Below, one piece after another: positions 1 to 64,000 of a DNA stretch of 64,000 bases. Each line of letters begins with the position of its first letter. Within the stretch, counting starts at the first letter, position 1. The position numbers and the translations under genes were made by a program. Source of the stretch: Takakia lepidozioides (taxonomy: Eukaryota; Plantae; Bryophyta). The stretch spans positions 74,648,001 to 74,712,000 of the forward strand of contig CM060732.1 in assembly GCA_030704615.1 (NCBI GenBank), given 5' to 3'. Below the pieces are notes generated by a model. The model was not told where the DNA came from and did not search any database. It worked only from the letters and a program-made list of their open reading frames with translations.

Positions 1-1274
1 ATAAGTTCTTGCTGATGCCTTTTGGGCTCACCAACGCACCCACGACCTTTAGCACGCTAATGAGCAGCCTTTTTCAGAAGTGGTTGGATGACTTTGTGAT
101 CATGTACATCGACGACATCTTGGTGTACTCGAAAACAAAGGAAGAGCACCTGGAGCACCTCAAAAGGGTGTTCCAGAAATTGCGGGAAGAGAAACTGTAC
201 GTCAAAGCTTCAAAATGCGAATTCGGGGTCACAAAAGTGGAGTTCCTAGGGCATGTGATTACACATGATGGGATTGAAATGGATGACAGATTAGTGAGGG
301 CGATTTTGGACTGGGAGCCTCCGACTTCGATCCCGGGAGTGCGATCCTTTCTAGGACTCGTCTCCTATTACCGAAAGTATGAGAGAAATTTCGCCAAGAT
401 CGCGGGGCCGTTGTCGGACCTTCTGTATGTCCAAGGTATGGGTATGGAACACCTTTTGTGCCCAAGCTTTTGCCGAGTTGAAGCATCGGATGGCGGAAGC
501 TCCGGTCCTGAAAATCCCGGAGTTCGACCGTCCATTTGAAATTCATACAGATGCATCGGACTTCGCAATTGGGGGTGTACTCATGCAGGATGGACGTCCA
601 GTGGCTTACGAAAGTAAGAAACTGAATGAAGTGGAGCGACGGTGGATTGCGCTCGAGAAAAAAATGAAGGCGATGGTGCATTGCCTTGAGCTTTGGCGCC
701 ACTATGTTGGTTCCAACCTGGTGAAGGTGTTCACGGACAATGTCACGGTGAAGTATTTTGCCACGCAGCCTAAATTGTCCCCAAAATAACTTAGGTGGCA
801 AGACACTTTGGCGGTGTTCGACGTGGATATTCAGTACAAACCGGGACGGGACAATGTGGTGGCTAATGCTTTAAGTAGAAAACAACAGCTCATGTTGGTG
901 TACAGGGGCGAGACGGCGCTCCAAAAGAAGATCCGGAAGGCTTACCGAAAGGATGAGATGGCGAAGTCTGTGATGCGGGACTTGAGGATGGGGGTTAAAT
1001 CGCAGTTCCACTTGCATAATGGACTGATTCGGTACAAGGGAGGGATCAGAAATAGTCTCTTGAGAGAATGTCACGATGGCCCGCTTGCGGGCCACGGCGG
1101 AGCCAAGCGCACCGCGGCACTCTTGAAGAAAGAGTATTTTTGGCCCAAACTGAGGGAGGAGGCCGAGGAGTATGTCAAGACATGCACCACATGCCAACAA
1201 ATTTAACCGGAGCGAGTACAAAAAGCAAGCAGGGTTGTTACAACCCTTGCTGATTCCAGAGGGGTCTTGGGAAA
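1..1274 (+). mobile_element. Ty3/Gypsy LTR retrotransposon pol, 5' part (RT, RNase H, integrase zinc finger); degenerate
   Basis: ORFs 9-539, 379-789 and 808-1206 contain MPFGLTNAP, YIDDILVYS (RT), TDASDFAIGGVL (RNase H) and the H..H..C..C integrase zinc-binding motif; frameshift and stop codons present; interrupted after PEGSWE by the CACTA element. Confidence 0.95.
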
Positions 1275-1483
1275 CACTACAACAGATGAGCGTTTTTATG
1301 ACTTCACATATGACTATTTTTTCAGTCTTATATGCGTTCATGACTACATCACTCTGTAGTGAAAAAAACCCTGTCATAGCGACTAGTCTTTAGGACTGCG
1401 TTTTGCAAGTCATATCCATGACTGCTTGCGTGGCACCTGGAGTCCTGCTGCAGAAAGGGTTGCAGTCACAACCTTATGACTAA

Positions 1484-1900
1484 TATATGACTACATTGTC
1501 TGTTGAGCGCTGCGTACATGGAGAGGCTTCAGCGGGACACGTGCGCCACTGCGCAAGCGACACGTCATGCATTCGTCAGGGGATTATATGACTATATGTC
1601 TGCAAAGTGATGCCTACATGGAGAGGCGACGGATGGACACGTGCGCCACTGCGAATTTGACATGTCACGACTTCTTGCCATAATCATATGACTACATGTC
1701 TACACAGTGATGCCTACATGGAGAGGCGCTAGCGAGACACGTGTGCTATGGCAGATTTCACACGTGGTGACTACATGACTCGCTCATATGACTACAGGGA
1801 TGTCTACATGGAGAGTTGTTAGCGGGACACCTGTTGCACTTGAGATGTGACATGTGGCACACAGACAAAATATATGACTAGCATATATGACTACGGATCT
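1484..1900 (+). repeat. CACTA subterminal tandem repeats (~100-bp unit, about 4 copies) rich in ATGACT motifs
   Basis: Recurring ATATGACTAC...TACATGGAGAG...GACACGTG units; ATGACT/AGTCAT motifs also cluster next to both TIRs. Confidence 0.8.
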
Positions 1901-2451
1901 TTACACGTGGTGAAAATATGGATAAAGAATGTCGTGTCATATACTGCCACGTGTTCTGGTTTGAGCAAGAGTGATGCCACGTGTCATCAAGATTGTTTTC
2001 CGAAATAGTTTATATTTTTCATGTTCATATTTTATTTTTTAGTTTTCATTTAATATTTAAAAGAACAGGGAGATTGCAGCCTTGGATTTTTTTTTAATGG
2101 TATTATTTTTAATATTATTATTTAAAATGAAAGTGAATTAAATGATTTAAAATCTTCATTACATGGTGAAATTCCAACATGAAAACAGAATGGATCCCTC
2201 CTGCATACTATCAACCACAAGGAAAATATAAATAGTCAACTACAGGGCAATACAAGCCCTATAAATCACATTACAAAAATCCAAATGAGACCAATATCCC
2301 AATGGACACCTCAAAAGCCACAAGGTCAAAAAATCCATGCCTCAAAAGGCCCAGCCAAAAACAAGCAAACCCACATATGGGCTGAATTGTTGTAGCTAGT
2401 ATGTTCTAGTGCTATTAGAATCAAGAACTCTGTTAAATAGTGCAATACTGA

Positions 2452-5400
2452 CTATCCCTTCCGCAGCTCCATAAGTTTCAGTAACTTTAGACTCTAAAGT
2501 GTTGTCTGGCCAACCACCTGTCCCAACTCGGTCTGTTTCCTAACACCATTCACATATGGTAGAGGGGTGTTACTGACACATGCCTCTTTGATGTACACAC
2601 AGGCATAATCAAGGGGCACAGCAGGGTACCCGTAACCCACCACAGCACCTTGAAGAGCAACAATCAGCCCTACTCCACATTTCTTGCGTTTGGAGTTCAC
2701 ATCCAACAGCCGAACCTCGTCACCCACCCTGAAATGTGATCCCAACTCCACACAAAAAAGAACACAATGTGAAAACCCATGACATACACACGACTAGGAC
2801 ACTCAACATTTGTGAGTTAAAGAGAGCCCCAAGGTTGGAAAAAATAAAACAAACAAGACAACGGCCTGGACTTACTCCATTTGCAGTCTCCAGTGGTGGT
2901 GAGACCTCTTTTGGGGGCTACTCGCCGGGTCGACACTCTTGCCCCTCGTCTGTACCGGCTTGTCGACAATATCACCTTTGTTTGTCACAAGTTCCTGTGT
3001 CACAGACCAGAGAACAACCAGGAAAGCAATGAGCAAACATGAATAGTGAATAGAAACAAAATCCAAGTATGAATCAAACAAAAAAAGCCAACATGAAAAG
3101 CTGCAAAGAAAACCTAGCATTAATCAAGCAACCGAGGAGAAGCATCCAGGAAAACAATGCAATGAATGAACCCACAAAAATGTAGCCTCTGGAGCACTGT
3201 CAGAATGTTTGTACCTTCACAGTAGCAGTGTTGTATGGTTGTTGTCCGAAAACAGGCTGAGACTCCAAAAACTTGGGAATACTGGCAGCTTTCGATGCCT
3301 TCCACAAGAAAGGCCACAACACCTCTGTCAGATACTCATCAGTTGGTGAATCTGGTTGCACCTTCCATGGCTCTAGAAAAATCCCACTGAAGGGAGGATT
3401 GTTTGCCGCCTTTCTTGGTGTGTCGTCAACAAAAACAGTGTCATCATAAGTCCATTCTGGCCAGTCTGCCCACACTGTAGACAAGTTCTTGAAATATAAT
3501 GGCTTTGAATCAGACCCCTTACGGCATGGGAGGACTGGATCCTCGTCACAGTGAAGGGCATCCCACTGGAAAACCAGGTTAGTGTGGGCTGCAAAAATAT
3601 AGTCCACCATTGGGAAGAAGTTGCGAGCTTGGCAACAAGACCACACCGCCACCTCAAAGTGTTCAAAACACTTTTGCAAAAAGTCATAACAGCGTGGTCT
3701 CAAAACTACCATCTTCTTGCCACACATCTTCCCCACAAAACCTTTGGGAAGGGATGCAGGCCCATTAGCAGAATGAAAAGATTCACATAACAGACCATTT
3801 AAGTCCAGAATTAGTAAATGCTTCCTCGTTGATCCAGGAAGTAAACTGACATTTGGCTTCAACATGTGAGCAGGAGAAATTAAAGCAACATGCTTGTTTG
3901 CGCGCGCTCACAGTATACGAAGGCCTTGCCGTGTCAGGATTTGCATTCCCACGTCCCGCCATGTCCGACGCCCCTGGACTGCTACTGCCTTTGTACGTGG
4001 CAAGGGCTAAATTTCCACGTGTACCTCACAGCTGGCCTTCCCTGTATCCTGCTGCTGCTCGGTCAAATTCAAAAGATCATCAGTGACAGGAAGACATAAG
4101 GGCTTAGAGTGAGCACCAGTTACCGTCTGAAATTGGGATTCCAAACATTTTGATACTGTCACAGCAGACGTATCCATCGTAGATGTCACTGGTCCTGCGC
4201 CTGGTAGATTAATCCCCAATCTGGTCACAATGGCTTTCTTGTACTCAATCATACTCTGCATCTGTAATTTTAATTCTGCCATGTCACGTCCTTGTGATTC
4301 CACCAGTTTGTCCAAGCCATCCATCCTGCCAACTACTGTAGAATATGTGAGACTTCCCTCGTGCCAATCCATGAAAACTTGCCCAAGTATGAATCAAACC
4401 AAAAAAACCTAGCATGAACAACCATTGGAAAGAAAACCCAGGCCAAAAGCTGTGAAAAAAACCCTAGCAACCTATGATGCAACAACCACTCTAGCAAACG
4501 TGGAAAACACACTTACCCGCCTGTCACTCCCAGCTGACAACCGTGACACTGAACCCTCTTGAATTTCATATAATGTAGGAGGGCACCCTGATAGTGTTTC
4601 CTACAAATTAATCCATGCCACAAACAAACCCATGCCACAAGTCAGTAAGCAATGTGAGGGCTGACTATATACACATAGCAATTCAATGAGGAACAAAATA
4701 CAGAGTCGTGATGATACCACTTACCAAGCGTGCTTCCACCATTGCCTTCCCACCACGGCCAGTCTTGGTAGGATTCAGAATTGCACCATTTGCCTTCTTC
4801 ATGTTGCCCGACACTTTGTGGAACACCTCTGTCTGCCAGTAACTTACAAGCTTGTTCCATACCTCATCAGATACAGTAATGGGTTTCCCCTTACCACCCA
4901 ACCACGCAGTGTGTGCTTCATAACGCTGGCTCTTCATTATTCTGCCAATTGTTTGTTTTAGGTGGAAGTCTTTTAACTCGTGTGGCGTATATGAAAATAG
5001 CTTAGCTAGGTGATCTCTGATTTCATATACAACTTCATCAGGTTGGTTGTTGATGGCAAGGGAACAATCTAGCTTGCGATAAGCCTGTCCTTTAAGGGCA
5101 GCGTGCCATACATTCCGGGTCTGACCATACGGGGCTCCTTTGAGGTTCGTCAAAATCACCGTGGGAGGAAGACCTGCAGCTATTCTCTCTTCCTTGACCT
5201 TGGCAGCTTCAATTTTGGCTGAGCTATTAGCCCTCCTTAAAGCATTGGTTCTATCATTCTTTGAAACGGCACCCTCCCCTCCTTCAGAGACCTCCGTGCG
5301 CTCAGGAGAATTCAAAGCAGGATCCTGCCAAGTAGGGACTGGTGGCCATGGCTGTTGGCCAGAAGGCCGAGGACCATACTGGCCATACTGTCCATAAGCA

Positions 5401-6640
5401 GGAGGATATTTTGGTGGCCTGCCACCCCCATAGCTATTAGGGGGTGGCAAATATGGTGGAGGAGAATACTGGCCATACTGCCCATATGGAGGAGCACCAT
5501 ATTGACCCTGACTATACTGAGTGCCAGACTGTGGGTACTGAGGCATACCATAATAAGGTGGGGATACTGGTGGCACAGAACCCACAACGTTGGGAGAGTT
5601 AGGGCCACCTCCTCCGTTCTTGTGGGCGCCATCTCCATTGCTAGCAGCAGGGATCGTGGATCCAGTGCGCTTGTGCTTGCCCTGAAAAGAAATTCCCCCA
5701 GTACAATGTGGGTGATTACACATACATATAGGCAGCAAGCAGCAAATCCTTGAATTCAGGCAAAACAAACTGGAAGCACATATCATTTATAAAGACAAGA
5801 TTACCCAAAACTCAGTATGATCTTGGGCAGTAAATCTCCCAAATTTGATTGGCCCCAATGATGTCCTCCCAGTACATTTTTGAGCCCTCTTAGGTATGGG
5901 GTGTTCCTGAAATCCATAGCAAGAATTCAAATGGACAAACCTGATGGGTCCATGAGAAGTATCCCTCCAAGTTTTACTGATATTCTGGGTGCATAAGTAA
6001 CCCAAGTATCTCTATAAGTAGCCATTGTAGCTTAGTACCAGGACGTTGGTTTCATGGGGCAAAGAATTTGAACACACCTGAAGTCTACATTGGCCTGACA
6101 TCATGCCTTTGGCACTTCAACTTGTCTAGTGGAAATCATTTGTGATTGTGCCTTGGCTGACCCTTGCATTGTCCAACTTCCATGTCTTGACAGACATACC
6201 CTATCTCTTCGTGATTTTACCAAAAACATACATAATTTGAATCATGGTCATTGTGAAGAACTATAACTCACAGACGGAGAAGGTGTTTGTAGTGTAGATG
6301 ATGGGCATTTTTGTCCTGTGACATGAACATGGGCATGTTCTCCTCGGCTTGCCGTGGCATCCGCCGACGACGCACTCGCCTCGCACTGGCGTGGGAGGAG
6401 TGGATCGTCCTCATCGTCCTCAGAAGAGCCCTCATGCAGAATCGTAGTCTTCATCGTCTTTAGTCTGGCACTTTGCCTTGCAGGACCCACATCCCTAGTT
6501 TTTTCCTTTGGAGCGCGTGGCTTGCGAGGGCGATTTGCTCCCGCAAGCCTGCACAAACACCTCCATGACCTCCCTTTCAAACAATCACAAACAAATGTAA
6601 GCATACATACCCTAATACTCTTAAGCCTACGCTGAACCAC
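2452..6640 (-). pseudogene. CACTA second gene (TnpA/ORF2-like), multi-exon: low-complexity N-terminus, Ptta/En-Spm-like region, coiled coil, FCP1/NIF HAD phosphatase-like domain, C-terminal Tnp1/En-Spm-like domain
   Basis: Exons inferred from GT-AG sites: 5681-4725, 4600-4517, ~4370-3912, 3845-3215, 2994-2876, 2728-2452. Junctions 4725/4600, 3912/3845, 3215/2994 and 2876/2728 keep frame. In-frame TAG stops at 4007-4009 and 2494-2496; acceptor near 4370 and the 5' exons (~6250-6640) unresolved. Confidence 0.7.
3215..3845 (-). CDS. FCP1/NIF (CTD small phosphatase-like, HAD superfamily) domain exon inside the CACTA
   Basis: Motifs LLILDLNGLL (motif I), RPRCYDFL..CFEHFEVAVWS (motif II), YFKNLSTVW (motif III Lys), TVFVDDTPRKAANNP (motif IV). 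Confidence 0.9.
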
Positions 6641-7150
6641 AGCCGTACCCTACCAGGACGTAATGCCTGCCCACGAATGACGGCGGACATCTCCCGCCTA
6701 ATGACACACCCTCCTCAAACCTAATCGTCACTCACTGCATGTTGTTTGCCTCTCTGTTTGTACAAATCGCAGCTACTCGCCCCCATTTGTGCTATGAAGC
6801 TTATGATCGTTGTAGGAAGGTTAGAGGATAAGGCAAATCGCAAGTTTAGTGGGTGGGTATCCAAAGTCAGGAACTAAACTCACCCATCTATCGACTGCTT
6901 GAACGTTGCTTCCACCTCCTTTATGGCAGCAATCCGGCGCTATCGGAACTTCTCGTACTCAGTGAGAGGGACTGTCACTTCGAAGACCTTCCGCTTCACC
7001 ATGGACACTCAGAAACGATACTTATAGTATACTATAGATATAGAAATAGCACATTGGCAGCTGGTGCAAAACTAGAGACAATGCACTGTGCGTAGCATGC
7101 AAAGAGGGAAGGGGTGACGTTCAAAGCATGTACAGTGCAGTGGCGAACGG

Positions 7151-10100
7151 ATGCGTAGGCGTACAATAGATGACCGTCTATGGCGAATGGAAGAAGCTTA
7201 TGCCACAAGGAATGGGCATACAAAAATGCTATGCAACTGCGATGAGTGTCATGGAGGAAAAGTACTGTTGTTGGAAACAGTGAGGAATCATTACATGATA
7301 CACGGGAGGGATCCTCTTCTCCAACGCTGTTCTCTTCCGGTAAATCGCCACTTTCCCTTCAGCACTTTAGTTTGAATTTTGAATGCAACGATCATCTTCT
7401 CCACATGTCGACATTTCGTTGGGTGATTGTAGTCAAGAAGTCATAAGATACAGACGTGACTATGACTACGCCACTTCCGTTATCACTTTAATTAATGCAC
7501 ATGTCGTGTTTTCATTGGTCATGTGTAGTCATGTAGTCATATATGACTAAGTAAGTGACTGCAACTATGACTTCAATGGTTACAAATGTCGTGTTTTGAT
7601 TGGGTGTATATTCATAAGATACATACGTAAATATGACTGCATCACTGCAACGTCACCGTGCCTCCTATGTCATTATATGAACAAGTGTCACATCGTTGTT
7701 GGTCCACTCACAAGATGACTATTGGGATGCAGGGATGTGAATATTCAGATGATGAAGACGAAGGCCCTGCGGCACAGCGGGAGCCCAATGTCATAGAGAA
7801 CGCAGATGAGAGTGGTGGATTGGAGGTAGAAATGCAGCGTGCATTGCAGGAAGCGTTTCTATTTGCAGATGCAAACAGAGAGGACCCCATTCATGGTGGA
7901 ACCGATCACACATTTGCCGATCATGATGATGATCTCGACGATTCCGGAGACAATGAATTTGATGAGAATGCTCACCTACACGTTGATCCCGAGCATGATA
8001 AACTCTTCCGAGCGTCGCAATGTCCACTTTTCGAAGGGTGCTCCATCAGCCGGCTGCAAGCAACTTTGACGTTGCTGAACGCATGCACTACCCACAAGTG
8101 CACCAATGCATTTGTGGATGAGCTTCTGGGATTGTTGCGTAAGAGTTTTTTGCCTAAAGAGAATTCATTGCCGAAAACTCACTATGAAGCAAAAACCATG
8201 ATTGCCAAGATGGGATTGCAGTACATGATGATTCATGCCTGTGAGCGTGGTTGTGTACTCTTCCGTGGGGAGTATGAGAATGTAGACATTTGCCCAGTGT
8301 GCCGCAGTTCCCGTTACATTCCAGGTCGTGGAAGTGTGCCCAAGAAAGTATTGCGACACTTCTCTGTCATTCCAAGGTTGAAACGTATGTACCGATGTAA
8401 ATCGATCGCTAACCTCATGACATGGCACAACAGACATAAGAGCCAGGATGGGTTGGTTCGACATCCAGCTGATAGCAAAGCATGGAGACACATTGACACC
8501 ACATTTGCGGATTTTGCTGCAGAGCCACGATCTCTGCGATTTGGATTGGCCTTAGACGGTGTAAATCCCTACGGAGCTCAATCCACAAGTTGGAGCACAT
8601 GGCCCATTCTCTTGGTCAATTACAATCTGCCTCCGTGGTTAATGACCAAAAAGTTCTTTGTCATGTTAGCGCTACTGATTCCTGGTAAGGAGTCTGTTAC
8701 CTCGGACAACGTAGATGTTTACCTGATGCCCCTAGTGGAAGAGCTATTGGAACTATGGAGAGGGATTGCAGCTCATGATGTTTCCCGTCCTCGTGGTCAA
8801 CGCGAATTCACACTAAGGGCAGTGTTGATGTGGTCAATCCATGACTACCCTGCATATGGTTTGTTCTCACGTCAAGTGACGAAAGGTTATGCTGGTTGTC
8901 CAGCTTGTGGACCCGGGGTGACTTCACAGCAGTTACACACATGTGAAAAAATTGTTTTCCTAGGCCACCGAAGATTTTTGGCCCGCAATCATCCATATAG
9001 AAGGTCAAGAATGTTCAATGGCGCTACTGAGCATGGAACTCCTCCAAAAACGCAGACTGGAACACAAATCAAGGACCTTGCAACAGCTCGCACTGCATGG
9101 GTGGAAAACGGAGGGACGCCAGATAGCAGGACAGACCCAGCAAAAACTCATGGAGTTAAGCGATTGTCAATTTTATATGTCTAACCTTATTGGGAGGTAA
9201 TTCCTTCATGGCCTTTAAATTGGCTGTGTATATTTTTGCGTTTTCTGTTTAAATTGTGATGAGTAAATGCTCAATTGCTTATGTGTTCATTTTGTAGGGT
9301 CTCCTCATCCGCCACACGTTTGACGCAATGCATTGCGAGAAGAACTTGGCTGAAAATACTATTAAAACTATCTTTGGTGAGAAAGACACATTGAAAGTTC
9401 GCCGTGATTTGGAGCTACTTGGGATGCGCCCGGAATTGTGGCTACAATGTGATCCTGACAGAGCAGATACGTTAATTATGCCTCCTGCCCCTTATATCCT
9501 CACTGAGGCTGAGTTACAAGTCTTTCTGGAGATTGTGCAGAACTTGAAAGTGCCAACAGGCTACGCATCAGCTTTCAAAAAGCATGTGGTGAAGAAGAAG
9601 TTGTCAGGCATGAAATCACATGACTTTCATGTGCTCATGCAGCAAATTATACCGCTTGCTATCCGTGGGCTCATGCCAAGTGGTCCTCGAAGGGCCATTT
9701 TGCGAGTATGTCGTGTATTTAAGAAGTTGTGTGCAAAAGTGGTGAATCATGTAGAGTATGAGGAATTGAGAACTGAAGCAGTTCTCACTCTGTGTCTTAT
9801 AGAGAAGGAGTTCCCACCATCATTTTTTGATGTGATGACACATCTGGTTGTTCACCTAGTGGATGAGTTGTACTTATGCGGGCCCGTAGCATCTCGTTGG
9901 ATGTACCCCATGGAGCGGACAATGAAAGATATGAAGGGCTACGTAAGAAACATGGCAAGGCCCGAGGGGAGCATGGCAGAAGGATACCAATTTGAAGAAG
10001 CATTGGGTTTTTGCACAGAGTATATGGCAGGATTTGATGAAAGTGTACATCCCCCGGCATGAACACAACAAGTATGGTGTCTTTTGATTGTGGAGTCTCA

Positions 10101-10712
10101 TCTGTTTTCCAGCACCAGCCCATTACCAACAATTCAGGCAATGACATGGAGGAACCTACAAGATATGTGGGTCTTATAAGGGAGATTTTGCAAATTGACT
10201 ATGGCCAAACATAGCCTATAGTGTTTTTGTGTTCGTGGGTACGGGCGAGTCGCGTGGGTCGTCAACCTATGTCAATGAAGCAGGATGATGCTGGCTTCAC
10301 ACTTGTCAATTTTAACCGTATGCTTCCACCTTTTGAGCAACCTTTTGTGTTTCCTGGCCAGGTTGATCAAGTGTTTTTTTCTGATTGTGTGAAGGAGCCG
10401 GGGTGGAAAGTCGTCCTGGAGAAGAGCCCCCGAGCACGTAGAGTGGTCTGCGATATATCAATTGATAATGATGATGTGGCGGAAGTGGAAGGATTGTTAG
10501 CCCCACAAAGACTAGAGGAGACTGTGGTTACTGATGGCCCAATATGCAGCCGAGCGGTACCGGTTACTCCAGAGCAGGTGGCCTCCTTGTACCTCCGAGC
10601 ACCCCGTATACGTGGTGATGATGTTCAGCCAACCCTTGGACAAGATGAAGTCTGTGATGAAGACAGTGATACATGTAGTGACCCAGACATAGATGAGGAT
10701 GATGAAGATTAG
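7151..10712 (+). pseudogene. CACTA transposase (TnpD/Tnp2; transposase-associated, Transposase_21, DUF4218- and DUF4216-like regions), spliced and degenerate
   Basis: CNCDEC...VRNHYMIHG exon (7151-~7339); IHACERGCVLF, HPADSKAW, LALDGVNP, YNLPPW, HDYPAYG (7658-9184); MHCEKN, MKSHDFHV, WMYPMER, PEGSMAEGY (9328-10062); QPFVFPGQVDQVFF...GWKVVL (10221-10712); TAA at 9182 and a deletion near 10050. Confidence 0.95.
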
Positions 10713-10809
10713 ATATGCGCGATTTGTGCACTCCAATTATAGACCATGCATGATAGTTTAAGGTGGTAACACTCCCTTCGCATTCCCATTAAGATATCAT
10801 GCTTGGACA

Positions 10810-12480
10810 TTGGATTTTATGATCAATTATGGAGTGCTTTCCTTTCAGCACCCTTTATTCATTTGTTGTTGCAATTGGCTTTGGACCAACCCGTGCTGGT
10901 ACCATTGCCATGGGTTCTGCCTGCAATGTTTTCTTGCCATGGATTCGGCACACGCCACAAAAGGCCATCCAGACCATCCTCTGGAAATGCTCCAATGTTG
11001 TTTCAAACATCTCCACATTGCAATGGATACAACACTGACATTAGATGAGTGAAAGTGAGACTAGACCTCCAGCCAGCCGGCTTTCCCACATCAAATTGAA
11101 GGGGATCTGTAGATTATAGATAACGGCTGTTGCCTTCTCAATGTCTTTTCCAATCACCTCTGCAATGAACTGGGGTATAAGATCCTTCAAATCACAAGTT
11201 TGAGCATCACGCACAAGCCACTTACGGGGATAGAGTTTCCAATGCGAACTATTGGTCTTTTATTGATAGCATTGTTGTAAAATACATGGACCAACATGGT
11301 CAATTTCGGGAATGACGTATAGTACGCTTTCATGTACTATGTAAGCATGCAACTATGTACCAGTGACGTGGCTTGTTCGCCACTTAACCTATTTGCCCAT
11401 TCAGCCAGCTCCACATTGTCATGGATTTTGCATGCTGGATTGTGAGGCCATCCACACCGTCCTCTAGAAATGCTATCATGGGGTTTCAGCTATGTCCACA
11501 TTTCCCTAGATTATGCCTGCACGAAGCAAGGCCAACTGCATTCAACACCCTCCACTTTATTATAGTATTGCAGCAACATTCAAAGCACTTCAATTTGTAT
11601 CCATCGAAAACATCTAGGCTGGAAAAAGACATTGTTGCAACAGAACTTAGGAAAGTACTTCTCCCCTTCCACTACACACGTGAAATGAAAGAAGCCAACC
11701 AACAGCATACCAGCCAAGAAAATATTAAACCAGCCAAGAAAAGAGCCAATATATGCAGTGAAGGTCGACACTAAATGAAACTTATCCAACACTTACATTA
11801 GAGGAGGGAAGCTAAGTCTTACCTCCATAAGCTTGCCCACATCAAATTTGGGAGCTTTCAGAATTTCTCCTTTCCGGTTGAATGAACTTGGCTACAAGAT
11901 CCTTCAAATCGCAAGTTTGAGCTTCACACACAATGAACTTGCAGGGATTGAGCTTCCAATGCGAACCATGAGTCTTATATTGATAGCATTGTTGTAAAAC
12001 ACATGGACCAACAATGACAGTATCTGGAATGACATATAGTACAACATGCCGCTTCCAGTTGACCATCTACCCATGTAGGTTTTTTGTACCTATCCTTCCA
12101 CAGGGAATCATAGGTAATGTGGAGCTTGAAATCCAGCCCTCTTGGATGAATCTGGACCCACACTCTATCCCTGCTCCTTCAGCTATCCATGCCTCTGACA
12201 GCCTACAATTCTACCAGCAAACACCCCAACCATACTGGTGTGGAGTTCTTCCCCAAAACACCCCAACCCTACTTATCACAATCTGAAATGCATCTGCTTC
12301 TCTCTGTAGTCCAACAGGCATTCGCCTTTTTGTCTCCATTGTCCCACCATTGGGGTCGGAAAGTGTTCACCCCAAAGCTTCTCCTCACCTCTATTATATG
12401 TTTTTGGATACTTCCCTGCTGCCACACTGGCAGTAACTTGCCAAAGTCACTCCAAACCACCACAGATGTACCCAACGACC
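10810..12480 (-). pseudogene. Unrecognised passenger gene in the CACTA with an internally duplicated ~50-aa domain
   Basis: ~11170-11330 and ~11885-12045 are diverged copies; one minus frame is conserved (VLYVIP....VGPC.LQQCYQ.KT..SHWKL.P.K..V..AQTCDLKDL...FI) with synonymous third-position changes; several stops; gene limits approximate. Confidence 0.5.
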
Positions 12481-13332
12481 TAACTTACATAATTCAATAT
12501 GCATCTTGCGGCCGAGTCTGATGAGAGGGCAACACAGGCTGAAATAGGTTGAAGAAGAAGGTGCCCTACCACATTGTCCTTGACCTGTCCTGACCCATGG
12601 AGGATTTGACCGATGACCTCTTGTGTGTGCTGCTTGTGTCTGTAGTCAGGTAATGTCGGATTGGTCTGTCAGATCGAACCACTACGGCGTAGATGAGTAG
12701 TCAGAGATTGAAACAAGCTTCCTAAGACCAAGCTGACTCTCCCAAGAACGGCGAGCTCGCTTGTCCTCGTCTCGTCTCGTCCTCCTCTTCTCCTTCGTGC
12801 ATCATTTGCTCAACGCCTCCATCCCACGCCCCTGCATATCATGCTATCATCGCGTTCCATCCCTCAGCTATGTGGTGTGGCGCAGGAGACAAAAAGACGC
12901 CAAGTCCGAGCCCTCCTTTCTGTTCACGATTACACTAATGGGCAACCTTATTAGCAAAAATTTTAACTTTTTAAAACCTAATGGGCAACCTTATTTGCAT
13001 TATATGTGCCTTCAAAATGACACGTGTAGTGATGTAGTCGTATAAATAGAGCTCTGAAACCATCTTCAGTCATGGAGTCATAAGATTCCATGAAACGTCG
13101 TCCACGTGTAGTCAAACATATCACACTAGTCATATAAACCATCCCTGTCATCATGGTCAACAATGTTTGACCAATGCTCCCTAACTTTCCGGAGTCATGT
13201 AGTGATATCCATTACTACAAAGTCATAAAACTAAAACTGTAATGCATTTCAGCGCTCTGTAATCATGTACCTAGTGCAGTTTTTATGACTCCGCCAAAGC
13301 CGTAGTCCTAAAAATGCTCATCTCTTATAGTG

Positions 13333-14339
13333 AAAGTGTCTCGATGGATTTCATGACTGCTATGCCGCTGTCAAAAGAATTCGATGCAATCATGGTGGTG
13401 GTGGATAGATTCAGTAAAATGGGTCATTTCATCCCCACCACAGAGATGACAACGGCGCACGGGGCGACTTTACTTCGCCCACGTCTTCAAGCATCATGGA
13501 CTCCCGAAGGATATTGTCTCGGACCGCGATCCAAAGTTTACAAGTAAATTTTGGAGGGCACTTTGGAAGAAAATGGGGACGAGGCTCAAGATGAGCACCG
13601 CCTTCCGACCTATGACGGACGACCAAACGGAAAGGGTGAATTCTGTGGTGAAGCAGATCTTGCGGAATTATGTGTCGGCAGACCAATCAGACTGGGTGGA
13701 GCACTTGGATGAGGCAGAGTTCTCTTATAATAACACAAAACACTCCGCAACGGGAGTTTCCCCTTTCATATTGGTCTATGGAAAAGCACCTCTAGTGCCG
13801 ACAAGTTGGGCCGCCCAAGACGTCGAGGAACCGGCAGCAGCAGCGGCGGTGCTGGAAGAACGCGAGCGTTTGTTGAAGCTCGCAAAGTACAACATTGCCA
13901 AAGCTAGGAAACGGTATGAACGGCAGACGAAGTGAGTCCGAAGTTCGTACCTCCGTATGCGGGACCCTTTCGCATCCGGAAGGTTATGAATGATGATGTG
14001 TATGAATTGGAGCTGCCGGCAAATAGCAAGGTGCATCCGGTATTCCACGTCTCCTTCTTGAAGCCTTACTTCAAAGATGAAGCGCATCCGAATCGGCATC
14101 AAGTGTTGCGTCCGCCACCTGTGCTGTTGGATCATGAAAATGAACCTGAGTACGAGGTGGAGGCAGTGCTTAAATCGAGGAGGTTCAAGAATCAAGAAAC
14201 AGAGTATCTCGTGAAATGGAAGGGCTATCATCAACTTGGGTGCGTGGATGCAACTTGGGTGCGTGCCTTAGAAATGGGAAATGCATCTGAGGCGGTTGCA
14301 GCTTTCGAAAAGCGACCTCAAAAGCGGAAGAAGCGTTGA
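13333..14339 (+). mobile_element. Gypsy integrase core, GPY/F region and chromodomain (chromovirus), 3' part of the interrupted element
   Basis: SMDFMT...[14 protein letters not shown]-like DDQTERVN, YAGPFRI, HPVFHVSFLKP, chromodomain EYEVEAVL...EYLVKWKGY...ATW. Confidence 0.95.
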
Positions 14340-14360
14340 TGGGGACATCAACCTTGGATC

Positions 14361-15000
14361 GTGGGGGAGGAAATGCATGGTTAGCCTGGTTTAGCTAGCT
14401 CAGGAATCCGATTACAAAAACTTGTGTTGCACAAATTTTGTTTATAAATGAAATGGTTTCCAAATGTTGTGCGTCCTATTTTGTTTGGAATGGTGATGCA
14501 TGGTATGGTTGGCTAGTGTGTAGAATGCATGCTAGCTTACAAAAGTGGGAGAGGTAAATTGGATTAATCGTGTGTTTGCGCAGTGCCGAAATCGGGTGAC
14601 TCCCATCCAAGGGGTAAGGAAACTTGCGCTTTTTTTTTGGAGTTCACGTGCTAGTGTGCACCTGGCGCGTGCGCGTATATAACTGTGCTACCGAGGGGGT
14701 TGCCTTGTAGTGCGGGCTAACGCAGAAGCTACGTGCTTCCGTTCACGTACTATAATCGTGTAGCCTTGGGACAAAGTCGTAGTGCGGCTTCGGCGTGTTC
14801 CCGTACCTCAGGCCAACATTCCAAGGCGGACCCAATTGTAGTGATTGGGGCGCACGGTTGGTTCAAGGTTATCTTCCTAGTCAAAAAGGGTTCAAGGTGA
14901 ACTCTTACTCAAGGTCATGCCAAAAGCAGCATTATGAGCGGTCGCAAGCAATGTTGTTGCAGTAAGGCGATTCGATCCTCGGGGAGGATCGTTCCTTAAC
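14361..15000 (+). repeat. Polypurine tract and probable 3' LTR of the Gypsy element
   Basis: GTGGGGGAGGAA directly after the pol stop, then TG at 14374; right boundary is an estimate because the 5' LTR lies outside the window. Confidence 0.55.
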
Positions 15001-16244
15001 TATCTGGATTTGAATAGCAGACTAGTTTCATACAATTGGTTATAACAAGGGGCAACCATCAACAACATTCCTACTGGTTTACAGCTAAGCCTGGGCATCT
15101 GACAAGAACATAATACAACACAATCAAATTGCCACCATGATATCACTAGGCTACACATGTTCATCATATTGTGGCTGGGGCTTTTGCCAAAATGGCTACA
15201 ACAACCTAGCTGGGAAGGCCCCCATAATTGACAATAGAAATTGATTACCAGGCTAAGCTATAGTGCTAGCAAAATAGATTGTACAAAGATGCCTGGAGGG
15301 CTGCAGCCATGTGTCATAAAAATGGCTGTTAGCCACGCCCAAACAAAGAAAACTGATGTGGACTCTAGTGAATAAATGATAAACAAGCAGGTAAAAGACA
15401 ACACATAAGTTTACAAACCTGCAGATTGTCTGACTTCTGGAACCGTTGGCCATATATGTACTGCCATCAGGCATACGAACCAGAAGTATCACTGCTTTTG
15501 TCGCGCACCTCACTTCGGTAAGTTCCCCTTCAAGTCATAGTTACTCGCTTTGATGCACGTGCCTAATTCCATCTTCATGCGATGGATTCCGTCATTATTG
15601 CTGTCAGGCTCTGTTGTATGACTAAGGCACGTAGTGATTGCTTGTAACCCTAAACCCTAAACTGTTGCATGTTGTGGACCAGTTACATTACTCTTCAGTG
15701 CGAACTGTGGAGCATTGTGAAAACTGACATATTCTTGTGTTATTCAGCAGGACATTCTCCTGCGTGTATTTTCTGAAAAAGAACATGGGTCTTCCTTGGA
15801 CTCTTGGGATTACAAATAAGCAAGAGCTTCTTTTATGGATCCAATACAGTCACTCACTGATACTTGGGATCTTGGCATTGTCCAGTTTGGCAGCATTTCT
15901 AGTGATCGTGGACGTTCTTCCAATGCTCATGTCCCATATAAGTGCATGTATGACCACAATATTCTTTGAAGTACAGTTCAATTTTTAGAGGTGATCCACA
16001 CTGTCTGCTTCCCATTAGAGATAAGATGATGGCTTCAAGGTGATCAATCCTACTGGTGAATAAGTCAAGTGGCCATAGTGATGATTAGTGAGAGGAAAAT
16101 CATTATGCACCACAAATGAGAGTGATGCACACAATGGCGGGGTTCGTGAGGCTCTTCCAGAAATTAATCTACATGTTAAGACTAGTCTACACGAAGCGGC
16201 TTTTCTTACACTGGCTCAATCTACACCAACGAGATTTTACAGGA

Positions 16245-16921
16245 TGTCAAGGACGAGAACATGACTGAACACAAACAAGAGATCAGACTAGAGGTACAAG
16301 ACTAGACAAGAAGTCAAGGTCGGCGTGGCCAAATGCATAATGGGTAAACATGAATCAAGATGATCTTTATAACAATGGACAAGAGTACAAGATACTGGAA
16401 CTTGACTTGAATACTGGAATGCTGGAAACTGGACTAGAATACTGGAAGCTAGACTGGAGTACTGGGACTGGAAACAAGAGTAGCTTGAACTTGTGTTGCG
16501 AGACTGAAGAGTGTCCAGTCTCGCCTCCTATATATATTGGATACTAGGAAGTTTCCTAAGAAGCTTCCTCAGCCAAGAAAAGTCTCTTGAGAAGCTTCCT
16601 CTGCCAATTGAAGTCTCCTAAGAAGCTTCCTCAACCGAAAGAAGTCTCCTGAGAAGCTTCCTTGATCAAGGGAAGTCTCTTGAGAAACTTCATCCACCAT
16701 GAAGCTTCATGAGTAGTTTTCTGAGTTATTCTCAGTAATTTGGTAGTTACTTTTGATAATTTGATAACTCGTGATAATTTATGATAATTTATGATAATTT
16801 ATGGTAAATTATAATAAATCATGGTAAATCATGATAATTTTTTATAACTTGGTAACTCTCGATAATTTGGTAACTTCTGGTAATTACTCTTGGTGAATTC
16901 TTCTGGGATATGTCCGTGACA
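16245..16921. mobile_element. Probable solo LTR with internal tandem repeats
   Basis: Termini TGTCAAGGAC...GTCCGTGACA (9/10 inverted match, TG..CA); internal ~30-bp GAAGTCTC.TGAGAAGCTTCC repeats (16548-16710) and 10-bp ATGATAATTT repeats (~16750-16880); flanks CAGGA/CATGG are only a partial TSD. Confidence 0.65.
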
Positions 16922-17096
16922 CATGGGTGTAAGATTCGGTGTAAGAAAAGCCAGGTGTGAACTACCCGTAATGTAAAAAAAGCCAGGATCTCTTGTAGTG
17001 TAAATGCAAGGGGGTTATTTTCCTTGAAATGTGAACAATATTGAATTTCTAATGTTGTACGTGTCTCACCTTTTGTATCTACTTGTTAGTTCTATC

Positions 17097-17210
17097 GTTT
17101 GTTGGCCCTGCCTTTCAAGGCAGAACTACGCAAAGGGTTTTGGTGCTTAGCACCGATACTTGCGATTAAGTTTTGAATTAGATCAAGAAAGGTGTAATGG
17201 GAATATTTCA
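17097..17210. repeat. Dispersed repeat end with hairpin, copy 1 (copy 2 at ~25412-25525)
   Basis: TTTGTTGGCCCTGCCTT..AAGGCAG.ACTAC...AAAGGGTTT...TAGCACCGATACTT shared by both loci. Confidence 0.75.
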
Positions 17211-17273
17211 TCCATACCTATACATGAATGGAATCTCTGGATGAATAGTTTTTTGCATGCCTGAGTACGTCTA

Positions 17274-20200
17274 AGGTAGAAACACCCAAATATGAGCAAG
17301 TCTCAAAATGGACCCCTATTTTTGGGGTGTAAAGTGGTTTTGCCTGCCCTTAAACGGCGACCTTACTGCCAACGGGTTGATTTAGGTTCCTTCATAGGCA
17401 TTGTGGGCCCATGGTGCTTTGTTAGGTGAACAAAAACGTACTGAATACTGTGACCAGCGTATTTGCCAAATGGAGGCGTATTAATAAAGCTGAGTGCTAA
17501 TGTACGCACGTTGTTATTCTAATTAACTCTGCATGGGGTTTAGGATTGATCAGATATGCTCTGATTTGTTTTGTAAAATGCCTTGGCGGCTGCTCAATTT
17601 CAAATTCACAGGGTTCCATTCACTCTGCCTGCATGTATAACTTCATTACGACTATTGCACACAACTTCGCAACTATAGGTTCTCATTCATGTGCAGGGAG
17701 CATAGTTTGGAGATTGGCTCAGCATTGATTTACACTTCAGTTAATCCAGTCCATTACTATTGATTGATGTACAGGGAGCATAGTTTGGAAATTGGAATCC
17801 CATTAGTTTACACTTCAGTTAATCCAGTACATTATTACTAATTCATGTGCAAGGAGCATAGTTTGAAGATTGGCTTAGTTTACACTTCAGTTAATCTAGT
17901 TTATTACTAAGTGTATAGTCATGAGTGAGGAGTGTGCAACAACGATGGACTTGAATTTCAGGCCCAGCCAAGCTTTTCGATTGTTGCCAGATACCGAGGT
18001 AGCTGATGATAGCGATGGAACGCAAATCGGTAGCCAACCACTCACAAGTGACTCAGATGACGGATACAATGAAAGGTATAAACATGCAAATGATGGAGGT
18101 CAAAGTGAGGATGATGGCCTTGAAAATTTCCAGTGGGGCCAGGGAGAGGATTCCCAAGTTGAATTTCAGGTGGGCCAAGGCCAAGCCCAAGATCAAGTTG
18201 AATTTCAGGTGGACCAAGGCCAACGTCAACCAGAATCTGCAGTACAGCTAGACCAGACAACAACATTGCCAGAGACAAATACTGAAGGACCTGCTGACAT
18301 TAACACTGCTATGTGTGGGGGCCGCCCAAGGAGAGGGAGGAGGCCTCTCAAGAATGGAAACTGGACTGATGAACAGTTGCGAGGTGTCGTGGCTGCCGTT
18401 GATCGTGGAGACAACATCAGATCCGCAGCAAGGATGTTTGAAGTGCCTGCAACAAGTCTGAGAAACCACGTTTATGGCGTTACTACCAGTAGGAAACGCC
18501 AAGGAAGAAGCTGAACTAGTCCAGTATATTGAAAAAATGCAAGATATTGGGCATCCCTTGACACTAACTCAACTACGTCTGAAGGTGGCTGAAGTTACGC
18601 AAGAGAGAGTCACATCTTTCACAAATGGAATCCCGGGCTGGGGGTGGGTGAGATGGTTCAGGTCACGACATCCACATCTTTCATTGAGAGTAGCTCAAGG
18701 ACTAGAAACTGGGAGGGCCAAGGGACTATGTTCAGAGAACGTAAAGACGTTCTATGCTAACCTGAAACTGATGTATGAGAAGCACAACTATGGGCCAACA
18801 ATGATATGGAATTGTGACGAGTCCGGGGCCCAAGCTGGGCGAAACGGAGGTGTTGTTGTGCTGGCCAAGACCGGATCCAGATCTGTTCATTCTATAACAC
18901 CGGATCAGAGGGAGTGGCTGAGCGTCCTCACCTGCATGAATGCTGCAGGAAGTTACATCCCAAACTTCTACATATTCAAAGGGAAAAGATTCCGTCGCAA
19001 TTAAATTCACAAATGTGAATCTGGAGTAACAATGGCAATGCAAATAAAAGCATGGATGACTGCAATATTGTTTCACAAGTGGATATCACATTTTCTGGAA
19101 TCAGCAAAGGCAATGGGTAATACATTACCGTCACAAACAGACATTTGCTAATTCTGGATGGTCACATTCACACGTCACCCTAGACGTTGTCAAGCAAGCA
19201 AGATCAGTAGGACTTGATGTCATTACACTTCCTTCCCACACATCCCATGCACTCCAGCCCCTTGATGTGGCAGTGTTCAAGCCCTTTAAGACTGCCTTCA
19301 GGAAATATAGAGATGTTTGGACCATGGCACATAAAAGAAGAGGAGCGTTGAAAGAAGGTCTGGCCCAATGGGTCTCCCTTGCATTGAAAAAAGGACTAAC
19401 CCCTACCAACATTGCCAAGGGATTCAAGACCTCTGGGATTTGGCATCTGAATCCAGAAGCCATGGCAGGAAAGATGGGGCTGGCAGAATGTTTCTCAGGG
19501 CCGGGGACACCAGACCTGCACGCCGAGGAGATCAGGCCAGAATCAATGGACGAGGATACACCTGAGGGGGAGGTAGAAGACGTACTTTCTGCCCTTCATG
19601 TGGAAGAGGTATTGGGCAACCATGTGCCCAGCATACAAGAGAATCACCACCATTACTTTGTGGTGGTCGAAGAGCCAGATGAGGATGGGCGCAATGACCA
19701 GGAAAGGGGCGATGACAACCAGCCACACTTTCGCAGTAGCCAGGAGTCCTTAGTGCAGCTCGATGATGACGCAGACTGGGACCAGCCAGCCAGAGGTCCC
19801 TTCATCAATCTCCTGATTCTTGACGCTCCCAGAGGCTCCTGCAGTCAATCGAAGGGTAAGAGCATCAGGAGATGAACCTATTATAGACTACAGCAAGTCA
19901 ATTATAATGACATCTGATGTATACTTGGCAGCATTAGAGCAAAAAATGAGACTAAAAGAAGAAGCAACCCAAGCTCGTGAGCAGAAAAAAGAAGAGACCC
20001 TGCAAGGTAAAGCAAAGCGGGCAGCCGAGAAGATTGAGAAAGATGCTCTCAAGAAGGCCCGAACACAAGAGCGACTGGCCAGGAGGGCCTTCGACGCCAA
20101 GTGGTCGGCACGAGCCTGCAGCGAGGCAGGAGAACGTCTGCATGTAGCAATCAAAGCAAACAACCCCTCCCCCAAGCATGCATGGATCGCCCCATTGTGC

Positions 20201-21032
20201 GGGTGGGCTCCACCAATCTGTAAACACAATAAAAAAATTGCTATTGCTAAACGTCGGGCAAAGGCTCGAGGGGAAGACACAAGTCATCTGCAGGTCGTAG
20301 GAGTGCCATGGGCGCATCAACCAGGTTCGGGACCACCTGTTGTAGAGTGAGTTGCTGTCATGGCGGGCCATGGTGGGAAGGAGTTGCTGGGAGGCGACAG
20401 AGATGGCGGGAGGAATCAAGGTGGTGGCGAGAGAACAATAGGTGGAGAGCCGTGGCCTGTGACACTTGGATGGTCCAAATTAGTGCAGTGAGAGGTGAGG
20501 TTTCAGGCTGGAAAAGCACGCAGTTTGGCACACTTTGGATCACCGCGTGCTTAAATAAGAATCCAAATCTAGGAGAGTGGGGTCCACTTTACATGCAGGA
20601 TTGACCATTTGGCACACATTCACGGTTTCCAAGGGCTTACTGGAGTTCATGCATCCGATCTCCTTTATTTCGCTACTGCACCATAGGATACCTTTTGCTC
20701 TTGTGGGCCGAGCTGTTGGGTGAGTTATTGGGTGTAGTAGTTGGTGTGTGGGGGCCATTTCAAGTGCACATCTCGTGCATATCAGGTCACATGTAGGCTT
20801 CATATTAGATAATATTTCAGTGAGTTATGGTACCCTCTATAGCTCAGGCATAGCATTTTTGTGCCATGCCACTTTGATAATATATATCAATTAGCCACTT
20901 CGTCCAAAATTCATGCAATTCATACCACAAGCTGTTTGTTCAATTGCTAATCCAGTCATATAATTTTTCCCCTTACTGCACCAATTGTATGGCCATATCT
21001 GCTTAAACGCTCACATTTGGGTATAACTACCT
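17274..21032 (+). mobile_element. Complete pogo/Fot1-type (Tc1/mariner superfamily) DNA transposon with degenerate transposase
   Basis: TIRs AGGTAGAAACACCCAAATATGAGC (17274-17297) and reverse complement AGGTAGTTATACCCAAATGTGAGC (21009-21032), both flanked by TA; pipsqueak-type HTH WTDEQL...IRSAARMFEVPATSL, CENP-B HTH, DDE_1 motifs IWNCDESG, LILDGH, LPSHTSHALQPLDVAVFKPFK; frameshifts across 17921-20350. Confidence 0.9.
17686..17910 (+). repeat. ~70-bp tandem repeat, 3 copies, upstream of the pogo transposase
   Basis: ATGT.CA.GGAGCATAGTTTG...TTTACACTTCAGTTAATC.AGT..ATTACTA three times. Confidence 0.9.
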
Positions 21033-21118
21033 TATCAGCCACCATCGCACGCTGACATTCTCTCCCCAGGAAGACAATGACTTGTATTTCCTCGTATCCT
21101 ATTTTCTTTCATTGAAAT

Positions 21119-21200
21119 TTTTGATCCTCATAATGGAAGACTGTTGTGAGGACAGTTGAGTCTCCCACGAATCTCATAGTAAAGAGGGCAGAAGTGAAAG
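21119..21200 (-). mobile_element. Short fragment of the same LINE family as 29649-38440
   Basis: Reverse complement CTGCCCTCTTTACTATGAGATTCGTGGGAGA...GTCTTCCATTATGAGGATCAAAAA aligns to ~38180-38273 (peptide VFHYEDQK in both). Confidence 0.75.
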
Positions 21201-23289
21201 AACAGATAAGATAAGATTCTTTAACGTCCAGTGAATTTACAGAGCCTACAACAGATAAAGATAAAAGATAAAGTTTCTTTAACGTCATAGTAGACGCTAT
21301 GGATCGTTTGAACGCCACACAGATGGAGATTGAAGATCGACGCAATCAAGCAAATGCATGCACTGCCAAGGCACAGTTGGACTATTTCAAGCATCGTGAT
21401 AGAAAGATTTACAAATCAAGTCATAACATGGTCGCGGTGCTCTCTCAGCTAAGCCACGAGATGTGTCATGCTTTTATTGCAGACAAGAACAACATGCCGG
21501 CACCGATAACCTTCAATGAAGATTCCTTGGACGACGATGTGATACCAGACACTCAGGTTTAGACATTCAACTAGCGGTTGTCAGCTCATTTCTACAGCTC
21601 ATCAGCAGCTCATTGATAGCTCAATAGCTCCAGTTTTCCATTTAGTCGGAGCATTGCCAGTGTACTCAGTCATTCAATCAGTACATTGCCACTGTATTCA
21701 AACTTTAAGGCTGAAAAGTTTGCCATTGTATAGTCAGGCTAATTTTGCCATTGTAATTCAAAAGGCTCAATGCCGTTCTACAAACTTCTGGCTGGTGACC
21801 TACAAAGGCAGCAGCTGCAAGGAGGAACCCATTACTACAACTATCATGTTCTCATTGTTGGGGTCATATGCTTGCCCTAATTTGAGTAGTACTGTGTGCC
21901 TCTCTACTATCTTGAGACCATTGGTTGGTGTGTATCGAGCCTGTGGGAGGATGGAGGTTTCTGAGTCTTTGTTTGTCAAATTTGCTGACTGCATGTCTGA
22001 CTTTTAGCTGTCCAGCGCCCAGAAATAAATAATGTGTGTAAAGAAGTAGGCACCGATGTGAGTGGCACTGCAGGCAATGCCCAATTCAGTGACCTGTTTG
22101 AAGCTAGTGTCTGATATGAAATAGATCATACAAGAGTCTGCTTGAGAGAGATGAGAGAAGAAGAGCCTGTTGCAAGGTCCACCTCACAGGGCAAGCTATG
22201 TGAGGTCTATGAGACTCACCCCGAAACTTCTGAAGTGATCATCACAGCCATCTTACAGGGAATTGATTGGGTTTAGGGACCTTTTTTTAAAATCATACTG
22301 GAAAACATGACATGTTTCCAGCATTGCATCTCCTGCCCTCTAGCTTACAATATGTGAGATGTGTGCCAACAGTTGAACTGCTAGCATGTTGTAAGATCAG
22401 AACAGGGAGAGAGAAGGAGAGAGAAACTTTTGCCGACCCTTGGCAAGGTTATGATCAGGTTTTTGTTGTAAAAGGTGTGATCTGGAGTGTTTACTCTTTC
22501 CTCATGCAAAGAACCAAGATAGAGAAAGACCCCATGTTGCTTGAGGAGAATGTATGCAGATGATGTCCTCTGATTGGCAGAGTTGTGGGACTGCATGCAG
22601 GTGTGCAACAGCAATTTGGCTAGGGTCTGGTACTCCATCTTACTGGGCTTCAATGAGATTGTTCTATGTGTGCCTCCTCTTGCTGTTACCAAAAAGTTGG
22701 CAGCCCACAACAACAATGAGTGCCTTGTTCAGTTTTCTTTTTCTTCTCCTTTCCTTCAAGGTCTCTCTAACATTATATTCAACAACAAACTGTTGTGTGT
22801 GCTCAGCTTAGCATTATGCACTACATGAGTTTCGAAGCTCGTGGGAAATAAAGCTAAACACACTGCTCAATCTCTGCTCAATCTGGCTTCCATAGTTTTG
22901 GCAAAATTGGCATGAGGGTGCAATGACTTACCCAAAGAGGTCCCCCACAATACCTACAGCCACGGATGTGTGGAGGAGCCTGATGGTATTTAGGAGGGAA
23001 CCTTCCAGTACAATCACAACTGGTCCTCTGGGATTTCTTGGTAAAGTGGGCGCCCATGTGGGCTCTCCCTGTGGCTCATTATGAAATGTACAGAGACTCT
23101 GGAAAGTATGGGAGCCGCCCTGCAACGATGAACTTCAAGACCTTCTACGTTTCTCCACTCCTTGACAGGGCTGGAAAAATTGCATGCACTTATCTTGCTT
23201 CATTCTAATAAAAAAGCAAGTGACATGCCATTCACAGCTAGAGACTCATTGTGCTCTGTTGTTACGAGGTCTATTGATTAGAAATTATT

Positions 23290-24155
23290 CCAGGATATTT
23301 CGTTGTGCACCTCCTGAGATTTCTGCAGCTTCTAGAACTGGTCCGTCTTCATTTTCATGTGCGAGATCCGCTTGAATCCATTCTTCTCGAGCTTCCCTCC
23401 GAACACCAGGATATACACCAGGATCATTGTTCAATCCAATTGTATCATCAGGGCATCAATATCTAAATCCTTCCCTTCAAGAATCATGTTATACATGATA
23501 CAACAACAAACCACAACATCCGGCAAAAACAAAACGTGTAGGTTAGTTTTAAGTAGCAATTCTCTGAAGGTCCGTTTGAGTATACCAAAACTATTCTCCA
23601 CGACACTCCTCCCTCGGCACAAGTGCTTATTGAATAATGCCTCCAGAATTGTGTGGCGTACATTGCCTTGTTTGTATGGGATCATCAACCAAGGGAGAAG
23701 GGGATACCCCTTATCCCCAATTATGTAAGGTTTGATGCTTGGTCACCAAGTTCCGGCCGAAACAAACCTCTCATAGTTGCTCTTTGATATAGATTGGAGA
23801 TGCGCAAAATGCGAGCATCATTTATAGAGCCCGGCATCCCTACAAAAATGTCCCTGAATTTTTTCTGGTCATCAACAACCGCTTGCAGCTGTAGACTATG
23901 GGCTTTAGATTTGTAGCTAAAGTAATCAGATGCGAATGGTCCTCGAGGTTTCGCTATATGGATCTGGGTCACGTCGATAGCACCGTGGATTCCAGGAAGA
24001 CCGCAAAACCTATTCAAACCATCCATTACTTGCTGCAAATCGTCTCCCTCGGGCCAGCGAATTTGATTTTTGAAAACCTGATTCACTGCAAAGACAAACT
24101 CTCGGAGTACTAAATAAACAATTGATTCCTGCAGAAGACACTGTTTTTTCCCCAA
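23290..24155 (-). mobile_element. PIF/Harbinger transposase (DDE_Tnp_4), degenerate and 5'-truncated
   Basis: IRWP, GAIDVTQIHI, LQAVVD...FRDIFVGMPGSINDARIL, GDKGYP, FNKHLCRGRSVVENSFGILKRTF, CCIMYN; TIRs not identified. Confidence 0.9.
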
Positions 24156-24189
24156 GAGTTGTCGAAGGCAGCAATGAGCTGGTTCCTTC

Positions 24190-24960
24190 TCCTATTACCA
24201 CACCTGGAAAAAGCTATTATGCTTTGCGAGCTTCAGACATCGTGTATGAGTGAGCTAAAGAACAGAATCTTCTGCAAACATGGCAACGAATTTTGGAACA
24301 AAATCGAGCATCTCATTTTTCAAATATGCCACAGAACAATGCCCCTAAAACATTACTCCCAAACAGCGTAGGAACATAACACATTTCCTTCTTTACTGTT
24401 GAGGAGAAAAGCAGAAGTAGAGTAGGATAGATCATTGTTCCAGGGATCATAAAGAGAAGTACCTAGCCCGAGCCCACATCGAGGCTGCAAAGGAGCAAGA
24501 AACAAGGCAGTGTTCCAAGTCCTTAGGAAAGTTCCCATTGCATGTGACACAAGAAGTAGGAGAGTCGGATATGAAGCCCCCCACAAGAACTATTCTATTT
24601 GCAATCTTCTAAAGAAAGGCTGATATTTATAAGATCTGTGTTTCTTCCACACCTCAGCCCAACCAGGTTTCCACGAAACAGGATGGCCGGGAATGTGAGC
24701 CCACTATTTAGACCATTTTCTGTCAAAGGCCTGTTTAGGCATCAGCAAGGAGTAGCCAGTTTCACCGAATAAGAGAAGATGTGATCATGGTTTTTGTTCA
24801 TCATGATCAAATTGTAGCAAGCTCACCGGAGCTGAAAGGAACCAGAAGAAAGAATTGTTGTAATGATGAAGCTCAATGGGAGGAGAGGGGTTCGATTTAG
24901 CAGAGATGGAACAAATCACTCTGATTTGTACTGGCAGGGATCGCGACAGGCTCAAGACGA
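24190..24960 (-). mobile_element. Degenerate L1-type LINE 3' fragment (zf-RVT region)
   Basis: Manual minus-strand translation EVWKK...ISAFL*KIANRIVLVG...CVTC...DLEHCLVSCSFAASMW resembles the LINE C-terminal CCHC/zf-RVT; many stops; limits approximate. Confidence 0.55.
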
Positions 24961-25411
24961 ATTAAGGTATCATCTTCCTGCACATTGAAACAAGTACCCA
25001 TGAAACCCATGAAATGGTCTGTAGTCTTGGCAGTAGCAAAAATAAGAAACCCAGCCAGCTTGAGAAATTATGACATTAATCTGATTGTAGCTATTGTAAA
25101 ACAACTGTTGAAGAGTGAAGAGGGAGGTGGTCTACACGTCCGCCCAACTTGTAAAAAGTTTAACTTTCGTTTAATGCGTACCGAAAGGCAATAGTCCTTG
25201 GCAGTGGGGGTCTAGAGACACCATAATTTACGCTTCCTTCCTTCCGGAGAGGCTGTCACGCACACATGCATATGTACGGGATCCCACTCTACTCCGAAAA
25301 GGCATGAGGGTAGTAGGTAGAGTCCTGTCCATTTTATGGAACAGGATAGCGACCGGCTCCAACCCAAGTATCCACCCAACACTGGTAATTTTTATTTTAT
25401 TTTAATTTTAA

Positions 25412-25525
25412 TTTTGTTGGCCCTGCCTTCCTAAGGCAGGACTACTTAAAGGGTTTCAGCTGCTTTAGCACCGATACTTTCGATTAGACTTCCAATTCGA
25501 TCGAGACAGTTGTCAAGAGTATATT
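25412..25525. repeat. Dispersed repeat end with hairpin, copy 2
   Basis: Aligns to 17097-17210; preceded by a T-rich tract. Confidence 0.75.
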
Positions 25526-25847
25526 CTGTTTTTTAATGAATGACATCTGTTCAATTGCCATAGATGAAAGTCCATCGGATATTACAGTGCGTGCCACCTG
25601 AGTGATTCAGGGCTCAAATCTTGTTACCTTGATATTTATTAATAGACTAATTATGTGATCTTCCAGATTTTTACTACCTATTCATAATTACTATGCGGCA
25701 CGGCTTGCATGAATTCCATGCATTTATTGTTTACAGAACCAGTGGATTGTAGCCCTGTAGAACATTATTAATTGGTAAGGAAAACATAACCTTACAAATC
25801 CCATGAAGGCTGAATAACAAGGTTCCACTCCGAACCAACATAAAATC

Positions 25848-26473
25848 CAGTGTTGTACGTATCTGGGTTTTGACCCCGGGTACCCAGTGGGTTAGGGTCC
25901 GGGTTACCTGGATCCGCACCCGGACCTGAGCCATCACCAAAAACCCCGGACCGGGTGCATATCCAGGTAGCCCGGCCCCTGACCCGCTGGAACCAGAGTT
26001 GTGCGGGTAGTGCCTTTCAAAGGAACCAGCCGGGTTAGGGTATTTTTCTAGAGCCTAGTCCGGGTTCGGATCCGGGTTTTTGAAATTTGGAAAATCCGGG
26101 TCCGGGTTCTGGTCCAGGTTTTTGAACACGGAGTCGGGTCCAGGCCCGTGTAGTTGCTGGAAAAAATTAACGGGTTCAAGGTTCAGATGGGGGTCCTATT
26201 TAATTAATAAATTTATTAGGAAAACGAGATTAATTAGAAATAATTTTTGTCTATCACAATTAAATAAATAAATATCAAAATATTATTTTTTAAAAACAGT
26301 TTCTACATATTTATATATATTTTATCTATTAAAATTAAAACCCGGACCCTGACCCGCTATACTGGCCCGCGGGCAGCGGAGTTTTTGGGGTTGGCACGGG
26401 TCCAGGTGCGGATCCGGGTAACGGGACCCTAACCCGCCAGGTACCCGGGGTCAAAACCCGGCCCGGACCACTG
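25848..26473. mobile_element. Non-autonomous hAT element (MITE) with long TIRs
   Basis: CAGTG...CACTG termini, ~95-bp imperfect inverted repeats (GGGTTTTGACCCCGGGTACC...GGATCCGCACC), 8-bp TSD ATAAAATC/GTAAAATC (7/8), many ACCCGG/CCGGGT subterminal motifs. Confidence 0.92.
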
Positions 26474-27118
26474 GTAAAATCCCTAAGTTATAAAACAATA
26501 GATTACTTCATTTCGTATGTTTTTTCATCTGAATTAAATTTCATTTAAAGATTTCTCTTAATCCAGAGTCTAATGGTGTACCATATATAAAGAGCTATTT
26601 TAATAAAGTGTTAAAGGGCTACCTCCCCTTTCTCCAACAAAAAAAAAAAGAGCTGAGACAAGGGCCAAATTCAAAAGCAAGGGATCTCGATTACTGTTTT
26701 CTCGTGAGGCTTGTTAGTGAGCTGCAGACAGCTGATCAGCAGACGAGCTTTCCTGTTACCCAGAGAGAGAGATCAGAGAGAGAGAGAGATGACTGCTGCC
26801 TAAGCCTGCGTAACTAAGAGCCACTTCACTACCATCTCTGCCCAAAGTGGCCAAGTCAAGCAGCTGTGTATGTGTACGTTGGACAGTGAACGTTGATCCG
26901 ATGATCTGTTCAGCTTGTCTGTTGTCAGATCTCCATTTCTTCCTCTTTTACTGAGGCGTACTCTAGAGTTCACGAGTATCCCATGCTCACGTAGCTGGAA
27001 ATGGGGGTCGGTTTGTCGAGCTCTGGTACCGAGTGGTCGGAGGCCGGAGCTCACACATTACATAAATGACCTTTATTTCCTAGCTGCAAATCCGAATTTT
27101 GTGGCCAGTGGCAACTAT

Positions 27119-28576
27119 ATGGAAGGGCGGCCTGGAGAGATGATGTCAGTGAACATTCCGGCGAAGTCAACAGAGAAGGAAGGTGAAGACAATTAACAAC
27201 TAGACATGATTTCATGCCTGTATCCTCTTTCTCTTATTACCATGCAGCATTGCAATTCTCAATGATCATATGGATGTACCGATGCTTCTAACGATACTTG
27301 TACTGAGGGTTTTCCAGCCATTAGTAGGGGGTTGGTAGAGATAGTTCTCCTCAGCCCCTTCAGTTCCCATTCCATGAATCCTGAAGCTAATCTCTCTGTT
27401 TCCACAACACGTTATTGCATATCTTGTACAGGCCAAGGAGCGGAGCAAGATAACCCACACAGCAAATTGAAAAGGCTATTAAATTCAAGCAGTAGTAAAC
27501 ACGAACAATGGCTAGGAGGGAGAACTGTGCTTCATTGGTTGGTGGTAGCCTTGAGTTCACTAGCGCTAGTAGTGGGAACGACTGCTGCCTCCCTTTTGGG
27601 CCGATTCTACTTCGTGGGAGGCGGTTCAAGGAAATGGCTGTATTCCTGCACTATGACAGCGGCATGGCCGCTGGGGGGAATTGTTCTTTCAGCACTCTAC
27701 TGGCGGGAAGGGATGTGGCCGGCGCACCTCAAAAATGTGAAGCTTATGGGGACCTATGCAGTCATCGGTTTCGTCTTTGCAGTCGATAATCTCTTCTACT
27801 CGTGGGGTATGTCATACTTGTCTGTGTCAACATCGGCACTTCTGAGTTCCAGTCATCTTGTCTTCAATGCAATTTTCGCATATATTCTGGTGGGTGAAAG
27901 GATCAACGCTTTTACTTATAACTCAATCATGATCATTACTTCAAGCGCCATTACTTTGGGTCTTGATTCGGCGTCGGACAACCCACCAGGAGTGTCCAAG
28001 ACACAGTATACAGTGGGCTTTGCGATGATGATCGCATCCTCGGCTGTCTACGGATTACTTCTTCCTTTGGAAGAGCTAGTTCTTCGCAAATTCCCGCAGG
28101 AGAACACCTCCCTACGACTGGCGCTCGAAATACAGACCATGATAGGATTCTTTGCTACGTTGTGGCTCGCCATTGGGATGTCTTTCACAGGTGACTTTCC
28201 AGCGATGCTACGAGAAGCGAAGGCATTTCACGGAGGGGAGGTAGTGTATTACGTGACCGTCGTCGGGGGCGCAGTGGGTTGGGAGCTTGCGCTGGTGGGT
28301 ACAATTGGCGTTATCTGTCTCATTTCGTCGCTGTATGCGGCGGTTCTCAATGCAGCTACAATCCCGCTCATCTCACTGTTGGCTGTCATTTTCTTCCACG
28401 ACAACTTCGGGGGCATCAAAGCTATGGCCATGGTGCTGGCCCTTTGGGCTTTTTTCTCCTACATCTATGGCGGCCATGTCACAACCAGGAAGCAGAACCA
28501 ACACACCTCGGATCATCCCCCTCCTCAGCGTGCTGCCGTCACACGGGATTCAAGTTTGCCTGCCATCTGCACTTGA
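27119..28576 (+). CDS. Purine permease (PUP) family transporter; exons 27119-27182 and 27432-28576
   Basis: Hydrophobic ~10-TM ORF with LLGRFYFVGGGSRKW, DNLFYSWGMSYLSVSTSALL, FNAIFAY, LAVIFFHDNF..KAMAMVLALWAFFSYIY; phase-1 GT-AG intron keeps frame. Confidence 0.92.
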
Positions 28577-31500
28577 AGCTCTGCCTGCCATCGCTTGAGC
28601 ATCACTACACTACGCTGTCATTCTACATTAACGTATATACTGCTAAATCACGAAGTGATGCAATATACTGGAATCTAATTTGAACTTGTACATGCATGAT
28701 CAGAACTTGCAAGCATGGAGGTCCTCACAAATTCAGCACCCATAAGACATGAACTTGTCTTATGGGTGATCTTGACCTGTCTTGGCACTTTTACCTTGGC
28801 TTCATAATGTTCAGGCTGAAGCGAGGGGGAAAAACATTGCATAGGAAAGGTCATTACTAGAAGCTCCTCGCATGCTTAAAATGTTTCATTGTAGGACAGG
28901 GGAAGTACTTTCCAATAGCATAACTTCACAGTTGAGCAATGCTCATTTGATGTAACACAAATAGGCACTTCAAATAGACACTCTATCACCTTGCATGGTC
29001 ATTGATATTTGCCATAAAGAAAAAAAGGTTCTTCAAGAGATACCGTTCACTTCAAGCCTCAATCACAAGCAGCTGCTGCTTTGTGACTATGATTCGCAGG
29101 GTGCACTTTAGCTCCCACACACACGTTGGAACTTTTTACCCCCCCTCTATATCTTCTGTTCAACATTGCTAAAGTCGATGTAAATTGCGCACTGTCGGAG
29201 TACAAATTCAGAATGGTTCTGCCCACCTGAGCAAAATTCTCCTCTCACTCCACTGCTGGAGGATAAGAAGAGTCAATGGATTTTTTCTCTCCAGGACGCC
29301 TGCCTCCTAGTTGCTTTCTTCCTCCTCGGAGGGTTTTTGGTTCTATGCTTCATCCTACGGGGGAAAAAACCACTTTGTCCAGGACGGATGCGATTGAATG
29401 CGCAAGAACCTTGCAGGACACAGGGCGATTATCATGAGTATATTTGTACAAGACTGGGAGATCACCTGGGAGACACCTCTGTGGGCCTTCCCCTGACCTA
29501 CAGGTCTTATCCATAGTTCTTATCTCTGACTCTGGTTTCCTGTTTTCTCTGGTCTCCCTTCTCTCTCGTTTCTCTCTCGCGCGCGCGCGGCAGCACGTCG
29601 GCGCTGCGTTCACGGGCGTTGGCGCGCTAGCGCCATCTCCACCACACCATGACGTCCAAACGCCAAAGGACGGCTGCCGACGAGGTAGACTACCCGTCTC
29701 CCTCACGTCGACCTGATTCCCCTTTGCTTCTTCTTCTTGCCCCTGTCTCTCATCAAGCCTCTCTTTTGCGTCAGTACTCTATAAGGAGTGCTGATGTTCA
29801 AACGCTTCGGGACCAAATCTCCATCTTACAAACGAAATGCATCTCGGAGGAGACTATGCAGCAAGTGCTCGTTGCCCGTGACAATGACTCGGAGGAGCGG
29901 TTGGCTTCCCTAGACAAAGACTGGGAGATGCGGATGGCTTCCCTTAACAAAAATTGGGAAAAACGCATGGATTCCTTGGACAAAGATTGGCAGAAGTGCA
30001 TGACAGACAGATACACAAACTTGGAGAACAATATGCGAGTTCAGGACAGCGTATTGCGGGCCTCTCTTCAGGAGTGCACTAGCAAACTTCAAGGTCTGGC
30101 GAAACATCTCAATGACAAATCCACACATACGCGTCTTTCAAAACTTGAAGGCGAAGTGAAGACCTTTATAGAGAAGAGCCTCCCAGATCCCCTCACAACA
30201 AGCATCCACCTGCAGGTGGAATCCCTTAGTAAAGAGCTGGAAACACACAGAACTGCGACGTCTACAATGGCTCGGGAGCTCCAAGCTCACAAGACAGAGG
30301 CCTCCTCCTGGGCTAATATAGTTAAGGGGAGCACATCCAACAACAGTCCTCACTCTCTGGAGGAGACAGTCTCGGCTACCTTGCGAGAGGAACATCAATG
30401 GGCTTTCAAAGCCCAACATCAGGGTCACTGGGAAGCTAGGGGGCCTTGCTGAGGGGGACTCTCTTGACGCTGCCACCAGCCTTATTCAGCAAAACCTTGC
30501 TCTCCCACGGGGCGCGAGTGGCATTGAAAGGGCTTGGCGTGCAGGATCTTCAGAGCACAAAGTCCTCTTCATTAGATTCAAGGACAAGGGTGCTCGGGAT
30601 AGAGTCCTCAGGCAGAGGCCTCAATTGAGAGGTCAGGGTATGTACCTCAACGATGACTTGACCCCTTTGCAATACAACGCCATGCGGGCGCAACTCTTGC
30701 AGGTTAAGCAAGCTCGAGCTCAAGGGCACTATGCCGTGTACCGAGATGGGAGGGTAATTGTCCGGGAGCACGAACGTCGCCCCTCTAGCTCTAAATAGGG
30801 GTTGGGGCACCATGAGACCAACGCACGCTCACATCTACACATTGGCTCATGGAACTGTAATGGCTCGTTGTGGAGCCACCCTCAAGGGCTTCTAGATATT
30901 CTTTCCAAGTGTGATGTTCTTTTTCTTTTGGAAACTCATGCGTATGAAGGAAAGGACCCCCCTTTTATTCTCGGGTATAGCTTTCAGTCAGTGATTCGTC
31001 CACGTATAGGTCTCAAAAGATTTGGAGGTGTGGCTTGTTACTTTGCTGACTGGCTTCTCCCACTTATCTCCTTCCCATACAAAGACCCACTGGCAAGGTA
31101 CATTTGGTGTCACATCAAAGGCTACAACATCCTGCTGGCGGGATGTTATTTTGCTCCGGCCGCATCTCCGCACAGCGGCCTACATATTCGAACAGATTCA
31201 CCATATGTTTCATTGGAAGACAATATGGCCCGTCTCCGTACCCCACAAACGGACATTTTCTTGGTTGGAGATTTCAACGCCCGTACAGGATCACTACAGG
31301 CCCCCACCTTCGACCACACAGATCCTCTACACATCCAACGCTCGCATACGGAATTGGAGAGGCAAAGTGCAGATTCCTCTTGCGAAATCACAAGTTACGG
31401 TCACCATCTACTCAAGTTTTGTGAAACTCAGGGGCTGTCCATTTACAATGGAACAACCAACTTCAAATCCTCCAGCCACTTCACTTGCCACACGTACAAG

Positions 31501-32216
31501 GGCCAAAGCGTGGTTGACTATCTCTTGGGGAGCCCCAACAAGCCTGATAGAATAAGCTCCTTTTACATCACGAGGTACCCGGATTCTGATCACTCTTGCC
31601 TTTCCTTTGCATTTCCTTCCATCTCCCTCCCCGTGAGGATCCCCTCTGCGTCTCTTCCCTTACACCCACGTATCCACTTTAATACCCATTTCTCTCATTT
31701 ACATGATGCCGAGTATGAAACATACCTAGCGTCAACCCTCCCTTCCATTCTATATCTATCATCTCCTAACGACAAGGCTACACATCTTACTCAAGCCCTT
31801 TGGGACTCAGCCCTGCGATCCTTTCCCGTCACCCTTCCATCTACCTCCTCACCCTTCTCCACTCGTCGTTACGCACCATTTTATGATGAGGAATGCAAGA
31901 CTGCTAGACGTCGCATCAAATTTTTACTACTTGATACCAATTCTTCTCCAGAGTCCACTAATCTTGCTCTTAAGCACTATAAGTCCCTCATTAGATCCAA
32001 AAAGCAAGCCTACACTATCAAGTTGCAATCTTCTTTCCTTGCTAAAATCAGATTTTCTCCTCGATCTTTTTGGTCCCTCCTTAAACCTCATAGAGATCCC
32101 CCCCCAATCACTGACATTCATGTCTGACATGAGTATGCACAGTCTTTATACCATTCCCCAACCCAAACTCCTTCTCCTATAACCTCGAAACCCCTTCACT
32201 TCTCTCTCTTTACTAC

Positions 32217-32523
32217 TGTTGGAAGTAATTAAATATATCTAGAAGACTAAGAGTCTTGAAGGCCAAAGATTTAGAAGTCTATGAGACTATCTTGTTTAAC
32301 TCACCTTTGGAAGGTGAATGGCTAGAAGGTGGATGGTCACCATAGTGGAAGTGGAAGTGACCAAGTAGGACTTTCTAGATACCTTCTTGTATAAGCTCGG
32401 GGGTGAAGCCACTAGTCTAAGTGTAAGAGTATGATGGTGGCTTCTATGGTTGGGAGGAGAGCCTTAGTTTTAGCTTTAGTCTAAGACTTTAGTTCTTGTT
32501 CATGTTCTCGCTCAATTCTAACA
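32217..32523 (+). repeat. Copia 5' LTR (307 bp)
   Basis: TGTTGGAA...TTCTAACA termini; its first ~34 bp recur inverted at ~35729-35762 next to an inverted PPT. Confidence 0.92.
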
Positions 32524-32536
32524 TGGTATCAGAGCC
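32524..32536 (+). promoter_or_regulatory. Primer-binding site for initiator Met tRNA
   Basis: TGGTATCAGAGCC immediately after the LTR. Confidence 0.95.
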
Positions 32537-35500
32537 ATTCTTCTCTAGGTGAGAGTTGGTAGTTGAGATTGAGAGAACTTGATTATGGCTGGAGCGTCGT
32601 CTTCTAGCAATCCTCCTTCTATGTCTATGATGAGTGCATTAGATGTGAGAGTGGAAGATCGATTCAATGGAGCTAACTATCAAACCTGGAAGTTTAGGAT
32701 GGAGATGGTCCTTCTAGACAAAGATCTATGGGGAGTGGTTGATGGATCAGTCCCAAGACCTGACACTATTGTTGGCCAAGCCATATGGGATAGGAAAGAT
32801 CAGAAAGCAAGAGCTAGCATCATCACAAGCTTGAGAGACAATCAATTGCATCTCATTATAAGTGCTAAGAATGCTAAGGATATTTGGGACAAACTAGCAA
32901 GCATATATGAGACGAAGGATGTCACATCGCAAGTGTATGCGACGCAAAAGTTCTATGGTCTGAAGATGACCGAGTCAGACTCAGTTGAACAACACTTGAA
33001 TTTGTTTTGTGTCTTGCGAGATCAACTAGTCTTTGTGGGAACTAATGTGACTGATGAACACGCCGCAGTGGTGTTATTGGCAATCTTACCTGAATCCTAT
33101 GATGGTTTTGTGGTGTCTCTAGCAGGACAAACCAACTTAACTATTGATGTTGTCATAGGACTTCTCCTCAAGGAGGAAACAAGAAGAAAATGTCAAGGTA
33201 CGTCTACAGAGGTAGACAGAGCTTTGTTCACAGGCAAGACTGGAGTAGTCTTGAATAGAAGACTCCCTTCACATATGTCTCAGAAGTCCCAGAGGTTTCA
33301 GAAACCTCAATCTAGCTCAAAGATAAAAAAGGCCAAAGTGAGGTGCTTTTATTGCAAGAAACTTGGTCACATGATTAAGGATTGTAGAAAGCGCATTGCA
33401 GATGAGCGCATCAGAGAGAGTCAAGGAAACATAGCTACTCATCAGAGGAATGTTATTCTATTTGTTGTATCTCTCTCAGCCACTACTAGACAGAAGCATG
33501 TGTGGTATGTTGATTCAGGAGCATCTCAACATATGAGTTCAGAGAGAGAGCATTTCTTATCCTATAGATCTCTTTCACCTACACAATATGTTCTTTTGGG
33601 AGATGATAGCAAGCATGTTATTGGTGAGGAAGGCTCAGTCTCTCTTATGCTCAATGAAGGGGAAACCATAGAGGTGGAAAATGTCCTACATGTCTCTACT
33701 TGAACAAAGAACCTGCTGTCTGTAAGGCAAATTGTTGCAAAGGGATACAGAATGGTATTCCAAGATAAGAGTTGTACTATCACAGATAGCTCAGGAGCTG
33801 TTGTAGCAAGAGCTATTCTTGATAATTGCTTGTATAGATTACAACATCATGTCTCTAGTGCTCTTACCACATTTTCACCACAGTTGGGATCTACACCTGT
33901 CATGTCAGAAACAGAGTTGTGGCATAGAAAGTTAGGTCATATGAGCATTAAGAAGTTGAGACAGATGCAACTCTTAAGTCATCTTGTGGAAGGACTACCA
34001 TTGAAGGAGATGAGCGATATGCGTCTATGCAAAGGTTGCTTGGAAGGGAAGCAACATCGAGGTCAATTTCCTAAGGATGGTGGACGAAGAGCCACAAGTA
34101 TATTGGAGATTGTACATTATGATGTGTGCGGGCCAATGCAAACCACATCACTTGGAGGAGCTAGGTACTTTGTGACATTCATTGATGATTTGTCAATGAG
34201 GGTTGTGGTGAATTTCCTAAGGCAGAAAAGTCAAGTGCTAGAGAAATTCAAAGAGTTCAAAGTACTTGCAGAAAAACAAACTGGAAAGCCTCTTAAAATT
34301 TTGAGATCTGACAACGGTGGTGAGTACATCTCAAAGGCTTTCAATCAGTTTTGTCAAGAGAATGGATAGCTCGACAGTTCACTGTTCCATATACATCTGA
34401 GCAGAATGGTGTAGCTGAGCGGATGAATAGATCACTACAAGAATCTGCAAGGAGTATGTTGAAAGAAGTGAATCTTTCAAATCATTTTTGGGCAGAAGCT
34501 GTTGGTACTGCAACATATCTTCACAACAGAATACCTACCAAATCAGTGTTGGGAAAAACACTAGAAGAGGTATGGAGTGGTCAGAAGCCTAGTGTGGCTC
34601 ATTGTAGGATTTTTGGATGTCGTGCATATGTCCATATCCCTACTCAGAAGCGAAGGAAACTTGACGCCAAATCAGAAGGATGCATCTTCATTGGCTACAC
34701 AGAAGGTGTGAAGGGATATAAGTTGTTCAATAAGACAACTAAGGCTGTCAAACACAGTAGGGACGTAGTGTTTGATGAAGGCTTCATAACCTCTTTGGTA
34801 GTGGGAGAAAATGACATGGGAATGAGCTTAGAGCCATTACACCATTTCCAAGAGGAGTCTTATGAGGAGCCAATACAAGAGATGGCTGAAGCAAATGATG
34901 GAGGTGTTCAACTTGATGGAGTTGATCAATGAGTCGAAGTTGGTGAACCACTTGTTGATATGGACTCTAGAGATGAAGTTGAAGATGTGCCAATTCTAAG
35001 GAGATCTCATCGGGAAATGAAAGCTCCTAGTAGGCTGATTACATCTATGAGTGCCATTGAAGAAGCATCACAAGTGGTTGAGCCTACTACATATGAGGAA
35101 GCGATGCGCTCTCCAGACAAACTACAATGGGAAGAAGCAATCAACTCAGAGTTGGATTCATTGATGCAAAACAAAGCATGGACACTCACTAGGTTGCCTG
35201 CAGGACGAAGAGCCATTGGTTGCAAGTGGATCTTCAAGTTGAAGTACAAAGCTGATGGATCTATTTACCGGTACAAAGCTCGTCTTGTAGCTAAAGGCTA
35301 TGCACAAATTCAAGGAGTGGATTACAATGAAACCTTCTCACCAGTGGTGAAGATTTCTTCTATCAGAGAAATGCGGTCTTAACATCCATTTGATGAACTT
35401 CGTGATTATGTTGAGCTGCAATCATTGTCATCAACGATCATCAAAGGTTGTTGCCAGAAACCAAAGCACTGTTGAGTGCTGAGTTTGTCATGACTGACAT

Positions 35501-38500
35501 GGGTGAGATTCGGTTCTGTCTTGGTATTCAAATCAGCAGAGATCGAGTGAACCATACAGTATTCATGCATCAACGACAATACATTGAGACAATTCTACAA
35601 AGGTTTAAGTTGGAGATGAGTAAGCCAACATCAACTCCTCTCGAAGTTGGATTGAAACTTACGAAAGATATGGCACCTAAGACTCAAGAAGAGCAAGAGG
35701 ATATGAGGAAAACTCTTTATCAAAACTATTAGTCTTCTAGATATGTTTAATTACTTCCAACACTCCCACTCAATTAAACCATATCATTGAGCTATTTCGT
35801 TTGTCTTTGGAGAAGAGACACCAAGTAAGGCTGAACACTTCATGTGTTTTGTTTGTGGTAGACTCTTCGTCAAAACATCCGCAATCATATCTCCTGTAGC
35901 ACAATAGATCATCTTGATCTCTTCCTTGCATACAACTTCCCGTATGTAGTGATATTGCACTTCAATGTACTTCGTCCTTGAATGATACTTCGGATTCTGA
36001 CTTAGTGCAATCGCACTTTGATTGTCACAATAGAGAGTCGTAGGCAGTGATTGAAGATGATCCAAAAAATCTCCAAGCAACTTCCGTAACCAAATAGCCT
36101 CATTTGCTGCTTGTGTAATGGACATGTACTCAGCTTCTGTTGATGACAACGCTGTTGTAACTTGTCGTTTGCTAGACCAAGATACAGCTCCACCTGCTAG
36201 GAGAAAACAATGGTCTGAAGTTGATTTTCTACTATCAATGTCTCCTGCCCAGTCAGCATCAGCAAACCCCAACAAACTAGGATCTTCCACTCTCTTGTAG
36301 AGTAGAATAGAGGTTGATGTTCCTCTTAGATATCGAAATATCCTCTTCACTGCTTTCCAATGGGTTTGTCCGGGATTTGAAAGAAATTGTGAGACCATTC
36401 CCACTGAATGTGCAATGTTTGGCCTAGTACAAACCATGTAATACATCAAACTGCCATCAAGCATGCTACACCTACTTTAGCCGCTTTTATAGCTAACCTC
36501 TTCAATGAGGTGGTGCAACGGGGCTTTCCAACAGAGTGGACAAAGAGCATCACCCACCCACTTTTTAAGAGCGGTGACAGGCTCGCACCGACAAACTATC
36601 GTACTATCATGGTGTCCTCATTACTTGCTAAACTGTTTGGGGCAGTAGTGGCCATGGAACTGGATGATTGGGCTGAGTACTCTCGCATTCGTGCTGAGGG
36701 ATAGGCTGGTTTCCGTCAAAACCGATCCACTATTGACCACATCTTCACTCTTCAAGTTATGGTGGAAAGAGCACGCTATAACAAAAGAATGGTCTATGTT
36801 TGCTTCGTGGACTTTCACAAAGCCTTTGATTCAGTTCCTCGGGACCTTCTCTTCCAACGGCTTCATGGAGTGGAAGTCCCTCCAGACATCCTTTGTGCCA
36901 TCTCTTCTATGTATGAGATTGTCACTGGCATGGTCAACGTCGCTGGTGAATTCTCAGCCGAGATCCACAGCAATATTGGAGTCAAACAGGGCTACCCCCT
37001 TTCACCTACCCTGTTCGGGATCTACATTGACGCTTTGGAGAATTACATATCAAAAAACCATGGGGTTGGGGTCCCATTGGATGGGGGACCAACCCAATCA
37101 GATCTCCTCTATGCCGATGATGTTGCCTTTTTGGCACAATCCCCGGTCTTTCTGCAACGCCATCTCAAAATTTTGGAACAGTTCTGCAAAGACTATGGGA
37201 TGCAGGTCAATCTTAGCAAGACCAAGATCATGGTCTTCAATGGCCAAGCTGATCGTAGATTCATCTTCAACCAGCAGGAAATTGAGATTGTGAAATCATA
37301 CTGGTACCTAGGTCTGGTTATCAACTCCCCCAAGTTTCACTTTGCAGCCACTGCCTTGGACAGGTTGACTAAAGGTAAGGCGGCCTCCGTCCGCCTTCAG
37401 GCCAAATGCAAGCAAATACATCTGCGGCATCCCCCGACCAAAAAATGGCTGTTTGACACCGTCGTCAACCTTGCTACCATCTATGGTTGTGAGTTCTGGG
37501 CACCTGGTGTCCCTATCTCCTGGTGGGAAAAGAATTTGGAACCATTACAATAATCTTTTCTCCAAGCAATGCTTGGCGCCAGGAGCACAACTCCATCTCA
37601 GATCCTAGGTGCAGAGTTCGCATGTGTACCATTGCAATCCGAGGCCCTCTTCAGGCTTACAATCTTTCTCCATAGATTGCAGGCCCTTCCACCCAAAGGG
37701 CTAGTGACAAGGGCCCTCACAACATCTATGAGGCTCAAAGCTGCAGGTTTCAGGAACTCCTAGTATGATCGAGTGGACAGTTTATTTCAACGTAACGGAC
37801 TTTCTACTGCTTTCCTATTACCAATGAACCTAGATGAGATGGACATCACATCCAGACATGACCGCAACAGACTCATTCGGAGAGAGCTTATGGAATTACA
37901 TGTCAAGAGAACTTGGATGCTACCCAATCTCACGACAAAGCTCCACTTCTATCGAGAGACATTCTTGGTGCTCCGCGATGATAGAATCTTGAGACCAAAT
38001 TACCTTTCAGCACCCTTATCTCCTTCCCTCTTGAGGGCATTGGGGCGGTTCAGGGTGGGTTCCCACAACCTACGGATAGAGACTGGCAGATGGGAAAACC
38101 TGCAACGGGAGGACCGCCTATGTCCAGCTTGCATAGGGCGCAGCAAGGAAATTGAAACTGAAGAACACTTCTTCTTCTACTGCCCTCTATACTACAAGAT
38201 CCGTGGGAGATTTCACTGTTTATTCAGTGGAACCCAAACTCTCACTGATGTCTTTCACTATGAGGATCAAAAATGCATGGCAGCCTACCTACACGAGGCA
38301 CCTTCACCCTTAGACAATCGCTAGAACATTAATTGTCGTTTCTGGATTTGTTCCTCTCTCATGTTTTCTTCCATTTTGTCCCATAAGCTCTACGAGCTTT
38401 CCGCGGACGTTATAAAGCACCATTTCATTTCACTTCATTTCTCTTAAACGTGGATCTCATCGGTGAAGACCGAGATAGTTTGCTGTAAGATTAGTTCAGG

Positions 38501-38559
38501 CTTAATCTCCAAACTGTAGAGGTTACCAGCTTTAATCCTACAAAAAGCTCTGCTGTTGA

Positions 38560-41354
38560 TCATTGCAAACTTCTCAGATCTGAGCTAGAAGGCATTGGCG
38601 ATCTGCCATACAGTGATTGGTATACGCGTCTTGTTCGAAGCGTTAGAACTACGCTCAAGACAACCCCCACTCCACAAAAGCATGCCATGATGATAAAAAT
38701 CAGACGAAAACAGTGAGCACCCACACACTCGGGAGTCTCTGAGAACAACCCTCCTATGCCACTCATGAAGTTGAATATTCTGGCAGCAGATGTTGCATCC
38801 TTCTTGGCTTCTAGGTCATAGAGGAAACCAGCAATGAGTCCGGAAAACAACAAGGAACCCAAAGGGTTTCCGATCGTCAGAAAATTGTAGATCATGCCAA
38901 AGTGCCGCAATCCAAACAGCTCCGATGCTGTTGGCACCATGATGGAGAAGTGGAAGCCATAGCAAAGCCCCAAGAGTAACGATCCCACATACAAAGAACC
39001 TGGCAGTGCTGATGCAAAGAGCAGATGAGCAAAGATCATAAACACCTGAGCAGCTGCCATCCACACGGTTCTAGGAATAGCATCTGACCTGCAAGGGGAC
39101 ACACATATCAGTAGGCAATTAAAATGGTGTTTGCACTCACTGGACAAACTCTCGTGTGTATGTGCATGTGTAAGAAAGAGAGAAATTCATGAATTGATAG
39201 ATGCATGTTCGCACACAAGCAGTTTGGGCTGAGAGGGAGGAGTGGGCTAAGGGAGGAAATGCACACCTGATATAATATTCAGACAATGACCCTCCTCCAA
39301 GACGTCCAAGGAAGTTTGCAATGCTGATCAAAGAGACAAAGATGTTCACGTTGGAGTATCCTTGTGCTTCACCAATCTGTCCCAGGTTGTTAAGAGCTGT
39401 CACGCCTGTTCCCACCCCACAGAAGAAAGTGAAGAAGAGGAGCCAAAAGTCTGCTTTCACTAAAGCCTCCCCAAGTGTAAAATCTTCACCCCGTCTAGGT
39501 CCCCTCCTGCGCCGGACAGCTCCCTCACCCACAACCAGAAGGATGCCCGGATCATATTCTGCTTCACTTTCTGGCAATTGGGGAGTTTGTGGTGGCTGGG
39601 CTTGACCACTGTTTCTCACACTTACCATCCTAGCCTTCTCCACAGGATATAGCACTGGTTTGCCCTTTCCTTCTACATCCTCACCATGTTTTTGTTGCAT
39701 TAACCTTGGCATATCAGGTGTACGACCCTTCCTTTCTGATTGCTGATCCACGTTGAGATTCAAGGCAGGACCGGATACTTCTTCCTCTCCCTTGCCTCCT
39801 GCATTCAAAAGAGGCTCCCGAGATGTAGTTGATTCCGATACAACCAGAGCCTCCCCTTGCGAATCCATGTTATCTCCAGAACAATCATCCATCAGACACT
39901 TCACAGGAACAGACAGAGGGGCCGAAATAAAACCCACCATCACCGCTGTTAAAATCTCGGCGGTGCGAGGGTTTATATTGAAAAGGTCTTCCGCCAAAGT
40001 GGTGGCAAGGAGGTAGACAGCAAGTGCAATACAAATAATATGGATGAACACGAACTTGTCATGCTCTTCCGGATCCTTTGTCTGTGTTGCTGATGGAACA
40101 GGCCGGACAAATAGCATAGCTGACATGCACACTAGGGTAGGCCCGAGGGCCAGAAAAAGCAACAACCAAGTTGCATTGTTATCTAACAATGCAGTGAATA
40201 CTTGGGTGAAAATGGCTGCGCTCAAACCCACAAAGCCCTTCAGAATGCCCACCACAGTACCCCGGCTATGAGGAAAGTTGCGCATGCAGGTGACCAGCAC
40301 CGCTGTATTGAACCACGTTGCACTGTTGCCACCGATATACAGGAGCGCACACATCTGAGACAGCCCTCAAAATCAACCAACTTATAAGGCCTCAAATCCC
40401 AAACGCAATGTCACCACTGCAGTCATGCAGAGGCCAGGTCAATATGAAGCAGCTCGCTGTAGCTGCAATGCAGACAACAAATGCTACCATACAATGCTAA
40501 CCACTCTGGTCTAGCCCAATCAATTAAACGAGACTAGGCAGCTCTTGACTGCTGAAGGGTCCTAGGAGTCGCCGGGCTGTATCCTACTCACACAGGTCCT
40601 TGGAACTGGTGAGTATAAACCATTTATTACATGTATGCACAATCAATCACATTCGAAGGCAACTTCGAAGAATATCTTCACTTGTGCCTACCTCAGGCCT
40701 CTAAACTTACTTTCTCCCACCTTAACACTGCAGAGGATCTGCTAACACATTACAGCAGCCCACTATCAACCCATGTTTGGTCTTGCAGCTGGATGGTTTC
40801 CCCCAGAGGAGGTCCGAGCCTGAATTGTGATCAATCGGTCATCTAGCATATAAAACACATCAGCTGCAACTTTATTAATCTTGTACAACGTATGCATCAC
40901 GATCCCTTTCTGTCTGTAGCTTTTTACAGCCTGAGTGTGCTCCCCTTTCTGATCACGTCTCAACATGCACGGAGACGTCTCATACCAACAACTATGATAT
41001 ACATCTCTTCATCAGGATACCCACCTGCCAGTAAGATAAGGCGCCTATCTGCTTGCTCACGACCAGCCAGATCATACCATATCCAAAAAATCCCATGAGC
41101 GCACCAATGCTAAGAATGGCCCATGGCGGCAGCACATTGCACAGAAGGCCCGCCATCAAACCCACATTCTCGCCCATATCCTTAGCCACCCCCAAGTTGT
41201 TGACCTGCAGCTGGTTGTAGTGCAAGACCGACTTCAACGTGGGCGAATAAAAAGCGAAGGTGTAGGCATTTCCCGCCAAAGCCTGCACCCATATTGCTGC
41301 TGCTAATCCCAACCACTTACTGGCCCTCACTGAACAAGTTCTTCGCCTCTCCAT
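38560..41354 (-). CDS. Nodulin-like MFS transporter, NFD4-like (paralogue 1); exons 41354-41025, 40354-39267, 39088-38560
   Basis: KWLGLAAAIWVQ..AGNAYTF, LGVAKDMGENVG, WFNTAVLVTCMRNFP..RGTVVGILKG, GEDFTL.EALVKADFW, SELFGL.HFG..YN, C.GAHCF; GT-AG junctions keep frame. Confidence 0.95.
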
Positions 41355-43926
41355 TCACCTTCGCTTATGAACCGCCCCCCTCCCCCCTCTCTCTCCAGGA
41401 CGCTCTCAAGCTTTATTCGGGACCATATAATCGCTCACAAAGTTTTCAAGCCATCTCTCTCTCCCTCCGCCTCCAATGATGTACATCAGCGGCCCATTGG
41501 AGGGGGACGCTGCAGCAGCAACAACCATCAACCACTCCCTGTAACGAGATCGTCGACGACCACTGCAAGGCAATTCGGAACGAGTCTACTACCTGGGCTC
41601 CAAAATCACAACCGAGTAATTTATTCCCTGGAAATAAGTACCTAACGTCAAAGCCAACGATTGCAGGGATCGGTCACTGCGTACATTCTCATCACCCATG
41701 AAATCCGTAACGCATAAGTTGAACGTCAATCACCAACCGTCCAGTCTTCTCCTTCTCCCACACCTCCACTTTCCCAGTACACCCCCTCCAGTTGCTCCCC
41801 CTGCAGCTTGATCTGTCTACGACTTTTTCTACTGGAATTAGCGTAACATACGGAGAAGAGCAGCAGACGGGAAGAGAGCTACTCCAGCAGCGGCGTTGAT
41901 GGAGGAGCAGGTGGCTCCTGTTTTGGAGATCCGACCACGTCGGCCCCATGTGGCCCATGCGCTGCTAGCGCCCTTTGACTGGTACAACCCGCCACCCACT
42001 TGACTTGTAATTCCATACACCACGTTGCCCTAACCGCCAATTTGTAAAAAGAAAGTGCCATGCTCCCTCTGTCGGTCTTTGCGGCTGTTTGTTTGTGAAG
42101 TATCTCCTTCCTCCTGGCAAGTTACAATTACAGTATGTGCACGAGTACAGAAAAGGGCCTTTCCACCACTGTCCTGGTATCTAAGAAATTATCTTTGAAG
42201 AGTGATGAGCTTGAGATTAGAAGAGAGGAAGTGATGTAGCGACGAAGAAAGAAGCCCATGCATCCTGCAGCCACTCGTCACATGGTGTTAGTTTCTAGCT
42301 TAATATCGGTTGTAATGTATCCAATTGCTTCTGCTGGGGACGTTCATGCATTGAATGAAAGAGAAGACAAGCTCTTGCCTCCATGCATACAAGTCATGGT
42401 GTTACAGCCATTCTTAATCGAATCTTTTCAAATTCAAGAGTTAGAGGGATCCTGAGGAACATACCATGCTGTATAAAACTAGCTACACTTTGGTACTGTT
42501 GTACTTTAATACTTTAGTACTGCAGCGCTGTGAGCAGCTTCCTCCACTAATGTTGGCACGACTCACCACGAGCATCGATTGACGAAGTTGCAATCTCGCC
42601 TCAAAACAAAGGGGTTCCTAACCCTCAGGTGGGTTTTCCTACGTGTATTCTGCTTCCTCCGACACATTTGGTCAGAGGCTTACCATTTGGCTTGATGTTG
42701 GAGTTTGAAATTCCATGCCCGTCTTCAGTGCTGTTCTTCGATATCACTGTTTGTGACTCTGAAATGTAGATGCGCATCTAGATACGTTATCTGACATCCG
42801 ATCTCTGATGTACTGCTATATGGGTGAAGGCCTGAGCTGCCTGTTGCTTTTCACAAACTAGGGTTGGCAGCCAGGGAACCTGCTACAAATTTCGCCCACA
42901 AACTATCACAAAGTGGTGACAAAATCTACAGGACAATGTGGTCGGAGGGAAAGTTAGGCGTCTACTTATGATAGTGTGGGTCCCATTTACCTCTGGTCGC
43001 ACTGCCAATCATACTGAGCAGAATGTAGCTCTAACAGATATGGCTGTGATTGCCCTCATGATGGAAGGGGGTGAAGAGACGAATGTTTGCTGCTCTGGGG
43101 CCTGTGGTGATAAACCTGGTAGGCCTACCGAACCGAAAGAGACACTCTGGCTTGTGTGGAAAAAAGGCAAAAATGGTCACGTCTGGTTGACAAAGCTCAA
43201 ATTTGCATTAGCCTTTGTGGTGTTGAAAGGTCATAAATGTGCCTTCTTCTTTGTGACCTGATATGTTGGCAACACGCAAACTATGAGTAGATTTGAGTCT
43301 TGAACAAGAAAATTCAGGAAGGATTCCAACCTCAGCAGGCATGAAGTTTGCCAAGCAACCCTTGCTTCAGCCAAAACAATCCTTGGCTATCTGCTGAGAG
43401 GCAATCAAACAGACTTGTGTGATGGCACCTCTCTTTCCTCTGTTCATCTTCTTCAGGTTTAAGTTAGCGACCATTCCAAAACGCAATGCCCCTCGTAAGA
43501 TTAAGTTTTCAGAATTTGCTGCCCTTCATTGCAGGCCTGAATTCCGGGGACTAACATTACATCATCTCTCTCTGCTCTTCTCTCCATGAGGCTACAAGGA
43601 TGTGGCAATCCAAGTCTGATGGTGCCTTATTTCTGGCTGATTGCACTCACAACCACTGGACATGCCCACATCCCACGGGATCAGAACAAGAATTGCATCT
43701 CCTTCTCTTCCCGTTTCTCAGCATCCAAGCTTGAAATACACCACTTGAAGTTGAGGCCAGCACTGCCCAGTTGCAGGTTAAAGGAAACGATCGATGGACT
43801 CCTCTTGAAGCAGGAGTAAATGATGGTGTCTCTTACCGAAGGATTACTGCCTTCAGTTTGGACGTTGGACATCTTATATCGTACACAAGCCATGTCGTTC
43901 TCATCATGCATATCACAACGTGATCT

Positions 43927-44755
43927 TCACCAATATTGCCGTTGCCCTGTTGCCAAAACCCAGCAGCAGACTGTCAGGTTGGATACAGCGTGTGCCAAAA
44001 CACCATCAAGAAACAAGCCCCGCCTGCCCATCATCCACTGAAAGAGAAGCCCTGAGATGGCATAGCTGCGCCACTCCTTGCCATTATAGATTGCATAGGC
44101 TCCATTCGAAGCAAGCCATGCCAACCAGCTCCAACTCCGGAAGGGAACAGCCGTAAAACTTGGATACTGATTCCTCTGCAGAAGGTGTACCATGTAGCGA
44201 TACATCCATGAATGGTAAACTAGCTCTTCCTCAACGGGCACCGCAAGAGAGGCTCCCACCACCCGAACTGCATCCCACAACTGAGCTGTTGTGGCTGATG
44301 GAAAATCGAGTTTGGGTTGCCAGAGTGTCCTCATTGCTTCGTCCTGATTCTCGTTTAGATATACAGTAACAACGCCACTTAGCAAACCAACAATCACCCC
44401 TTCCAGCGTCACTAGGCCGACTGCGTACCTATGATGGAGTTCTGGCAAATAACGGTGAAGAAAAAGAACCCACAGAAATGTGGAGCTGTAACGCAGCAAT
44501 TTGATTTTGTACCTCGCCCTCCTCATCGCAGGGGCGCGCATGAGGTCAAATGTGAGGAGCTCATGCTCGAATTTTCTAGCAGCCTCAGATTCCTTTTTGC
44601 GCGCTTGGATTCTTTCGCGAGCTTCCGCTTTTGCAGTCCACAGAGAGCGGTAGTGTAACACGTTTGCGCAGACGATGGTCAGTACCCATGGCGTTACGCG
44701 CAGCAGCACCTGAACCCACATCAGCATTTGGAATGCGCCAGAGAATATGCCTCGT

Positions 44756-44796
<41 letters not shown>

Positions 44797-44865
44797 AGCT
44801 CTGTTCTCTCAAACCTGCTTTCTGTGATAAATCCCCGCCTCAATTTCTCTGACCAACACAGTCAT
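43927..44865 (-). CDS. CAAX prenyl protease-related (CPBP/Abi) intramembrane protein of bacterial type; probable exons 44865-44815 and 44709-43927
   Basis: VPVEEELVY (EE motif), AHAVSN (HxxxN motif), terminal WVLATGQRQYW, several TM segments; phase-0 GT-AG intron containing a GA microsatellite. Confidence 0.8.
44757..44792. repeat. (CT)n microsatellite; a second one at ~44943-44968
   Basis: Direct reading of the sequence. Confidence 0.95.
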
Positions 44866-45489
44866 TGTGTGAATTTCAATGAGAGCGTCTGATTTTGTTC
44901 TGTCTCGGTCGAACTTCACTACAGTTTTTCCAACTGCATCACCTCTCTCTCTCTCTCTCTCTCTCTCTGTGCCCGACAGATAGATACACACGGATTTTCC
45001 ACCATAAGGAAGAGTTCAAACTGGCCCGTCTACGAACTGAGCTTCAACAGTAGAATAAAATCTCAAATTCGGTGGTACCCATTCCTCAAGCACGTCTTTT
45101 ACTCCTCTGCAACGCCAGGCTTGAACATGAGAGGTGGAGACCGAAAGCCATAGCCATAGCTATAGCTGACTCTTGTAATCTGGAATGCAAAATGGCCTGC
45201 TTCGGATCTCGTCTTGCTCTGGACCCTAATCCCTAGACGATGCCAACGAAGTGATCATGGATTCGAGGCTGCGGATGTTTACTTATTCAAAGCCTCAGAG
45301 GGGTCGACAAGAGAAAGCCAAATGTGGAAGATGATGTTTATTACCCACAGGTCCGATTTGTGGACCGGAGAATTCCAGAAAAGGAAATCTATTATCTAAC
45401 GGTCCGAAAGTTTGACCGAAGGTCGAAAGCGGTGAAAGAGAGAGAAGAGGAGAGGAGATGAATGTTCCTCGGGTTTGAGGAAGCAGGCT

Positions 45490-46982
45490 ATGGCGGGCGG
45501 CAGAGGAATACACGGCTCCGGCACCGAGACTCTGCACGACTATGCGCGAGCAGGAAACGTTGAAGCCGTGCAGCGCTTGTCTACCGATGCAGAGTCCGTG
45601 AATGCTCGGGACCGTCACTCTCGTACACCGTATCCTGCACTTGCTTTCTGGTATTGTCTGCTCTTCGATATCTCTTTTGTTTTTCCCTTTGTAATTGTTC
45701 TATGACTTGAAGTCGAATTATTTGGACCTGTAACTCTCTACTTCTGGATGCTCGGTTGGATAACCAATGTACTCCTACCATCCTGCAAGGTCGAGTCTAA
45801 GGTTTTTGGTTAAACAATCCCTCTGCATATTTGGGGTTTTTCTTTGTGTTTCCTGGAACAACAGGAGAAGTCGGTGAGGGAAACATTCTGGAACGTGGAG
45901 GTGTCAACGAACCCTCACCTTGTTCGATTCAGAATTTCCATTTTAGGTCAGCCTGTGTGAATCTGGAAGGCGTAAAGATTTCGGCTACACATAGTAGTCC
46001 CTTGCGTGTTCCCTCTCCTCTCTAATTGGCGTAGAGCTGCATCCGAACCTTGAGTACTGTAGTCCTCATACCTTAAATTTTAGGTCTTTGTTCAGTAGAT
46101 CTCCCTCAAGGGGATAATAGTAGGCATTATCGTATCTCACAATAAACCGGAAGCTAGAATGGCAGACCCATGTACAGATGAGTTGGTTTTCATGATTTCC
46201 TGAGGAGTTGGTGATGTTTCGTCTGTCAAGCAACAGCTTCAATTTGGATATGGGTGGATCACTTAACAAAGAAAATTAGACTTCATTTGGCAGCATGGGC
46301 AGGTCAGACAGAGGTGGTGAAAGTACTGTGCCAGAATCACGCAGATGTTGGTGCGGCAGCAGCAGATGACATGGCAGCCATTCATTTTGCTAGCCAGAAG
46401 GGGCATGCAGAAATTGTTCGCCTCCTACTAGCAGCAGGTGCTTATGTGAATTCACGCACCCGCAAGGGCATGACGCCCCTTCACTATGCAGTTCAGGGAG
46501 GCCACACTGATCTCACCACTCTTTTGATCAAGAGAGGAGCAAATCTGCAGTCAGAGACAAAGGCCGGCAAGAAACCTATTGATCTCACTAGAGATGAAGC
46601 ATTTCAATCTTTTGTGAAAACTGCTGAATGTGAGCGCCTGGCACAGAGGAACACAAAGTCTAGTGGCAAATCCAAAGCCGGGGGAAAGGAGGTTACTGTG
46701 GCACAATCAGCACAGTTGGATGGAAAAGAACTAGGGAAGGCAGAGGGTGCATCATCAATAGATAGGGGTGACAATGATGATACTGAGATTGTTAAACCAC
46801 CGGAGAAGGAAGGTCATATTTCTGAGCTACAAGGGACAGGTACAGAAGATACAGAAGGGACTAAGAAAAATGAAGCTGAAAGTGAGGAAGAAGTGAAAGA
46901 TGAATGGATAGGGCCTAAAAAGAAAAAGGTCAAAGTTTCACTATCACATCTCTTTACTGATGAAACTGAAGAGGATGCATAG
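45490..46982 (+). CDS. Ankyrin repeat protein with charged C-terminal tail; exons 45490-45629 and 46280-46982
   Basis: Spliced TPLHLAAWAG, AIHFASQKGH, TPLHYAVQGGH; phase-2 intron keeps frame; NLS-like PKKKKVK. Confidence 0.92.
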
Positions 46983-47479
46983 CAAAGGGAACGACTTATT
47001 AAATTTGTGCAAATCTTGTTCTAGACTTGTTTTCCCAGACATAATCAGCTCTCTGCGGAGGGCACGAATATGAGAATTTCCGGGATCTATCCTCGGTACA
47101 TGATGGTCAAAGACTTCAGGTAGGCAAAGCCATCTTTTTGCTTAAAAGCCATTACGAAGCAGGTAATGTGCAACTGCATGCTGGGTGTGCACATCAACAA
47201 CCCATCTGTGCATGAATGCAGTTATTGACTGGACAATGATCGTCATTGCTGGACGTTGTTGCACACATGTGTTGCCATGCAGAATTGCACAGTGCTCACT
47301 GTATCTCACTGATCTAATTAGAAACAGTTTAGGTACTTCTGGGGAAGAGGCCTGAATGTAATGAAATGACACCACGAATGAAAATGTCTTAGAAGCTTGT
47401 ACACACCAATCTCTGGATGTGGTTGTATAGCTGTCCCTGGAAATGCATCGACAACATGCTTGAACTGCAACCACTAAAA

Positions 47480-47612
47480 GCTTTCCCTCTCTGAGCTGTT
47501 GGTAGAAGAAGAGAAGAAAAGCTTCCTCTCTGAGCTTGTTGGTAGAAGAAGAGTAAGAAAAGCTTTCTCTCTGAGCTTGTTGGTAGAAGAAGAGGAAGAA
47601 GAAGAAGAAGAG
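47480..47612 (+). repeat. ~42-bp tandem repeat, 3 copies, ending in a GAA run
   Basis: CTCTCTGAGCT(T)GTTGGTAGAAGAAGAG three times. Confidence 0.9.
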
Positions 47613-48162
47613 AGAATGGAAGGAAGAGAAATCTGGACGAAGAGGTCTCGCTCAGAGTCTCAGTAGCCGTTCTGAGCGACGTCTCGTTTGATATATCGAC
47701 GAACGAACTTTGAAGAAACCGACTCCAGGAAGGTTTCTTTCCTCGTCTCCCTCACGTCATCTGCTTCGTGAGACGCTGCTTTCGGAAACCCGCTCGTTGG
47801 ATTATGTTTGCTGCTACCGAGGCTTCTCTTGCTGTTCTATTTATTGTGCTTGAATTGACTTTGGAGCCTAAACTTGTCATCTTCACGGTGTTGCTCAATA
47901 TTTGCTTGAGGCTTTGGTCACGTATCCCTTCTTACTGCAGAGTTTTGAATTCGGATACTTTTTTCGCTTGCAGATCATTCATTCAGTCCCATTCTCTTGT
48001 CCAGAGCCGTGTTGTCTTCCACAATCTCCAGGGCTCTCTGATCGAGTAGCTCCGCAGGGGCTGATAGTGGGTTTTATCCTCGCGCTTGTAGTTTCTAAGA
48101 ATCCGGTTTGTATTTGGGTCGATTTCTATCTTTCATTTGTTCCGAGGGCAAGGTATCTCACC

Positions 48163-50274
48163 ATGCCGGGAAATACATACGCCACTGTGTACGTTGGTAC
48201 GTGTCCTCGCTCTTTTCCCTTCTCTCGTCACCCGTCTTCCGAGTCGTTGTCCTTGGTTTCGATTTAGAAATGGCATCATGTGCACTGTTAATTTTGTTAA
48301 GATGAACACGGAAATTACATGAGGCTTAGGAAGAGTGGATCATCTGGTGTTGGAAGAAAGAGCACATGTGTTACAAGGACAGGCTTATGCAGGCTTAGGA
48401 AAAAGAGGAGTCTGAATCGTAGTGATGAAGTCGATGTCCTATAACCCCCCGTGTGTGTTAGAGTGTGCGCTTATGAATGTTCTTTGAAAGCAGAATATTA
48501 CAGGAGAGGATCTATTGACATGTCTGAAAAATCAGTCACATGGTGCTGCCAAATTGAGGAGTGGGAGGTTTTTATGGGAGGCAGTTTATGAGAGGAGAGT
48601 CTTACAGAACTGGGGGAGAGGGGAGGGGCTGATAAGGAAGAGTGATGGTGGCTATGATAGGGAACTTGGATGAGAGAGTGGACGAGAGGGTGCTGTACGA
48701 GATAATGGTGCAGGCAGGTCCGTTGGTAGAGGTGTATATCCCAAGAGACAAAGACAGCAAGCGTCACAAGGGTTATGGCTTTTCTGAGTATAAGACTGAG
48801 GAGAGTGCTCAATATGCCCTCCGTCTTTTCTCAGGCCTTGTCTCCCTTTACAATCGCTCTATTCGTTTCTCGGTAGGTTTTTGGTCATCTCTCTTCTTCC
48901 TCTTTGAGGACGCGTTTTGCAGGCCCTTCTTTTGTTTGTATTGTATTCTGAGTGGAATGACTATAACCGTGATAAGTTCTTTGAAGACGGTAGCTCATCA
49001 CATTGTCACAGCATGCTGTGTATGCGATATTTCTGTAGGTGGTTTCATTACGATGGAAGGTTGGGGTGAAGCATTTTGCTCCACAGATGGGGCAAGTTTC
49101 ACGCAATTGCCAACTGCGGACAGGCTATCACCAAATCAGTATTTAATGAACTATCAGGGTGTGTGCTGTATATATACAAACGAATTTTTACTGATAATTC
49201 CAGGACAAGTTCAGTCTTGTTCTTCAAGATCATATGACGGCATCTCTCAGATTTTAATTGATCTGGGTCCGTGACTTGATCACTCTTACGAGATGTAGTT
49301 ATTTTCTTTCCCTCTTGCCCCCCAACCCTTTACCTTTTGCGTTGAGAGCACATGAGCGTGCAGATGATTTTGGGCACGCTTCTTCCCTGGCAATCAGGAT
49401 CCTGGTTATTGTGGAAGACTTCAGTTGTAAAGAAACTATGAGGAGTACTGGATACATGGTTTATTTTGCAGATTTCAGGAGGAGAGAGGCCAGTACAGCC
49501 AGGTCAGGACAACATAAGTAGCAACGGATCGTCCCTCAGATCAAGTGAAACGAATATCTGTCTCGCCCAAATCTACTCTCCAAACCACTCACCGCACCCT
49601 AACTATTCCCCAGCAGGTAATCTTATTTTGCCTTGTTCAAAGGGGCACAGTGTGGTTACCTTGTCTCTGTATTTCTTCTACCCTATTTTTTGGGCGGTCA
49701 AGTTATGCATGGCAGTATCATGCATGCATTCGAGCAGCACCAGGCTGTGGCCAGCTGTCTATCAAGTCAGTCTCTGTCCTTCACCACTCATCTTTCTCTA
49801 CATATTGCCAGCCTTGAAAATCAACACTTACACCTCTGTTATTAACTTCTTATTTACTGTGCGCAAAGGATTTATGGCAATTCCATGCTGAGTTTCTTAC
49901 CCTGGTTTGTTAAATTCCCATGATGGACTTCCAGAGGGTCAGTATTTCCCATCCCTCAATGCCATACAAGTGTTGAATGTGGTGAGGACATTTCCCCACA
50001 CACGAACATGGCTTAGTGTGAATATCTGTCCCTTGGGCTGTGGTTGCCTGCCAATTACGCTAACTTACAGGCGCGAGTGATCAGACAATTTTATCCTAGG
50101 TGTTTCTGACATTTTCAACGGTTTACGTTGTTTGCAGCGTATGCTGGCATGCAAATGCCAGGCTTTCTAAGCACAGTAGCACAATCCAATGCTCAGTTAG
50201 CAGCTCTGGGGCAATTTGGTCTACAAGGCCGGCATCACAGTCACCAGTATGCATATGCACCCCAATCCTACTAA
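48163..50274 (+). CDS. Single-RRM protein, RBM7/RBM11-like; exons 48163-48196, 48661-48872, 49472-49616, 50138-50274
   Basis: Spliced MPGNTYATVYVGNLDERV (RNP2), KGYGFSEY (RNP1), ALRLFSGLVSLYNRSIRFSISG; all junctions GT-AG and in frame. Confidence 0.88.
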
Positions 50275-52872
50275 GCTCAGGGGGACTAGATAGCCAGCTC
50301 TGAAGTGGGGAGCACTGTCCTTTGTACATCAAAGTGAGGAAGCCTTTACTCCCATGAGTCTCTCGCCTCTGCCGAAGGGGACGAGAGAGAGAAGCAGCAG
50401 GGTCAGGCAGACGTTTAAGGGCAAAAACCTGGCACAAATTGGAAGCTGGGTGGAGAGGATATGGGCAGGTGGCAACTTGTACTTTAGTACACAGTGCATC
50501 AGTTCTTTAGGAAATAGTTCAATAGGTGTACCCATATGCATTTCGAATGGAGGATATCATCGACGGCATCTTATCGGATGTCGGTAAGTAATCTTTTTCC
50601 CATGTGAGGCCATGGTTGGGGAACTTTGAAACTGGGTGATTATGTCAACCTTTCACTTCAGGGCCTGTGGTCCCTCAGGAGATTCAACAATAAGATATAT
50701 ATCATATTTGCAAGAGCAAAGGAGCTGTCTATGCTGCAGTTTGGTACCTGTTTGGAACCGTAGTATTGTGAACTGCCTGTTATCACCATTTGTTTGCTTT
50801 AATCCACTCCCATTTCTGGCTTGAGACGAATGTGCCTCACACGCATACCTGCCAAGCAATGGCCCTGCCAAGCAATGGCCTTCCACATCTCACAGGGTGG
50901 AGAGGGCTTACTTGCCTTAGTTGCATCCTAGTTTGGTCAGTGCAGGGTTTTAGTTAAATCACCAGTGATGTATGAGGGTGTTGCAGTCCAAATTGAAGGG
51001 TGCACAATTACATGAAGAACTAACGGGTGCTTTATACTACCAAGATTTATGCCTGATTTTGGGTTGAATGCCACTATTGGCTGAAACAGGCTACACTAGT
51101 TGAAATAGGGCAGAGTTTCAGTTGAAGTTGGCATCCAGGGGGTGCACTGGAATCCAAAGCAGCACAGGCACTTGCCAAGTTGTAGGAAGTGCTCTGGAGC
51201 AGTTCCAACATCTTGGGCAAGTGCCTGATCTGCTACCAGCCAACCAGAGCACAGGAAGAAGTGTGATGCAGTCAATGCACCTGCTAATTACACTGTTAAT
51301 GTAGTTGATACAAGAAGAGTAACCAGGAGAGTCACGTGTGAACAGCATATGTTTCAGGCAAAACCTACTTTACATTGCAAAATTTGGATGTCCCGTTGCT
51401 TCATGCCACATCATGTCCAAGAGGTCAGCCTGATTTGTATCAGGCGGGCGCTGCTGGGATCAAGTGTAAAGAGGCCCTAAGTAGGTCGGGGGTTGGGCAA
51501 TGCAAAACCAAAGAGGATTAGGGGAGGCCGTCCTTCCATTCCGAGAACAATATATCAAGCTCTATTTTCAGAACACTTGCACCTAGTCCATGATGCCAGA
51601 GGGAGCCATTGCAGGCTGAGATCATGACACTTCCAAGGCTGGGAAGGCCAATTCATACCTTGTTTACAAGGTTTAGGAGGGTGTCAGACCCCATATTCCT
51701 GTTACAAGCTCTGCCTTGGCCACATATCCAGTTCATATCAGCCACTCATCTGTCCACTAATTGCCATGCCAGCATACACTCCAGTGGATTGTTCTCAATG
51801 CAAACATGAATGTGGTTGAACTGGGGAGTCTGAATTTCATTCCGCACTCCACAATTCAACTAACTATTTGTGTAAATCCTCTATGAGAATACTCTACAGC
51901 TAGGGACCACAAACAGAAGGTAGGATGATGGCACAATGGCTCTTTTCTTTTGTAGGTAACTACACCAATTTGAACTGCCTATATCTACAGCTAGTTGTCC
52001 AGCTGAACATTTAGCAGCTCAAACCTAAGGTAGTTTGATGCTTTCTAAACAAGATGGTTCCCATAACATTTCAGAAAAATGTAGAACTTGTACTAACCGT
52101 GGGCATAGTCTTTGGACGAAAGACAGTCAAAACCATCGCACAGTTTAGGCTTACTTAGGTCTACCTCCCAAAATGTCCTCAGTGTGATCTTGATCTTGCC
52201 ACGGCCCCTTCCAAGCAGAGAGAGTAAGCTTTCCCTGTTTGGTAAGAATAATCAAGTGTTTGTTTGATCAATTCTATGTGGGTTACAAATTCTACCTTGA
52301 TCCATACAGAGCTGTAAAACATGAATGAAGGACGTCGGCGTGGAGTATCTCCAGTTCCTAATTCTCCATAGGTAAATACAGTGTGGTAGCTATGATTGTC
52401 CAGACTTAACCCTCACATCGAACTGTAGATACGATCTCAACAGAAGAAAATTACACAGTTCGCCGGTAATGTGTTGGAAACTATTCTCTTGTGAGACTGG
52501 TGCAATGGTTCGACTGTGCCGCTTTGACTGTGGAGGGAGCACTGACACGTCTCTTTCACCTTACGCACCACCCCCAATGTAGGATGAGGTACTGTTTCTA
52601 CACCTTACTGGTTACTCAGTTGATTGGGACTGTGGAGATTGGTGCACAAACCATCCTACCCACACTGGTATCTGCAAAACTCAACGCTTGAGTTGGTGAG
52701 GCAACTTTCCTCGCTACATGTGTGCCTGCTGTCCTGTGGAGTCTCTGGGTGATGGGCGTTTTCTATGTGTTACATTTGCATATTCCTTGTTCAGCTTGAA
52801 AGTGATATCAGCACCATGTTTGGAAAAGTAAACGAGGACAAAGATTTTATTGCAACTCGCATAGCTGGAAAG

Positions 52873-55714
52873 CTATGATCCGTATAAAGACTGATATAGA
52901 TGGCGAGTCCGGGCAATCAAAACAACATTAAGTGCGATACCCACAAGGCACACCCCAGTCATGATAATGAAGGTCAGTCGAAAACAGTGTGCTCCAATAC
53001 ACTCTGGTTCGTACAATGCCTTGATGGCTCGTAAGTCTGCAAGAGCATTCACACTATTACCAGTTTCATAATCATATAGAGTGCCAGCAATGATGCCTGA
53101 GAACAAGAGGGAGCCCAGTGGGCTAGCTATGAACATTGTGTTGTAAACCATGCCCAGGTGTTTAAGGCCAAACAGCTCTGATGATGTAGGTATCATTATG
53201 CTGGTGTGAACTCCAAAAGAAACCCCCAATAGGATGGAAGCCATGTATAGAGATCCTGGCATGGCTGTTGCAAACAAAAGGTGAGCCACCATCATAATGG
53301 CTTGTGCACATGCCATCCACACAGGTCTTGGAAGGGCTGCCAACCTGCAAATGAACACCAGTCAGCAGCAGTTGGGCTTGCCTACAAAGTACTGCATTAT
53401 TGGCTTTTGATGGAGAGAGAGAGAGAGAGCTGTGCAAAAGCAAACTTCAAGGAGTGAGATCTGTTATTACCTGACATAATAGTCTGATATAGCACCACCT
53501 CCAAGACGACCCACAGAGTTCCAAATGCTGATCAGTGACACAAAGATGCTAACATTGGTGTATCCTTGAGCCTCCCCAAGCTGGCCAAGATTGTTGATGG
53601 CTGTTATTGCCGATCCCATACCACAAAAGAAAGTGAAAAATAGCAGCCAGAAATCTACTTTCAACACTGCCTGCCTAAGTGTGAGGTCCTCTCTTTCGCC
53701 GGGACCCTTTCTTCTATCCACCTCCTGTACGGTTGTTGCAAGGCAATTTACCAACTCAGCTGACGGGGCTGACGATGCACTCATTCTAAATTCATCTAGC
53801 TCCGGTTTCTCCCTTGAATTTGTGCTCCTGATGGTGCAATCTTGAAAGGATGCTTCCTGAGCTGAGACACCATCATTTCCTGCCAAAAGCTGCTCTTGTG
53901 TTCCATGGTCATCTCCCACAAAAGCGTCCTTTATGGATGTATGTCTTTCACATGTCAAATTACCACCTCCTGAGCAGATTAGAGGGATGCCAAGAGGTGC
54001 TGCAAGAAAGAGAAGCATCCCGCCTGCGAAAAGTTGGGTACCTAGAGTCTTGAGAGAACCAAGACCATCTAAGAGAGTTGCAGCCAACAAGTAGAGTGTG
54101 AATGCTGCAAATACAGACTGAATCCATGTAAAACTAGGTTGCTCTTTCAAGTCCTCGTTTAGAACTGCTGGGGGAACTGTTCGAATGAATGGAACTGCCA
54201 GCATGCAGACAATGGATGGACCCAGGGCTACCAGCAGCAGAAAAGATGCTGCATTGTTCTGGAAGAGGGCGTTGTAGAGCAAAGCAAATATCGCGCTACT
54301 CAAGCCATAGCTTCCCTTTAAAAGGCCTGTCACTGTGCCTCGACGGTGTGGGAAGTTGCGTATGCAAGTTACCAAACATGCTGTGTCTAGCCATGTGGAA
54401 CTGTTGGCCCCCACCGCCAACAGTACACACATCTGTTGTGCCATGGCCACCACCAATGTCTGTCACATTCTCTTCGTAAACAAAGAAGCAGATGCATAGT
54501 GTCATCTCTATCTACCTTCTGGTCCTATCCTCTTGTTCCTTCCTACAAACATCTTTCAATCAAAATCCACACTGGCTCTATGAAGCAATATACATTGCCT
54601 GAAATCTTGTAACTGTAGATGAATCAAAACAGTCAGAAATTCTTGCTGTAGGTTGGGCAGCAAAGTGGTGCGCAATTCATGATGAATTGACCCCTTTGGG
54701 AGCCAGGGTAAACCGGACCCAATGTATCTGCAGTTGGTCCAATAACCACTCTTTTTGTGTCCCTCTGATGTCCCAAAACTAGTGGGACAGGAAGTCCAAT
54801 GATATCGAATGTTTCCAGCCTACGTTGTGGCCTTTCTTGTTACAGTGTCCCACAGAGCCCGCCACGACAGGAGGCAGTACTCACTTTGGCTGTAGTCTTC
54901 TCTTTCACTACAGGTTTACTGCCACCCACAGCCACAGGTGCCCTGTCTGTGTTAAGGTCGGGGCCTTAAGTAGCCAACATCACGTCCCTACCCTACACAC
55001 AATCTCAATGCTGTGTACCAGCACAAGCATCTTCTGGGATAAGATGATGAACCTGTGCAGATCCTGTAATGGGCTTGGAAAGTCCTTATCCAACATGTAT
55101 ATAACAAGAATCGCCAACCAACGAAAGGTGCACCCACTGACTCTCCTCCTAGAAGAGTGCTAACCAGTGCCCCACAAAATTTGGCATATCCAAGAGCCAT
55201 CTAAAAACAAACCAAAGCTTCCCCTGCTTATCTCCATGGCCCGTCTGTTTGTTAGCGGCGGATATCGACAGGCAACAATGGTTGCTACTTCAGCTCAACC
55301 CAGACACTATCTAGACAATCAAAAACTGAAGTGCGAGTGAGAAATTGGGCAGGTGTATGAGGGTGCTGTTCCTATCCTCTTATCCTAAATTTTTCATACC
55401 TGCCAGTACGGCAAAGGAGCAATTCTCTCGCTCAACACAAGCCACACAACGCCATAGCCCACAAAGCTCTCAAGGGCACCAATGGCAAGAATTCCCCAGA
55501 TTGGCATTGTGTTCGACACCAGACCTGCCAAAAGGCCTACGTTGTCACCCACATCTTTGGCAAATCCCAGAGTGTTGAGCTGTGCCTGATCGTAGCCCAG
55601 AACCTCCTTCAGTGTGGGCGAGTAAACTCCAAAGGTGTAGCCGTTCCCTGCAGTGGTCTCCACCCAGCTCGATGCCACCACTCCTATCCATCTGCTATTT
55701 CGTAACGTACCCAT
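52873..55714 (-). CDS. Nodulin-like MFS transporter, NFD4-like (paralogue 2); exons 55714-55400, 54432-53471, 53344-52873
   Basis: Same motifs and same two intron positions as paralogue 1 (YWQ|MC and YYVR|). Confidence 0.94.
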
Positions 55715-57584
55715 CACCACCTGCGCACCTCTCTTGCAATTTCCTCCCAAAGCACTGGATACCGAGGCGGCTTTGAAGGGGTCTTCTCGATTACCCAGCC
55801 ACACCTTGCGAAACAGATCGAACCCAACAACCTTCTATCTGAAATAGAAAATCTTTGTGCGCTGCCTTCACTACTGTTATATTAACTTGTCCTGTGCAGA
55901 ATTGTTTAAAAGATCATTCTTCTTGCAATTGTTTTTTTCTTCCTATGGATTACAAGAATCCCCCACAGGATGTATGTCTGGAAACTGCCTAGTTGAGCTC
56001 GGTGGGGCTGTGCAGTACAGAAGGGGACAAAGTAATCTCTCTACTTGCGAGCGCTGCAATGGGCTTCCGGAGCAACCAGAGACAGATACTGAGAAACTGC
56101 AGGATATGCATATGCACATTGAAATGAGAGACAGGCATGATTCGTATCAGTTCCGCAGATGTGCCTCGCTTGTTTGACAAGTTTGTTCAAAGCAGATAGC
56201 ACCATGACACACAAAACTTTGGGGCACGGGTTAGGGGCCCCTTGCAATATCCAGACAATTTGTGGAGGTACTGCCCTTACATCTCTCTGGAGATGTCACA
56301 ACAGTTTCTTGTTGCCTTTCAGAAAGTAGAAGAGTGTTTCCAGTGCCTACTTGAATTGTATCCTGCACTAACTTAGCAAGAACGGTTAGCACTTAAGCTG
56401 CACAGACATCTTAGTGCTATCCTTGGATTGATCATCAGGTCTGACTTTCCCATTTGATGAAACCCCGTAAGATTTTATTTACAACATGTACAATGGGTGA
56501 GCGTACATAGGATGAGAAGTTCCCAAAAAGGGGGGGGAAGGAACAAGGAACAAGAGAAGAAAACAAAAAGCTATAGTAAGCTACTCAGCTAGAGAAGACT
56601 CAACCAGAGAAGAACCAGTCCATTTGGCATGTACTGTGGCATGTACTGTGTTGTAATTACAGCACTTCTTTCTGTCTGCATGGTTTAGTATTAGATTTTG
56701 TGGGAGAGATATGTTCCCCGGCATGTTGATTGCTTGGCTCATGCAGGTGGACAGGATGAAGGGGTCCAAATCAGCTTACTACAGATGTGGAAATGAGGGT
56801 CATTTGGATTTGGAGTCTGGAAACTGAATGCAGCCTTTCCCAGACAATTCTGGGGAGCATAACTGTCTTAGCAGCTTTCAGAGTATTCCATGAAATGCAG
56901 GAGTTAAGATTGAAACCAAATGTGGTGAAATTTTGGGCCATACCCAATGCCTGAAATTGAGCGCACTCAGAAGGCCTGTGATTGCGGTTTTGGCTTTCCA
57001 GCAAGTCACTGTAAACATCTCCGCCACACTTCACAGGGCTGCAAAGACTAGAGTGTGCGTGGGTCACTTGAACAGACTCTAAAGAACACCGTGCTAGAGA
57101 CTTTGAAAATACACAAATCTTTTCCAGGACAGTTTAACCCAGCCTTCACAGATGCTCTTAATTATGCACTAGCAGTGAATAGTTTTCTTTCAGTCTCAGA
57201 GTCACTAGATGATGCAGCATGCAGATGATATATGTCACTTCCAATCCGTTGAAGCTCATAATAGCAGTGGACATTGCACAGATGTCTCGTTCCTGCATGT
57301 TAACACCACCTCACATCCCCAACTATGTACCAATGGTCCGCTGATAGATTGCGTCGGACGTGCTCATTGCTCTTGCCTATTTCTCTATCCCTATTTAGCT
57401 TCTACTCCGTCTATAAAACGTAGGTTTGAAACGTATCAGCCTCGACATCAGAGCATCTTCAGACGTTGATGCATAGAGTGAATGTTATGTGCAGGCATGA
57501 AAGCGAGCCAGTAATCGTGAGAAATTTCAAACACTTTTATCAAAGGATTGTCTAGTGTATGGTTGGAGGGAGGAGACTGGCAGT

Positions 57585-58147
57585 TCACACCTTCAACGGC
57601 GTCTCCTGCTGCATCTGAGGTAAATTGGGAGGAGGGGTTTTAAGCTGATGCTGTTGCAAAGGCAAAACTGATTCCTGGCTCTCTCTTACCGCCTGGCTGG
57701 TTGCATCCTCTTGCACCATCTTCACAAGCTCTCGCTGCAAACGCATCAACTCGTCCTCAGCCCTCCGGAGTTTCCTCCACGTCCATGCTCCATAAATTCC
57801 CAATCCTCCTGCACTTTACACCTCTTCCTCAGAGTATGAACCCATCGCATACATGAAACCCCCCTCCTCGAAGGATTTGTGACTAAAAAACAGGTTAATA
57901 GATGATCAAACGTCAGAAGAGGATGTAGGTCTTGGTATGTTTCTCACTAAAGAGCGTCAAACACAGAGAGACAGAGAGACTCACCATACACTACGATGTA
58001 GGAGGCCCACACATACGGATATGCGTGCATATGATCTACCGTTCTCTGCCATTGCTGCTTACAAGCATCCACGAAACCAATCTGCCGATTTGGCTCCGCG
58101 AAACCGGAAGATGGCTGGCCCTCCCTCTTCTCCTCTTCCATAGCCAT
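57585..58147 (-). CDS. Small single-pass membrane protein with coiled coil, function unknown; exons 58147-57985 and 57808-57585
   Basis: Spliced AYPYVWASYIVVYGGLGIYGAWTWRKLRRAEDELMRLQREL; phase-1 GT-AG intron keeps frame; resembles a conserved plant protein family from memory. Confidence 0.8.
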
Positions 58148-58796
58148 TTTCACCGAATAAGCGCTTGCGAAACAGTCTCACGTCCGTACTTTTGAGATTC
58201 TTTCAGGGGCTCTAGCTGGATTACGGGAAGAGGGATGCATCGACTTACACCGGACGGCTGAGAAAGAGAAAATTCGATAGCTAGGCGCAAGTAGAAGACT
58301 TGAAATCTACATAATGCTCTAAATCTATCTTGCAGAATAGGAGAAATCTACACGAGACCATATCTTGTGTAGCATGTAATTTGTGTTGTGCTTCCACAGC
58401 ATGCGTCTTCCAGTGGATCATCCGGTGCCTCACGTGATACACTCCGCATTTAATTTTCATTCTGCATGTTTAGAACATCCGAGGAAGCTTCGCACAATGG
58501 GTTCCGAACATTGTTGTGAAGGAATCTGTAGATTGACATCAATGTTCTACTGTGTAGTATTTCTAGCGGAGAAACTGGGAGTTGCAGCAACCGATATTGG
58601 TGGAATCTTTCGAGGAAGCACTAGAAGGCTCAGCATTTTGCAGGATGAGGCCTGGAGATGTATGATGAACACAGAGAGCATTCTATAATATACATAGAGT
58701 ACTTCATTCAAAACAAAGCTTGAGATTTGCCAAGGGAAAATACTCAGTCGAATCAATCAAGTTTTTTGAAAAGTACAATTTTATAGATCAATTTGC

Positions 58797-61700
58797 TTAG
58801 GTGGTGCCCTCATAAGAGTCCTCCTCTTGCACATAGAGGCTGGCTTGAGGGTGCAGGCCTGCACTCTTCAATGTGAGGTTCAATTTGTCAGGACCATACA
58901 CTACGAGAGGGAAGTGGGAGACCAAGCTGTATTTGGCAGTATGGAAGTCCCCTAATGAATCCACGAAGTCATAGATTGCCTGCACCTTTGCACGACTCTC
59001 AAATCTGTGCTCCTTGCGCTCTCCAGTTGGCAACCGCACCATTACCTGAGAGAATCAAAATGAAAGAAAACATTTCATGGAACATTTTAGAGAAGTTTCT
59101 CCTTTGGAAAACATTTTCACTGCACCCATGTTCCTACTGTTCTTACTGTGCATCTCACAGTATAGAAGGAAGCCAACTAATAAGCAGACACCCAAATGTA
59201 CATAACAAAAGCAGCTTACTGCATCAAGAATGTGTGCACTTACGCGCGTCACCTCCTGCCCTTCCTCAGGTTCGGCAACAAGTGCCATGGCTTTATCACG
59301 CCGGTGCTCAAGGGTTAACCCCCTCTCTGCAGCCCGAGCTGCTCTTGCCTCAGTCACACTCCTTCCAAGTTCTAATTCGGCCACCTCTCTGGCTTCCTCT
59401 TCTTGTTGTTCCAGTTCTCTCTGCCCCCTCTAAAGTAAGCATGTCAATCATACAGCTAAGTCAGGCAAACCCAAAACGCCACATTGTTGGTCATCTACAT
59501 CCGATGGTCCCTAAAGTAACACTCTTTTGGTAATCAGGATACTAAATTCTTCTTCCTGTCTCCAAAGACCTCCATGTGTACATGCCAGGAGACAGCATAT
59601 GAAGAAAACAACACTTGCCTGTGCGAATGCGAGTCAGAGAGAGAGAATAAGGAAACAAAAAGAGTTTATCAAATCTGTAGGGAGAGACCCCAGGGCCGGA
59701 CAGGGTGAGAGGGGTTAAAAGCTACCTTCTCCATTTGGAGAGCAAGTTGGTCAGCAACATCTTGCTCATCATGAAGGTGGTGATTTAGCTTGTGCTCCTC
59801 TTCCTCAACATTGGTGGCTACCAGTGCTGCACCTTGCTCCTTGACCACTGTCTGTAGTATGTGCGTTAGCTCTGCTGCTGACCTAGGACCCTCCACCTGT
59901 GACAATTTCCTCAAATCAATACATATCAATCGTTGTGAATCCAGGATAATCAAACCCTCACAAAAACATCCAACGCCATAAGAGCAACCCATGACATCAC
60001 AGGAAAGAATGTTTCCATCGCATTGTCATCTGGAAAGTTTACGAGTTCTTTACAGGATGAGAGTAGTGACACAACCAGGCATCTCCAGTTTAGCTCATAT
60101 GCACTGTACATGTTATCCTCCACATTACTGCAGTGATGGTAAAGACTGAAATTCCTAGAGGCCGTTGATCCATCCGAAGCTCTAGTAAATTGTAAGAACA
60201 CTCATTACACCAGCATAGTTAAGGCTGTAAAAACATTATCAAGGGAAGAGGCCCAATAGCATTCTCAAGCACCAGCTTACAGGATAGAGACACAGCTGGA
60301 AACTTGTTATATGCAGGGGGCAACGCCACCCCATCTGAGATGTCTTCTCAAGCAACAGAGAGAAAATGAAAATGTATTGTAAAAAAGATGAGGGTGCAGA
60401 GGTGCCGACAGGCCACTGCACAAAAGATCAAAGATGTGCATAAGGTGGAACACTACCAAAAACATCCAAAAAAGTATAAATTGCCAAGCAAACGTTCATG
60501 TTCAACCCTAACTTCAAACCCCTTCATAGACAGGAGATAGGCACCATCCTGCCACTTGATGTGGCTCAGCTAATTTGTGGAATTGACAATATTGTCCTTC
60601 AAAAACGTAGCTCCAGAAAGCTGGGCTTGATAGATGCTCACAGCAACCTCATTTAAATACAGATCACGACATCTACAACTCTTTGTTTGGAGTATGACTT
60701 CCGAAAGGTTAAGCCACATGGTATTCATTCAACCTGAGGTGTGATCAATGGGATCCACCCTGCCAATGACTGGTATGCACAATCCGCATTGTCAAAGCAA
60801 TGCTCATACGCCCATGAGAGAGGGAAATTAAAGTAGCAAGCAAGAGCAGGCATCAATCAGCACTTGGTAAACAAATTCATTCCTTCAAGCAAATTCCAGT
60901 AATACAGCCGTGCCTCTGTGACCCTGGTCGCAACTTTCAAGTTGGACTGAAAGAAAACCTTTGATCAGAAGAGGATTGGCAGATCCAGGCTCAGTGGGCT
61001 GTGAACCAGGCTGAGCTAAAGACTCTTGTCGAGGCTGCCAACAGATAATGCACGCTCCCCTCTCCCCCCTGAAAAGACAAAGACCCCGAGCCACTGCACC
61101 CACACTTGGTCTCCCACTCTCATTCACGTCTACAACACTAACGGGAGTGACCTAAAAAGAGAACACGCAACCCTGCAACCACACATACCAATCACCTGAT
61201 GACAATACATGCACTACCTAAGCAGATAATTCCAAGGAAAGTATTAAGATTTTACGAAGTTGTCAAAGTACACAACCGATGTACAAGAGAAGAAAAAAAA
61301 CACTTCATTGATTTGTCACATTGATGTGGCCATGGTTTGCTCAAGGTAGTGGATCTATCTGGGTAGCATGTGAAGAATCCAAATCCCAGCCCACGTGTGG
61401 GCGGAGAGGGAGATAATTTGAACAAAACTTGGTTGTATACCTGCTGGAGGACCAGAATGCGATGGTTGGAGGATTCCGTGACAACAGCACAGAACGGGAA
61501 GGTGGATGCCCTGAAGTTGTTGCTCAATTCAAACCCTTCACTGGCCCGCACATCACCTCCCCATGCCACAAAGTTCTCATCCACAAACTGCACCACTGAC
61601 TCTGCACATAGAATCCTCTCACAGAACGAGGGCGTATTTGCATGCTCTGAAGAGTGCAGATACACAAACAGAAACTTGGACTGCTGGTATGCCCGCCGCA

Positions 61701-62412
61701 ATGCTTCCCTGAAACTAATCAGTTGGAACGCCGGGTGATGTTCCCCATACTCTTTCTCAAACCTCCTCAAGAAAGTGGCAGCTTCAGATACTGGAAGCAC
61801 CGCATGGCTTTCCTCTCTTCTACCTGCTCCCGACCATCCGAATGCTCCTAACGAGTAGTTCAGAACCGCCCCCGCCATCCGCATTCCAAAACTTACAGCC
61901 CCGCACACCAGATTGTAACTTTCCACAACGATAGAGAAAGGAAGGGTCACGATCCTCCCCACAACACTACGGCCTGGGGCATCGCTATCGACCACTGAAT
62001 TGTTTCCACAAGCATCTACGTATCCCTCGGCCCTCCCAAATCTTCGATTACGCTCCCTGCACCCGTCACGGTAGTAGCGCCGATCACTCACCCCCCTTCT
62101 TGCAGACCTTTCTTCAAAATATGATGGGCTTGCAGATGCTAACCCCGCTTCCTGCTCCAAAGCACAGCCACGCTCATCACCGCTCACTTCCCACTGCCTC
62201 CCATTGGCTGCAGCTTCAGCATCCAACTTCAAGCCAGCTTCATACTCCGGAATCTCCTGCGAAGCCTTGTCAATCATCGCATTGACTGCCGCATCTAGAT
62301 CCCACCCATACGCTTCCAACATCTGCTGCGAGAGCAATCCATCCCGCACCCCAGTCACATCCTGAAAGTAGGAACTCTTCTCCTCGTCAATCTCCCCCAG
62401 ATGACCTGCCAT
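58797..62412 (-). CDS. Plant UBX domain protein, PUX10/FAF2-like (UBA-like, hydrophobic hairpin, UAS, coiled coil, UBX); exons 62412-61441, 59896-59726, 59429-59244, 59045-58797
   Basis: YFQDVTG...LEAYGWDLDAAV, KFLFVYLHSSEH.NTPSFC, NFVAWGGDVRASEG, ASTFPFCAVV, VRLPTGERKEHRF...GLHPQASLYV; three phase-0 introns keep frame. Confidence 0.9.
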
Positions 62413-64000
62413 CTCCCCGCTCTCTTCTCACCCCCTCATCCACTACTACTTTCTTATCTTCCCCTCTCCAACACAAAATCCCCTCTTCTTCCACCTCCCT
62501 TTTCTCACAAATCTGCACCGCAATTCCTTCTCAATCTTCTCTGTTTCTCTGTCTCTCTCTGTCTCGCACAAATCGAGCTCAGAACTCAGAACTCTCGCAG
62601 TCCGCCCCACAGTCTCTTCACACACTCTCTTCTCTGCAACTGCGGACGTTATATCAAGCAGCTTAATACAACGTGTCACTCATCCAGTGGGTGCACGTCT
62701 CAGATCCACGTGGCAGATTTTAAGCGTCTGCTTTAGCTTGAATCGAGAAGCTTCGGACCAGAAGTCTGACGAACCAAAGACCGGGCCTAAAAGAGTGTGT
62801 TTGGGAGCCACTCCGATAGCCTTGGTTATAGCTTTGGAGAGTCGCCATACCTCGGCTCCTAGTTTGGGTTTGTCTCGAACCTGATCCCAGACCTAAGAAG
62901 GAGCAGGTGACATCGCATCCGAGGGAGATACATCGCGAAGGTTTGAAGAGAGAGAGTGAGGAGACGTTGAATTCGTGTTGAAAAGTCAAGATTTTTACGC
63001 GCGATTGTGACTGGGATTGTGCGCGCAGGTGGCGCTTGGGATTCGTGCATATACCCACATCTTGAAAGCGCCAGGTGGGCTCCAAATGTTGTGCTTAATC
63101 CGTGCTTGCAACGTTCTTGACCCCCCATTTTCTGAATCTTAGTACGAGAACTTTGGAATCACGAGTGACTGTTTTGGAAGTAGATTAAAGATGACAAGTG
63201 TACCGACTTTGGAGTCTAATTATTAGTGTCAGAGTGCTGGGATCTCTCTACCTGCAGCCTTGTTTTGTGGGAGTGACAGCAATTGCCTGCTTCGTTTTAG
63301 CTTGCCGGATTGGATGGGGTGATGTCGCCGGTATTCGGCTTTCGGAAGATGTGGAGTTGAAGGAATTCTGAATTCGAAGAAACTTTCTTCTTCATGGGGA
63401 CATTGTATACGTAGTCGACGGCAGGCTAGCAAGCAATCTCAGCGATGGGAGTTGCGAATCCCTGGTGGGTTGGTTGGTCTGCTTGATCGTTTGGACACCA
63501 TGTGTTCCATGGTCGCTGACTCATTTGTCAGTGCACCCAGAATGTACTGACACGCGCTCTGTGGAGTTTTGTAAATAAGTCTCGGGACGTTTTTCTTATT
63601 GCCTTCTGCTGCAGCTTGTTTATGCAGGGAGTGCATGGGGGGCGGATCTTCTTTGATGAGGAAATCACTTTCCTGCCTTTGTTAATGTTCAGGCTCAAGC
63701 CGTTTGCCTCAACAACCTACAACGTACATTACCTCGGGGGGTGTTGATCATATCTCTCGATGAGGGAGAGGTTCGCTTTCAACAAACTGCACTGAATGAC
63801 TCAAATGGAATTGGGAGTGAAACGTTCGACAAGGAGAAATTCCTAGAGCAGTGGACGAACTAGCCAGTGAGTGATCCAAGAGGTCGAGAAATCGACTGGA
63901 CAGAGTGACAGGCAAAAAATATTTAGTTGTTGAACAAGGTTCTGGGGCTTTGTTGATTAAGTAGGAGAGTCTCAGGAAGGGGAAGTGGAAACCAATAGCT

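Follow-up and report, generated by a model that had tools for sequence, protein, structure and literature searches.

A host-type NIF (FCP1-homology) cassette in the predicted accessory gene of a CACTA transposon from Takakia lepidozioides

Results

The transposon and its insertion site

The window, that is the whole 64,000-nucleotide stretch of Takakia lepidozioides DNA analysed here, contains a complete transposon with a transposase gene, terminal inverted repeats (TIRs) and subterminal repeats at the following positions.

1275..13332, strand not assigned: complete CACTA (En/Spm-type) DNA transposon, about 12.06 kb, with TIRs and an AAA duplication
1275..1302, plus strand: left TIR, CACTACAACAG..., 24/28 positions equal to the reverse complement of the right end
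1308..1894, minus strand: left subterminal repeats, motif GTAGTCATAT, with more copies at 7460-7640 and 13034-13208
7151..10712, plus strand: TnpD-type transposase gene, in pieces, from Pfam domains
7151-7375, plus strand: Transpos_assoc-like (Pfam E 0.004)
7658-9184, plus strand: Transposase_21, PF02992 (Pfam E 8.6e-73)
9328-10062, plus strand: DUF4218 (Pfam E 4.6e-36)
10221-10712, plus strand: DUF4216 (Pfam E 3.3e-06)
13305..13332, minus strand: right TIR, CACTATAAGAG... on the minus strand, ending at 13332

The first-pass annotation of this DNA had described a CACTA bounded by TIRs and a target site duplication, and these bounds were confirmed at 1275-13332. The TIRs are 28 nt long, CACTACAACAGATGAGCGTTTTTATGAC and CACTATAAGAGATGAGCATTTTTAGGAC, and both start with CACTA (CACTACAACAG... 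at 1275 and CACTATAAGAG... ending at 13332), while a 3-bp target site duplication, AAA, is found at either end. Together with Transposase_21 (TnpD/Tnp2) and the accompanying DUF4218 and DUF4216, these features place the element in the CACTA superfamily. Its transposase is 50-57% identical to public Transposase_21 proteins. The subterminal motif GTAGTCATAT was matched 16 times against 3.1 expected, a count reached by none of 100 shuffles. The CACTA interrupts the integrase of a gypsy element of chromovirus type, the flanking ORFs of which carry, by Pfam, RVT_1 and Integrase_H2C2 on the left and SH3_Tf2-1 and Chromo on the right; once the CACTA and one AAA are removed, the integrase frame W-E|S-V-S-M-D-F is unbroken.

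A predicted eight-exon accessory gene

An accessory gene (ORF2) of eight exons is predicted on the minus strand, divergent from the plus-strand transposase gene.

6884..7002, minus strand: putative exon 1 (tentative), ATG at 7002, GT donor, phase 2 fitting exon 2; in-frame TAG at 6942-6940
6272..6548, minus strand: exon 2, basic/acidic, low complexity; AG/GT borders, phases 2 to 0, stop-free
4725..5681, minus strand: exon 3, a Q/G/Y/P-rich region followed by a TnpA-like core, with a weak Transposase_24 N-terminal match and tblastn matches to related ORF2 genes
4517..4600, minus strand: exon 4, 28 codons; an equivalent small exon lies in the equivalent place in the related element L001
3912..4357, minus strand: exon 5, helix-prone; in-frame TAG at 4009-4007
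3215..3845, minus strand: exon 6, complete NIF / FCP1-homology domain with motif DLNGL (Pfam, AF2, Foldseek)
2876..2994, minus strand: exon 7, linker, 119 nt, with exon 6 a 750-nt in-frame cassette
2452..2728, minus strand: exon 8, C-terminal beta-rich domain; TAG at 2496-2494 ends ORF2 in this copy, family stop at 2454-2452

All eight predicted exons have GT-AG borders and consistent phases, the weak acceptor at 4357 (between exons 4 and 5) being the least certain of the junctions. The first-pass annotation had proposed that three junctions hold the NIF exon in frame, and all three predicted junctions, 3912/3845 (phase 2), 3215/2994 (phase 0) and 2876/2728 (phase 2), are canonical and frame-preserving. 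Exon 6 (631 nt) and exon 7 (119 nt) add up to exactly 750 nt, a cassette that would be entered and left in phase 2 between the helix-prone exon 5 and the C-terminal exon 8. Among sequencing runs, this stretch was represented only in a small, DNA-like one; two possible RNA runs contained almost none of it and showed no exon joints.

The gene had been taken to be intact, which does not hold for this copy. Its ORF2 is dead, interrupted by three nonsense codons of the C-to-T type (in-frame TAGs at 6942, 4009 and 2496). The second of these reads CAG in another copy, where the frame is open from exon 5 to the donor at 3912, and the third reads TGG in another copy. An alternative frame 0 for 4025-3912 was considered and rejected, as no donor-acceptor pair fitted it and the CAG of the other copy replaces a frame-1 TAG. 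The transposon family is multi-copy and its stops are independent: other copies were found on DNA contigs 95-99% alike, with different stops.

ORF2 outside the NIF domain

When the exons were searched one by one against Pfam, NIF scored above its cut-off, Transposase_24 below, and Transposase_23 gave no match. The Transposase_24 (PF03004) match lies at the end of exon 3 (E 3.6e-4 to 6.9e-4; 20.2-21.1 bits against a cut-off of 28.7) and covers no more than profile positions 2-41 of 138, as what remains of the profile would fall in later exons, which were searched separately. Exon 8 returned zero Pfam matches up to E 10, Transposase_23 (TNP1/EN/SPM, PF03017) included. The Tnp1/En-Spm-like domain that had been placed downstream of NIF was thus not recovered, and the domain order proposed with it is not supported, since the sole, sub-threshold Transposase_24 signal stands upstream of the NIF exon. 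The AF2 model of exon 8 has a pLDDT of 52. In related CACTAs the C-terminal domain of ORF2 is DUF8039 (PF26133). An alignment of exon 8 with the exons that carry it showed a common motif pattern, GD.V.LL ... LG..VGQ..LW, while hhalign gave a probability of only 3% (E 0.015) for a relationship. As leads only, the ESM Atlas returned unnamed streptophyte clusters for the TnpA-like core, with Transposase_24 a minority, and NIF-only clusters for the NIF exon; a word-indexed protein search with these two regions gave zero matches but was length-limited and little informative.

ORF2 is the second CACTA gene, its placement and orientation with respect to TnpD are those seen in related elements, and exon 3 matched the ORF2 of two of them by tblastn (L001, E 2e-10; L005, E 5e-8). 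The divergent ORF2 layout is common to three related CACTAs (L001, L003 and L005), all of which lack NIF. An NIF-like ORF near L003 was rejected as part of that element, since it lies 2.2 kb outside its TIR (L003 TIRs, 2912-2936 and 13771-13795). En/Spm TnpA and plant CACTA ORF2 resemble the gene described here in that a Transposase_21 TnpD partner and short subterminal repeats are present and the gene runs from a weak Transposase_24-like core at its N-terminal end, through a helix-prone middle, to a C-terminal exon that is small and beta-rich. The differences are that ORF2 is here divergent from TnpD, whereas En/Spm has a head-to-tail arrangement or alternative splicing, that the Transposase_24 match falls below the Pfam cut-off, and that neither TnpA nor the three related ORF2 genes have an NIF domain. 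In a survey of angiosperm CACTA elements only two additional ORF2 domains were reported, Transposase_24 and Peptidase_C48/ULP1 (PMC8978399), and NIF/FCP1-homology is not among them.

Identity and fold of the NIF domain

The presence of an FCP1/NIF domain exon inside the CACTA, as first annotated, was borne out. The ORF at 3203-3865 (minus strand) matched Pfam PF03031 NIF with E 1.2e-17 (64.5 bits against a cut-off of 21.8) over profile positions 2-156 of 160. The AF2 model of the exon has a pLDDT of 89 and is predicted to adopt a HAD-type FCPH fold of the SCP/CTDNEP1 type; its top Foldseek matches were CTDNEP1, SCP1-3, Tim50, UBLCP1 and Fcp1 (E 5e-10 to 1e-6). SCP1/CTDSP, FCP1 and CTDNEP1 are active phosphatases, and Tim50 is a non-catalytic protein of the FCPH fold. 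The transposon domain has this fold in common with all of them (TM 0.61-0.68 with SCP, CTDNEP1 and Tim50; about 0.5 with the longer Fcp1 chains) at 17-22% identity.

Four of the five catalytic positions are kept, namely the nucleophile Asp, the Ser/Thr, the Lys and the DD; the motif III Lys (K119) and the motif IV DD (D140, D141) are conserved with host proteins. Motif I, however, reads D-L-N-G-L and not DxDx(T/V): the first Asp is retained, the second is Asn and the Thr/Val is Leu. With DLNGL against the DxDxT of active enzymes, the retained catalytic residues are intermediate between those enzymes and Tim50. The same Asn occupies the Asp+2 general acid/base position in about 92-100% of the nearest host relatives. 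The domain had been annotated as a phosphatase or phospho-binder, and it is the first half of this proposal that is weakened: with Asn in place of the general acid/base Asp, canonical phosphatase activity is doubtful. Since this substitution is typical of the whole host subfamily, a phospho-binder or non-canonical enzyme is, judged from the residues, the more defensible half.

The plant host proteins in question (e.g. Ginkgo Gb_27773 and the Sphagnum tandem-NIF proteins) have the Pfam family, the D-x-N-G-L motif and 26/30 core positions in common with the transposon domain. As in the transposon exon, the host domain begins its open reading frame, and the gene can be intronless, as one host NIF gene is in Sphagnum. 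Host NIF domains occur alone, in tandem or with the chromatin/RNA domains DUF724, Agenet, CCCH, Torus, RRM, GeBP DBD and PMD, but never with transposon domains among 70 long relatives. These host proteins are variously annotated as 'NLI interacting factor', 'FCP1 homology domain-containing' or 'HAD superfamily'.

Origin and age of the cassette

The closest identity of the NIF domain to any protein is 34-43%, among 1.84 billion representative proteins. Near-identity to a host gene, which the first-pass annotation would have read as recent passive capture, was not seen among these. In a tree with host relatives its terminal branch measures 1.08, the median being 0.24. Mean identity to the hosts is 35%, as compared with 48.5% among the hosts themselves, yet the domain keeps 26/30 (87%) of the positions whose conservation among host relatives reaches 90% or more. 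When the nearest host clade was taken as proxy for the donor, positions conserved family-wide were kept in 33/38 cases and clade-only positions in 5/19 (Fisher p 1e-5). The low identity, the long branch and the retention of conserved residues together argue for an acquisition that is old and constrained rather than recent and passive, and such the NIF cassette seems to be on comparison with the sampled proteins. This agrees with the earlier view of an integrated in-frame module and not a random recent fragment.

Differences among the copies comprised 14 nonsynonymous, 6 synonymous and 4 stop changes. Neutral evolution among copies had been named as an observation that would count against the fusion, and in this respect the variation is indeed neutral-looking; it is expected to be so after insertion and is no demonstration of selection, and constraint was seen at the level of the domain against its hosts.

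Searches for the same fusion elsewhere returned nothing: none was found in other species, a metagenome scan gave zero close relatives of the transposon NIF, and a metagenome profile scan yielded 80 host-type NIF loci, 0 of which had a TnpD or ORF2 neighbour. Among the 70 long NIF proteins, 0 carried Transposase_23 or Transposase_24, and phmmer with the other ORF2 exons found nothing in the 150 best NIF proteins. The first-pass annotation had named no earlier phosphatase fusion, and the literature search likewise found no paper joining CACTA or TnpA to NIF, FCP1 or phosphatase. The CACTA-NIF fusion thus seems to be undescribed.

Discussion

Taken as a whole, these data are probably best explained by a host-derived NIF cassette, old and constrained, that resides in the ORF2 of a CACTA family and may act there as a phospho-binding or non-canonical module. 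The cassette could instead be a neutral passenger, a captured host fragment exonised in frame by chance and amplified with the family while contributing nothing, its conserved residues reflecting recent capture from a divergent, unsampled host paralogue. CACTAs often carry captured gene fragments and extra ORF2 domains (PMC8978399), and both the broken ORF2 of the 1275-13332 copy and the neutral-looking variation between copies would fit. We nevertheless consider this account unlikely, as the domain is whole, untruncated and bounded by exon borders, the two-exon cassette is exactly in frame, and the divergence from hosts and long terminal branch go together with retention of the conserved positions.

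A separate or alternative product was also considered. NIF could be translated from its own ATG on an internal transcript (NIF, linker and C-terminal domain), as its frame contains an ATG (3865-3863) 18 nt before the acceptor. Alternatively, the cassette could be an alternative exon pair, giving a classical ORF2 as well as an NIF isoform: exon 5 spliced directly to exon 8 would also stay in frame, with CTG as the junction codon, and En/Spm is known to use alternative splicing (PMC13547354). A separate product is opposed by the compatible phases of donor 3912 and acceptor 3845 and by the copy in which CAG at 4009 opens exon 5 through to that donor, and the two variants together appear very improbable. 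Least probable of all is a working SCP1/FCP1-like enzyme dephosphorylating the Pol II CTD at the element, for although the fold and most catalytic positions are kept and CTD phosphatase activity is proven for some Arabidopsis SSPs (PMC8774115), the Asp+2 residue is Asn here as in the nearest host relatives, the DxNGL subfamily is without any demonstrated activity in the literature searched, and Tim50 illustrates an FCPH fold that works without catalysis.

For the favoured reading, a constrained phospho-binding or non-canonical module, the following course of events can be envisaged. The donor would have been a plant host gene from the DxNGL NIF subfamily, members of which can lack introns, and the cassette may have entered the intron preceding the final ORF2 exon in a forerunner of the transposon family. 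There it would have evolved over a long period with its fold-defining residues under constraint, spreading with the family. By analogy with TnpA, the ORF2 protein may bind the TAGTCA-type subterminal repeats and self-associate, which would position NIF at the ends of the element and at its promoter region. Given Asn at the general acid/base position and the retained nucleophile Asp, Lys and DD, the domain is most likely a phosphoprotein-binding or slow, non-canonical phosphatase module and not a fast SCP1-like enzyme. Its target would be nuclear: possibly the Pol II CTD, possibly a factor involved in chromatin or silencing.

A bolder proposal is that the host-derived domain, tethered to DNA at the transposon's own ends, serves the element as a CTD-phosphatase-like or phospho-CTD-binding tool. 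It would work there on RNA polymerase II or on a phospho-regulated silencing factor, and the transposon would thereby promote its own transcription or escape silencing. We regard this as distinctly unlikely on present data. If true, it would be domestication reversed, a transposon family taming a host FCP1-homology module, and CACTA relatives with a SET-domain ORF in its place would provide another case of such a strategy in the clade.

Little is understood of the accessory proteins of DNA transposons, and few host-derived additions to CACTA ORF2 are known (Transposase_24 and a ULP1-type protease). Known members of the FCP1-homology family act on the Pol II CTD and on other phosphoproteins. 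A complete, core-conserved domain of this family, in frame in the ORF2 of a multi-copy element, would be a new kind of transposon-borne module, and the NIF-ORF2 protein a testable candidate for a transposon tuning its own transcription or countering silencing. The cassette could also serve as a natural experiment on plant NIF proteins of the uncharacterised DxNGL subfamily, for which the element at 1275-13332 provides a full-length, TIR/TSD-bounded reference copy with a disabled ORF2.

The CACTA element and its insertion site

The NIF (PF03031) exon lies, as the first-pass annotation had held, inside a CACTA element bounded by terminal inverted repeats (TIRs) and a target site duplication. The left end, CACTACAACAGATGAGCGTTTTTATGAC, and the reverse complement of the right end, CACTATAAGAGATGAGCATTTTTAGGAC, are alike at 24 of 28 positions, and AAA stands on either side of 1275-13332. 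Both flanks belong to a single chromovirus-type gypsy pol gene, the integrase frame of which (…W-E / S-V-S-M-D-F…) is unbroken once the CACTA and one AAA are removed.

Features of the CACTA and its flanks
9-536: RVT_1, left flank
808-1203: Integrase_H2C2, left flank
1275-13332: complete CACTA transposon, with TIRs and flanking AAA at both ends
1308-1894, 7460-7640 and 13034-13208: clusters of GTAGTCATAT-type repeats
7151-7375, + strand: Transpos_assoc-like part of the transposase
13932-14336: SH3_Tf2-1 and Chromo, right flank

The gypsy host element (RT, RNase H, integrase, chromodomain) occupies 1-1274 and 13333-14339, and the CACTA separates its integrase zinc-binding domain from the catalytic core. 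For subterminal GTAGTCATAT-type repeats the count was 16, against 3.1 expected. The CACTA also contains a 162-nt direct repeat (11164-11325 and 11881-12042, 84.6% identity) in its non-coding 3' region.

The transposase, TnpD, is encoded in pieces on the + strand, comprising the Transpos_assoc-like part, Transposase_21 (Pfam E 8.6e-73), DUF4218 and DUF4216. The accessory gene, ORF2, runs on the - strand, and the putative starts of the two genes, at 7002 (-) and 7151 (+), are only about 150 bp apart. While the genes of En/Spm and the Arabidopsis elements are arranged head-to-tail or alternatively spliced, ORF2 and TnpD are head-to-head in this CACTA and in three related elements (loci L001, L003 and L005).

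ORF2 gene model and damage in the window copy

Eight predicted ORF2 exons could be chained on the - strand, with GT-AG borders throughout and mutually consistent phases. Searches were run on each exon rather than on the joined product, and across junctions only the three-base codons were inspected. Among the RNA runs searched, none contained the ORF2 stretch and no splice joints were found.

Predicted exons of ORF2, all on the - strand
7002-6884: E1, tentative
6548-6272: E2
5681-4725: E3
4600-4517: E4
4357-3912: E5, weak acceptor
3845-3215: E6, NIF domain
2994-2876: E7, linker
2728-2452: E8, C-terminal exon

The three junctions proposed earlier (3912/3845, 3215/2994 and 2876/2728) appear right in position and phase, with GT-AG borders. 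The gene itself, taken to be intact, is not: E1 (6942-6940), E8 (2496-2494) and E5 (4009-4007), the exon directly before the NIF exon, each contain an in-frame TAG, and ORF2 is disabled in this copy. The lower bound of 2452 does coincide with a stop, but one reached only by reading through the TAG at 2496-2494.

A small DNA-like run from the same organism yielded contigs 95-99% identical to the ORF2 stretch, with CAG in place of the TAG at 4009 and TGG in place of that at 2496-2494, but with stops of their own at 5519 and 6346. The differing stop positions indicate several family copies decaying independently, and in the ancestor E5 and E8 would have had an open frame. With CAG at 4009, the reading frame leading into the NIF domain is also settled, in favour of the phase-2 junction first proposed. 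Exon differences between the window and these contigs (14 nonsynonymous, 6 synonymous and 4 stop changes) are near-neutral, as expected after insertion, and uninformative on selection in the active lineage. Three further contigs (depth 19-37), from a run of the same species that may be RNA, align only to 4022-4112 of E5, over 65-90 nt at about 90% identity, with unlike sequence on either side; another family or a host gene with a common stretch are candidate sources.

The NIF domain and the remainder of ORF2

E6 gave a full-length Pfam NIF match (E 1.2e-17; 64.5 bits against a cut-off of 21.8; profile positions 2-156 of 160), confirming the FCP1/NIF assignment. Its structure model, built with an alignment of host relatives (pLDDT 89), resembles CTDNEP1, SCP1-3, Tim50, UBLCP1 and Fcp1, the closest solved structure by sequence alone being UBLCP1. 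HAD motif I reads D-L-N-G-L rather than DxDxT; the nucleophile Asp, the Lys and the DD are retained, and the general acid/base Asp is replaced by Asn. Decay of the transposon copy was ruled out as the cause, since D-[LVI]-N-G-[LVI] replaces DxDxT in nearly all relatives found and an alignment of 56 sequences shows the Asn without exception, making the odd motif a subfamily trait.

A Tnp1/En-Spm-like domain had been placed downstream of the NIF domain, which found no support: E8 has no Pfam match, and the sole Transposase_24 signal, under the Pfam cut-off, comes from the last part of E3 and precedes the NIF exon. E8 aligns by motif with the DUF8039 C-terminal exons of related elements (weakly by hhalign, E 0.015), and it models poorly (pLDDT 52). 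Introns 4 and 6 have in common a 56-nt T/G-rich stretch (4383-4438 and 3063-3114; 84% identity, blastn E 3.5e-7) flanking the E5-E6 block, which may be the trace of a rearrangement.

Proposed insertion and origin of the NIF cassette

Transposase_21 relatives, 50-57% identical, include one from the liverwort Riccia sorocarpa and many from environmental assemblies. L001, L003 and L005 each have a multi-exon ORF2 opposite in strand to TnpD and directed at the left TIR, as in the window; their ORF2 shows homology to E3 (tblastn 2e-10 and 5e-8), and its last exon is of DUF8039 type. None of the three carries a NIF domain within the element. E6 and E7 together measure exactly 750 nt, with phase 2 at both borders, so that a direct E5-E8 junction would also be in frame. 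Thus the NIF-less relatives and this in-frame block suggest that a two-exon cassette was inserted in the intron before the last exon, and the comparison points to an insertion confined to the lineage of the window family.

HMMER, run exhaustively against 1.84 billion representatives, returned 1,417 relatives of E6 at E <= 0.001, the top ones only 34-43% identical, and those named were plant host proteins (Ginkgo, Sphagnum, Macleaya, Coptis, Vanilla). The 70 long relatives scanned contained no transposon domains; they held a single NIF, tandem NIF, or NIF with DUF724, Agenet, CCCH, Torus, RRM, a GeBP DNA-binding domain or PMD, a hint that the host subfamily may work in the nucleus, on chromatin or with RNA. 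Mean identity was 35% between the transposon NIF and hosts against 48.5% among hosts, and its end branch was 1.08 against a median of 0.24. It nonetheless retains 26 of 30 positions at least 90% conserved among hosts; at positions fixed in the nearest host clade, it retains 33/38 that are conserved family-wide against 5/19 that are clade-specific (Fisher p 1e-5). An old acquisition, evolving for long under fold constraint, would give these data, the comparison being with host relatives rather than with the true donor. With the in-frame cassette, the low best identity, long branch and conserved positions support the earlier view that this is not a random captured fragment. One host gene of the subfamily, in Sphagnum, consists of a single ORF without interruption, so the single-exon NIF fits DNA-level capture from an intronless host gene.

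In L003 (TIRs at 2912-2936 and 13771-13795), a host-type NIF ORF with motif DLNGIL lies at 6-680 (-), 2.2 kb beyond the left TIR and on the same strand as ORF2; it could be there by chance, or it could point to the way in which captures of this kind begin.

Proposed function and novelty

Acquisition of the NIF domain is real and probably family-level, its function being only predicted. TnpA binds subterminal repeats and self-associates. By analogy (see also PMC13547354), the ORF2 protein would do likewise, which would place the NIF domain at the CACTA ends and in the stretch separating the divergent genes. With the acid/base Asp changed to Asn and the nucleophile Asp, Lys and DD retained, a module that binds phosphoproteins, or a slow phosphatase of non-canonical type, is favoured over an SCP1-like enzyme. 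The same fold can act as a receptor, as in Tim50. Among the small FCPH proteins of Arabidopsis, CTD phosphatase activity was demonstrated only for SSP4, SSP4B and SSP5 (PMC8774115). Candidate targets are the Pol II CTD and a silencing factor.

Domains added to CACTA ORF2 are already a known phenomenon. ORF2 has been described as open to such intrusions, and a survey of angiosperm elements recorded only Transposase_24 and Peptidase_C48 (PMC8978399). No mention of NIF or FCP1 in a CACTA element emerged from the literature searched, in agreement with the first-pass remark that a phosphatase fusion is not known to have been described, and FCP1 homology would be a new addition.

A SET-domain ORF (PF00856, E 3.9e-11) is found immediately upstream of the Transposase_21 ORF in two related CACTA lineages, in versions 56-58% identical to each other; the window CACTA has none.

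SET-domain ORFs in related CACTA loci, all on the + strand
L005, 5819-6178
L006, 975-1334
L007, 1109-1468
L002, 8893-9363

The SET ORF is a further chromatin-type host domain in the CACTA clade of the window element.
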